DNA from: Utricularia gibba
Lineage: Eukaryota; Plantae; Magnoliophyta
DNA length: 64,000 nt
Direction: 5' to 3'
Assembly (NCBI GenBank): GCA_002189035.1
Contig: NEEC01000027.1
Location: forward strand, 372,001 to 436,000
A program made the position numbers and the translations under genes. This document shows, piece after piece, positions 1 through 64,000 of this stretch. The notes beneath the pieces were generated by a model that did no database searches, had not been told where the DNA came from, and saw only the letters and a list, made by a program, of their open reading frames with translations. Numbering within the stretch: the stretch's first letter is position 1; every line of letters starts with the position of its first letter.

Positions 1-313
1 TAATAAAGGGCCGCTGGCTCCGAGGCCGGCCCACAAACTGCAGTAAGCCTAAATGGGGTGAGCGCGAACCCGACCCAACAAAACCGAAGCCCAAAAACTG
101 CAGTAGCCGATAACGCGAATTAGATGAGCAGCAAGGGCCCAAACCGACAAAGAAAATAAAATAAGGTCAAGAAACCTAGCCCGTTGCCAGGTCCATTGAA
201 TCTTTTTCGATTGCAAATCGCTTGTAAAACACATGATTTAAGTCTTGATGCATCGGATTTCATAAACCCTAGAGATTTCTAGAGGAGACGTACAACAAGC
301 TGCAGATGTTACA

Positions 314-3300
314 TTAGATCTGTGTTTGCGCGACGGATCTCGGAACTTTCATACCGAATCCGTGTTTGACTCTCTCCACCCTGTTGATGGATATCAAAGA
401 TCTGTTACGATGCAGGATGGGATGATGAAATGAAGGGGAGGAATGAGTGAAGACTACTCACGTTGGTGCCAGTTTCCCAAGGCCATCCAGTGCTTCGCCA
501 GTTTGCTCATCAACAACCTCGCCATTGATCTCGATGAGATAGGACCTGTTTCTGGTGATTGGAAGCCCTCTGGTGGCAAGCAAGTCCAAGTCCTTTTGGT
601 GGAGTTCACGTCCATTCACATAAACTGCGGTATTTCCAGCAGCACAATCTTCTGGCATGGGGTGACTAAACTCTTCTATGTTTGGCTGCACAATGCGTAG
701 CTTGTTATAAAGATGAGTTGCAAAGACGGGAGTTGGTGAAGACGATGAACTAACCATGATGATGCCTAGACAGGGATGACCCATCACACCCCAGAACCCA
801 GCTTTAATGTCATACCTGGATAACAAGGAAGAAGAGCATGCTGAATGCATTCAGAGGATCATGTTTCTGCAGAGGTATGCGATGTTATTACCAGTATTCT
901 CCAGGTTGGATTGGCCCAGCAAGCTTTTCAGCTTTCTTAACGGCACGCTCAGGTACAGGATGCCCGTTTACAAAAACCTGCGCTTCACGAACCTCCCCGC
1001 TGTGATTCGACTTGTCTTTTTTGAAGCTCTTCTTCATGAGATTGGAGAGGAAAGAATCAACGCCTTTGCTAGATTTTGGTGGATGCTCCTTGTTTGTTTC
1101 CATGGAATCCTGAGACGCATAGCCATTTGAGAGCTCGTTGGATGGAACGTCAATCTCGGATGCCACTGCGTGATCTTCAGTGGACTTCCTTAGAGAAGTA
1201 CTCCTCTCAAGAGAAGAAACATCCTCCCTTCCTCTGCTTCTTGTCTCCTTGTCAAGACTGTTTTCGACAATGTTGCCGTGTCCATGATCGGATAACTCCC
1301 TGGGAGACAGATGGGTAACACGTAGCGAGGATAAACCATTGTCTGGGCTTGCCCCATCCTGAGATAAGCTTGAAGACGAAGAAAGATGATTCAAAGGCCC
1401 CCTCTCAAAGTCGCTAGAGTTTTCCTTCTTATATGCTTCTGCAAACTTGTGCTGAGAGTCATCACTGCACGTGTTTCTGTTTCCACAATAAAAGTCGTCA
1501 TTCCAGTAGCCACCATTTTCGTCCCCTGTCTCGATGGAAGCATCATCAATCTCGGTTGGTATTTGGCCACCATGAGCAAGTACCGGTGCAACAGAATCCT
1601 TGCTCCCAAACTCAAAAAAGATGATTGAAGAACAAGCCCCACATTTCACTTTCTGTGGCGTCTTCACTGTTGAAATGTGCTTCCTGGGAAGCTTCACCAA
1701 TTCAAAGCAATTATAACATGTTATAAACGGAGCGCCACCTGCAACTGGAAGGCTCACTTGCTTGTTTCCATGAGCAACAGCCATCTTTCTTGGATAATCA
1801 CTGGAATCCAGTTCATTAGAATTCCAGTGATGCGGTGGGCGTAATCTCGAATCCCCAGTATCAGAAGGCTGAGGACCACGAGTGGTGGGAAATGAACTGT
1901 GCTGGTTTCTTGCACTACAAAACTGTTGGTCAATCGAAGTTCTCTGTTGACTCTTACCACAGCAGCTCCAGCAGTGACATGTTTCCTGTCGAAACAAGCT
2001 CTCATGTCTGCGAGGCAAATATAGATCTTGCATATCCTCACCATAATAATGTGGAAAACGGTGATCATACGCTTGGTGCATGTGCTGACGATGATATGAA
2101 GGCCTCCAATTCCTCTCATTTCGAAACTGATCAGCAAATGGCGGCACCTCATGCACACATCCTCGTACAGCACATTCTTGAGTTCTTGAACCATAACTCT
2201 TGGTGCAAGAAGCAAACTTTGAGGAGGAATGGCTGAAACAATGAGGCCCCATCTCATCTGGAATGAGTGGCAGGCTGCTTATAGCCTGAGAGTTGCTCAA
2301 GCTCTGGGGATAAGAAGCATTGTGCCCCCTACAGCATCCAGGCGAGGCTGCCGCATCATTGGACCTGCTGAGCTGATCTCTCAATTCATCAAGCCTCCTG
2401 AGAAGCTCCATCCGGTCGATTTCTGGATTTTCTGGTCTGACGGCTCCTGGGTTATAACCATGATGACACCTTGCTCTCTCACTGGGCATCCCATCTTCAT
2501 GACAAACAAAATCTTTGATCCTCGCTTGGCCAGAAGCCACCCTGGTTTGCATTCGAGATGGGCCAGACTCAAAATGCAGATCATCCCAACTGTCTGCAGC
2601 AGGTCCCAGTTTCATGGAATCCATAGAAACTCTAACATCTCTACCATTTGCATCAAAGTATGCATATTCAGGCCTATCTGCATTCAAGTCACAGTTTTTA
2701 GAAGGCTTCTTATTACGCACAGAATCTTGGTGGTGCTCCCTATCAGAAATTCCTCGAAAGTTTACTCCCCCTTCTTGTCCTGTCCCCTTTCTATAAGAAT
2801 CGGCTGCTCTTGCTGCAGTTTCATGTTGCGAAGTGCATACCGTTTCTTCACCCCGACCCGTTACAACTCCATTGACAGCAGCTTCTTTCTCACCATCAAT
2901 GAGAACCTCAGAAGCCCTGACAATGGTATCCTTCTCAATGTTCCGTCCAACGTTTGCATCATCAAGTATCTTGGAATGCCCGTTTTCAAGAATCCCCTTT
3001 CCTTTAGCTGCAAAACATAATTAGTTGCAGCATACGAAAGCTCAGACAAGACATCTATCACACGACAAAATGTCTGGATCAATAATAAAAAATAGAATAA
3101 TAATGATGTCATTGATCAGATAACTTGGTATACCAAAACAAAAGAATAAGAATCATTTTTGTTATGGGCTAAGCATATGAAACCAACAAGATGACCCAAT
3201 AGAAGAAGCTCCACACTGATCCATAATGGAGATATGCAAAAGATACCTCTGAGAACTGCACCACAGCCACCGCACTTGTAGATAGAAAAATCTGGGAGCT

Positions 3301-3361
3301 CAGGGAGGAGTTCTTCACACTTTGGGCACAGAACCAGTCGAACATTTGCAGCTTCAGCCAT
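314..3361 (-). CDS. EDR4-family zinc-ribbon protein with C-terminal XLG-like domain; exons 3361-3247, 3007-892, 815-755, 685-462, 380-314
   Basis: N-terminal VRLVLCPKC...CGGCG zinc ribbon, internal PFITCYNC...CGACS, and C-terminal PGEYWYD..GFWGVMG.PCLGII...VNGRELH...GKLAPTVERVKHGFGMKVP. All introns are GT-AG and in frame. Confidence 0.85.
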
Positions 3362-6300
3362 TCCTTCTACTCTAGTGTATGATGGGGGAATCTGGAAGAA
3401 AGACGAAGTGGGGATCAGCGGACCAACAAAAATCACCGACTTGCAGAGGGAAAAAAAGGAAATGAAAGCCTCACATTTAAAACCTTTAACTACCAACCAA
3501 GTTCGCTGAAAGAAGGCAAAAATATGCGTATAATATATTGGCCTAACAGCCAGAGTACAGCAAGACAATCATGCCCATTCTCATGATGGAAAGCCAAAGT
3601 CTCACCCGGCATTTCCCGGTGGGACAACCGGCATTTAGTGAACTCGCTAGATAAAAAGCGTACTGATCATGAGTGATGAAAATTAACGCATCAGCCAACG
3701 AACGGAAGCAGATCTATGGAACGAGAAAAATGATTTCATCAGCGCAACGCCCTGAGCAGAAATAAAATGCAATGTTCCACAAACAGGGGAAAATGAAATG
3801 GGAAAAATGGGGATGGTCCTCCTTCGTTCTTATGATGACTGACCACAGAAGAAAAACTGTTGCAAATGATGAGTTGTGAAAGACTTGGCGAACCGAAGCA
3901 CGAAGGAAAAGAGATAATTAACCGTTGAGAGCAAACTGCAGCAGTGACTTTACAAAAAAAAAACCCAGTTGCTTCACTACTTTTACTTTATAGGCTTGTC
4001 TACTACAACCCCAGGAACACCTTTCAACAAATTTCAAATCTTTCTCAACAAAACGTCAAACTCACACTTTCGGACCGACTGGCTGATCATTTCTCACAAT
4101 CAGCCAAACAGAACTCGATGGCGAAAACTAAAGAACAGCAGTAAAAGGAGAGAAAACAAATTATCAGTAGACTAGAAGTTTTAATGGTGTACCAGTGCAG
4201 TAATCAGGATGTACAGTTCGCATTTATTTCAACTTCTCAAAGTCCTTCCTTCCAACACCCTGTTGCAATGCTCCTTTCGCCTTGAAAAGCCCCCAGAAAA
4301 ATGCAAGCTTCGTAGCGTCGATGCGTTCGGTTGAAAAGTTTTCCAGATGAGGTTGAAGATGAGAAAGATGACAATGCCTGCTTTTTTCAAATGTGTCGGC
4401 TAATTTGTTGATGGAGCAGATCGGAGGCTGCGCTTTCGCAAATCTGGGGACCAACGGTCGGTAGACTTTTGTTGGGTCGCTCGGCCAGCTTTCTTCTCAA
4501 TCTGTGGCAATTTATTAAATTATCAGGGACCGCGATGAATGGAACACACTGCAGTGCAAGCTAGCGCACAGTTTTCCATCCTCGTGGTCTTCGTCTACCA
4601 GGCCGCCATCGTCATCACTACCGAAACGATTTTATTTACACTTTGAGGGCTATGTTTTTCTTTGGAAGGTTTTAGCTTTAGTCCACTTTAATCAAATCAG
4701 TCTCCTTTTATCTTAGGACCATGGAATTCCACTGCTTTCTTTAATCTTGCACCTGTGAACTTTTCTGATTTCTCTGGTTTTTCCCTTACTTTGCTCTCAT
4801 CCATGGTTGTGACAGAGAAACCCCCTTTATTCTGTAAAAACTTCATCGAAAGTCGAGAAAGGTAAAACCTTTCATCGAAAAAAACAAAAATCAACCTACT
4901 TCTTCTCTCTCACCTCATCTCTGCCTGCATTGATTATGAATCAGTCACCCGTGCAGAATCAGACCCAGAACCAGAACCAGTAATCGCTGGGTTAAAACTC
5001 AGCTTTTCACATTTTGCGTATAGCATTGGTGGTTTTCCCCAACTTCCAAGTCGTAGTCAGGATAGAGAAGATGCAACACGGATTTGTCTGAAACCAAATG
5101 GTGTGTGTATGTATGTATGTAAGGGGTATCGATTTCCCAGCACGAAAGAAAAGGAGGGAAAACCATTTCCCGGCTGTTGGTGGGGTGGGGTGTCGGTAAA
5201 TGTGAACTCCAAGATCCATTGGCTCCTCAAGATGAGATTTTCCACCCGGCTCCACCGCTCCAGGTGAAATCCCATTTTTTCCCCCAGAACACTCGAGAGC
5301 AAGACAGAGCAACAAATTTTCACTCACAAGATTGACGAAAGAACACGGAGAGAGATGCCCGTACACCGTCCACCGTGAGAAATTTCAGAGACAAACATAA
5401 GAAGGCAGGTGAACCAGTAAATAAATCTTTGACCGGCCAACATACATCACAACCAGACACCGCGACGGCATACTCCCCAATTTACCTCCCCCGGATTCAG
5501 ACTTGCAGAAGAAAGCTGATTGAATCAACCCTCGTCAACAAAACATGAAACGAACTACCGGAAGAATCGAAGAGAAAATGCCTTCGTTCAAATTCGCGAA
5601 TATCCGGTTGTTTATTTAATATTACCTATTTTTTAATATTATATTCCTATATGAATTTAATAATGGTATAATAATCTGATAATTGCAAATTAATATTCAT
5701 AATTTAATTTTTTATCCACGTAATTAAACCCTAGCAGCTATGGAATAATTCGGATCTCATGGCCCAATCAAGCAATGGCCTCTTTGATTTATTTCTTACC
5801 TGGGTCGGAAGAGGCCCATTGGGCCTATAGTACTATAAAATTAGGCGCCCGCTGCCCACCCTATTTGCAGCCTATCGAGGGAATTAATTACTAATTATTG
5901 TCTCATTTCACAATAATTAACGATTATTACCTTCTAAATCAGCATTAAAAAAATACATTCTGTGACCTAGAAGCTAGTGTGGGACCCGGATTTCATGGCG
6001 CATGCAATAAAGAAAAATGGAATAATCAATTTAAATATTCATGTGTGGGCCCTATCCAAGAGCACTATAAATGGATATGACTTGATAATTAGGAGCGGAG
6101 GACCGCCTTCTTTTTTAAGTGGACCCGGTGGGAATAATTTCGGATTAAAATTTTACTAAAATAATAAAAAAAGTGGGCAGGTGGAGAAATTTAAACTGAA
6201 GCCAGTTGCGAAGGTTGAGGGTGAAGGAGGAGGTGGGGCTGGACCATGCGATTGGCAAATCCCTTCCAAAAGCTGAAGGCTTGAGGAACTTTGCTTTATC

Positions 6301-6857
6301 CACCTTACGATTCTCCGAGTCCAACGAAAGCAAACCACCACTGGGAAAACTAAATAGAGAGACAAAAGGTTTCATCTTTATAGATTTGCATGTTGTGGTT
6401 GGGAGGTTGATATGGAGTTCGGACTCCATGTGCAGTGAAACAGGCTATGTTTTCTTTTTTGTTGGAAAAAGTTAACCCTCCTACGCTAAATCTGGATCAG
6501 ACCAACAGTTGGAGGTTTGGGCATCACCTTCTCTTTGTATACTGTCCCAGGGAGAACTAAACAGTTGTTTTTAGTTACCGGATCCGACCACAGGGTAGAG
6601 AAGGTAATTGGTGGTGGGTGGGCCGCCCGGCGCCCTGTGGAAACGACAACAACAATTTATTACCGGAATATCTGCCAAAGCTCCCACACATTTAGCCGGA
6701 GCGTGGCGCTCACTCGTTGACATCGTGGGGTTTTTGCTTGGTAGAAAGCCGTAGGAATTGTGCAATCTTTTCTTCTTTACGTAATGAAAAGGAGAATAAC
6801 GAAGATGAAGCACAAATGTATGCGGGAAGAATGTGTATTGAGTGAATTGAACATGAC

Positions 6858-7040
6858 GTGGTGCGCATATGGAGCATTCTAAAGTTGTCTTTATACAAGC
6901 TGTGGACAAGCCAATTTTGTTTGTAGCTTTTTACATCAACTAGAAGATGAGGTGGTGCGCATATGGGGTAGTTCTTCAAGTTGTCTTTATATAAGCAGTG
7001 TGGGCAAAGTCAATTTTGTCTATAGCTTTTAAGATCAACC
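6858..7040 (+). repeat. Imperfect ~94-bp tandem duplication upstream of TGA, with a third partial copy at ~7271-7290
   Basis: GTGGTGCGCATATGG...AAGTTGTCTTTATA.AAGC...CAATTTTGT...TAGCTTTT.A.ATCAAC begins at 6858 and again at 6952. Confidence 0.85.
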
Positions 7041-7684
7041 AACAAAAAATCGCACAAAAAAGTAAGCTTCACTGCAGATTTGATATCCGTTATCCTGAAA
7101 TCAAACTCATGATGAACTCTGTGAGCGAGGAGTTTGTTGTTCGCGTGTCATGATTTTCGTTATTCCCCTTCTAGGGAGATAAGTTTGCGAGGAAAAAGAT
7201 GTTTCTTTGCGGATTGATTTTATTCCATGTTCCTCTTTCTTCTTAGCTACGGCTGAACCACGCGGGCGGTTAGTTCTTTAAAGTTGTCTTCTTGAATCCC
7301 TTCTTCGATTAGCTTCCTGAGTAGTGGGTTTCAATCTCAAACTGGGATTTGTTCTTTGGTGTGCTCCTTGTTCTTGGATTGGATTAATAGAAGAAGGGAT
7401 CTTTGTTCAGTGGTTTTTGTCGGTTTCACTCTGGGTCACAGTCATAGCCATGCCAGGCGTCTATATGCTCAGTTCTGCTATAGACGACAGATGCAATAAT
7501 AGTTGCTACTGCTATTGTAGTAATTTTTTAAGCTAGTTGTCTGTTTGTTGCTTGTAATAAATGAATCTATATTGGCTTTGCTTTTCCATAGTTCCAATGA
7601 GGTATGGCTATTGTTCTGGTTTCATACATGGTGCAGTCAGTAGGAGATCCTGAGTTCCATGCTCAAGAAAGCAGCAGAAGAAGA

Positions 7685-9204
7685 ATGAAATCTGGAACAA
7701 CACAATTCGTTCCCAAGGGAAGGATTAGTTTCTGCGACCCGCTTCACCAAATGGCAATGTGGGGTGATTTCAAAGCCAACGCGTATGTGGATTCATCTCT
7801 TCCAATCATACTGGATTTTGAGCAGAAACATAGCAATCAGGTGAAACCGCAGTTGATATGAATCAATAGTCCCATCTCTTTCTCTGACATTCTTTTTACA
7901 TTTCTAGTCAGAAGAAGCTTCACAAGGAGCTCTAAGTGCTTCGCATAAGTGTGATCAGGGACATAAGAAGCCCGAGAAGGTCAAACTAGGAAGTTGATTC
8001 TGCTAAAGCAACATGGATTTAGTGTTGATGGGGATGAGTTTTGGACATGTAGGTACTAAGACGGCTGGCCCAGAACCGGGAAGCTGCTCGAAAGAGCCGC
8101 CTGCGTAAAAAGGTTGGAACTTGAAACTATCGCTATCATCTTGAATCTCAACTTAAATTCATGCTTGTCGTGCAGGCGTATGTACAGCAGTTGGAGACAT
8201 GTAACAAGCGACTGATGCAGTTAGAACAAGAGGTAGATCAAGCACGGCAACAGGTGATTAACAGACACTTTAGTTCAAACGTGGGTCGTCTTGTAAGAAG
8301 AAGAAGCTTCTCCTGCAGGGTCTTTACGCAGGCGGTTCTTGCGATGCTGCCCAGATTCCTGCCCCTGGAACGACGAATCAAAGTGAGTATTATTACATAC
8401 CACATCGTGTTGTTTGGTCCACGCCCCATCATTCCTTGCCTCCTCGTTGTCGTGTAGACGCTGCTGCATTCGAGGACCTGTACGGTCGCTGGTTGGAAAA
8501 GCAAAACAGACTAATCTCCGAGCTGAGAAATGCTCTGCATTCCAACACCGGAGATGCGGAACTCAGGGTTCACGTCGACAGTGCACTGCGGCACTACTTC
8601 GATCTCTTCTCCATGAAAGCTTCCGCTGCAAAAGCCGATGCATTCTACGTGATGTCTGGCTTATGGATAACTTTGGGCGAACGCTTTTTCTTCTGGATCG
8701 GAGGGTTTCGCCCGTCGGAGATTCTCAAGGTTTTTTTCTACCATTTCTGGTGCTGATGATTAGCAGAGGAGGTTGCTGCTGATGCTGATGTGGTTTGGTT
8801 TGAACCGACAGATGCTGGTACCCCATTTGGAGCCGGTGACAGATGAACAGCATTTGGACATTTTTACTCTCAGACAGTCGTGCCAACAGGCTGAAGATGC
8901 TTTAACCAAGGGGATGGAGAAACTGCAACAGAATGTGGCGGATACGCTCATCAGTGGCCAGCTCGGAGATGGGAGCAATGCCCATGAAGCCACTGCGGCT
9001 ATGGAGAAGCTGGAAGCTCTCGTACGTTTCGTGGTTCAGGCAGATAACCTCCGGCAAGGAACACTACAGCAGATTTCACGCATTCTTACCATTCGCCAAG
9101 CGGCTAGAGGGTTGCTGGTATTGGGTGATTATATTCAACGCCTTCAGGGTTTGAGTTCAGTGTGGTCTAAACGTCACTCCGATGCATCGTCCACTGGGAT
9201 GTAG
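7685..9204 (+). CDS. TGA1: TGA1/TGA4-like bZIP transcription factor with DOG1 domain; exons 7685-7840, 7908-7979, 8053-8112, 8176-8253, 8319-8382, 8458-8729, 8812-9204
   Basis: RRLAQNREAARKSRLRKKAYVQQLE basic region, ERFFFWIGGFRPSE and QSCQQAEDAL motifs. The N-terminus TQFVP..I...DPLHQMAMWGDFK is typical of clade I TGAs. Exact orthology and start codon are not certain. Confidence 0.92.
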
Positions 9205-9390
9205 TGTAGGAGTCCCTTTATTCTCACCATTTTGAAGGTCCCAGGAAATGTCAAATACAAGTAGTTTGTCTGTGATGCAGAAAAGGCGTGCCTTTTGTCT
9301 TTCTTTTTGAATAACTCAGATAACTAGAGGGCACTTACCATCTTTGAGAGCAGCGTTCACTGATGATGTTCAAACGCCTCTTACAGTTTT

Positions 9391-11539
9391 GATATGGAGT
9401 AGTCCAAAGCATCAACCAGGAAATCTGCATAGAGAAAGAGTCCGGAGTCCAGATACACATGGTTGCAAAGGGAGGAAGGTGAACAGTGAACGCCATTTTA
9501 GGGGATGCAGGAAAGTAAGTTTTACCTGCATCATCTTTGGTGAAACACATGGGCGGTTTTACTCTGAAGACATTTCCATGAAGCCCGCCTTTTCCGACCA
9601 AAACTCCGAGTTCTGTGGTTGTCAAAGTGTCTGATCAGTTAGTATGTGGGAGTTGAAATAAGAAGAACACGATCATGCAGCAAGGGTTTATGAAACCTCT
9701 CAGGCTTTCAAATAATACTGCAGTCTCAGCCTTGGCAGGTGTCTTGTCCGCCCGGTCAGACACAAGTTCAACACCAACCATTAAACCTCTGCCTCTCACA
9801 TCACCAATTACTAGCACAAAACAAGTAAATGCTTTTGAAACAACCTATGAATCGTATTGCATCCAAAATGGGAAAGAAAGTTGGAGGAAAACAAAGAATT
9901 TACTGTCATGTTTCTGTTGGAGATCCTTGAGGCGGCTGATGAGATGCGAGCCAACTGTAGCGCAGTGTTCTTGACGTTTCTCTTTGTCAAGAACTTTTAG
10001 AACTGCAAGTCCACCAGCCGAGCACACTGGGTTGCCTCCAAATGTATTGAACTGTATTTTCTGAGCCAAGGCACTAGCTATTTCTTGAGTTGTAACAACA
10101 GCTCCAAGTGGCAAACCATTGCCGATGCCCTGTTTTTAAAATTACGAAAGACTTGTGATGCAAATCCTGGGCATTGTAATAATACCGAAAAAGGAAACGA
10201 AACCTTGGCCATGGTCACGATGTCAGGAATCACACCCTGTGTCTCAAAGCCCCAGTAGTGGTTTCCAGTTCGACCAAAACCAGACTGAACCTCATCAGCA
10301 ATGCATACACCTCCACTTTGACGAACAATATCATAAACTGCCTTCAAGTAACCTGGGGCCAATTCAACTGCTCCACCAGCACCCTGTATTCATCAGATAT
10401 GAATTTCGAAAAACACAGCCACATCAAGGATCATTCCGCTTATAAATGAAAACTTGGTCCCAAGAACCTGAAATGTCTCTGCGATAAAGCCAGCAACTTG
10501 TCCAGATGTTCCGTGATCAATATGATCCTTCACATCTTCAGCATAGCGTTTGCCATCAGAGCCGAATGCACCCCTATATGGATTCGGGTTTATAACATGA
10601 TGAATTTCGCCCTGTGATGTCACATTAGAAGGAAGCAAAAGCTGAATGCTAACCCTTGTATTCACTAAAACAAATCCCAAACAAACAACTGAATCAGGTT
10701 CAAGTTGGGGATAAACCTGAGGAATCGGGTACTTCCATGTGCTCAAAGCAGTTAAACCAAGGGCACCTGCACTCCCACCATGATAAGAATTTCTCAGGCC
10801 AATCATTCCGAGATTGCCGGTGTACAGTCTAGCCATTAGCGTAGCTAGTTCATTTGCTTCAGTTCCTGAATTGACAAAATAAACAACCTGCCATTCCCAA
10901 GCTCAATGAACAACCCATATGGCATCAATATCAACAATGAACAGCAGAATTGGCATCAACCTTTAGGTTACCAGGCATTTTAGATGCCAAAGCCTCTGCA
11001 AAATCGGTTATAGCATGGTGTAGATATACAGTTGTCGCATGTTGAAGAAGCTTGCTTTGTTCTATTATGGCGTCTACAATATCAGGGTGGCAGTGACCAC
11101 AAGAAACGGTTACAATTCCAGCAATAGCATCAAGGTAACGCCGCCCATTCTCATCGAACAAATACTGCATTTTCCCCTCCACGATGTTGAGCTGCTCGAT
11201 CCAAGCATTGGGTTCATCAAGAATTATATCAGACAAAAGAAGGGCTCGACATTCTTAGAAAATTCTGCATGTATGATTCAAGAAATACAGGCTTACGGGC
11301 TTCTGGTAGAAGTGAAAAAGAGAGGGCCCCAAGAATCTCTTCCGCTTCTCCAGAATCTCATCTGCCCAAGGTCCCTTGTACGGCTTCGGCTCGTAGTGAA
11401 ACGGAGGTAGTTCCGGCGCGGCGATCCCGGCTAACCCTCGATTGAAAACCACATTTCCGGCGCGGCAGCACTGCCGTAATTGTTTGTTGATTGACGCGCC
11501 GCGGGAAGTAGCACTCAAAACCTTCCTCTGCCACCCCAT
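9391..11539 (-). CDS. AGT2: Alanine-glyoxylate aminotransferase 2 homolog, mitochondrial (class III PLP aminotransferase), 9 exons
   Basis: [70 protein letters not shown] and ending [14 protein letters not shown]. All junctions are in frame. Confidence 0.95.
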
Positions 11540-11958
11540 GGAAATGGAAATGGCGAAATTGAAGTGAAATTCCGTTCACTTACAGGAATCGGGGATGATT
11601 CACTGAATTTTCAACATTCAACATCACCCGGGGATCCACATGCAAGATGGCAACAGAGTGAGTGGGAATCTCGTCAGCAGCCAACCTGGATAAGGTAAGT
11701 CTGATGCGCATCTCTGCCCTACACGGTAACTAACGGTCAAAAAACTAGAAAGGAAACTGCTTTGAATGCAGCGAGGACTCAAACTTGTAATATTTTGACC
11801 TTCCTTTTTTTTCCATTGACATGAAGACAGTGGAGAAGCACGCATAAACTCAAAAATTACAACATACAAAAAGTTACAAAACGCATATGTTACAAAGCAC
11901 AGTGGATGAGATAAATGTGAGAAACTATTACACAAGGAGGTGATCACCTTTCTTCAAC

Positions 11959-14336
11959 TCAGTCATCGCCTGAGTTCACAAAATCCACAGCTCGTGACTG
12001 GAAATGATCATACCATTCCCCAGCGCTTGCAAATGGCATAAGTCCACACAGCAATGGAAGAACTACAAGGGCAGCGAAGAAAAGAAACCTTCTTGCCCAA
12101 TACGGTACTCGGGGGCCGTTTTGCTCTCTTTCTGCAACGGTTATAGGGCCGTGGAGTATGACAAACAACATGGAATGGAATACATTCGCGAAAAAATGCA
12201 TCAAACATAAGGCTTCCCAGTAAAATAACCATTGGTATCCGCCGCCTCCAATGGTGTCAACACAGAACTTCCCAACATAGCCACAGGCAACCCCTAGCAG
12301 CAGTAGAATGAAGGTAATGGGCATTGTCTGATGTGATGCAGATGATCTTTGAATGAGTAGAAACACAATTGCGCCGATCATTATCGCACCGAACAGCATA
12401 CGGCTGAACACTTGAACTTGACATCTCAATAATTGAAAGCCTGAGTTGAAGCTTGAACCGGGCAGCCAACTTGACCACCGGGACTTGGATTCCTGAAGGC
12501 AAGTAACCCTTAGCAGATTTCATCATGATTCACTATACAACACAAACGACGAAGAATGTGCATAGACAATACCTTTGAAGGTGAGCATGACTCAGATGCT
12601 TCAATGATTCTTTGGTATGAGTAAGTATAAGTTCCGTAAGCAAGAGAAAGTAACATGATGATCAAACCACTGACTAAAAAGTCCAAGCATTTCTTAAGTA
12701 GTTCCACTTGCCTTGCTTCTTGTAACTGAGTTTTAAATTTTTCAGCTTTGAAAGATGCCCTGGAGAAACCTATGGACAATTTCATCTTTTCAAGAAAATT
12801 TGAATCAGATTTCAGTGCCATCTTTTTCTCCTGAAGATTCAACTTTTTCATCATGAGACTAATTTCAAATTCTTTGAGGTCATTCGAACGAGTTTGCTCA
12901 AAAACAGATCTCTCCATTGTAGAGAGCATTGATGACGACCTATTGCTTCCATAAGCACATACTAAATGCTGCACATGTCCATCATGCACCACAAGTTGCT
13001 GATTCATATCTGAGTTCTCGGTACCCTGATTATGCATACACTCTTGTGCATCATCACTAGTTCGGTTGCCAAAAGACTGGGAGGCATTAGTATCAACCGA
13101 AGGTGATCCAGATGGCACATCATGAGAAGCAAAACGCAATGTTTCTGGACAAGAAGAACAATCCTCATGTAAATTCTGCTGCATTCGGTCAAGCAGTTTC
13201 CTGACATTAAGAAGTTCTGCACCATCCATAACCCCCCTAAATGGAATAGATTTAAGAGCTGCATCATCAGACGCCACATTTCCAGAAAGAGATGAAGAAC
13301 AAGCTCCAAGTCCAGCTCCACACAATTGATCTCCGGAACTTTGTGATACATCGCTAATTAGTCTCAGAGTGCTCAACGTAATTCCAAGAGATTTCTCAAA
13401 ATTCCTTGCAAAACTATGAAATCTGTCCCCAAAAACCTGTTAGAGAAACACAATGACTTTGAAAAGGAAAAACAAAAATTAAATATGCAGTAGATAGAAA
13501 TGCTGGATAACATTTACAGGAATATGAAGCTAACACAGCGCTTACATTTTCTAGAGATTCCCTTACAGCCACCGAACAAACCTATAAGTGGAAAAACACA
13601 CCAAGATTTTTATCAACATAAAAAATATTAGAGAGTCTAGGAAGACTAAATATTTGAATATATTTTCTAGGCCCTGGAAGAATCCAAGGCTGAAGATAAT
13701 CAGGAATTCTGTCACCATCAATGCATCTGAAGCGTTTCAAGAAGTACCTCAGACAAGTGGTATGCAGACAACTTCACACCAGAAGACGTACTTTTCTCCA
13801 TAACCTGATATTAACATGCCACTCAGTAAAAAACAAATAGGATCTGAGAATCAAGAACACGTCTTTGCTACAATTAAAAGCGAAGGTAACCAGAAAAAAA
13901 AAAAAGTCTTGAGACAAAACCGAGACCTCATTCGAAAAGGTACTACACAAACAAAAAACTAAAACTCGAAAACCTGGGATATAACAGCCGCAATGGACAT
14001 TCCAAGAAGAAGGCCCAGCGCATCGTAATCACTTGAGCTAACCCTCCTCCGCCCCTTTGCTGACGAACCCACAAAAAGTCTTGCTTGATTTCTTGAAACC
14101 TTGACCTTGATACCCTTGGGTAGCGCACTAGACGTCTCGCTACAGCAACTAGACGATGCTGAGGTTGCTAGTTCAGATATCATCGTATTTCTCTTCGATT
14201 TTATCCTTCTCTTGGAAATCTTGGCCCTGGTTCTTGGTCTCTCCTCAAGGTTTGAAGCCTCCGCACGAATCTCATTCACCATGTCGTCAGCGGAGGCTCC
14301 GCATCGATGGGAATGTATCTCTAGAGGCATTTCCAT
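11959..14336 (-). CDS. CPR5: CPR5 (constitutive expresser of PR genes 5), nuclear-envelope membrane protein, 5 exons
   Basis: ALGLLLGMSIAAV, SNDLKEFEISL..KKL, SFKAEKFKTQL, and hydrophobic C-terminal helices with MPITFILLLLGVACGYVGKFCVDTIGG. Frame is intact. Confidence 0.93.
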
Positions 14337-14755
14337 GGCAGATTGACGGTATCATCAGTCGAAGTACATATAAATGATTACTCCAAGTGCGGATAGAAAA
14401 TTGGAATGCTCGAGGAAGCCGTCATCCCGGTTTATCGTCCCTTCCAATTTCCAAATTCCAAAATCCTGACTCCTGAGTGTAATAAATTGCCGAAATCAAA
14501 TCGTCTGGGCCTGGGTAACCTCGAATAGAAGCTCTGGGTCCATCCCAAGCGAATGCAGTTGGGCCCAGACAAAATTGTGGGCTAGTAAAAGAGACACTCC
14601 ACAGCCACATATGTGGGAGACGGCTTTTCCACGAACACGTAGCAACGCCAGAGAGTTACCTAACAAACACGTTGCAACTCCAACTCAAACACGCAAGCCC
14701 TTCGTTTACTAGCCAATCATACCTGAGCAGCTTCTGATGCAACCTCGAATCATCG

Positions 14756-15399
14756 ATGGCACTCTCCGTCCGTACAGCTTTCTTCAAGGTGCACGCCGAG
14801 AAAACTGCCGCAAGATCTGAAATCCCGCCGGCGGAACCACTGAAGATCAACAAAGGAAAAATTGTTCTGCAGCCAAGGTTTTGTACGCTCAGGGCGTTCG
14901 GCGAAGACCGTGGCGGAGTAATCAAGGCTAGAAATGATGATAATTACCAGGTGTCGCGTTTCTTCCAGGCCTTGGCTGATTACATCGACAGCACGAGGAA
15001 GAGCCAGGATTTTGAGATCATCTCCGGTCGAGTTGCTATGGTGAATAGAACAACGCTTTTCATGACTCTTTTTAATCTGAAATACAGAGAAAAAGAGTGG
15101 GTCGGATTCGCGACTGACTAATTTCATTCTTCAAGATCGTGTTTGCAGCGACGTTGAGTAAAGAGCTTGCGACGGGGAGTTCCGTATTCAAGAAGATGGA
15201 TCTGAGCGGAATAGCCGAAGCCGGCGGCGTTTGTTTGGCGGCCGTCGCGTGCTCCGCCGTATTCGCGTTTTTTTCAAGCAATCGTGGCCGCGTGGGCAGG
15301 CTCTTCACGCTTAGTTGCAACACCCTCATCGATTCGCTCATTGATCAGATCATCGATGGCTTGTTCTACGATTCTGAGAACGACGACCGGAGCAGCTAA
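14756..15399 (+). CDS. SEP2: Stress-enhanced protein 2 (LHC-like), chloroplastic; exons 14756-15040, 15136-15399
   Basis: GKIVLQPRFCTLRAFG, SQDFEIISGRVAM|IVFA LHC motif, and SCNTLIDSLIDQIIDGLFYD. Confidence 0.93.
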
Positions 15400-15978
15400 A
15401 CACCGTCATTAGGGGTTCATTAGGGTGGTTAATGAATACTTATGGAATAATTGTACGCATTAAAGCATATTAAGTGCTTCCATTAGAAAGCTTTCCACGT
15501 AACGTGTAAGGGTAGATTTCTCTTTTAATTATAATTATATGTATCATAATGCATTTTAATTAACATGTCATTAATCCAGAGTTTTGCAGGTCCAATAAGC
15601 AATCCATTGGACCAATTGGGCCCTTCTCCAGGCCCAACGGGCTTGAGTGGTCTTTTGGGCGTACGGTTCAGGCTCATGTCGCCAGACCAGCTGATCCCAT
15701 CTCTGCTCTCCAGTGAGCTCTGTTGGCCCAACCAGTGGCAGTAGCAGGGAAGCTACCGTGTAATTGGGCTTTACGATTACCTTCTGGCTGAAGAAGCTCG
15801 GCTTCAAAAAGTTGAATCGCCCTGAGGTTGACGACTTGACCCATTTCTTCTCCTCGGTACGCTCTCGGCGTCACAGGCTGAACGTTGTTCCGTGGGTATC
15901 TCCTCGAAGTGCGGGTAGATAAACCATCGTTCTGTCTAACCCAACGCCCACTCGTTTTTCTCGAAGTTAACCAATTAA

Positions 15979-18900
15979 ATGGCAATTCTGAGCTTTCTCT
16001 CGCCTCTCACCACCCCACTTCGGCTGCCGCGGCAGTCCAATCTAACGTCGCCTAATCGTGTCGTGGGTAGCTTGAAAATGACGGCGGAGCTGTCTCCCGG
16101 AGATGACCTTCCGCTGGATTACGAGACGTGGTATCCTAAACGCAGGATCCGCCGAAGGGCGGGGGTCCTACTCCACCCGACGTCGTTTCCGGGGCCATAT
16201 GGCATTGGCGATCTTGGTGTCCAAGCGTTTAAGTTTATAGATTGGCTTCACGATGCTGGCTGCTCTCTGTGGCAGGTTTGCACCTGGTTTCTTGTTCGGA
16301 GTATTGAAATATGTAGTCTTGCTTCCATCCATCCTCGTTCGCCGCTTTAATGAGGCTTAATTGGGTTGTATCTGCTGAATTTGTTGTTCTTCATCCACTG
16401 TAGTTATTTCTTGTAGGTTCTTCCTCTTGTCCCTCCAGATCAAACTGGGTCTCCATACAACGGGCAGGTGCACTGATTTCTTATTGTCTACAAATGTTTT
16501 CAGCAATTAAGCCGAATTTTTTATTACATTTTCTCATGCGACCTGATGATGGGTTTTGATGACCAAAACAAATGCCAGGATGCTAATTGCGGCAATATCC
16601 ACTTGATTTCTCTTGATGAACTTGTGAAAGATGGTCTACTCTCCAAGGAAGAGCTTCCAAAACCATCGTAAGAAATAAGTAAAACGCATTTATGACGACA
16701 GTGGTTGTCAAAGCAATCATTTTTATGCACACAAAATCTTGACGCGATGGCTTTCAGTGAGCCTGATCGAGTGGACTTTGCAGCAGTTGCAAAAATCAAG
16801 GAACCTTTGGTTGCTGAGGTAACCACTGTAAACAAGTCCTGTCATTTATTTGATTCACAAGATAAGTTTTATGAATTTTAGTCTGTGACCGTAGGAACAC
16901 AGATGAATAAACCATGTAGTGAAAATATAGTATTTTAGACCTTGTATTGTTCAAAAACAACTTATAGTTGACTTCTGAGTCTTTCTTTTCCATTAGGCAG
17001 CAAAGAGACTTGTTCTTAGTGATGGGGAGCTGAAAAAGCAGCTACAAGAATTCTGTAAGGATCCTAATGTGGCGGCCTGGCTAGAAGATGCTGCATACTT
17101 TGCTGCGATTAACACTACTTTGAATTCAAATAGTTGGTTTGAGTGGCCAGAAGCATTGAAAGATCGTCATCTTGCTGCTCTTGAAGAAATTTATCAAACC
17201 AAAAAGGAATTCGTAGGTTTTTTCAGCTTTCCTGGTTCTTTTACATTCACATTTTTGAAGTTCTTATGTGACCCTTAACTCTTCATTTTTTACCAGATAG
17301 ATGTATTTATTGCTCAACAGTTCCTGTTCCAAAGACAATGGAAGAAAGTTCGTGAATATGCTTTTAAGAAAGGCATCAGTATAATGGGAGACATGCCCAT
17401 CTATGTTGGTTATAACAGTGCTGATGTGTGGGCCAATAAGAGACAGTTTTTGATGGTTACATCCCTTTAGAAACATTTGGACTTGCTTTCCCATGATTCT
17501 TTTTTGTTTTTGCTTTGTTCATCCCCGAATCCATCCATTCTGCAGAACAAGAGTGGGTTTCCTCTCCTTGTTAGTGGTGTTCCACCAGATTGCTTCAGTG
17601 AGACTGGTCAGCTCTGGAACAGGTTGATTGTACTTGGTGCTTTCTTCCTTTTTTTCTTAAGATATGGTGCAGCGTTTTCATCTTTCTGTATGATGACATG
17701 CTGATACTGATACTTCATTTCAATCAAAGCCCTTTATATGATTGGAAAGCTATGGAAAGAGATGGGTTTTCATGGTGGATACGGCGGTTAAGGCGTGCAC
17801 AGGACTTGTTCGATGAATTTCGCATTGATCACTTCAGAGGCTTTGCGGGCTTCTGGGCTGTTCCTGCTGGTTAATGTTCCTTTGAAAGTCTCAAACTTTT
17901 GTATGATGACGTTGATGTGGTGAAGGAAAAAATTAAATGTTTTTCTCCATCTGCAGAAGCAAAAGTGGCTACAGTGGGGCAGTGGAAGGTCTGGATCTTT
18001 TCCTGTGCTTTCATGGTACAACGTTCATCAGCAATTAACTGCTATTTCGTTGATGATGTGCAGGTGGGACCTGGAAAATCTCTCTTTGACGCCATTGGTA
18101 ACGCTGTTGGTGACATAAGTATCATTGCTGAAGATTTGGTAATGCTCTATGAATATGTGAATACTAAGTTACATCGCAAGCTGGTTCCTTTTGCAACTTG
18201 GTTTCTTTTGCAATGCTTCAGGGAGTAATTACAGAAGATGTCGTACAGCTTCGTAGATCGATTGGAGCACCCGGAATGGCAGTCCTCCAATTTGGTATTT
18301 TACAACCTCCCATCTCCCAATGCTCCCTGAGAAAATGTCACTCACCATTTGATATTTTTTCTGTTTTCCCTCTCGTGTTTGTTTTCCTCCCCAGGTTTTG
18401 GGAGTGACGCAGCAAACCCACACTTGCCTCACAATCATGAAGAAAACCAAGTGGTTTACACCGGCACTCATGACAATGACACGGTACAAAGTCAAGATAG
18501 CTTACTCTCTTCTTCATTTTCTAAGCCACACAGATGTTCCAATATGATGCATTAAAACTCGCTACTCTTTACAAGCTCTTTTTTCCCAACTGATGTATTC
18601 AGATTCGAGGATGGTGGGACGTCTTGCCTGAACAGGAGAAGTCAAATGTGAGCACCATCCATTTTCCCTTCCAGCAGAACCAGAACCTTCTTGCTGATGA
18701 ATATTTCCCCCTGCTGTTTAGGTGGTGAAATATATCGGCAGCAATGTCAAGGATGATATATCATGGGGAATAATCCGAGCCGCCCTTGCTTCCATTGCAC
18801 AAACTGCCGTTATACCAATGCAGGATATTCTTCGCCTCGGAAGCACAGCACGCATGAACACCCCTGCTACTCAGGTAACACACATCAACTGAGCAGCCAT

Positions 18901-19049
18901 TGTTGCGTTTCAGGATTCGGAAACGAGCTTTGTGGGTGTTGCAGGAAGGGAACTGGAGCTGGAGAGTACCTGAATCCATGAACTTCGACAACTTATCCAG
19001 TGAAGCTGATTATCTGAGAGACATCATCAGCACCTACGGCCGATTATGA
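15979..19049 (+). CDS. DPE1: 4-alpha-glucanotransferase (disproportionating enzyme 1), plastidial GH77, 15 exons
   Basis: RRAGVLLHPTSFPGPYGIGDLG, SGVPPDCFSETGQLW, FRIDHFRGFAGFW, IIAEDLG, VYTGTHDNDT and GNWSWR. Every junction I checked is GT-AG and in frame. Confidence 0.96.
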
Positions 19050-19809
19050 ACCTGAGCACAGTCTCCTCTGAGCAACAACAAACTGACTCTGTAAGAACAG
19101 ATGCAGCAGATGCTCTTAAGATAGCAGAGTGTAGGCATGTATTGTATATGATCGCCACGAGGTTGCAATAAGGGGCCGGCCAGGCCGCCATGTGAACCAT
19201 TAAATTTTTTCAGAACTCGAAATCCATGGGTTTTGGGCTGTCCCAGGTGGGACTGCACAGAGTAAGTACGCAAGTACAGGAGGCTCCAACTGCTAACCAT
19301 GCCCACTCCTCCCTCGTTGGCATGAACACCGGGCCATTCAGGCCTCAGCCATTAAGTGTCATTTATTAATCGGCCAGAAACTGTGCTTGTTTACACTGCC
19401 TTTATTACAACGTGTATTTGTTTTTTCCGACATGAATGTTGCACATCTGTTTTAGAAACTCCCCACTGTGTACACTCCCCAAGACTGAAAATGCAAGATT
19501 CAAACCTGGAAGTAAACCCTAATACCGGAAGCCGTACCACTGGCATTATCTTCTCAAAATTCATTTCATTTAATTTACGCAAAATTATACACCCCCAATC
19601 ACGTGTCGACACGACATAATCGAGTATTTAGGGGAAAAAAGACTTGGATAACGAAGGGTTTTTCTTTTTTTTGTTTGTGTTGAATAAAATAAAATGAATA
19701 ACTAGGGTCAAGGGGACACGTCCAACCTGATTTAATTAAATGGACAGAGAATTGAAAGGCGCACGTGAAGGGTAGCAGTCCCAAGGACGCCTTGTAGTAA
19801 CTAAAAGGC

Positions 19810-19836
19810 GGGGGCGGGGAGGGGGAGGGGGAGGGG
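19810..19836 (+). other. G-quadruplex-forming motif
   Basis: Five G runs of 4-5 nt separated by single-nt loops: GGGGG C GGGG A GGGGG A GGGGG A GGGG. Folding is predicted from the motif only. Confidence 0.6.
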
Positions 19837-21083
19837 CGTGGATCTGATCTTGTCCCATTACCACACCTTGAACTTAGGGTGGGACAAAATCTATGTAATA
19901 ATTATCCCAAAAGATTTTGTAGCTATTAGTTAATTAATGATGGTCATTTATGAACTGGGAGACCGGGTCAAACCCGTCGTCCAAACCCAGAAAGGGATTT
20001 GGGCCCACCGTGTTGGGTGGTGGAGGAGAATTTGCAAGACCGCCGACGACGACGTCCCTCCCGACGCCAACAGACAACGCGGCGGCCCACGTGCTGGCGG
20101 TGCCCCCCACGAGCGTGCGTCGTGAGTTTGTCACCACCCCGCTGGTTAATCACAGTTGGGGTTTTTCTCCCTTGGTGAATCGCATCATGACTGATTACTT
20201 ACCCCCCCCCCCCCTTTTTTGTTTACCTGGATGTGATTAATTTACTTATCGTCTGCTTTTTGTTTGTTTGTTTGTTTGGTTGGTTTCGGCTGGAGAAGAC
20301 TGGAGACGGAGATGCGGATTAGACTCATGGTAAACATCCCACGTGCACGTGATCAGGCGCCACCGTGGAGAACAGTGTTTTCAAGGACCACTTTACTGTT
20401 GGATCCATAAAGGGGGAAGGCCAAGTGGGAGAAAAGAAAATTGGTGTTTTGCGCCCCCCTTTTGAAAAGTGCACTCGACTGGAGTAGCAAAAAGAAACAA
20501 CGAGCGGAACACACAGCACACTACTGTGTTGTGGTGTGTGTGTTTGTGGGCACTGCGGCAATTACTGGAAGGTTGTGTCCTTGTTTGTGGATATTGATGA
20601 AGCTCTGGGGAGGAAATGAAGAGATACAGAAACCCCATTCATTTGTCAGCATCACTCTGGGGTGTAGAGGTCACAGATAGGACAGCTGCTTCCTCAAGAT
20701 TGTATCATATCACACATCCAGCCCTCTATACTCAAGTGTATGCATATTCCCTTGTGGGAATTCTGAATCTCCTGCTAAAACCCAGAACTAAGAAAAACTT
20801 GTAAGGAATCATTAACAAAGGAACACAAACTGTAGTGCGGTATGTACAGCATTCAGTGCATATTATGAAAAGGGGGGATTGGGTTTCTTCTTTTCATTCC
20901 ATGGCCTGCTTGCTTCCTTGGGGTGCTAAGAGTAGATGGGGATACAACAGTGGTTCTAGTACAAAGGATGGGGTTCTCTTTTCTTAGTGGAAAAAAATGG
21001 GAGCTGAGTGAAGAAGGTATATGCACTTCATCACCAGCAGCATCTGATTCATTATTCATTCATCTTCTGTTCAGGAAAAAGTA

Positions 21084-24000
21084 TCATGACTGTTTGCTTA
21101 ACTCATTGCCTTCCGTTATGCTCATCTCCACTCCAGCTGCAGAACTAAAGCATGCGTCGTTGGCCGCAACTGAAGACGCTGAATCCAGCCCGGAACCAGC
21201 TTGAATCTCTTTGAACATCGCCAATACTTGAATCATGGTCGGACGCTTCCAAGGTCGATCATCTAAGCAAGAAATAGCTACTTTCAAGTGCTGCAGAAGT
21301 TCTATCTCCAGGGTGAGATCCTCCTTCAACAGCATTGAGTCGAACACATCACTTATCCTTGTTTTCGCGTGCTGTTTCACCCACCCCACGAGATTATTGT
21401 CTCCGAAATCAGCTGAATCCGTTGGTCGTCTACCCGTGAGGAGCTCCAGCAAAACCACTCCGTAACTGTACACATCGCCTTTCGTCGTACACCTGAAGCT
21501 CTGATAGTACTCCGGGGGAACATAACCAGGCGTTCCAGCCAATGTACTTACACTCAGATGAGTATCCATTGCGCTCATCAGTCTAGCCATTCCGAAATCC
21601 GAGACCCTTGCCTCCAAGTTCTCATCAAGGAGGACATTGCTGGACTTCATGTCGCGGTGAATGATATGCGGAATGCAATTGTGATGAAGAAAGGCTAATC
21701 CTCTTGCTGCTCCAACGGCAATCTTCCTTCTTGCTGCCCAGTTGAGCTTTATCCCCATTCTTTTCCGATCGTGGAGTACGTCTTCCAGGCTCCCATATTT
21801 CATGTATTCGTAGACCAGAAGCCGCTCCTCCCCCACCTTGCAGTAGCCCAACAGGGAGACGAGGTTCCTGTGCTTGATCTTTCCTATTGTTTCCATCTCA
21901 GCAGTGAACTCTCTGTCACCCTGGCTGCTCACATGTATCAATTTCTTGATCGCCACGATGTTCCCATCTTTCAATCGCGCTTTATACACGTCCCCGAAGC
22001 CACCTGATCCGATGAGAGTATCATTGTGGAAGCCATTCGTTGCTTCAAGAAGATCAGCAAAAGTGAGCTTCCGCAGAGGCTTCTCAAAGGTTGCCAGATT
22101 GATTGACAACGCCTCACGGGCACTGAGCTTCCATAAGCTTTGTGCCGTGGCCGAATTCGAATGGTTCTCCATGTAAGCCTCAAGTGCAGCTTCCTTTTTC
22201 TTCGTCCGCTTCTTTGTCTCCATGGCAAAAATAACCAGACCAAATATGCAAAACAGCGCAAACAGTAAGCCAATCGCTACGCTTCCTGCAAGAGACGCCT
22301 CCCTCCTCTTAGACTTGGAGTGCATGGCCGTCCCTGCACCAGGGAGCTTCGTGCACGAAGGCAGGGGGTAGCCACACAGCCCTGAATTGTTAAAGAACCG
22401 ATAATCAGGGAACGTGTCGAATGGAACCGAATCCGGGATTGGCCCAGAGAGGTTGTTGTTTGACAGATCAATGTCTCCAAGCAATGTAAGGCCTTTCAGT
22501 GACTGTGGAATCGATCCATTCAACCTGTTGTAAGACAGATCAAGAATGGCAACATTCTTCAAGCCTCCGAGATCCTGTGGAATAGGACCAGACAGATCAT
22601 TGTGCCCGAGATTCAGTATTGACAAGTAGTACATCGAGCCAAGCTCCTTGGGGATGCTTCCAACCAAGCTGTTGTACGAAAGATCGAGAAATATCATGGA
22701 ACCATTGTGATTGAATGTCAGCTGAGTGATTCCTCTGTAAACTCTTGTGAAGTTACAGGGATGCCTTGTTGAAATTCTGTCCAAGCTTTCCTGACGAATC
22801 CCTCCAAACTCCAGCAAATTCCCTGCTCCATGGCAGTGTTTGCTACCATCGTTCCGGATATAAACGTAGCTCTTACCAGTGAGGAAGGCAGCAGCAATGT
22901 TGGATTGCTTGAAAAGAGCAGGCGGCATAGAGCCATTCAAGTGGTTTGAGTTCAAGTCCAGCCAAATCAAGCTCTGGCAATCCCCTAGCTCTCCTGGAAT
23001 GTTCCCTGATAAAGAGTTGTTCCCCAGATTCAAGATAGCCAAATTAGAGAGGCTTCCAAGGGACGAAGGAACCTCCCCCGTCAAGAAGTTGTTCGACAAC
23101 GAAATCCAATTCAGCTTACTGCAGTTGCTCAAACTAGCGGGTATCGATCCAGTCAAGTCATTGAAATCAAGAATGAGATTCTCCAAGCTCTGCAGGTTCA
23201 TGAACTCCCACGGGATTTCACCCGAGAGTTGATTCAGCCAGATGATCAAATCCTTCAATCTTGATAAAGAACCCAGACTGGAAGGAATGGCTCCAGACAA
23301 GTAATTCAAACTTAGATCAAGAGATTCCAAATTCGAACAGTTACTCAGTGCCTCGGGCACACGGCCAGTAAACATGTTGTTTTGTACATACAGCTTTTTC
23401 AAGGCGTTTCCAGAGTTAGCGCAAAGCCCAGCGGGAATCTGCCCAGATAGGGCATTGGAACTCACATCTAGAGTCTCCAGTTTCACCATTTTTGAGAAGG
23501 AACCAGGAAGGGCACCCACGAAGTTGTTGAAAGACAAGACTAGGTTTTTCAAATTGCTCAATTTCAGGAGCGGGTTAATGGGCAACTCGCCGGAAAAATT
23601 GTTGGCTGAAATATCCAGAAACTCAAGTGCTGTGCAAGCGGCGAGAGTTTCCGGCACGGTGCTTGTGAAATTGTTGAAGGACAAATCCAACTCGACGAGG
23701 GTTGTGCATAAATCAAGAAGACTTTGGGGGAAAACACCTTGGAAGTCATTTTCCCGGAGATAAAGATACTGAATAGCCCCCCCGGGGAGAGCTGGGACGT
23801 CCGTCAGATGGTTCTTTGTGAGATTGAGAAAACTCAGCTTCGAACAGGCAGAAAGAGCGTCGCCAACAACACCGTAAAATTTGTTTGCAGACAAGTCCAG
23901 GTGTTGGAGATTGGGGCAGCTAAGGAACGATGGAAACTCTGAGGAAAAATTGTTGAGCGAAAGATCCAAGTAGTTGATATTCTTCAAATTGAACGGTGGC

Positions 24001-24677
24001 AAGTTTCCGGCGACCTCGTTGCCCCGCAGGGAAAGATACTGCAATTCCGGAAACTCCGACAGCAGCCACGCAGCGACGTTGTCACCGGAGATTGTATTGT
24101 AAGAAAGATCCAGAGTCTGTAGAGAAGATAACCCAGGGCTTCCAATAGTCTTCTCAACAACAGGGCCCAAAGCATTGTGCGACAGGTTGAGAAAGGCCAA
24201 ACCAGAGCAAACCCCAAGTGCCGAAACGTCAGTGACAGGTCCAGAAACGTCATTCCCTGCTAGATCTAACAAATTCAAGGAACTGCTACAGGGAAATCTT
24301 GATGCAGAAGAGATTACACCAGAGATTCCAGAGTTTTTCAACACAAGGGTCTCCAAGTTCCTCAGCGGAAGAAGAAAGCTCGCTACTTTAGAGAAGTCTG
24401 CGTTGAGGGGAAGATTAGAGAGGTCGATAGATGACACTCTAGAGTTCTTGCAAGAAACGCCAAAAAAATTGCAGGGAGACGCCCCCGGTTTCCAACTGGA
24501 GAAAAATCCGGTTGAGATGAGAGAATTCTTGAAAGAAATGAGCTGCTGGGACTCTCTCAAAGGGCCGTTTGCCGCCGCAAACGAACCATAGGAGACGAAG
24601 AAGAGGATAAAGACCAACAGTCGCATAGAGCAGCCACAATAGATTCCGAGTGACGCAAACAACCTCTTCTCCTTCAT
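21084..24677 (-). CDS. BRI1: Brassinosteroid receptor LRR receptor kinase BRI1, single exon, 1197 aa
   Basis: LRR ectodomain with island domain ([25 protein letters not shown]...[11 protein letters not shown]...[10 protein letters not shown]), a TM helix, [26 protein letters not shown], and an intact kinase ([15 protein letters not shown]). Confidence 0.97.
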
Positions 24678-27644
24678 ACCAACTCCAAAGACAACAACTT
24701 TTTCCCCCTTTTTTCCGCCACAAACTAACTAACACATTCATTCACCCTCGGCTCCTGTTCTTCCATTTCAATCCAACAAACTCACAGAGCACAGCTTGCT
24801 TCCAGCTCCAGACCCTGAAAAGATAGGTGGTTCAGAGAGAGAAAAAGAAGTGAGAACAACAGAGGGTCAAAACCCAGAGGCAGTGAGGTAACATGGTATA
24901 AATATTGAATTGCGGATGGATGAGGCATTGAAAGAGGGGAAGGAAGTAGACAGAGCTGCTGGTCACATGGCATGTGATACCGATCTCTCTCCATTCCCCT
25001 CCCTCTACACCATACCTTATCAATCCATTAATTTTTCTTAATGACATATACGCTATCAAAATGCTTCATCATCCAGACATGCGTAAGACAAAAATACCGT
25101 AAGCAAATATTCAGCTGAAACTGATGTTCAATACCTTCCCACCCCCCGTCTTCATTACCCACGAGACCAGGTCTCAGTTCTGGGTCGATTTTCTCGAACT
25201 CGTCAAAAGCACCCTCCTTCCAAAATTTGATCTTTGGAACACAACAGACCCAAAAATGGAACCCAGTGTGTGTAGATGGTCGCCCTACTGTGAGCAGGGA
25301 GAGCATGTACGTGGGGATCCTACGACGAAGGGGGTGCCCAAGATCAATCACTGTCTATTCTAATCAAGATTCGTCAGCCTTGCTAAGGCTAAAGTGGACT
25401 CATTCACTCCTCATTACAAGAATTGAAGGCAACTAAGATCGCATACCACGACCCTGCGCTTTCATCTCTAACCTACGCAGATTGCGTCACCTACTTCAAT
25501 CAACCTACAAATTCTTTCAATCCCAACCCTAACTCCATGTCTTTTAAATATTTTATTATCTAATTTTACATAAAAAAACTTCTTAAATTAAAACACATGT
25601 TTAATTAAGACAATAATATCTCCAAATTAACTGTCTAATTTAATTTAGGATTCCTTGATATCATCGTAATTTTTAAAAAAAAATTAATTTGCAGGTAATA
25701 GATTTCTTTTGAAGAATTATATAAAGCATATGATATTTGCAATCAAAAAATAAAAAATATTAAAACTGCGTATCTTACGTATTCAAGATAATATTTAAAT
25801 TTAATTACATAGTAATTTATTTAATAATGCGATTTTTAAAATAGGTGTTGTTGGGAAATGGTGGATGAAGTTTCCTTCTCTTGTGCAAAATGATGACCAC
25901 TCTAATTTTGTACCTCGCTCGAGTCCCTTTCGCGTATATCGCACCTAATTCTGCAATAAAAAAAGGCCGTATTTCTTAATAAAAAATTCGTATTTTATAT
26001 TCATATCGAGAACCAGAAATAATGACCTCACTCGTGGTCGGCAGTCTGCGAGGGGGCTATTTTAATCCCTTACGCCAATTCCCTTCTGCAGTATTCATTG
26101 CAAACCAACAAAAAAATAATAATTACAATTAGTAAAAATAAATAAAAACCTTTAATTTGGATAAAAGTTAAGAGTATGGATGATTTTACAGTTTTATGTT
26201 TTTTTATTTAAGATAAAATAGATTTTATATAAGATTAAGACGATTATCTATTTAATTATATCTTATGTATTATATATGATATCGATATCAAACCTTGTAC
26301 TCTATTCCTCTTTGTCCATTTAGCAACGATTAACTAAGTGTGCGTTATAATACATTTTTTAAATGATATTATTCGTTTTAGTTACTCAATCATTATAATT
26401 TTATGTTTTTTCATTTTTTAGATGAGAAGTTTTGTAAAATATTAAGTCGGTTTTTTTATTTTTAGGTGTATTATGTTAGCTTTTTCTTTTAGATAATGAT
26501 ATTTTTAAATTAATTGTTCAATTATTTTTTAATCGATTTTGGATGATTTGATTTATGTTTTTATTTCATGTTATCATGTAAAACTGATAACTAGGGGAAT
26601 TGGGATGTGAAGTTTATTTAGTGACGACTCTTGAAATGGACTGTGGAGAAGTGATTAGGATAAACGGGGAACAAAATGGGTGACTTAATTTTAATAATCA
26701 GGATGCAAATCCACATCAGGGTCGCAATTACGGAGTAAATACCCGATGGTAAACCGAGCGAGGCCAAAGGAGGGTGCAGTCCGGGAGGGGGATGAATGGT
26801 CCCTTGTGTTCCCGCCGTCTCTGACGTCCCTCTCTGCTGTGAGAATTCACTTGATTTTTTTAATTCCCCTCTGCTTCGAACGAATCATGCACGCGATTAA
26901 TGAACACCCTGGTGGATCGCATCGAGGGCGCGCCCATCTGTAGATGATCGGATTGATTAACTTGGGTTTGATTGGAGAATGCAGCCGGTTTTGAGGGTTA
27001 TTTGGCCGGGGGTTGAAAATTGAAATCCATGAATCTGTGTGGTAGATCCAGTCTTGTGATGATTTGGATTTTGGGGGAGGTGGGGTATGGGTACTGTTCA
27101 CGGGACCCTTTGGCGGTGCTGTGTTTTTCACCGATCAATCGGCAGGGACGAACAGTGACTTCACGGCGGCCTTCCCGATGCGCCACCGTACTGGGTCGCT
27201 AGAGCGCTGCTGCTGTGAATTACCTTCAGCAGTGGCCCCTTTTTTGATGCAGTTTTTTTAACCCAGAAGGCGTTTGGTTTCTGGGTTGTGAATTGACATG
27301 GCAAGGAGCTCGATTACGAGGTAAATGCACTTCAGCGAAGTCTGGATTTTGTCCCCATGGCCGGAGCTTTGGTTTGGGAGAACAGGCGTTGGGCCGCTGG
27401 GATGGTATGGCGGTTGGTTGGGGGCCTTGTTTAGTTTGCAGGGCCGGACCGGAGACCGGCCCAGTCTCCGTGCCACGTGTGTACTCGAAAGAACCCCAGC
27501 ATCTCATCTGCCTTTATCGCTGCTTTGAACGGCGAGAAAAGCTAAGCAGACTAAACGACACGGCGCCTGGAGAACAAGGCAATCTCAGAAACCGAAACCC
27601 TGCCACGAAGCGATCTACTCGGTTGGTTAGCTGGAGATTTCGCA

Positions 27645-28321
27645 ATGGCGAAGAAGAGAAAATCCGACGCGGCGAGTCTGGATGAGGTGGATCGGAGTAT
27701 GTATTCCTCCTTTTGTAACGCCGCGAATTCCCTGTCGCAGCTCTACACCCATGCGATGCACCAGCAGAACCTCTCGTTTCACGCCGGGGAGCGCCACTCC
27801 TTGGTCTGTACGCAAATCGCCGATCCACGGTTTTCGTTTATTTCCTTGGATTTGTGCCCGATTTTGGCCGCATTCTCTTCGTAGTTCCAATCGTTGACTA
27901 GTCTGTTTCTCAATGCTCATCATCTCTTCCGGCTACAGGAAAAGCTTTGCAATTGGATTCTGAGAGAGCAAGAAAAAGAGGGTAGATTAACAATCGGTAG
28001 CATATTTGCTTACATACAGGTATATTCTTTCCCTGAATCTCTTCTAGGTTTGCTTCAGATTCTGTATCCATGAAATCCTGTGACAATATGCAGAACGAAC
28101 TCGATCATGGAACAGACGAAACTCCATCATCTCCAAGGACAGCCCACCCGCAGCACAATATTATGCAGCAGTTCCCTCACTCTGGGCTCTTGATCTCTTC
28201 CATTGTGTTGACCAATGAAGATCCTCTGAGAACAGGCAAAGTTGAGGGGAACCAATTCAGGGATAACAATCCCCCAATTTCGCATGACATTCCAATGGAG
28301 ATGCACGGGGATAGCCCCTGA
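27645..28321 (+). CDS. Conserved small plant protein, probable HAPSTR1/C16orf72 (DUF4588)-like; exons 27645-27803, 27939-28019, 28094-28321
   Basis: MAKKRKS...LDEVDRSMYSSFCNAANSLSQLYT.AM.QQ.LSFHAGERHSL|EKL..WI...|QNEL pattern with canonical in-frame introns. The family name is from recall. Confidence 0.8.
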
Positions 28322-28603
28322 TGATCATGTTTCTTCTAGCTGAAACCTTGGGTTCCATTCCACACAGAATGTGCCCTGTGCCTGTAAAGTTCAGGAAGTA
28401 GATGATTAACAGCTCTTGTTCTATCGGATATCCTCCAGTATGCAACATTGCCTTGTCCTGGTTATTCAATTCTGTGTTTGAAAAATATTATTTATTAAGA
28501 ATGTGAATTATCAAATATATTATTAAAAAATAGTCTTATTTCATTTATGAATATTATTTTAGTCAAATTTCATCTTATTTTTTATTTGTAATAATCGTAT
28601 ATC

Positions 28604-28830
28604 ATGAGGTATTGGGCTTATTTCGTTAATGGGCTTATTTCGTTAATGGGCTTATTTCGTTAATGGGCTTAACGTGTTATGAGGTATTGGGCCTAAATCG
28701 GGCTAACCATATTAAATATTACAAGAGCTACGGCCCAAAAAATGCCCTGGCATGGGCTAATTGATGGGTGACGGGGTTCAATTCGTATTTCCCACGCGCG
28801 TCGTTGCAGTGTTGATAGAGAAACCCTAAT
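28604..28830 (+). promoter_or_regulatory. RBM39 proximal promoter with site II (TGGGCY) elements and a telo-box
   Basis: Multiple TGGGCT/TGGGCC motifs and AAACCCTAAT at 28821, about 60 nt before the ATG. This combination is typical of plant housekeeping and RNA-processing genes. Confidence 0.6.
28613..28671 (+). repeat. 17-bp tandem repeat TGGGCTTATTTCGTTAA x3.5
   Basis: Identical units at 28613, 28630 and 28647, and a partial unit at 28664. Confidence 0.95.
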
Positions 28831-28884
28831 TCAATTGGAGTGGCACGCGATCCCATCCCCGGCGGGTTTTGTGCTCTGTAATCA

Positions 28885-31800
28885 ATGGATTTCGACGAGT
28901 ATGATTATCTGGAGAAGGCTGTAGAGGAAAACAATGGGTCATCGAAGAAGGATACTCCAGAGAAGGAAAAGGATCGAGAAAGGAGCGACAAGGGCCACAG
29001 GAGAAGGGAAAGGAGTGAGGATTACGGAGCGGACGAAGAAGACAAGGAGAGAAAGAGTAGTAGCAAGAAGTCTAGGCATGAAGGGAGTGCTCGGGACAGA
29101 GAAAAGGAAAGGGAACGGGATCGTGATAGGGAGAAAAGTTCGAGTCATAGAAGCCGCGAGCGAGAGTCTGATAGAGAGAGAAGGGGCTCAAGAGATAGGG
29201 ATAGAACGAGGGATAGAGAGGAGAGGAGAGACAGAGATAGAGAAGAGAGAGAGAGGGAAAAGGAGAGAGAGAGGGAGAAGGAGAGGGAGAGAAGGAGCAG
29301 GAGCCGATCAAGACATGAACGAGAGCGAGAAAGAGAGTTGTTAAGGGAAAGAGAGCGAGATGAAAGCAGGTGATTCATTCATTTTTCCACTCTGTTTAGT
29401 TGCATGATTTATATATCTCGATTGCCTTGTCTTCCTGATTTTTTTTTGGCTGCTTCGTCTTGAGCGTGTCCTGTATGATCCTTATTACCCATTCAAACCA
29501 ATTTTTCTCGTGGAAAGACTTTGGGTTCTTAGATATTTTTTTACTACATTGTATTCAACATAGAAGTGTTTGTGGTTTGAATCATTACTGTTCTCAAAAG
29601 AGTCAAGTGCAGAAGAAAATCATGGGCAGCCTGGGTTTTAGATTTGCTTAGCTAGATTTGAGGTTACGTATCTCTGAGCAGAGATGCTGACCGGTGATAT
29701 GTTCAATTTTTAGGTTGGCAACGCGTGTGGTGAAGCCTTGTCACTTTACCAACATTTTCTTGACTTGGGAGACGAAAATGCTTTGTGTTGATAATTTTGA
29801 CTTTCCCGTGTTATTTTGAGCAGGAATTCCAATAGTGAATTTGTTGTTTGGAGCCCCAGTATAACATACTTGGAATAGGATTCACGTTGAATTCTGTTTT
29901 CTTTAGCTATATGGTATTGGGGTATGCATTGTCCAGGATGCTTGCATATTATTTATCTGTTAATGAACATTTTTCTGGTTTTAGTTAACCATATAGTTTG
30001 GAACTCGAATGAGGGTACGGGCTGGTGATCATGGGTGTGAAAGTTCACGAACCACAGGGCGTATGAGATTTGGTTTGACATCATATGCAGTCTTCTAGGG
30101 ATCTCCTAACGCTGCATTTCTTGTAGTAATTGAGATTTCTTAATCTCCTAGTTTCTTTCTGTGTATTTTTGAGTGGTTATTGCAGGAGGTTCAAGGATAG
30201 AAAGGAAGCAGTGGAACCAGAAGCTGATCCAGAAAGGGACCAGAGAACTGTTTTTGCATTCCAGGTATTAGCTTTAATACTTTCTTATGCGTATGCTGTA
30301 TTTTATTTTTAGTTGATAGTCTGATTTATTTGTTTATTTATTGTTCTTGGTTGTAGATGCCACTCAAGGCATCTGAAAGAGATGTCTTTGAGTTCTTTTC
30401 ACAAGCGGGCAAGGTAACATGTTTCTTCCATGCACTGTTTTAGCGTTTGTCCCTGTACTGCCTTACTTAGTCTGTCGTTGACAGGTGAGGGATGTGAAAC
30501 TGATAATGGATCGAAATTCTCGGCGTTCAAAAGGAGTTGGGTATGTTTTCTTGTCTCTGATTTTCTTAGTTTGACGTTTTTAATTTTCAGTTTCTTGACT
30601 TAAACTAAGGACATCATATTCTCTGGTGGCAGGTATATTGAATTTTATGATGCCATGTCAGTTCCAATGGCTATTGCTCTCTCTGGCCATCAGTTCCTTG
30701 GACAGCCTATAATGGTGAAACCTTCTGAAGCTGAAAAGAATCTTGTTCAGTCAAATGCTTCTGCCGGTGGTTCTGGAGTTACTGGGCCATATGGTGCCAC
30801 TGATCGGAAATTGTATGTTGGAAATCTACATTTCAATATGACAGAATTTCAGCTTAAGCAGGTGATGACCTTATTTTACTTTTTTTTCTTGTCCCAATGC
30901 CTTTCTCTATGTCATAATGAAAACTTCTATTGGTGCCTTTCTTTTCCAGATTTTTGAAGCATTTGGACCTGTTGAGCTTGTTCAGCTTCCGACAGATCCC
31001 GAGACAGGCCATTGCAAAGGTTTCGGGTTTGTTCAAGTCGGTATTTTCTGAACGGAGCAGTTTGCTTCGGGCTCATGCATTTAGAATTGTGCTCTCTCTA
31101 TAGTCATTTCCCTGTAAATTCTGCTGATTGTTGTTTGTCATTGCAGTTCGCACAGCTAGATCATGCTAAAGCAGCTCAAAGCTTGAATGGGAAATTGGAG
31201 ATTGCTGGTCGGACGATCAAGGTAATATATTAAGCCTGTACCTTCGTGTACTGAATTGTAGTTTCGTGCTTGAGGTTATTTCTTATTGTGATTTAAAACT
31301 TTATGTTTTGTATTTTAAAATCATAGGTTTCGTCTGTCACTGATCACGTTGGAGTGCAAGACCCAGGGACAAAAACTGCAGATTTTGATGATGATGAAGG
31401 CGGTGGTCTGGTGAGTGCATACACCTCAATCCTGTAAACAAATCGGACACTGATTTTTCTCCTAAGAGCTTCTTAGCAGTTTTAATGCCAAAAATGAACA
31501 AAAGAAAAACCTGAACTTGAAAATTTAAAATAAGTATGCCAAAAACTATTCTCGTGTTATGGGTTGTCTAGTCATCATGACCTGTTATTCATGTCTTTTC
31601 TGTTATTGCTTTTTCACCCTATGGATCCATGATACCTGCAGGCTTTAAATGCTCAGTCGAGAGCGATGCTCATGGCGAAGCTTGATCGAAGTGGTATAGC
31701 TTCAAGGTAGCCATGTTTATATTATTCATCGAAGGTATCGGTAATGTGAATACTTAGTTTTTGTTCATCGGTTTTCCAGTGTTGTTGGACCTCTCGGTGT

Positions 31801-32470
31801 GCCTGCACTTAATGGGGCTGCCGCTTCAGCCATCCCGATGCCCATCAGTCCTGCTGTTCTTCCAACGGCAGCACAGATGGTTGCCATGGCTCCAGAACCC
31901 ATTGGCACTCCAAGCGAGTGTTTACTGTTGAAGAATATGTTTGACCCAAAAACCGAGGTTGATGCTTCATCATCTGATCTAATTTCTGGGATGAAATGAA
32001 AAGCAGGTTTTAACACGTTATATCTCTGCAACATTGCAGACGGATCCCGAGTTTGATCTGGATATCAAAGAGGATGTCCAAGAGGAATGCTCCAAATACG
32101 GCAGGGTGAAACATATCCATGTCGACAAGTAAGTGTCTCCTCTCTGTGCTATGAATGTCATCCCTTCCATTCAAAGTCCCCGTTGTAAGTTTCTCACCAT
32201 TCTTCCATCAACCACGCAGAAATAGTGCTGGCTATGTTTACCTGAGGCTCGAAAGCGTCGAAGCAGCAACACGCACGCAACAAGCGATGCATAAGCGATG
32301 GTTTGCTCGCCGCTTGATCTCCGCCATATTCCTGGTAGGTTCTTTAATCACCCACCCATCTCATTATCAACTTGGTAAGAAACCAAGTTCCTTCATCTGA
32401 AAGCACTTGCCTTGTCCACGCTTGGCAGCAACCGTACGAATATGACGCCAAGTTCAAAGGCACCGCCTGA
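28885..32470 (+). CDS. RBM39: RBM39/CC1-like splicing factor (RS/RE-rich N-terminus, 3 RRMs), 13 exons; first intron 29370-30185
   Basis: MDFDEYDYLEK start, RE/RS repeats, EADPERDQRTVFA, RKLYVGNLHF, SECLLLKNMFDP, and last exon QPYEYDAKFKGTA*. Frame is intact. Confidence 0.93.
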
Positions 32471-33379
32471 CCAAAAAACAAGCATGAGGGCAGCAGGTGG
32501 TTCCTTCCTTCCTACCCAATGCTCCACATGAATTAACAGTGGGTTGTGTCCGTCTGTCTGTATTTGGATGCAAGTAGTTGTCTTTTGGGGGGATGACTGA
32601 CACTTGAGTTTTATCAGATTAGTAGTTCCTGTTCGACTGTGATTGATCCCATGGCCCCTCTATATGCAGACATCCACATTCATTCGTCATTTAAATTTGG
32701 GTTTCATGTGCATTTTGACTCATTCTTGAAACTTTCATGCCCTCAACATTGCAAGATTAAATTGGAGTTGGAGGGGCACCGTCACGTGGCATAATTGAAA
32801 GCAAGAAGCTTTAAAACGTCAGTGGCGAGTGCCCCCTTTTTGTTGGTAAGAAACCCACAAAAGCGAAAGCGACAAGCGGCGCCCACCACCTCGCCAGAAA
32901 TGGTCTCATCCACGCAGGCTCAACCGTCACCATTTACGCACGTGATAATAATGATTCTTTTCTTTTCTTTTTTTTTCCCCAACTTTACTGAATAACCTGG
33001 ACGATAATTGTTGTATTATATGCCAGACTGTAAAAGGGCAGGCACGCTAAGGTTCACTGGTGTTTTGTCTGGCGCTGGCTGGGCACCGGCTGAGCATGTG
33101 TTGCAGTATTTGTTTGAATCATCCGTTGTTGAATTGAATCAACGAGACAGAAAGATGCAGGTTCTGAGAATCCCTTCAAATATTCCTCTTTTAAGAGAAA
33201 GAAAAGGTTGAAGGAAATTGAGGGACTCCACGATAAAGCCAACAGTCCCCAGGCCACAGCAAGTAGGAGGAGGGAAAGTTCCTCCTCTGCACATCCCTAA
33301 CTTTCATGTGATTCAACCCCACCTTTGTGCATCCATAAATACCATCCTCCATCTTTCGTGTTAATGGAGAATTAGCAAA

Positions 33380-35009
33380 ATGGAGGTTAAGAAGCAGGTT
33401 TGGGCGGCTGTTTTCCTCATCCAGATCATCTACGCCGGCTATTTCTTGCTCACGAAGCTCGCTTTCGACGTCGGGATGAACACTTTAGTGTTTGTTTTCT
33501 ACAGACAAGCTGCCGCTGCTCTCTTCTTGATCCCTTTTGCCTTCTTCTTGGAACGGTGACCCCCTCTAATATAACCTGCAGTTAGCTGTCTGCTGCTGCT
33601 GTTTGTTACTGAATAAGGAAGTAGTATGCTGATGTTTCTTGTTTTCCGTTTCAGGAAAGAAGCCCCCCTCTCTCCTTTTCCATATTCTTGAAGATCTTCA
33701 TGCTCTCTCTACTTGGGTAGGTTACAAACAAATGAAAAGGGGGTTGCTTTTCTTAACAAGGAAACAGAATCTTATTCCGCCCTGTTTCCTAATTTGTTGT
33801 GTTGCAGCATCACCGTGAGTTTGGAATTGAACGGTGTAGCCTTGATGGAAACCACTGCGTCGCTTGGAGCTGCGACCACCAATACTCTCCCGGTGATCAC
33901 CTTTTTTCTCGCCGTGCTGTTTAGGTAAATACTCGTGCGCCCTAAATTTTCTCTAGGGTTTGTCTTCAGACGTCTCTTCAGATGGACCCTAAATTTGGAA
34001 TTTGAACAGAATGGAAAAGCTGAAGCTGAAGACGAGCCCAGGGTTAATGAAGATGGGTGGAATCATTCTAAGCATAGCGGGGGCTGTGATCATTGCCTTC
34101 TACAAAGGTCCACTGCTGAAGCTGGTTTCCCATCACAGCTTCCACAGTATTCATGTCGATAGAGCAATCCCTCCTCCTAACCGGTGCTGGATCAAAGGCG
34201 TCTTCCTCATGCTTCTGTCCAACTTCACTTGGTCTCTGTGGATGATTCTCCAAGTATCTTCTTTGCATACACTTCTCTTCCTCCTATACTGCGACTGCAA
34301 AAGCAAATTAACTGGTTTTCCTTCTGATTCACTAGGGATTTGTACTGAAATCATACCCTTCCAAGCTGCTGCTGACTACCCAACAATGCTGCTTGAGCAC
34401 AGTTCAGTCCTTCGTGGTGGCCATGGCTTTCTCAAGAGACCCCTCTGAGTGGAGACTCGGTTTCAACTTTAGACTTTTATCAGTCCTCTACTCAGTAAGC
34501 CCCCCCTCCCTTTTTCTCCCCACTCCTCAATTGTCCGTTGCACACATACCTGAGCTTTTATCTTCTTCGAGCCGCGCAGGGGTCGTGGTGACCGGAGTCA
34601 CCTTTTACCTACAGTCGTGGGTGATTCAGAAGAAAGGCCCGGTTTTTCTAGCAACCACCACTCCAATGATCTTGGTTTTCACCATGATTCTCTCGGTGGC
34701 CGTCTTGGGAGAAGTTCTGAGCATGGGAAGGTGACTCCATTGTACCCATGCTGACACACTTACAACAAGTGACTGTAGATACTGAAAAACTTCCCGTATG
34801 ACAGGGTTTTGGGCGCAGTTTTGCTCGTCGGAGGCCTGTATTTTGTGCTCTGGGGAAAGATGAAAGAAGAGAAGAGAGACTTGGGGGAGATCCTGCCCAT
34901 CCGCGACGCTGAGAAAGGCAATGGAGAGGAGCTAAAGGAACAAAATGGACAGCAGAAGGTTCCTACACCTGCAACTCCCGCATCTTGCAGTTCCTCTATT
35001 AATGATTAG
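33380..35009 (+). CDS. WAT1-related (UMAMIT/MtN21, EamA) transporter, 7 exons, with two apparent 1-nt frameshifts (33663-33668 and 34579-34582)
   Basis: VFVFYRQAAAALFL, ATTNTLPVITF, WIKGVFLML, SWVIQKKGPVF and GAVLLVGGLYFVLWGK. As assembled the spliced frame breaks twice, so this is either an assembly error or a pseudogene. Confidence 0.85.
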
Positions 35010-36062
35010 GCAAATGTGCATTAGTTGAATAAACGACGACACGTTTGTTGTAATAAGGTGGACTTGAATGTATGATACGTACCATATGTGCTTCCCTCCT
35101 TGAAAAGGAAATATAAGTTTTTTTTTTTATTGTTCTTTCCTATTCTGTAACTGGGCCGATACCGCCAGGCTCACCACTTTACTGGGCCCACGAACGAGCT
35201 GATCAGGCCCGACTATTATCATGATCTTAACCACAATCATTAATCTTGATCCCGTATTTGTAACCGTTTACTTTCTTAATTGGTAACAGGTGTTTCGATT
35301 GTGATTTTGGAAATTTTTATTTAAATTAAATTTTTTATAAAGATTTTAATTTTAAATAGATTTTAGATATTTTTTTTGAAACCATTTACAAGAATAATAT
35401 TTTACGTGGATCAAATTATATGATTCAAAAAATCAAAAAATTTAATAATAATTTAAATTTTTATAATTAGAGTTAGGCATTTTTAGTTGTTTTTTTTAAA
35501 AAAAATCTTGTTGATAAAATTTTTTTTACTTAATTCTAGACTTATTTATTTATGGAAAAAAAGGAGTAAAATAGTTTATTTTTATACCTTTTAGCTAATT
35601 CAAAATTATAATGCAAATATTTCTATGCAACTAAATTTAAGATTATCAAATTCATTATCTATCAAATATATTTTAAAATTTAAATTGATAAATTTCATTT
35701 TATTTTAAAGGGTATAACATAAAGTTTAGCTTTTTCTATTTTCATAATTTTTTCTGGGAAATTAGAATTATAATTAAGATCAATATATGTGAAGTTTGGT
35801 TATTGAAGGTGGAGATGTTCGGTCAAAGGTACGTTGAAATTGTTAACGGTCATATGGTGATTCCGAGGATATTATAGAGTGAGTGCCGGAGCATTAAGAT
35901 TGGTGGACCTGCAGGCATTTCCCCCGGTTTTGCGTGCTATAAATACTGTTCCTACATTTCTCCGCGTTCTTCTCCTGAACTCACTCCGCGTTGTCTTCTC
36001 TTGGGGCCGTGTAAAGGACAGAAGAAAGGGGAAGGGGAAGAGAAAGGATCTTTTTTCGTAGA

Positions 36063-37875
36063 ATGGGTGCTTGCGTTAGCAAATTCAATGGTTTGAGTGG
36101 CGGGCAGAGCAATCCGCCGGAATCCAGGGATTTGAAAACAGAGGAAGAAGCGGTTAAGGGTGAGGTGACGCCGGCTGATGAAGTGACGGAGCGCCGATCT
36201 CTGGGATATTTGTTCAAGGAGGTAAAGTTCTGTTTTGAAAATGTTTGATTTTGCTCTGGATGATGAAGGAACGCTTCTCATTGTTCACTTGTTCAAGAAA
36301 TGCTCTCCTTTGGGTTCTTCTCTTCAGCTCTGTCCTTTAGATCGTAGATCTACAATAGATGATTTCATGATTTCTGTTGAACGTATGCATATGTCTGAAA
36401 ATTCACTAGAAAGTCGGTATAAGCACCGATCCAGGTATGCACTGGGGTGATTGAGGTTGGGGTTATCTCTGTTCAGAAAACTTGTTTCACATTGGAAATT
36501 TTGATTCGCCAACACATCTTCTTGAGACACGAAGTCGTTGTTTCTCTTTCACCTTTATTCTAAACCAGCTTGATCGGAATATTCCTGCTAGGAAGTGAGA
36601 CTTGCTTAAAGCACGGAATCGATTTGTTCCTTCGTGTGCATGGTGCCTCTGTTTCACCTTCTCTTTTCTTTGTGAAGCGTTCTTTTTGGATTCTGTGAAT
36701 TCCCGCTTTCTCATTGTTCAAAGCGAGCACTTTCTGAATGCGTTGGAATGCACCATATCATGTGAACGTACTTATTCTAATGGCATTTTCTTTTTTGATG
36801 GTTATCTTCTCCTGGACCTCCTTTTTGTTTACCTGCATAGAATGAACGAGAGGCGCATGAAGAAAGTGTTAGCCAAGATGCAGCAAATGAACTTGAAGAA
36901 AAGAAAGATGAAAGTATTCCCATTCCAATCGTTGATGATCCTGTGAAGGATGGAACTGAGAAAGCGCCAATCACTGATGAGTTGCCGTCTGAATCTCGAA
37001 GTGTTAGCAAAGATGCAGCAAATGAACTTGAAGAAAAGAAGGATGAAAGTATTCCCATTCCAATCGTTGATGATCCTGTGAAGGATGGAACTGAGAAAGT
37101 GCCAACTGATGAGTTGCCGTCTGAATCTCGAGAGGATATAAAAGTCTCAAACCAAAATGTTGAATTTGAGGCATCTGTGAAAAAAGAAGAAGAGGAAGTG
37201 TTGAAAAATTCGGAAGGAATTGATATTGTTGTGAAGGCTGATGAAAAGCATCCTGGAAAAGAGACAGAGGAGCAAGAAGCCAGCTTGCCTACTGAAAAGG
37301 GCGAGAGAGAAGTTAAACTTGCTGATCTTGAAACAGAAAACAATGCAGCAGATAAACCAGTTCCAGAGCTCCTACATACCACAAAAATTGGAGATGAATC
37401 TGCCACGGGCATGCAACCCGAAAAACGGGTGGTGGCAGTTGAGGATCAGAAACCTGCAACGGATGAGGGGGTCAAACAGGAGGTGCAACCGTCCGATGTT
37501 GCAAATGTCGAAGCATCAGAGAATAAACCGGAATCATCAGATACCAAGAAAGAAATCGCGCAGAAGATGCAAGATTTGGATGCAAGTAAGGTAGAGAAGC
37601 TAGCTGAGACTTCGACATTGCAGAAAGCAGAGACAAAGCAGCAGGAAGAAACTATATCCCTTCCTTTGGATTCAGAGAAACAGGAGACAGAAGGCGACCT
37701 GGTTGAAAATTCAAACATAGAATCCTCTCAAAAGGTTCCCACGGAGCACCCAGAAACCGTGAAGGAAACCATTATAAAGGAGAAAAACAATGATAGCAAG
37801 AATCAAGAATCCTCAGAGATTAGAAAGGAGCAACAGATTGCTGCTGTGGGAGAAGCATCTAAAGCAGAGCAGTGA
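36063..37875 (+). CDS. Uncharacterised acidic, probably disordered protein with putative N-myristoylation/S-acylation signal; exons 36063-36221, 36841-37875
   Basis: MGACVSK N-terminus (G2, C4, S6, K7), RRSLGYLFKE motif before a phase-0 GT-AG intron, then a long E/K/D-rich exon in frame. Confidence 0.75.
36865..37131 (+). repeat. In-frame coding tandem duplication (135 + 132 bp)
   Basis: Units 36865-36999 and 37000-37131 differ by three substitutions and one 3-bp indel. Confidence 0.95.
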
Positions 37876-38152
37876 ACATTGTCCTCTTTAGCTTTTGAGC
37901 CAAACCATGAGAGGGAAGTCTAGTTTTCATACCTGCAATTAAAACATTGGTTCATGTGTTTGTTAGTTTACATTCTTTTACCATGCTTGTGATTTTTAAT
38001 TCGAAAATACTATGGAAGACATAGGCTCAAGTACAATAACCATAGCCAACAAGCCCAGAGTTTACAGAAACAGAGTTTCTTTGCCTCTCCATCACCGTAC
38101 AGCAAAAGCTTCAAGGAAACAATCTGAGAACCATGTCTGAAATTGGAAGCAT

Positions 38153-39867
38153 TTAGTAACTGTAGCCCTTGACGAACAATTCCTTCTTGGCTTCCTCAGA
38201 CTCACCCTCGGCTGTGTACTTGCCAAGCTGAGCCTGAGAGTTGGCCTTGGCTCTAACGAGGAGAACCTCTTGAGCTGCCTTCACATTCTCTGGCCTTCCT
38301 CCCCATGTCTTCAGGCAAGTGTTCTGGAGGGCTCGTGCATAAGAGAAAGAGACGTGCCACGGGTTCGGTGTTTTGTTCATTGCATTCAAGTTCAGAGTGG
38401 CCTCTACTTCAGACTGTCCTCCAGACAAGAACTGTGATCATGAGAAATTAAGTTAGAAGTTTCCTGCAAGTTCATATGCTAACACCATGGAGATATCAAA
38501 TATGATGCCACTGCAATCAAATGATTTGGTAAATAACTGAGCTTGATTCCATCTTTTACTCACCATGATTCCAGGGACAGCAGGGGGGATTCGCCTTTTC
38601 AGAAGCTTGAGAGTGTACTCAGCAACTTGTTCTGGAGTGGCCTTATCCTTGGACTCAGCTCCCGGAGTAACCATGCTAGGCTTCAAAAGAATGCCTTCAA
38701 ACAGGACGTTGTTCTGAGCCAGGTAGAAGAAAACCTCAGCCCACACATTCTGTGCCACCTCGAATGTTCTGTCGATTCCATGCTCACCATCCAGAAGGAT
38801 CTCAGGCTCAACAATAGGAACCAGACCGTTGTCCTGATAAAAAAAAAAATATATGACCTTGCTCATCATGGCAGGATGTTTCGTAGCCATTAAAGAGACA
38901 TCAAGCTCAACATACCTGGGAGATGGCTGCATATCTTGCCAGTCCCCATGCTGCTTCCTTGACAGCAAGTGCAGATGGACCATTTGGAATGCTTACCACG
39001 GTACGCCTTCATTTTCATAGTAACAAAAGGATGTTTATTCTAATCTCAGGGTACATTCAAAGATTCAAACACAAGGTTTGTTGAATGTACACTTATCTAA
39101 CAGAAATCCATACCATTTGGCAAAGCGGGCACCTTGTTGATAGTAAGCAGCAGACCGGGAAGCCAATCCATCAAGACCTTGGCACCAAGACTCTGAGTTG
39201 GAGCCAGCCAGAGGAACAAGACCCTATATGGATACATGTCACAGCTTCACTGTCATCCTCATGGTATCGATTTTAACTCTACTTTTCAAAAGCAATCAAT
39301 ACATCCAGAATATCCGTGGTTTAAAAAAACAAAGCTAACCAGAACATGAACTCACCTTGTCAACTTTGATACCAGGAACAATACCCTGCTCAACCAGCAC
39401 ATCAACAATCTTCTTTCCCTCAGTAGTTGATTGGTAGAGCGTTTCTTCGAAGAGAATTGCTCCAGAAATGTACTGTCCGAGTCCTGGAGCTGAAACCAGG
39501 AGAGTCCTGTAAGCTTGGCGGTTAGCTTCCGTGTTCTCCAGCCCAATGGAAGCTAAACGCTTCCCGCAGGTGGCATTTGATTCATCCATCGCCAGAATTC
39601 CACGACCAGGAGATGCAACAGTTTTCTACAACCACCAACCGCACCAGAGTTTCAGAGGAGATATGCAAATGAAAGCAGTAGCAGTTGTACCATACATACC
39701 GCAGTTTTAACAAGTTCATCGGCGTAGCTGGCACGAATGGTGACAGCTGAGGGGAGGACGTTGCAGCGGACGGCGGCCATTGGTGACTGCCGGAGAAGGG
39801 GCTGGCCCTTGAAGTACTCGGATTTGTCAAGGACTGGAGATGACTTGAGGAAAGAAGCTGAAGCCAT
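38153..39867 (-). CDS. FBA: Fructose-bisphosphate aldolase, chloroplastic (class I), 6 exons
   Basis: Transit peptide [69 protein letters not shown] and LFVKGYSY*. Confidence 0.97.
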
Positions 39868-40497
39868 TTTTCCTTATCCCCGACGATAACAAGATGGCTC
39901 CCAGTCCTAAACTTTTCTTTTAAAAATGTGTATAAAACTAGGGGCGTTCGAGGGAAAGATAACCCTTTTGCGGCTACAATGTGTCAGCCTATCATCTAGT
40001 GCTAGTGGCGTGAAACTCCTTAGCCTGTTATCTCCACAATGATAACAGGAACACACAAATATAACTGGTTCGCCTATTTTTGTGTTTTTTTGATCGCTTC
40101 AAAACCACAAAACCAGTCTGATCAGTGATCTCCATTCAATCTCAACCCTTTACAAAGAAGTGCATGAAAAACTGTTTGTGGTTCGCGGGAAATCAGCATC
40201 TTTCTGCCAAAAAGCTACGGCTCACAATCATGTAAAACATCGTGAAAATGGCCCATAAGCAAATGCTAAACTACCCCTCTCCTTGTTTTTTGTTCTGGAG
40301 TCTAAAGTAGAGAAGAGGGACCAGCTGAAAACCCCCAAAACTAAATAAGGTACAAAAAGCAGCAAAACTTTTGGTGGGATTGTGTTTTTTGAAGCCAGTA
40401 TCCTGCATTCGAGACAGCAACTGGAGGAGGAGATCACAGCACTTGAGAACTTCTCGGTTAGTACCATTACAAAAATGAGACGTGAAGGAAGTATTTA

Positions 40498-41683
40498 TCA
40501 TCGCAGGTACGTAGAAGAAACCCAGAGAAGGATGTAGCTGATCAACGAAGTGGTGACTTCCAAACTTCTTGGTCCTTTCAGTAATGGTGGCACCACAGAG
40601 ACCATCAGAAACGTTCCCAAAAGCCATGCGAAAATAAAACTCCCAGCCCTGAACAAGCGGTAAGAAAACAAAATTGAGTCATAGAATACTAGCAAGTTCA
40701 AGGATCAGAACTGAGAGCTTGATTAGGAAGCAAAATGGCATACCCATAGAGAAAAGATCGTAATTTGGTCTTTAGCCTGTCGTGGATGAAATATATTGTG
40801 AGAAACAATGATGCAGCGACTTGTAATGTTGGCCCTTCTTCAGTCGGAAAAAGCAGCGTAAGGACACCAAGAATTGCGAACGCAACTGAAGTTTTTATGA
40901 TGAAGTTTGTGTCTGGCACTCTGAATCTGCTTATCACAGCCTGCACATAACGATGTTGGCTAATGTCTCTGACCTTCTTCTTGATGTTAATCTTAGGACG
41001 CCTTCTCTCATGGAACTTCTGCATTATGATTTTATCATGCGCAGATTCAATTGAATCAACACTGGGCTTGTGATGCCCATATGTTTGGATCAGGTAGTTC
41101 CTGGCAGATTGGATTTCATCTTCAGAAGCTTCCCGGCTGATCCCCAGTCGTTTGTAGGGATCCCTCACATCGATCCGGGGAAAAACATCTGCATGACAAG
41201 GGAAAAAAGAATGAAGTTCATCAACTTAACCAAGCTGAAAAACTAGAACAGCTCTGCCAACCAGAAACATAATCATGACGAAGCATTTTATAGATTAGAC
41301 CAACTCTAAAAATGACAGATGGTATCTGTCGACAAGAAAAAGAACTAAAACCAGCAAACAAATCAAAGAACTACCAGTGGAGCCGTTACTGAAGTCTCCA
41401 TAAGTAGCCCCAGTAGCGTAAACAAGGGAAGGAACTCTTTGTTTCCGCAGCCAAGTTACCGATTTCAAACCATTCCTGCAGCATCACCGGTATGAGAATA
41501 TGCATCATTAAAAAAGAAGCACGGATGTGAGCAATGAATTGTTTACCGTTTCAATGATAACAAATCGTTGAAGGAAGTAAATTGAGAAAAATAAGCGCCT
41601 TGTTTCTTCTTGGCTTCTGGACCTCTGGCAGGTAAACTGACGGTACATCTCAAAGGGTTGCAGGCAAACCCATATGGTGCCAT
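40498..41683 (-). CDS. CPP1-like DUF3353 (DnaJ-like) chloroplast membrane protein; 4 coding exons plus a probable untranslated first exon near 41941-42040
   Basis: FPRIDVRDPYKRLGISREASEDEIQSARNYL...HKPSVDSIESAHDKIIM, FPTEEGPTLQ, and WLLGTFLMVSV...LWVSSTYLR*. Confidence 0.88.
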
Positions 41684-42088
41684 TCTTGAGCAAATTCTGC
41701 TTCCTCTAATGCTGGTTTCAAAAAAAAGGAAAAACGAAAACCTGCAGTCAATCAACCATCAAATCGCTGAAATGAAGACCTAGCATTCACAACCCCGGGG
41801 AACCCAATATGAAAATGAAGTACCAGCACATTGTAAAATCTTTCAACTCAGGTCAAAATCGCATAAAACAATTCCAACAGAGGCTGCAATGCGGGGGCTC
41901 ATATATAAAATCACCTAAACATTTCAAATTTCAAAACTCACCCGTGGAAACGAGATGATGAACCAGATGCAGAAGAATTTCGACACCCACCGCCGCCAGT
42001 TTCTGTTCGATACGTAGCGCTTATCGGTTGGAGGTTGCTAGTGATGGTATTGTATATTAGTATAACCGGTGAAGGATATCAAACAGCT

Positions 42089-42161
42089 GCCCGTCTAGCT
42101 CAGTCGGTAGAGCGCAAGGCTCTTAACCTTGTGGTCGTGGGTTCGAGCCCCACGGTGGGCG
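42089..42161 (+). tRNA. tRNA-Lys (anticodon CTT)
   Basis: Full 73-nt cloverleaf GCCCGTC...GGTGGGCG. Anticodon loop CTCTTAA (CTT at 42122-42124), T-loop GTTCGAGC, A and B boxes present. Confidence 0.98.
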
Positions 42162-42174
42162 TTGCTTGCTGACG

Positions 42175-42179
42175 TTTTT
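42175..42179 (+). terminator. Pol III oligo-T terminator of tRNA-Lys
   Basis: TTTTT 14 nt downstream of the tRNA 3' end. Confidence 0.7.
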
Positions 42180-42371
42180 AACCTTTTACCTACTTAAAAT
42201 ACATATTATTTTTACTATATATATATATTTTTTTTAAATTAAAACAACATGTATATATATTTGCATTAAAAATCAAATAATTTATTTTTTAGATTACACC
42301 ATTTTGAGTTGAACAAATCAAATAATACAACAGAGAAAACACGTCAATCCAGTATCGTCCTTCTTCCTTCT

Positions 42372-43950
42372 TCAGTAGAGCGGGCACAGCAGCCGCGGAT
42401 GTGGAATCGCGATCAGCCTCTGCGCTTTCGGCGCGGTTAACCCGAACATGTCCTTCATGTCCAGCTCGCTCGCCTTCATCCCGTCGGGAAGTTCCCACGT
42501 GAAGCAGTGAACCAGATGCGCCACCGTTATCTCCAGCGCATACAGCCCCAGCTGCATCCCGGGGCACGATCTACGACCCGACCCGAACGGAATGAACTCG
42601 AAGCTACTCCCTTTGAAATCCGGCGCCCCTTCGTTCAAGAACCGAGACGGCCTGAATTCCTCGGGATCTTCCCACAAGCTTGGGTCCCTTGCGATAGCCC
42701 ATGCGTTGATCATCACCCTCGCTCCCTTCGGCACGTGGTACCCGGACACGGTGGTGGCCTCCGCGGTCTCGTGGAGGAGAACCGGGATCGGCGGGTGGAG
42801 GCGGAGGACCTCCTTCAGAACCGCTTTCAGGTACGGCAGCTTCTCCATATCGGACTCCTCTACCTTCCGGCCCAGGCCCACTACTTGGCTCAGTTCTTGT
42901 TGGACTCTCTTCATTTCTTCTGGGCTTTTCATCAGCTCCGCCATGGCCCACTCTATTGCTGACGCCACCGTCTCCGTCCCGCCGAACATCACGTCCTGCC
43001 ACGTACCGTACACTTGACTTCAATTTTGACCTTTTTTTTAAATTAAATAAAAAAATTTACCATGATAATGGCTTTGATGTTATCCCGAGTGAGTTTGATG
43101 GAGTTCTGGGCGTCTTCCCCATCAGAACCTTTGGCTCCTTCAGTGTAAAAGGCGAGTAACTCATCCACCATGTCCGTGTCGCCGGAGAAGTTTTCCGGCT
43201 TCCTTGCCTGTAAATGGTCATCGATAACTTTATCAATGAAGCCGTCGAGGGAATTTCTAGCCTTGATGAGTCTGTTGTTGAGGCCCTGAGGATCAATCCA
43301 CCCCAGCCATGGGAAGAAATCTGCGAGATTGAAGGCGCCAAAGAGCTTGGAAAACTCCTGAAGAATCTTGATGAAGTCTTCCTGGCCTTCCTCGGAGATG
43401 GATCCGAATGCGGCGCGATAAATGATGTTCCGGGTCAACCCGAAAACAAGCTCGCCGATGTTGATGGGCGTGCCGGAGCTACGTGTGACGTTGCTGATGA
43501 CGGAATCCACCTCGTCCCTGACGGAGTCCCACGACTCCGCCCTTCTCCTACTGAAGAGTTTCATGACGCAGAGCTTTCGCATCTGGCGCCAGAAAGGGCC
43601 GTAGTGAGCGAACGCCATATCAGCTCTGTCGTAGGTTAAGTAGCGGATGGCGATGTTCGCCGGTCTGTTGGAGAATATGTTGTCTTGTTGCTGAAGAACC
43701 TGACGTGCGGCGTCGGAGCTGGAGATGGAGACCATGTGGAGGAATCCGATGCGGAGGTATGCCACCCCCCGTATTTAGCTGCCAGTTTCGCGAGCCCTCT
43801 GTGTGTCAGCTCATTCATCATGTTCATGTTTCCGATCACCGGATACCCCACCGGCCCCGGAGGATACCGCCGGAATCTGGGGAGCAGAAGCAATATCACC
43901 AGAGGGAACACCAAGAGCAACCCTAGAGAAAAAAACACCTGCATCTCCAT
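42372..43950 (-). CDS. F5H: Cytochrome P450 CYP84A (ferulate/coniferaldehyde 5-hydroxylase), 2 exons (intron 42996-43060), with an apparent 1-nt frameshift at 43765-43770
   Basis: PPGP hinge, FSNRPANIAIRYLTYDRADMAFAHYGPFWRQMRKLCVMKLFSR, DVMFGGTETVASAIEW, EVLRLHPP, and heme motif PFGSGRRSCPG. Confidence 0.92.
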
Positions 43951-46819
43951 CGCTGAACGAGTGCAAGTGCTGTATGATGTCTGTTTTGTTGGCTGGATAT
44001 CGGGAACTTGTAACTTTATATAGAACGTTGAGTAGGGCCCACCTCTGCTGATTTTTCCATACACTCTATTTTTTTAAAAAAAAATAATAAACATACTATT
44101 ATTAATGGATTGCAAATAAAAATATAGTCGAGTTTTTACAGATTTAAAACTCGATTATTTAAAATAAAAAAATATTAGTATACAACTTCAATGCACTCCT
44201 TTTTTATATAAAATTAATAAAAATTAGCACCGCCTTACTACCATCACGGTATTATCATGATGATGATTAGCATTAGCCTGGTCTACCATGACTACGAAGC
44301 TGACGCGTGGCAAGTTTGACACGAGCCTTGTAGCCCTAGTTCACACCAGGGAGACTCGGTTGAATTGATTCCAGTGTTTTCGAAACCCTGACTGACGAAT
44401 AGTCGTGAGGAAAGGGTCGTGGTGTGTTTGTCCATGGTAAAGATTAGCGGCATCAGGAGGAATGAAGGGGATTGTGTTATGATTGGGGATAATGAGGAGG
44501 AGGAGTCAGATTCCCCAACCACCGCCGATAGCTTCTTCTCACCTGAAGGATGATCATGACGCAGACGTGATGGGATCATGGCTGCGTCACTCACCAACCC
44601 CCCTGGCTCTCACCCAGTGGGGATGGGAACCAGATATTTTTGAAACCCAGTTAGTCTACAGTCACGATACACGGAGGGCTTGGGCTTTGCTTGAGTTCAA
44701 GGACTGGTATGCGGCGCAGATCATGTCATCATCCTGTCTGGTTTTCACTGTTTTGCGGCGTCGTGGACGAGGGTACGGTTCGCCTTTTGAAGTTTCAAAC
44801 AACGTGCGCTGGTTATCTATGGACGAGCGTTCTCGGTAGGCATCATCAACTGATGGATGTAAAAGTCTCCCATTTGTACGGGCAAACAGATTTTAATACG
44901 AGATGAAGGACATGGGAGTCGGGATTCAACGTTATCCGTGTGGAATGCTGGAAAAACCAGACAAGAATTACATTGTAAGCCATCTTTGACCCCCTGTTTT
45001 ATCAGATGGTGGAGACTGGGGTTTGGGTTTCCTCTTGGCCCTTGCTTTGAATGGTCTCTGGTGGTTCGCATGATCAAACCAAAAGCGTGTGTGTTTTTTT
45101 CTTTTTTCTCACATGTACGGCTGGTTCACACCTGGGCACACTTTCAGACTGTTTCTAAGTGGGAACTTGGACCAAGACTGGAAGGGTATTCCATTTTTGA
45201 TGGGAGAGATGATCACACAAGCGGGCAATAACAACAAATACCAGCTTTTCTCACACAGAATTTTGATCTGTTCGGCAGTTATGGAGTAGTGGATTGGCGT
45301 GGTGGGGGTTTGCGGGAGACACGCCAGCTCTCCACTTCTGCTAATGCGCCTCCCGATGGACATCCCCATCGGACCGGGGGTGGGTAATTCGATGCCACCG
45401 AGGCCCAACCGGAGCCTCTCCGGCAGGCCGGTCCAATAACCGAAGAGCACCGGTGGGTGCGCCGTGGTTTTCCTTTAAAGAAAAGGGAGAACTGATAACT
45501 TGTGCGGGAGTGGGAAAATGGCATTTTTTGTGAGCATGCGTTTATGGGAGTGGGACGAGGCTGTCATCATAACCCTTTCTTTTCCGCAGGCTTTTGGCTT
45601 CAGCTTTCCCTCGGAAGAGTCAGTGGGGATACGATGCAGGCACCGGAGTGAAAGAATCGGAACTGTTCTGTTTGCTTGGGTATGAAAGAATTTTCTCGAT
45701 CCTCCACAGAGACGCACAGGTATAGAGTTCCCGAGAACGCATTCTTATGGTCCCCCGAAAGAAAGGTGAGGGCGGCGGTCGCCGGAGATGAGGATGAAGC
45801 AACTGCGCAGCGATACTGAATCAGTAAATCCTCTAAAACTATATTTAGCTGCTGTTCTTTCTTAAAAAAAGACAGCGATTCCAGCATCCATGGGATCAAC
45901 GTCGCTGGGTGGCATTCGCTTTTGTACCCATTGGACAGCAGCAGCAGCAGCGCATGTGAGCTTGCCGCCGGTCGCTGAGCAGAAGGCGTCGCTATCCGAG
46001 ATGCATCTTGGGACGCCAAGATTCTCACATCCATCAAACCCTTTGGATTAACCCCTATCTCATCCGCACTGGACCATCCTATCCCATGTTTTTTCTTGCT
46101 TTTTCCCGGATCTGAGACTCAACCTAGTTGACCTTCAATATGCTGCCACCGGAAAAAGGGAGAAGTCCAGTGCGCGGGCGATGGTGGAGAGACCCGACCC
46201 GACCCGAACCTCCCATGAAAAGTGAAAACTGCACCATCTTTACAAGAAGACTCGTTAAAAAGGCTGCACTTTCACTCCTTTGCATAAAGGGTTTTTTTTT
46301 GTCTGAAAAATTATGAAAATTATTCTATCATATGAATTTTATTTAATTTTTTCATGTAATATAAATTTATTTATCATATATAATAATACTTTACACATAT
46401 TTATATAAAATATCATTAAATATGCTTTTAATGATGATTACATAACACATAATTATAACATAAATAATTCATTAATTAAAGTATCCCATTAATAAGTAAT
46501 TAATGGGGAAAAAAGCAAATATGCTTTGGGACGAATTCATGAATTAATTAGAGTAAATACACTTTACGCAAAAAATAAATAAATTAAAATAATAATGAAA
46601 ACCACAGTAAAAAAAAAAAGAAGCTCAGAAATGATAGGGAAAAAAAGGCATAATCGAAACGTGATTATTGTCATCGTCAGATACTAGTTACGTTACACCA
46701 CGACAAGGATTTTACACCGGAGATAAACCGGCGCGTGCACAATACGCTCTTGCCGCTCCGGTTTGCATTCCGACAATTTCTGTTTTTTTTTTTCCGGTTC
46801 GGTTCCCACCTGCAGAATT

Positions 46820-47756
46820 TCAAAAACTTGGAACCGCCCCGCCGGCTTCCATTTCCATCTCTTTTCTCCGCCGCATTTCCATAACTTTCCGGTGGTTATT
46901 CGAGTGCAGCTCACTGGAGAACGTCGGGCTACAGGCCGGGCGGTACTCCGGCAGGAGTCGCCCGGATTTATACCTCACTCCGCAAGCGTTACAGAGAGTC
47001 TTTGAACCCAGAGGGCCAGCTCTCCACTGCGGTGTCTTGGTGACGCCACAATGGCTGCATCGTCTTGTTTGCCCGGCAGCCGCGGCAGAAACGCTGGAAT
47101 CCTCCGGGGGTCCCTTTTTCTTCTTCTTGGTAAGGAGTTTTTCAGAGGTGATGCTCTGAGATACGTAGGATGTTGGGGAAGAAGATGAAGATGAAGAAGA
47201 GGTGGTCGTTGAGTCTGCGAGCGAAGGAGATAAAATTGGGCAGACACGGTTTCCGGCACGCGCTCTTTTAGTCCGGGCTTTCGTTTGAACTACCGAAACA
47301 AAGCTCTGCTTTTCCTGCTGCGGAGGCGGTGGAAGAGCCGCCGCCTTCTCTGGCAATTTTCCGGTTAGGGAAAAGTCGGAAAATGTATCCTCCACGAAAT
47401 GGGAAAGCCATTCCAAACTTTCCAACCCCTCGTCCTAAACAAAGAAAGAAAAAAAAAATAAGGAATCACAGTTTCAATATCCTCAACAACGACTAAATTT
47501 CAATAGCCCCACTCACCGGCGGCATTAGAGAATCCAAATCAGTCTCCGAGGAAAGAACAATGTCCAGTGGCGCAGGCAGTTTCTCAGAAACAGAAAAGGC
47601 TTCATCTTTCTTCCCCTCAAACTCCTCCATCTTCTCCGGCGGCTCCTCCGCGTCGCAGCACCCATGAGAGAAATCCAACAACTGGTCGACAAACAAGTCA
47701 TCGCTGGAGACATCTCCGGCGTCCATCTCCTGCACAAACTGGTGCAAACCCCCCAT
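46820..47756 (-). CDS. GATA transcription factor, subfamily A (GATA5/6/7-like); exons 47756-47517, 47435-46820
   Basis: [31 protein letters not shown], and [47 protein letters not shown]. The start is taken as the first in-frame ATG. Confidence 0.93.
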
Positions 47757-48549
47757 TTCCCCCTGCAAAACAATTCCAAATCACACTCTACCCATCCCGA
47801 AAAGAAAGCCCATTTAATTCCAGAAACATTTGAGCAGGAAGAAGAGAGGAAACCGAGGACCACCTGCGTAGATGGATGGAACAGAGCGCCCAAAAGCAGA
47901 CCAAGAGGTAAATGACTTGGGAGAAAAAGGAGAGGTTGAGTGGTGAAGAGAAAGCGGAGTGGTGTGGTGAGGTCGGTAAAGCATTCAATGGGAGAGAGGA
48001 GGGAAACTCCTTCTTCAACTCCCAGGAATAAATAAATAATAATAATTTGATTTATTAAAAGAAAATAAAATTTGACTAATTTCCACATTATTCCTCTCAG
48101 ATTATTGATGCCTAACGCCGGCGAGGCTACGGTGCATGTTAGCGGCCATAATTTCGGTATTATAATAATCCTAATTATGATGCTAATAATGTGATTAATT
48201 ATTATTACTTCTATCCGTCGGCATTCAGGCCACCGGCCACCGCCCTTGACGCCTACAAGTACAAGCCCAATAATGGAGAGAGTTCCGCAGGCCGTCGTCA
48301 AGTGTGAACTCTGGAGTTTGAGGGAGGGGACTGAAAGATTCTCCGAGGGGAAGGGGAGGGAAGGAGGAGCAGCAAGTCGCATCTCGTCTTTAAATGAAAG
48401 GGCTCGGGATTCTCGCCCGGAATGATAAATAGCGTGGTGCCATGAAAGAAACTCGACCTTCAGTCCTTTCTACGAGAACTTGCTTTCACCACTGGGATTA
48501 ATCTAATCAAAAAGATGACAACTTGGGTTCAGTGGCCGTTTTCCTCTCT

Positions 48550-51500
48550 TCACTTCCGGGGAGAAGATGGTGCGTGGGAGTCGGGACGCCATTCCGATTT
48601 CTGGGCGCTGAGAATGCCTTCCTGATTCTGTGTAATGCTTAAGAAGACTTCCCAGTGAAGAGATTTCAAAAGCTCCTCGAGATCGTTTATCGCGCCGGAT
48701 TCATCTCGCGCGATGAGTTTCCCCCCGGGGCGGACAATTCTGTCGACTTCCGCCATTACTGCCCGGAGGTTGCACCTGCAGAAGAAGCAAGGGAAAAAGA
48801 AAAGAGTTGGTGAATTGGAATAAAATGGGGCGAAACAGCTACAGCTGCTACAACCTTTTCTGCAGCTTGGAGAAAAGATGGTCTGCGTGTAGAAGATCGT
48901 AGGTTCTGGGGTATGTGCTGAAGGATTCGCACCAGTCGTGGTAAATCCCAAAGAGCCCACGTTCGTAGATGATGGGAAGTGTATCCGGCGAGTCGACGTT
49001 CACCACATTCATAACCCAGATCTTGAGATCTTTCATCGCTGCAGCAAACCTGCAGAGAAGTTTTAGTGAGTAGCTTCGATTGTGATGAGTCTGTTATTTG
49101 AGGGCCTTAGTTCAGCTTACCCTCCATACACAGCTCTCATGTCCATGGCATTTCTCACATTTTTCCAGTTGATCCCTAATCCATTCATGTAAGATTTGCT
49201 AACCACATGTTTCCAGTGTTTGTAATCTGATGCAAAGTCATCAGGTGCTGGTTTCCCATATATTCCTTTCTGCGTTTTACTCAGCCAAAATGGCGGAGTG
49301 TGTAGCCTTTCCGGCCACTCCTCTGGCCACTGAGATCCCCTTTTGTTTTCTTGCATCGGCACCTTGTGCATACATGCCTGCAGAGGAACATACCTGAAGC
49401 AACAACAAACTGCAAGTCATCGCAATGCCACAATGAAGTAAACGGGAGTAGAGGGGAAGTCACCAAGCAGCATCAGGATCATCATCTTCTTTACACATTG
49501 GGGGTTGCTTTCGTTTCCGCTTGTTGTAGCAGTCGTTTGAATCGGGTTTCTGATAAATCGCAGCGCCGATGGAGTTCAGTTTGTCCTTCTTGATGGTCAC
49601 AAGCTCCCAACACATTGCCACCGTGAGATTCGACATTTCTACAAGAAAAGTTAACGAACTCTGAAGACAAGAGCTCTTCAGTGTAAAATGATAATCAAGA
49701 AACTGTCACCTTTCCAAATCTTCACATCTTCTTCAAGGTTCTGATAAACGGGAGTTGCTGACCAAATGAAGTACCCTCCGGGCCTGAGTACTCTGTTTAA
49801 CTCTAGAAGTAGCCTTCCTCCTTCACCATGTGTAAGAAAAATCAGAAGAAGCCAGTGAATTGTAAGAAACGTTACTTGAAAAAGCCGAGAGGGGTATTGG
49901 GAGAACCATCAGCGTGCCAGGGAACACGGCAACGAGCGCAGTGTACTGCTTCAAAAACTCCGCTAGGAAACGGCAGCCTCTGCGTGCCCATCACAGCTGA
50001 TATGGCGGGAATTCCCCTTTCCAGAGCGAATTGAACCTGAGCTTCATGCTCGTCTTTTGGCGCAAAAGACAGGGTGATTACATCTCTATCGAAGAGGTAG
50101 CCACCAAAACTAGCGACTCCACACCCCACATCAAGTACCACTCTGGTGTGCTTTCCCCATGCTATGTCTGGAAGTGCCTGAGTAACACATTCACCAGATA
50201 AGAAAAAAAGTATCCATTTTTGTACAGTTGTGGAGTTCTTCACGGTTTACCTGTTGAATGAAGTCAATGTAATGAAGGGCTCCATGGATGAACTGAGTTC
50301 CACCGCCGGGAAAAGTGAGGTACTCCCCTGAAACCTTCACCCAATTCTGGTGACCTTTTACTTCAGCCAGCAATGTATGTGGGACGTTACTGTACCATAT
50401 CTGATATGACGACGACGCAAACATAAAGGCGCAACCTTTGCAGTAGCGATACCGCAGGCATTATTCACACAGTTTTAAAATATGTTACCTGATCTCTGCT
50501 TTTTGGCCAGGGAACCGGCTTCTTATAGCCTGCCGGCAAAGGAACAAGGCAAGTAGGAGGATTCTTAGGACAATGGCGTTCGCGATGCTCGTAATGCATT
50601 CGGCTTTGGAGTTTCGCGATATCTTTCTCGTTGTCCAGACATGGGATGAAATCTGCACCCGCAGTTTCATTACAGAGCAGCCACGAATAGCCCGTGTTTT
50701 TTGTCACTGTCTCTTGCGGCGCTGCCATTCGCCGCTCCTTCTCGTTCTCAGACTGGTGGGCTTGAGTGTTCCAAGTCTTCTTCGATTCCACTGATTCTTT
50801 GGGTATCTCTGCATTTGGAAATGCAGAGGCTTCCTCGTTCGACTCTTTTTTTGGTGTTTGTTCAGTTTCTGCAAGATTCCCTTTTCTCCTTTTCTCGTCC
50901 ACTGAATCCTGAGTGATTTCTTGTGGATCTGTTTGTTGGATGGGTTCTTCTTTCTCTTGGGAACCGATGTTTTCTCCAGTTGAATCCGTGAGGGCATCAT
51001 CGTGCTGGATTTGTTCAGCGCTTGTTGCTCCATGAGGGTCCTCACGGATCTGCTCATTCTCTTTCTTTTGCTGGATTTCGATCCTTTTTTGCTGATCTTC
51101 ATCGGAAATCAAATGCTCTGATTCTGAATTGTCGGAGCCTTTTTCTACCCCCACTTCTTGTTCTTTCTCTTGTTTCTTCTGGTCTACCTCCTGTTCCTGA
51201 CTAACTGTACTTTCCTCAGCGGTCTGTGTTTCGAGAGCCAATTGTTTCTCGTGTTCATCCCCAGATTCGGCAGCTCCTTGCAATTTCTCGGTCGCCGCGT
51301 CGGATTCGAGGGCGCCGTTCCCCTGATCTAGCTTCTCCTCCGTCGTAACCACATTGTCCCGAGACTCCGCCACCTCATTCTGCTTCTCCGGCGGCTTTTC
51401 TTGCTTCTCCACCTTCTCAATTGAAGCTTCTCCGCCCAAGGACGCACCGGACGCCTCATCTTTCTCGGCGTCAGTGTCCGCAGATTTCGTGGTCCCGCCG

Positions 51501-51745
51501 TGAAGCTCCTCTAGCGCATCTTCGTGAACCGGGTGGGGTTCTGTCATGGAGCTGGCGCCCCCAGAATCCATCATCTCCGGAGATTCCGTGGCCGTCCGAT
51601 AGGGCAACTGCAGGGGAGCAAAGGGGTTGGAGGTCAGGAGCCAAACCACCAAACCCGAGAGTGCCAGGAATATCATCATAATGGTCGTCGCCGAGAGAGT
51701 GCCCCCGGCGCCGGTCCGCCTGCTGCGAGATTTTCCGGTGGCCAT
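48550..51745 (-). CDS. Probable pectin methyltransferase (DUF248/PMT, PMT27-like), type II Golgi membrane protein, 8 exons
   Basis: N-terminal anchor, long acidic stem, [42 protein letters not shown] and [15 protein letters not shown]. Frame is intact. Confidence 0.93.
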
Positions 51746-52311
51746 CACGAACTCCGTTGGTGGAAAGACAAACAAGGAGACAAGAGCAATGGAAGAAGGC
51801 CGGCATCCATAGTCTGGCCCAGATCCACCACCGTAGGAGAAGGCGTCCGTTACGCCCTTTGCATGCAAAAATTTAAAATCGCCTACCTCCTCACTCACTC
51901 CGTACCCCCCTCCCTGATTACGTTGCACCACGTGGTCAAAGTCAAACAACCATCTCCATATTGGGCTTATCCCGGGCCCACCGGACCTTCCAGTTTGGAA
52001 AAAAAGGGACACCTGTGGAATGACTAAGAAGCCCGTACCTCATTACGGCCCAAGAAAGGCTACATAATCGGGAATTTATAATTAATTATTGACTCGTTTT
52101 GTTTAATTTTTCATAGTTTTGCGATACGCAGTCATGCACATTACTTAGTTTTAATTTTATTAGATTCTATGATATTAATTATTGATTTTTAATATAAATA
52201 ATTAATAATATTCTTGTGGCGAATTTCCATGTTACCCCCCTGCTCACCTTCCTATTCACCTGCAAACCTCACACATGCTGGATCGCTCGTTCGTACGGAA
52301 GAGACGGGGCG

Positions 52312-54362
52312 TCAGGTGTCGAGGATTCGCTTGCTTCGGGCGTAGCAATGTATCCCCGCGTAGATGGCGATGGCTATCACTCCACCCATGATGTTCGCCT
52401 ACACAGAATATGGCACCAGGTGATCAAATGGGAGGAGGAGGAGGAGGAGGAATGATCTGAAAGATGATGAACTGCTGTGTGTTCTCACTCACCCATTTAA
52501 ACAGGTTCCCGTGCCCACTGTTCCATGGGTAAGGGATCATCATTCCAAGAATCGCAGCCATTAAGTTGTAGACGGATAGGGCGAAATGCCCAGAGTTGAG
52601 CAGCAGATCCACCTGCATGCCAAACAACATACGGATTGAGGGTGCGGTGCAGGTGCTCTCCGCTCCCACAGATAGTGAATCAGAGGCTTCACCTTGATCA
52701 GCTGGTTTCGGAGATTATCGAGCTGATGGGAAATGGTCAGTCCACCAAACAGACATGATGTGAGATTGGGATCATGATGCCTGGGAAGGAAATGTTTCAA
52801 GCATTTGATTCACCTGGATGTTGAGGTAGTCTTCCGTGCTTTCGATGTATTCATGCAGCTGTCCGATGCGAGGAGAGATCAGAGCCAAGTTTTTAAGGTT
52901 AAAAAGATCCCCTTCCGTGTGCCAGTGCTACATACCATGGACAATTTGTCGAATGTTTCATCCATATTGGAATAGTAGGCCTGCAAGAAAATGTTCATCA
53001 TGCATGGCGCTTCACCGACCATAATGTTGTATTTCTGAAATTCGTACCTCAAGTAGCATTTCCAATTCTAAAACTTCGTTGTCTTTCTCATGATCTTTTG
53101 CACTACCGGCTTCACGAATCTCGTTACCTGAGGTGGATGATGATGGGGTGCGGAGACCAGTGGCTGCTGCATCTGAGATGTTGTCCATCGTTGCTGCTGG
53201 TCTAGCAAGCTTTCTGGACAAGTAGAGGTTAACCATATCCTCTTCATCGTCCAAAAGCTTTTCCAGCTCATCTTGCACCTTGGTAAAACCAAGCAAACGC
53301 AATTGTGATTCAACTTTTCACTTAAAGCGTGGAGAAAGTGATGATGATCAATCAACCACCTTGTGGACTCGAGCAGTCAGTCTCGTCATTTGGCTCTTCA
53401 GCTTTCGCACATGCTCTAAATTCCTGGCGCTGATCTTCATGAGAACCAAAGGCAGTACAACTCAGAAATCAAAGAAGCAAGGGCACTGGTAGATTGCTCC
53501 TACGAGGGGATGATTCATCACCTTGGAGGTGAGAAGGTCCAGCGCGGGGTAAACGTCGTTCTCCAATTCAGTTGTGCGCGCTGAAAGATAGCTGCATATG
53601 GCTTCCAACACTGTATCAAGGACATGGATCTCGAAAGGATGATCTGCAAAACCTATCGCTATAAAGGTCTGAGCAATCGACGTGCTAAACAGGAAAAGAG
53701 GTTAAAAATCACCATCTTCCTCGAAGTCCTGGTTTGGTGAAGATGCCTTGCTCGTGGAAACTAATCGCCTCCTTAGCTCTGCAACCACAGGCGCTATACT
53801 TTCATCAGGCTGATTCCGTATCAAAACCTAACCAGTAAAGATTTTCAGTATGAGAAGCTTGCTGTTATGTGATGACAGGAGGCAATCTCTGAGAAATGAA
53901 TTTCAATTTCCAGGACACTCACCTCCTCAGCCGTGATGATCGCCTTGATATGCTACAAAAAGCAGAACACACAAGCAGCACAAGAGAAGGACTCAAGGAA
54001 GTTGGTTATCAAGAATACAAGTCAAAACTGAAAATCATAGAAGATGGAGTCTGAACTTCTAAACCGGAACTAGAAGATGAAGAGCATTCACTTACTTCTA
54101 AATTGAGAACAATAGCCTTTTCACGGCCGAATATGGCAGCAGGGTAACCCAAGATCGGGTCGATAATGCGTAGATCACGAGCGTTGATCTGAGTACGCTG
54201 CATGACTTCATATTTGTCGATGTTCACAGTAGATTCCTGGCCACAAGAATCCACCAAAATCCAGCTCCCTAAACCAGTCGTCTTCTTCTCCGTCTCTGCA
54301 CTACCAGCGATCACCGGAGACTCAGCTGGACGCACGGTTGCCCCTCCGCGGTTTCTCATCAT
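52312..54362 (-). CDS. MRS2: MRS2/MGT (CorA-family) magnesium transporter homolog, 11 exons, signature GMN replaced by GMM
   Basis: Spliced: ARDLRIIDP...[10 protein letters not shown]|[10 protein letters not shown]|...[10 protein letters not shown]|[21 protein letters not shown]|...ELEMLLE|AY...|EDYLNIQ|LDNLRNQLI|...[11 protein letters not shown]...|...RILDT*. All junctions are GT-AG and in frame. Confidence 0.9.
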
Positions 54363-55448
54363 CAACAAAAACATTACTTTACAACAGAAATCAACCACTT
54401 TCCTGATAAAGAAATCCTGGCCATGTAGCTGAAATGTTGTATGTATCATCATCTTGCAAATTGCTTCTAGAAAAGAACATAGGGCATTTCTCTGCGAAGT
54501 CGAAGATGTAATTATCCAACCCAAAGAACACTGCTATCAACCAAGGAAATGATTACAGCAAACCCATAGTATCAGCACATGCTCGTACAATGAATCCGTG
54601 CAGTCATAGACCCGGGGAAGCTGTAGCTAGTTGACAGCTCCCCCCCTCTCAACCTCCTCACTGCTGTTTTTTTATGTATATTCAAGTATACAAGCACGTT
54701 GACTAAGCCTAAGAATGCTTATTCCCTCAATTCATATTATACTTCAACAAACATGGTGGGGGCCTCTTTTCCCTTCGAGTAGAAAGAAAAAGATTCCATC
54801 TTTTCATCAGACTACAACCCTGTACAGGAGGGCAGCTCCTTCCAGTTAGTTGAAAAACATTTTCGATCATGTCCAGCACCTGCAAAACATGCAAATCACA
54901 TCAACTTCAGATATATATATTTTTTTTATTCCAGACATGTCCAGAGCGAATGCCACAACAAGATTCCAAAAGACATGATATGATCAGTTTACGGAAATTG
55001 GGAAGGGGATATCATCACCTCCCACGTCAAAAGACATGAACCTAGAAAGTGTGCATAGCTTCCATAAGTTGACTAGAAACAGGAAAAATCAAAATCACCG
55101 TTTCATAAATAATGTAATTGCCTGCCATAAGGTACTGGACTGAAATTTACGACACCTGATTTACATTACTCGAAATACATGATCTCGGTGGTATTTTCGC
55201 ATGCTTTGTGTTTTGATAAATTTACAACAAAGTAAGAGAATAAGCACACCCCGTTTCTACCCAAGTCAACTGACAGCATAAGACAAATTTAATTAATATC
55301 TACGTCCCAACTTGATGCAGGAAGAGTAATGGCACACGGCATAGAGTTATGCCTGGCTTTTTAAACATATAATGTTCTTTTTTCCGTAAATCATTACCTG
55401 CAGGTTTTACACAGAAGCTGAAGAAAAAGTGGCCCGGATTCAGTAGCC

Positions 55449-58400
55449 TCAGTATTCCCCTGAGTTGAACTTGTTCCAAGCTTCCTGAAACACAAGGAAC
55501 ACATGATGCGAATGACGCATGCGCATATGATGGTTGAAAAATAGATCAAGAAGCCCGGGCGATGAACATACTTTTAGAAGATCAAAAACCTTCTCACAAA
55601 TATACTTCTGCTGTACTGTCGCACCCCGTTGCTGTAACTTGTCAGGATGGACACAAAGAGTGGCTTTTCTGTAGGCCTTTTTTACGGCCGCAGGAGTGAC
55701 AACTTCAGTTAACGGAATTGGATGCCAACCGCTTTCAGGCCCAAGAATCTGCAAACAATCATCCAACACCGTAAGGCATATGAGATGTTGGAGAGTCAGC
55801 GAATTAGAAACATACGTATTGCAGAGTCGATAGCAATGCCCGGAGGTTTCCTTCTTTTCCATTCGACCATCTCTTGACCTCAGCATCTAACCCTACTGCA
55901 ACTTTCTGTAGAAGCGTTAAGCATGAGATATGTGCGATCGTGAACAGTACATAAAATTTGATAAAAGAACATGTGGGCCTACACTCCTCTCCTCCTTCTC
56001 TGTTTGGACAAGGAGATCACGCCTGTTTTTCTCAGCCAATGCATTCGCCTGACAAAACTAATCTATTACAGCAGTTGATGAATAATCATAAGAAATGACA
56101 ACACGAGCAAAATACTGTGCATACCACTCTCTCTTCTGTTCTTCGGTATCTCTCCAGCCGAGCTTTACATCGCTGAAATGATTCACCATTAGCTCCTACA
56201 GTGAACTAACATCTCAGTACCATAGACCGCATAAGTCATGAAAATAAGTTCCAAGTGCTACATCGAACTCTTCTAAAGTAATGATGTAGGGAGATGAAGT
56301 TAAATTCCCTACAAATCAATAATCACATGCAGAGTACATCATATGGAACTACATACAACTCCTGTATGATGCCAGATAACTAACCGTCATGCTCAGAAGA
56401 AAATCCCCAGGCGCCAGCGCTGTGGAAGTGCAGGTCCTATAAGGTGACAAGAACAGGATGAAAAAAACATCTAAAATGTCAGTCAATGAGCACTAGAAGA
56501 CAGGCGAAGCAAACTTACGGATGGCAAAGAGCTATATCCGGAATCCCCACATTTGACAGAAGCAGAACGCCTATCAGCGAAAGATTTATCCATATGACCC
56601 TTGGAATCTGAAGCGTTTTCAGAAAATGATCTTTCTGAAACCCATTGCCAAGCCCCATTATTTGCTCTCTCCACAGCCACATGGTCAGGCTTGGCTCTGG
56701 CCTCTACAGATGATTTATCTACTCCCACTCGACCAGTTGAGGATCTGTCTTTCATTTCAGCATTAGCCCTTTCCAATGCCACCCTTTCAAGAGATTCGGA
56801 ATATGGTCTTGCACGAGCTTCCAGAGCTGCCATACTGACTCCCATCCGATCCTTTTCCCTTTCCCTCTGGCGTTCCATGTCTTCTTCCATCTTCCTCTTA
56901 TAATCACTTATCAACTCTGACTCACCAACTACTGTTGCTACTGAATCAAAGCCCCCTGCTAGGACACTATTTCTAATATTTTTGTGTTTTCTTTCACTGC
57001 TTTGGTCCATAGCAATTGTAGTTAGAATTTCTGCGGCATTGCTGTTCTCAGGCACGGGTGGAGCATTGTAAACATTCTTTCCACTTTCTTGATACTCCTT
57101 CATCACTACATGTGGAGCAGGACTCTTTCTGATATCAATACTGCTAGTAAGTTTGTCACCCTTCATCTCTCGGCAATCATTGTCTTTGGGGGAAAAAATC
57201 TTCTGCTGCTCAGTAATAATGCTTGTTGAGAATGACTGGTCCTTCAGAATATTTGAATCCACCACCATACTACCACAAACACTTATATGCCGTTCCAGCA
57301 AAAAATTGGATTCTAAATTTTTTCTTGCTATCCGGTAAGATTCATAATTTTGTGGTTTGCCATCCTTTTGTAAGGACACCATATACTCCTTAGCCATAAC
57401 ATCTTGCACCATATTCAAATCCGTATTTGCTTCTTGTGTGGGAGTAGCGATAGATTTGTGAACTTCTATCCCCTGTAAAGAGTTTTGAATTGCTCCAGTT
57501 TCCTCTAGATTTTGTACTCGAAAATCTGCACTTAACTTCAAAGTTTCTTTTGCCTCAAAAAACTCTGTTTGGTCACCCTTTGATTTCCAGGGATCTCCAG
57601 TATGATCAATAAACTCCGCGTTTTCAAGAACTGCTCTCTGTGTTTCATACTTTGCTGCCTGTTCAAGGGTCTCGCCAATATCCGACTCACTTTCTTTCTT
57701 CTCACTGGAGGGAGCAAGCCTCCCCATTGAGTGGCCACGTGGTGCTACTTCTGTCCCGCTGTTTTCGTGTCCCATGGTTATATGTGGCATATGCTGACCA
57801 TAATCAAGGGTTGAAGTGTTCCCTTCCAGCTTATTATGCTGGATTTGTTTGTTTCTGGCTTCCTTCAAAGAAACGACTCCTTCGGCTTGCTCATTTTTTC
57901 GAAGTTCGTCACCTCTATCTACTTTAAAAGACTTCCTTTTCTCTACAACTCTAGGTTCTATCTGACATTCTTCCCTTTGAAGATGTGTGTCACTTATCCA
58001 ACTGATTAATCCTTCCCAAACATTAACTCCCAAATCCTTGTCAACCCCTGAAAGCGCCCCAACTGCTTCATCCCCTGACATTTCCACCTTCACACTTTTT
58101 CCAAATGTATGGGATTTTCCTCGAGTAAGCTCCTTCGGAATTTCTTCACTGGACGGTTGGTCTTGCTTTAGGTTCCGGAACCCATTCTCACCAATGGAAC
58201 AAGTGCTTGGGGTCCTCTTCGGTGGATTATATCCGGGCAGATTCCTTTCAGCATTGTATCTTGGAGTTTCCTTCGTCAACTTAAAATCCTTATACTCTTG
58301 CCTTCCTCCAAATTCCCAAGCCTCTTCTCCCTTCTGATGCAGGTAAGCATCCTCAGGGTGAGATGCATCATAATCCCCAACAGCATTGGCCGGATGCTTC

Positions 58401-59873
58401 CACACCTTCTTCTCAGTGACCTCAAAATATTCTTCCATTTCCCGCCATGTAGCATAATTTGTGGAGTTCTGAATATTTTGCTTATGGTAGCACATGGCTT
58501 CCGCAGTGCACTTCCTCAAACTGTGCTCATCTTCAGCAAATGGCCTGGATACAACGCCTTCTGGTGCACGTGAATGAAGAAACTCTTCGTCCTCAAAAAA
58601 GTCAACTATGGCAGGACTGATGCTTTTCAGACGCGTTTGAACATTGCAAGCCACTAAGTCCTTCCCTTCACGTGAGCCTAGTGTGTCAGCATGCACCACT
58701 TTCACAAACTTATTCTCTCTTTTCTTACCAGATTCGTCTACTTCAACATCCAAAAATACCAGGTCATCGCCACCACTCATGTCAATGGCAGCATCAGATG
58801 TTTTCCTTTGTGATCTGTGCATCATGCTCTCACATTTCGTAACCGTAAACCCAGGTGGAGCTCTTGAAGGGGGAGGCACCCTTGAAGGCTTAGTTTGAAG
58901 AGAGATATCAGTTAGAGTAAAAAATGGTTGCTTCGTCATAGAATTAGGATTTCCTAGCTTCTCCCATGATTGGGAATCAATTTCCCATCTCTCAGAACCG
59001 GAGCAATGCATGTGATTATGCTTTAGTCTTCCAGAGGGTTCACTTTCACGGCATCTAATACCAGGAGCCGTAGACAGTGGGCAAGGCTGGTATTCCTCGG
59101 TGGAAGAAATTGAACCAGTGTTATAAGCCAAACCATATCCAGGATCATGTATATTAGCAATATGACTAGTGTTGCTGCAAACCAACTCCTTGTGTCTCCC
59201 GCTGGGGCTGCTCTGAGATGCGCTTAACTGCACAGCTGCTCTACCTGTTAGCTGACAAGGATCACCATTTGGTAACCTATTACTCTTACCTGATCTACCG
59301 AGTGGATCTAGTTCTTCAGAAATCGACCATCTTTGCACAGAAGTCCTATTAAAGGATAAGGTATTGTTAATCCCTAAAACCAAAATGACACCAAGAAAAA
59401 AAAAAACCAAGATGATGAAACATAAATACTCATGCCACTCCACATTGCGTCAAGTGATGAGTGCAGACCCATCTGAAACTCTTCCAACTCCTATGCACAA
59501 TGAAGAAGCCCATCGGAAAAGTAAAAACAAAAAAAGAATGGACTTACGATGAGCCTTTGTAGTGGAAGACATCTTGGAACGAAGCCGTAAAAGCAGAACC
59601 TCCGACTTTCCCAAAAACCTCGGCGTAGTCGGGATTGGGGCCCCGTGCGTCGAAATGGAGCCCCGAATCCCCTGCCAGAACCGGAATGTGAAGCACAGGA
59701 ATAGAAGAAGAACGCGAGGCGTGAAAACCACCAAAGATCTCGGAATAGTCCTCGCGGCGGGGGGCCTGTACCGGAATGCTGATCTTTTTGCGACTACCGA
59801 AAACGTCGTCGTAATGAGACTTCTGAGAGTTCGCAGAAACGCTCCTCTTCGTAACCGACCGAGAGACCTCCAT
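55449..59873 (-). CDS. Auxilin-like protein (AUL1-like) with C-terminal J domain, 8 exons
   Basis: N-terminal YDDVFG...[16 protein letters not shown] motif, large exon 59330-56519, and C-terminal [13 protein letters not shown]|ILG...[12 protein letters not shown]...EAWNKFN. Confidence 0.9.
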
Positions 59874-60733
59874 TCCGCCCCACTCGTTCCTCCTCCTCGC
59901 CGCTCGCAGAAAGGCGGAGCGCAGCGCTCCGAGATCGAGTACTCCCAACAGCACAAAAAGAAGGCTGTTAGGAGCTTTGTAGAGGAGGGACTGACACAGC
60001 GCAAGGGCAAAACAGGGAAATAACGGTTACGGTTTGAGGGAATGACAGCTCACGTGGGCCCCACATGGATTTTCCATCCCGTTATTACCTGGATACCCCT
60101 TGTCCGCCAATGGAATCATTTTGTCGCCGGAGCCGTGGAATCACTTTTGACCGGATTCGTAACTTTAACGGCCGCCATCACCGGGAAGCATTAAGAGATG
60201 ATGGGGCCGAGCCGAGGCGTTAACCATGAGAGTTAAGTGCGGTCTAAGAAAACCGATTAGCTCCAAAGCGGAAGCGCATGGTCAAAGGGTACGTGCCTCT
60301 TGCCATGATTGCCATTTATTGTTTATTCAGTAATCATCCATTACTGGAAGAATTAAGAAGAGGACCCCCAGCCCCCCCTCCCCCTTTTCTGGGCTGCTGC
60401 AGTAGACACGCCTCGGACCAAAAGTCAGAAGAGCATTTGGTGACAATAACACTACAGTTGGAGAATTGTGGAAGGGAAGCATGTGAAGCGTTTATTGGGT
60501 TGTGTGAGTGATGTGTTGGGAAGTGCTGAGTGAGGTTAAGATGGAAAACTCAAAATAGATTTCGTCATATTGCCTACTTTTGGTGGTTCATTTTCAACCA
60601 TCAGTTGTTGAAATGGGAAATGCTGCTGAAAGACTAATAATATTAAAGACAAAACAGGGTGCAGTCGCAACAAATCAGTAGTACCAAGTGTTCATGCACA
60701 TCACAAACGATAGCATGTCCGGAACAAGTCTGT

Positions 60734-63124
60734 CTAGTCAACCTCTTCGATCTTGGGGCCGGCACCAGCGCTGGCGCCGCGTGGCGCGGGGCCGTCTTCA
60801 TCCATGTCCGGAACCCCTCCACCACCGGCCTGGTACATCTTTGCAATGATGGGATTGCAGATGCCCTCCAGCTCCTTCACCTTGTCATCAAACTCCTCCG
60901 CTTCCGCCAGCTGATTTGAGTCCAGCCACTTGATGGCGTCCTCGATGGCATCCTCAATCTTCTTCTTGTCCGCCGGATCCAGCTTTGAGGAGATCTTGTC
61001 ATCCTTGATCGTGTTCCTCATGTTGTAAGCGTAGTTCTCCAGGGCGTTCTTGGACTCCACCTTCTTCTTGTGCTCCTCGTCCTCAGACTTGTACTTTTCC
61101 GCCTCCTGAACCATCTTCTCGATCTCCTCCTTGGATAGCCTTCCCTTATCGTTGGTGATGGTGATCTTGTTCTTCTGACCCGTGGTCTTGTCCTCGGCGG
61201 AGACGTTCAGGATACCGTTGGCGTCTATGTCGAAGCAGACGTTGATCTGCGGGACACCTCTGGGCGCCGGTGGAATGCCGGTCAACTCGAACTTGCCCAG
61301 CAGATTGTTATCACGGGTTCTTGTTCTTTCTCCCTCGAAGACCTGTATCAAAACACCCGGCTGGTTGTCCGAGTAGGTTGAGAAAACTTGCTCCTTCTTC
61401 GTGGGATGGTCGTGTTCCTGGGAATCAGCACAGTCATGACACCACCGGCGGTCTCAAGACCGAGTGACAAGGGAGTCACATCCAACAGAAGCAGATCCTG
61501 AACTTTCTCGTTCCCTTCTCCGCTCAGAATGGCTGCTTGTACCGCAGCACCGTACGCGACGGCCTCATCAGGGTTGATACTTTTGCAGAGCTCCTTCCCA
61601 TTGAAAAAGTCTTGTAGGAGCTGCTGCACCTTGGGAATCCTGGTTGAGCCACCAACCAACACGACGTCGTGCACACTGCTCTTATCCATCTTTGCATCCC
61701 TCAGGCACTTCTCCACAGGCTCCATGCACTTTCTGAAGAGATCCATATTCAGCTCCTCAAACCTGGCACGTGTAATCGTGGAGTAAAAGTCGATGCCCTC
61801 AAAGAGAGAATCGATCTCAATCGTTGTCTGCGCGGTGGAGGAGAGGGTTCTCTTCGCCCTCTCACAGGCTGTTCGTAGCCGTCGGAGTGCCCTCGGGTTT
61901 CCACTGATATCCTTCTTGTTCTTCCGCTTGAACTCCTGCACAAAGTGATTCACCATCCTGTTGTCAAAATCTTCCCCTCCAAGGTGGGTATCACCAGCTG
62001 TGGCTTTGACTTCGAAAATGCCCTCCTCAATGGTGAGGAGAGACACATCGAAGGTGCCACCACCAAGGTCAAAGATCAGAACATTCTTCTCGCCGGAACT
62101 GGTGGCCTTCTTATCCAGACCATACGCTATAGCCGCGGCAGTGGGCTCGTTGATGATCCGCATGACATTGAGACCAGAAATCACTCCTGCGTCTTTTGTC
62201 GCCTGACGCTGGGAATCGTTGAAGTAGGCTGGGACTGTAACCACGGCATTCTTTACGGTGGTCCCGAGGTAGGCCTCGGCGATTTCCTTCATCTTAGTGA
62301 GGACCATGGAGGAGATCTCCTCGGCGGCGAACTGTTTGTCCTCTCCTTTGTAGTTAACCACGATCATGGGCTTATCACCAGGTCCGGGGATGACCTTAAA
62401 CGGCCAGAACTTTATATCGCTTTGAACTGATCCGTCAGTGAATCTACGGCCAATCAACCGCTTGGCATCTGCAATGCAAATTCAGCAATGAGTCCCAATG
62501 AACCAGCGCAGCTCATCGAAAGCCAAAATCAAGCTAATGTTAACACACCACGACCCAAAAGGCGAAAATCTAGCCACAGAGGCCTAATCAGGCATGAAAA
62601 CCACCAGACGTAACAAACAAAGAGAAATGAATTGCACACAGTTCACTAGAAACCTCTTAAGAACTAGGCATCCGTTGACTGACAAAAAAAGTCGACTACG
62701 ACATCGCAATCGAAGCTTCAATTAACTGGAGAGTTTCATCAGGCTCATGAAAAAGCAACTAATCAAAATTATCAGACAACAAACTCTAAAAAATAGCCTC
62801 AATATAACTAGAGAATTTCATCAGGCTCTGGAACAAGCAAGCAATTAAGATTCTCAGACAACAAAACCCTCAAACAAGAAATCAAGATTCTCGTCAAAGC
62901 GACTACTCACCGAAAACAGTGTTGATAGGGTTCATAGCGACCTGGTTCTTAGCCGCATCTCCGATGAGACGCTCCGTATCGGTAAACGCCACATATGACG
63001 GCGTGGTACGGTTACCCTGGTCGTTGGCGATGATCTCAACGCGGTCATGCTGCCAAACTCCGACGCAGGAGTAAGTCGTCCCAAGGTCAATCCCGATAGC
63101 CGGTCCTTCTCCTTTTCCCGACAT
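60734..63124 (-). CDS. HSP70: Cytosolic HSP70 (EEVD C-terminus); exons 63124-62911, 62468-60734, with an apparent 1-nt frameshift at 61403-61405
   Basis: [47 protein letters not shown], and the conserved single intron in VF-D-AK. Confidence 0.96.
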
Positions 63125-63196
63125 TATCAACGATACAAAAACGCTCCTTAAATAATCTCAAACTACAACGAAAAACAGCGCTCGGGGAGGCTTGGA

Positions 63197-63229
63197 TATA
63201 TAGTTCGCTGATTTTGTCTAGAAAGTTCT
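63197..63229 (-). promoter_or_regulatory. HSP70 core promoter: TATA box and heat-shock element
   Basis: TATATA at 63197-63202 and alternating pentamers tGTCt-aGAAa-gTTCt at 63215-63229 just upstream. A CCAAT box lies on the minus strand near 63255. Confidence 0.7.
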
Positions 63230-64000
63230 TACGCGTTCATTTTGGGCGGTTCCTATTGGCGCACTTTTTCTCAGTTTCCTCCCTTCTGGTTCCTTCTAGA
63301 GACCTCTCCCAATAAAATAATAATAAACCCTCCATTTATTATTTTATTTACGTCTCTTTTCAAACACGCCATCTACTTTTGGCATTATATGACATTCCCC
63401 CCAACTCTCCTCGCTCTCAAAATCAACGCGCCCCCTATCTATTGATTATTTCAATTTGCCCCCTAAGAGTTTTTTTAATCTTATATACATATTTTTTATT
63501 TAAAACCATATCTACCTCTTATTTTAATTAAAACAATTTAATCTCATTTTTAATTTCGATATTAAAAAGTATCAAAAATTCATTTTATCAGATTCTAATT
63601 TCATATCAACATCGAATATTAAAGAATTATAAGTTTAAAAATAATGATTCCATTTTCGAATGGAATAATATAAATTATGAAATATTCCATGTTATATATC
63701 ACAAGGGTATTTCAGTAAACAACTCAAATTGAAGCCTGGAATCCTACCGTAACAGAAGCAGCGGCATTCAGGTACAACAGCACACGAAACAGCAATGTGA
63801 AGCTTTCAGTAATGGCTGACTTTCAATGAATGATCTCAAAACCGCTTACCAGTAAACTCGAAGAAGAAGAACCCGTGTAGTTTTCCCTCATCTCCTGCCC
63901 CAGATGTGCATAAATGGATACCTCCAGCCCCTGGTTAAGGCAGTTGAAGCGTCGGAAACGAGCATGAGAATTGGCAGATTCGAGGTTACAGTTTTTCGTG

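Follow-up and report, generated by a model that had tools for sequence, protein, structure and literature searches.

The MRS2 homologue of Utricularia gibba described here lies on the minus strand of the window, the whole 64-kb stretch of DNA that was analysed, between positions 52312 and 54362. A scripted read of the window resolves the gene into 11 exons running from 54362 to 52312, with a coding sequence of 1167 nt that stays in frame over 388 codons and a TGA stop. All 10 of its introns have GT..AG ends, leaving the 20 splice-site dinucleotides intact, so that the original prediction of 11 in-frame exons with GT-AG ends holds. Exon 1 (54096 to 54362, 89 aa) opens with an ATG at 54362 that agrees with the starts of homologues, and it encodes the start of the N-terminal regulatory domain. 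It is followed by exons 2 (53952-53923), 3 (53827-53713), 4 (53643-53522) and 5 (53434-53360), all read on the minus strand like the rest. Exon 6 (53048 to 53278) carries the DMVNLYL segment together with a variable linker and the first part of the stalk helix. Exons 7 (52980-52936) and 8 (52858-52814) come next, and exon 9 (52693 to 52722) is the exon of the stalk and inner-gate residues. The first transmembrane helix, the selectivity filter and the loop are encoded by exon 10 (52493 to 52612; hydrophobic stretch at about residues 323-349), and the second transmembrane helix (about 356-381), the basic C-terminal tail and the TGA by exon 11 (52312 to 52398). The two C-terminal helices flank the filter loop, and in alignments their hydrophobic stretches fall on TM1 and TM2 of the homologues. 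No second MRS2 copy was found within the 64-kb window.

Homology searches were run exon by exon, the exons being joined only for alignment and counting. Homology extends over the full length of the protein, which shows 54% identity over 369 aa with a homologue (P0057) that carries the Pfam domains PF22099 (MRS2-like) and PF01544 (CorA), and a phmmer search with exon 1 returned 421 homologues, the best of them 57% identical. Taken singly, all exons score below the PF22099 cut-off of 27 (exon 1 at 18.2 bits, exon 6 at 12.2 bits), as is to be expected because that cut-off is set for a whole protein. A search with P0057 gave canonical orthologues throughout the 120 matches listed. The exon-1 open reading frame gave 13 matches, all at most 62% identical and with no close orthologue fragment among them, and the search with the stop-free frame around exon 10 returned no candidate of 45-142 aa. 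Comparison of exon 10 with PDB sequences produced chance matches only, to ENPP1/2 (E 0.4).

The tree groups the protein with the angiosperm MRS2-2/MRS2-I clade at an SH-aLRT of 98 (a clade of 20 rows, from a quick search); its long branch leaves the place of the gene within the clade uncertain. The Arabidopsis member MRS2-2 is the same protein as MGT9, a Mg2+ transporter on which pollen development depends. With members of this clade the window gene shares 54-55% identity over about 370 residues, the order of domains (N-terminal regulatory domain, stalk helix, two transmembrane helices) and a series of motifs, namely RDLR, EMLLEAY, TEDY.NIQLDN.RNQLI, the IPY.W loop and the basic tail. It differs from them in its filter, which is GMM here and GMN or GVN there, and in the substitutions T329H, S336N, S326N, E322D and H314L.

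The divergence is extreme and, as the original prediction had it, strong; it is also specific to this gene. The end branch measures 1.63 against a median of 0.14, about 12 times as long, and 65 of the 224 positions that are conserved at >=97% in the clade have changed, compared with 0-3 in ordinary members. The extreme rate of the MRS2 gene is not genome-wide, since BRI1, which lies in the same window, matches its Arabidopsis counterpart from end to end, with 853 bits for the ectodomain and 622 bits for the 326-aa kinase domain. Drift is visible in two motifs that had been singled out beforehand: PFEFRALE reads PFEIHVLD (F143I, R144H, A145V, E147D; 53615 to 53629, minus strand), and DMADLYL has become DMVNLYL (A219V, D220N).

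The 2-TM-GxN superfamily is named for the Asn of its GxN signature, and structures put this residue where the pore is narrowest and its selectivity is set. In the window gene the Gly-x-Asn signature of these CorA/Mrs2/Alr1 transporters is absent and the tripeptide reads G-M-M. Codons 343-347 are GGA ATG ATG ATC CCT at 52546-52532 on the minus strand, of which the first three, G343, M344 and M345 (52538 to 52546), stand in place of GMN; the ATG of M345 occupies 52540-52538, as predicted, and a change from AAY to ATG does indeed take two base changes. The filter Asn is present in 120 of 120 clade members and is replaced here by N345M. In Mrs2 structures the Asn ring lines site S and site U (PMC11919701), and its role has also been treated elsewhere (PMC3629940). 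Around the substituted residue G343, M344, I346, P347, Y348 and W350 are retained.

Positions were mapped onto CtMrs2 (PMC11919701) by counting without gaps from the filter Gly and by alignment to human MRS2. The stalk and inner-gate residues D312, R315, N316 and I319, encoded by exon 9, are all kept and correspond to CtMrs2 D410, R413, N414 and M417, Ile being what the clade itself has where CtMrs2 has Met. Also kept is the RDLR motif (R62-D63-L64-R65; 54168 to 54179, minus strand), described as specific to eukaryotes and as keeping Mrs2 in its open state (PMC11919701). The polar pore rings P1 and P2 are not retained. At P1, equivalent to CtMrs2 T427, the Thr found in 120 of 120 clade members is His (H329, CAT, 52586 to 52588, minus strand); at P2, equivalent to CtMrs2 T434, the Ser of 118 of the 120 is Asn (N336, AAC, 52565 to 52567). 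A further Ser, found in 117 of the 120, has also become Asn (N326, AAC, 52595 to 52597), and from its i+4/i+7 spacing this residue probably faces the pore as well. E322D and H314L likewise line or flank the pore. Five of eight positions in the pore stripe have changed against a background of 29%, a marginal excess (P ~0.05, in a test picked after seeing the data). The missing acidic loop residues of site U were considered as a special trait of the gene and rejected, as 19 of the 120 ordinary clade members are also without them.

Among 137 full-length homologues GMM does not occur in any, and the literature searched yielded neither GMM in an MRS2 protein nor a magnesium transporter of Utricularia gibba. 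Variation in the second residue is more common, GVN being present in nine of the 120 clade members, with one more GVNIP in a representative from outside the clade (P0123). Plant filters other than GMN include AMN in rice OsMRS2-4 and -5 and in wheat TaMRS2-1 to -3, and GIN in OsMRS2-8 (PMC4613352, PMC13048270). Like the window gene, these rice and wheat proteins are MRS2 paralogues whose natural tripeptide is not GMN, yet they keep the Asn that is lost here. The original prediction that natural variants keep this Asn is not quite correct, for it has become Ser in two homologues from other plant assemblies, as GMS in P0075 (GCA_015680905.1) and as GVS in P0096 (GCA_019321725.1). Both belong to the same clade and, like the window gene, combine the loss of Asn with a long branch (0.41 and 1.65, respectively). 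In these two, however, the Ser can still offer oxygen as a ligand from a small polar side chain, and E322, S326, T329 and S336 are kept, whereas in the window gene the ring turns hydrophobic and carries sulphur, with further changes in the pore below. GMM itself was found only here.

An error of sequencing, assembly or annotation, in which the true codon was AAY or the exon came from another copy, would be another explanation of such a filter. The letters at 52538-52546 were compared in the contigs, rather than the raw reads, of four public runs that belong to three studies: a DNA run (X3), taken from a different accession, and three that are RNA-like (X5 from study P3; X6 and X9 from study P4). 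The best DNA holder, X1, was set aside as support, as it may be the source of the assembly. No alternative letter was found in any of the four, all of which give ATG ATG and none AAT or AAC at 52538-52540. X3 is independent, with 19 other differences in 2241 bases. In the RNA-like contigs all ten introns are removed at the modelled junctions, which are seen as CT..AC on the plus strand, so that exon ends are supported throughout, and the filter exon is joined to its neighbours within single spliced contigs; the window, moreover, holds no other copy from which the exon could have come. No point in favour of an artefact was found and its probability is negligible. The GMM-for-GMN observation is confirmed as real, and three RNA-like runs show transcripts of the gene with correct splicing.

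A rival explanation is a duplicate under relaxed selection that is heading for decay as an early and still transcribed pseudogene; an early pseudogene was among the readings offered by the original prediction. The very long end branch, the replacement of 29% of clade-invariant positions and the loss of the signature residue of the family all speak for decay, but the frame is open over 388 codons and flanked by intact splice sites, while at 45% protein divergence none of 2000 neutral simulations was without stops, of which they had 8 on average. Substitutions at the 65 clade-invariant sites are, moreover, mostly conservative, with 80% of them scoring >= 0 in BLOSUM62 and a mean of +0.45 against -0.57 +/- 0.12 under neutrality. 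X3 and the window gene differ at 5 of 262 synonymous, 1 of 902 non-synonymous and 10 of 884 intronic sites, which gives a pN/pS of ~0.06 (binomial P = 0.003; contig-based, with only 6-7 coding differences) and a Fisher P of 0.0016 for non-synonymous against silent and intronic sites. The nearest relative, an exon-1 fragment of Genlisea aurea, is sister to the window exon 1 (SH-aLRT 83, stem 0.41) and has derived exon-1 states in common with it, including RIIDP and GYP, with an exon-1 dN/dS of ~0.30; as the comparison covers only 67 residues and two long branches, long-branch attraction may contribute to this apparent orthology. The Genlisea contig (1139 bases) ends in intron 1, upstream of the filter exon. 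An unexpressed gene with dN/dS near 1, the pattern that the original prediction associated with decay, is thus not what was found, and a pseudogene is very improbable. The gene is live, and selection maintains its reading frame, its splicing and its fold-type and gating residues. Transcription, correct splicing and purifying selection together argue for a rare natural filter variant rather than a dead gene.

The favoured reading, to which we assign a probability of about 65%, is that the locus encodes a live, fast-evolving member of the MRS2-2/MRS2-I (AtMRS2-2 type) clade, in a compact asterid genome, in which the outer half of the pore has been rebuilt, probably yielding an altered pore or a modulatory subunit. 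The Asn ring of the filter gives way to a ring of Met (N345M), and the two polar rings below it to bulkier, nitrogen-bearing residues (T329H and S336N; also S326N). The protein would still assemble as a CorA-type pentamer gated via its N-terminal domain, but the canonical Mg2+ filter site, to which Gly gives its carbonyl and Asn its side chain, presumably could not form. Lacking this site, it would most likely either be a pore with a changed ion preference or conductance, or act as a subunit that alters pentamers mixed with canonical MRS2. Mutagenesis of CorA/Mrs2 indicates that changes to GMN generally abolish transport (PMC4613352, PMC11919701), and a non-conducting subunit therefore fits as well as a new selectivity. 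Within the favoured reading, judged from sequence, a homomer of altered preference would be only slightly more probable than a modulatory subunit in mixed pentamers, each with well under an even chance, so that the neofunctionalised channel and the regulatory subunit of the original prediction stand close together; a weak Mg2+ pore would be less probable than either.

The gene could instead encode an ordinary Mg2+ channel, in which the ring of Gly carbonyls together with further residues of the pore would suffice and the change from Asn to Met would be tolerated with little effect on function. Such a channel would be in keeping with the retention of the remaining filter residues (G343, M344, I346, P347, Y348 and W350) and of the gate and regulatory residues, with the expression and constraint of the gene, and with the variation in the clade, where GVN is a common, harmless variant and Ser has replaced Asn in two other plants. 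It is, however, hard to reconcile with the invariance of the Asn in 120 of 120 members, with its place at sites S and U and the loss of function in filter mutants (PMC11919701, PMC3629940, PMC4613352), with the inability of Met to coordinate hydrated Mg2+ as an amide does, and with the alteration of three further pore residues, so that an ordinary channel is rather improbable. A natural copy without the Asn that is both expressed and selected, though laboratory mutants are mostly dead, provides a ready-made test of the Asn ring. The GMM copy could show what this ring is needed for, and whether retuning of the fold is possible or a role as a silent or modulatory subunit.

Precedents exist for parts of the favoured reading. 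Yeast Lpe10 keeps GMN, unlike the window gene with its GMM. According to Sponder et al. 2010, as cited in PMC9276622, Lpe10 is a partner of Mrs2, and members of the Mrs2/CorA family form homo- or hetero-pentamers (PMC6972854). In Lpe10 there is an example of a paralogue whose part is to modulate a CorA-type channel instead of acting alone, and the window gene may have such a role. ZntB, which belongs to the 2-TM-GxN family and transports Zn2+, has GIN or GVN as its filter (PMC4613352, PMC6972854). It provides a precedent for small filter changes that accompany another metal preference in this fold, yet it is bacterial, distantly related and keeps the Asn. Rings of Met, His and Asn in place of Asn, Thr and Ser could also, with a low probability, denote a pore that carries or senses a softer metal (Zn2+, Ni2+, Co2+, Cu or Cd) or is pH-gated via its His ring, and that would have been kept since before the split of Utricularia and Genlisea. 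The CTR copper transporters have methionine rings at the pore mouth. Like the predicted pore of the window gene, theirs is an oligomeric cation pathway with an entrance ringed by Met side chains, but this is a resemblance only, as their fold is unrelated and trimeric, and copper transport is not indicated here. Utricularia is a carnivorous plant that takes minerals from its prey, which forms the context of the softer-metal reading.

The MRS2/CorA homologue on the minus strand of the window (54362-52312) is, on good evidence, a real and rare natural filter variant that is still alive, with a function that is predicted here from sequence. Its scripted model comprises 11 exons separated by 10 introns, all of which start with GT and end with AG, and a coding sequence of 1167 nt, in frame, with 388 codons and a TGA stop. 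Codons 343-347 (52546-52532, minus strand) read GGA ATG ATG ATC CCT, whereby the GMN tripeptide of the family becomes GMM, Met345 being encoded at 52540-52538. Other motifs have drifted as well, PFEFRALE to PFEIHVLD and DMADLYL to DMVNLYL. The exon structure, the filter and the motif drift of the original prediction are thus all borne out. No second copy of the gene was found within the 64-kb window.

An exhaustive phmmer search with exon 1 alone (89 aa) as query yielded 421 homologues, mostly exon-1 fragments, of which the best was 57% identical. The closest full-length match is P0057, a protein of Ulmus minor (54% identity over 369 residues). When this protein served as query, 120 angiosperm proteins were listed under the source names MRS2-2 or MRS2-I, and Pfam CorA and MRS2-like domains are present in all 120 of these listed matches. 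The window protein groups with this MRS2-2/MRS2-I clade (SH-aLRT 98) in a 29-row tree from a quick search, which includes 17 of the 120 clade members and in which its place inside the clade, on a long branch, is unsure. The description of the gene as strongly diverged is well founded: its end branch in this tree measures 1.63 changes per column versus a median of 0.14, and it is changed at 65 of the 224 positions with a conservation of 97% or higher among the 120 clade members, where ordinary members exhibit 0-3 changes. The protein belongs to the Mrs2 family by descent, but departs from it in the GxN functional signature and in the polar rings of sites P1 and P2.

A fast rate across the whole genome was considered as the cause of this divergence and rejected by means of a rough control, the BRI1 gene of the window, which has a single exon and lies at 21087-24677 (minus strand). 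Its 1197-aa ORF, with LRR repeats, the island domain of brassinosteroid receptors and a kinase domain, is that of a BRI1 orthologue conserved to an ordinary degree. It matches the Arabidopsis BRI1 structures end to end (ectodomain, 853 bits, E 2e-255; 326-aa kinase domain, 622 bits, E 1.5e-185), and the extreme divergence is therefore specific to the MRS2 gene.

The search of public sequencing runs for the gene yielded 14 matching runs from 5 studies, all labelled as one organism, four of which were compared over 52000-54700 as Logan contigs, which show presence and structure rather than raw reads or expression level. The DNA run X3, from a separate study, represents a different accession or haplotype, since 19 of 2241 bases do not match the window; X5, X6 and X9 are RNA-like and come from two further studies. 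The contigs of all four runs agree on the filter codons, with no alternative letter at 52538-52546 and no AAY, and an artefact is excluded. All 10 introns are removed at the modelled junctions (CT..AC on the plus strand) in the contigs of X5, X6 and X9, and a single 1289-nt X9 contig spans exon 1 through exon 11. The expression that had been proposed as a check is hence reflected in spliced contigs. These represent RNA and not a retrocopy, because the introns are present in the DNA of X3.

An early pseudogene was among the original readings, and the divergence of the gene could be taken for decay. Decay is unlikely, given the coding differences between the window and X3: five are synonymous and one is non-synonymous (N47S), giving a pN/pS of ~0.06 over 262 synonymous and 902 non-synonymous sites (binomial P = 0.003, or 0.008 when the X5 difference M2I is added). 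The introns differ at 10 of 884 bases, and non-synonymous compared to silent plus intronic differences give a Fisher P of 0.0016. In 2000 simulations, the coding sequence was mutated freely until 45% of residues differed; none remained free of stops (mean 8), and the neutral replacements had a mean BLOSUM62 score of -0.57 +/- 0.12. In the gene itself, the mean over the 65 replaced clade-invariant sites is +0.45, and 80% of these replacements score at least 0. The low pN/pS, the lack of stop-free simulations and the correct splicing in three runs all argue against a pseudogene. Among the few radical replacements are N345M and T329H (-2 each), both of which involve two base changes (AAY to ATG and ACN to CAY, respectively).

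The pore-lining residues of CtMrs2, which PMC11919701 counts from the filter Gly at intervals of seven, were carried over to the window protein via P0057 and human MRS2, which align ungapped from the stalk helix through GMN. The equivalents of CtMrs2 D410, R413, N414 and G441 are kept (D312, R315, N316 and G343), as are those of R406 and M417 in the form of the clade's own residues (N308 and I319). The RDLR motif, which maintains the open state in Mrs2 (PMC11919701), is intact, and the inner gate and regulatory parts are thus conserved. Toward the filter, D420 corresponds to D322 (Glu in 120/120 clade members), T427 at site P1 to H329 (Thr in 120/120), T434 at site P2 to N336 (Ser in 118/120) and N443 to M345 (Asn in 120/120). 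Ser326 is also replaced by Asn, at a position which from its i+4 spacing would face the pore. The outer pore stripe has thus changed from E-S-T-S-S-G-G/N to D-N-H-S-N-A-G/M, a change at 5 of 8 positions compared to a background of 29%, an excess of marginal strength in a post hoc test.

Among 137 full-length homologues aligned with the window model, GMNIP is canonical (114 proteins), followed by GVNIP (10, nine of them inside the clade), GMSIK and GVSIP (one each, from other plant assemblies), and GMMIP occurs in the window gene only. Nine of 120 otherwise canonical clade members carry GVNIP (P0165, P0167, P0174, P0207, P0212, P0261, P0263, P0264 and P0269; from Castanea, Populus, Alnus, Durio, Tetracentron, Spatholobus and others), and GVN is therefore a normal variant there and no mark of divergence. 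The GVS protein P0096 (locus L002, GCA_019321725.1; end branch 1.65) and the GMS protein P0075 (L003, GCA_015680905.1; 0.41) are both products of annotated, long-branched genes of the same clade, and represent independent losses of the filter Asn. Both retain E322, S326, T329 and S336, whereas the window protein is changed at all four, and its gene is thus the most remodelled of the three Asn-less copies. The published plant filter variants AMN and GIN retain the Asn (PMC4613352, PMC13048270), and no paper combining MRS2, GMN and GMM was found in the literature searched.

GMN filter mutants lose function (PMC3629940, PMC11919701). Five Met side chains arranged in a ring would offer no canonical Mg2+ site, composed of the Gly carbonyl and the Asn side chain. 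Judging from established structure, a homopentamer of the window protein should not be a canonical Mg2+-selective pore, because the Met ring cannot replace the Asn ring; a weakly conducting Mg2+ pore is a possible alternative. We think that the protein still assembles and gates, since selection keeps it and its gate and sensor parts are intact. Such an assembling, gated variant would likely act in one of two modes. One is a putative pore in which preference or conductance is altered. Softer metals typically have Met and His among their ligands, and the His ring (H329) could also confer pH dependence. The other is a putative subunit that joins canonical paralogues in mixed pentamers and alters these; homo- or hetero-pentamers are described for the family (PMC6972854), and yeast Lpe10 modulates Mrs2, according to work cited in PMC9276622.

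The derived exon-1 states RIIDP and GYP occur together, among 150 representatives, only in P0021, a fragment encoded on a 1139-base contig of GCA_000441915.1, an assembly that a preprint assigns to Genlisea aurea; the contig stops in intron 1, before the filter exon. In a 155-row exon-1 tree the window gene and P0021 form sister branches (SH-aLRT 83; shared stem 0.41), a placement resting on 67 columns and two long branches, and the next neighbours of the pair are asterid sequences. Exon-1 dN is 0.32 and dS ~1.06 (omega ~0.30). The sister relationship and the compact introns point to a Lentibulariaceae genome, most likely that of Utricularia gibba. The relationship also suggests that this fast-evolving MRS2 copy predates the Utricularia-Genlisea split.

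Some low-depth RNA-like contigs keep an intron, namely intron 1 in X5 (contigs at 53987-54124; depth 5.3 versus ~26) and intron 7 in X6 (52830-52965; 3.6 versus ~9-12), and represent either pre-mRNA or minor forms with a retained intron. A (GGA)n/(TCC)n microsatellite in intron 10 (52424-52459), at which the X3 DNA contigs end exactly and which was skipped as a repeat in the run comparison, is probably length-polymorphic. The exon 1 frame is open for 54 codons 5' of the ATG (54363-54524) and includes further ATGs near 54450. Coverage by RNA-like contigs extends to 54505 (X9), and a 4352-nt X5 contig continues ~3.7 kb upstream of 54700, toward a stop-free, same-strand ORF of 986 aa (56486-59443) just upstream of the gene. 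For this ORF no Pfam domain was matched at E 0.001. The upstream transcript could reflect an isoform extended at its N-terminus, a long 5' UTR or transcription that reads through from the gene upstream. The downstream neighbour (50468-52012, minus strand) contains the start of a Methyltransf_29 domain and is a putative pectin-type methyltransferase, and an ORF at 891-2720 (minus strand) matches the EDR4 zinc-ribbon domain.
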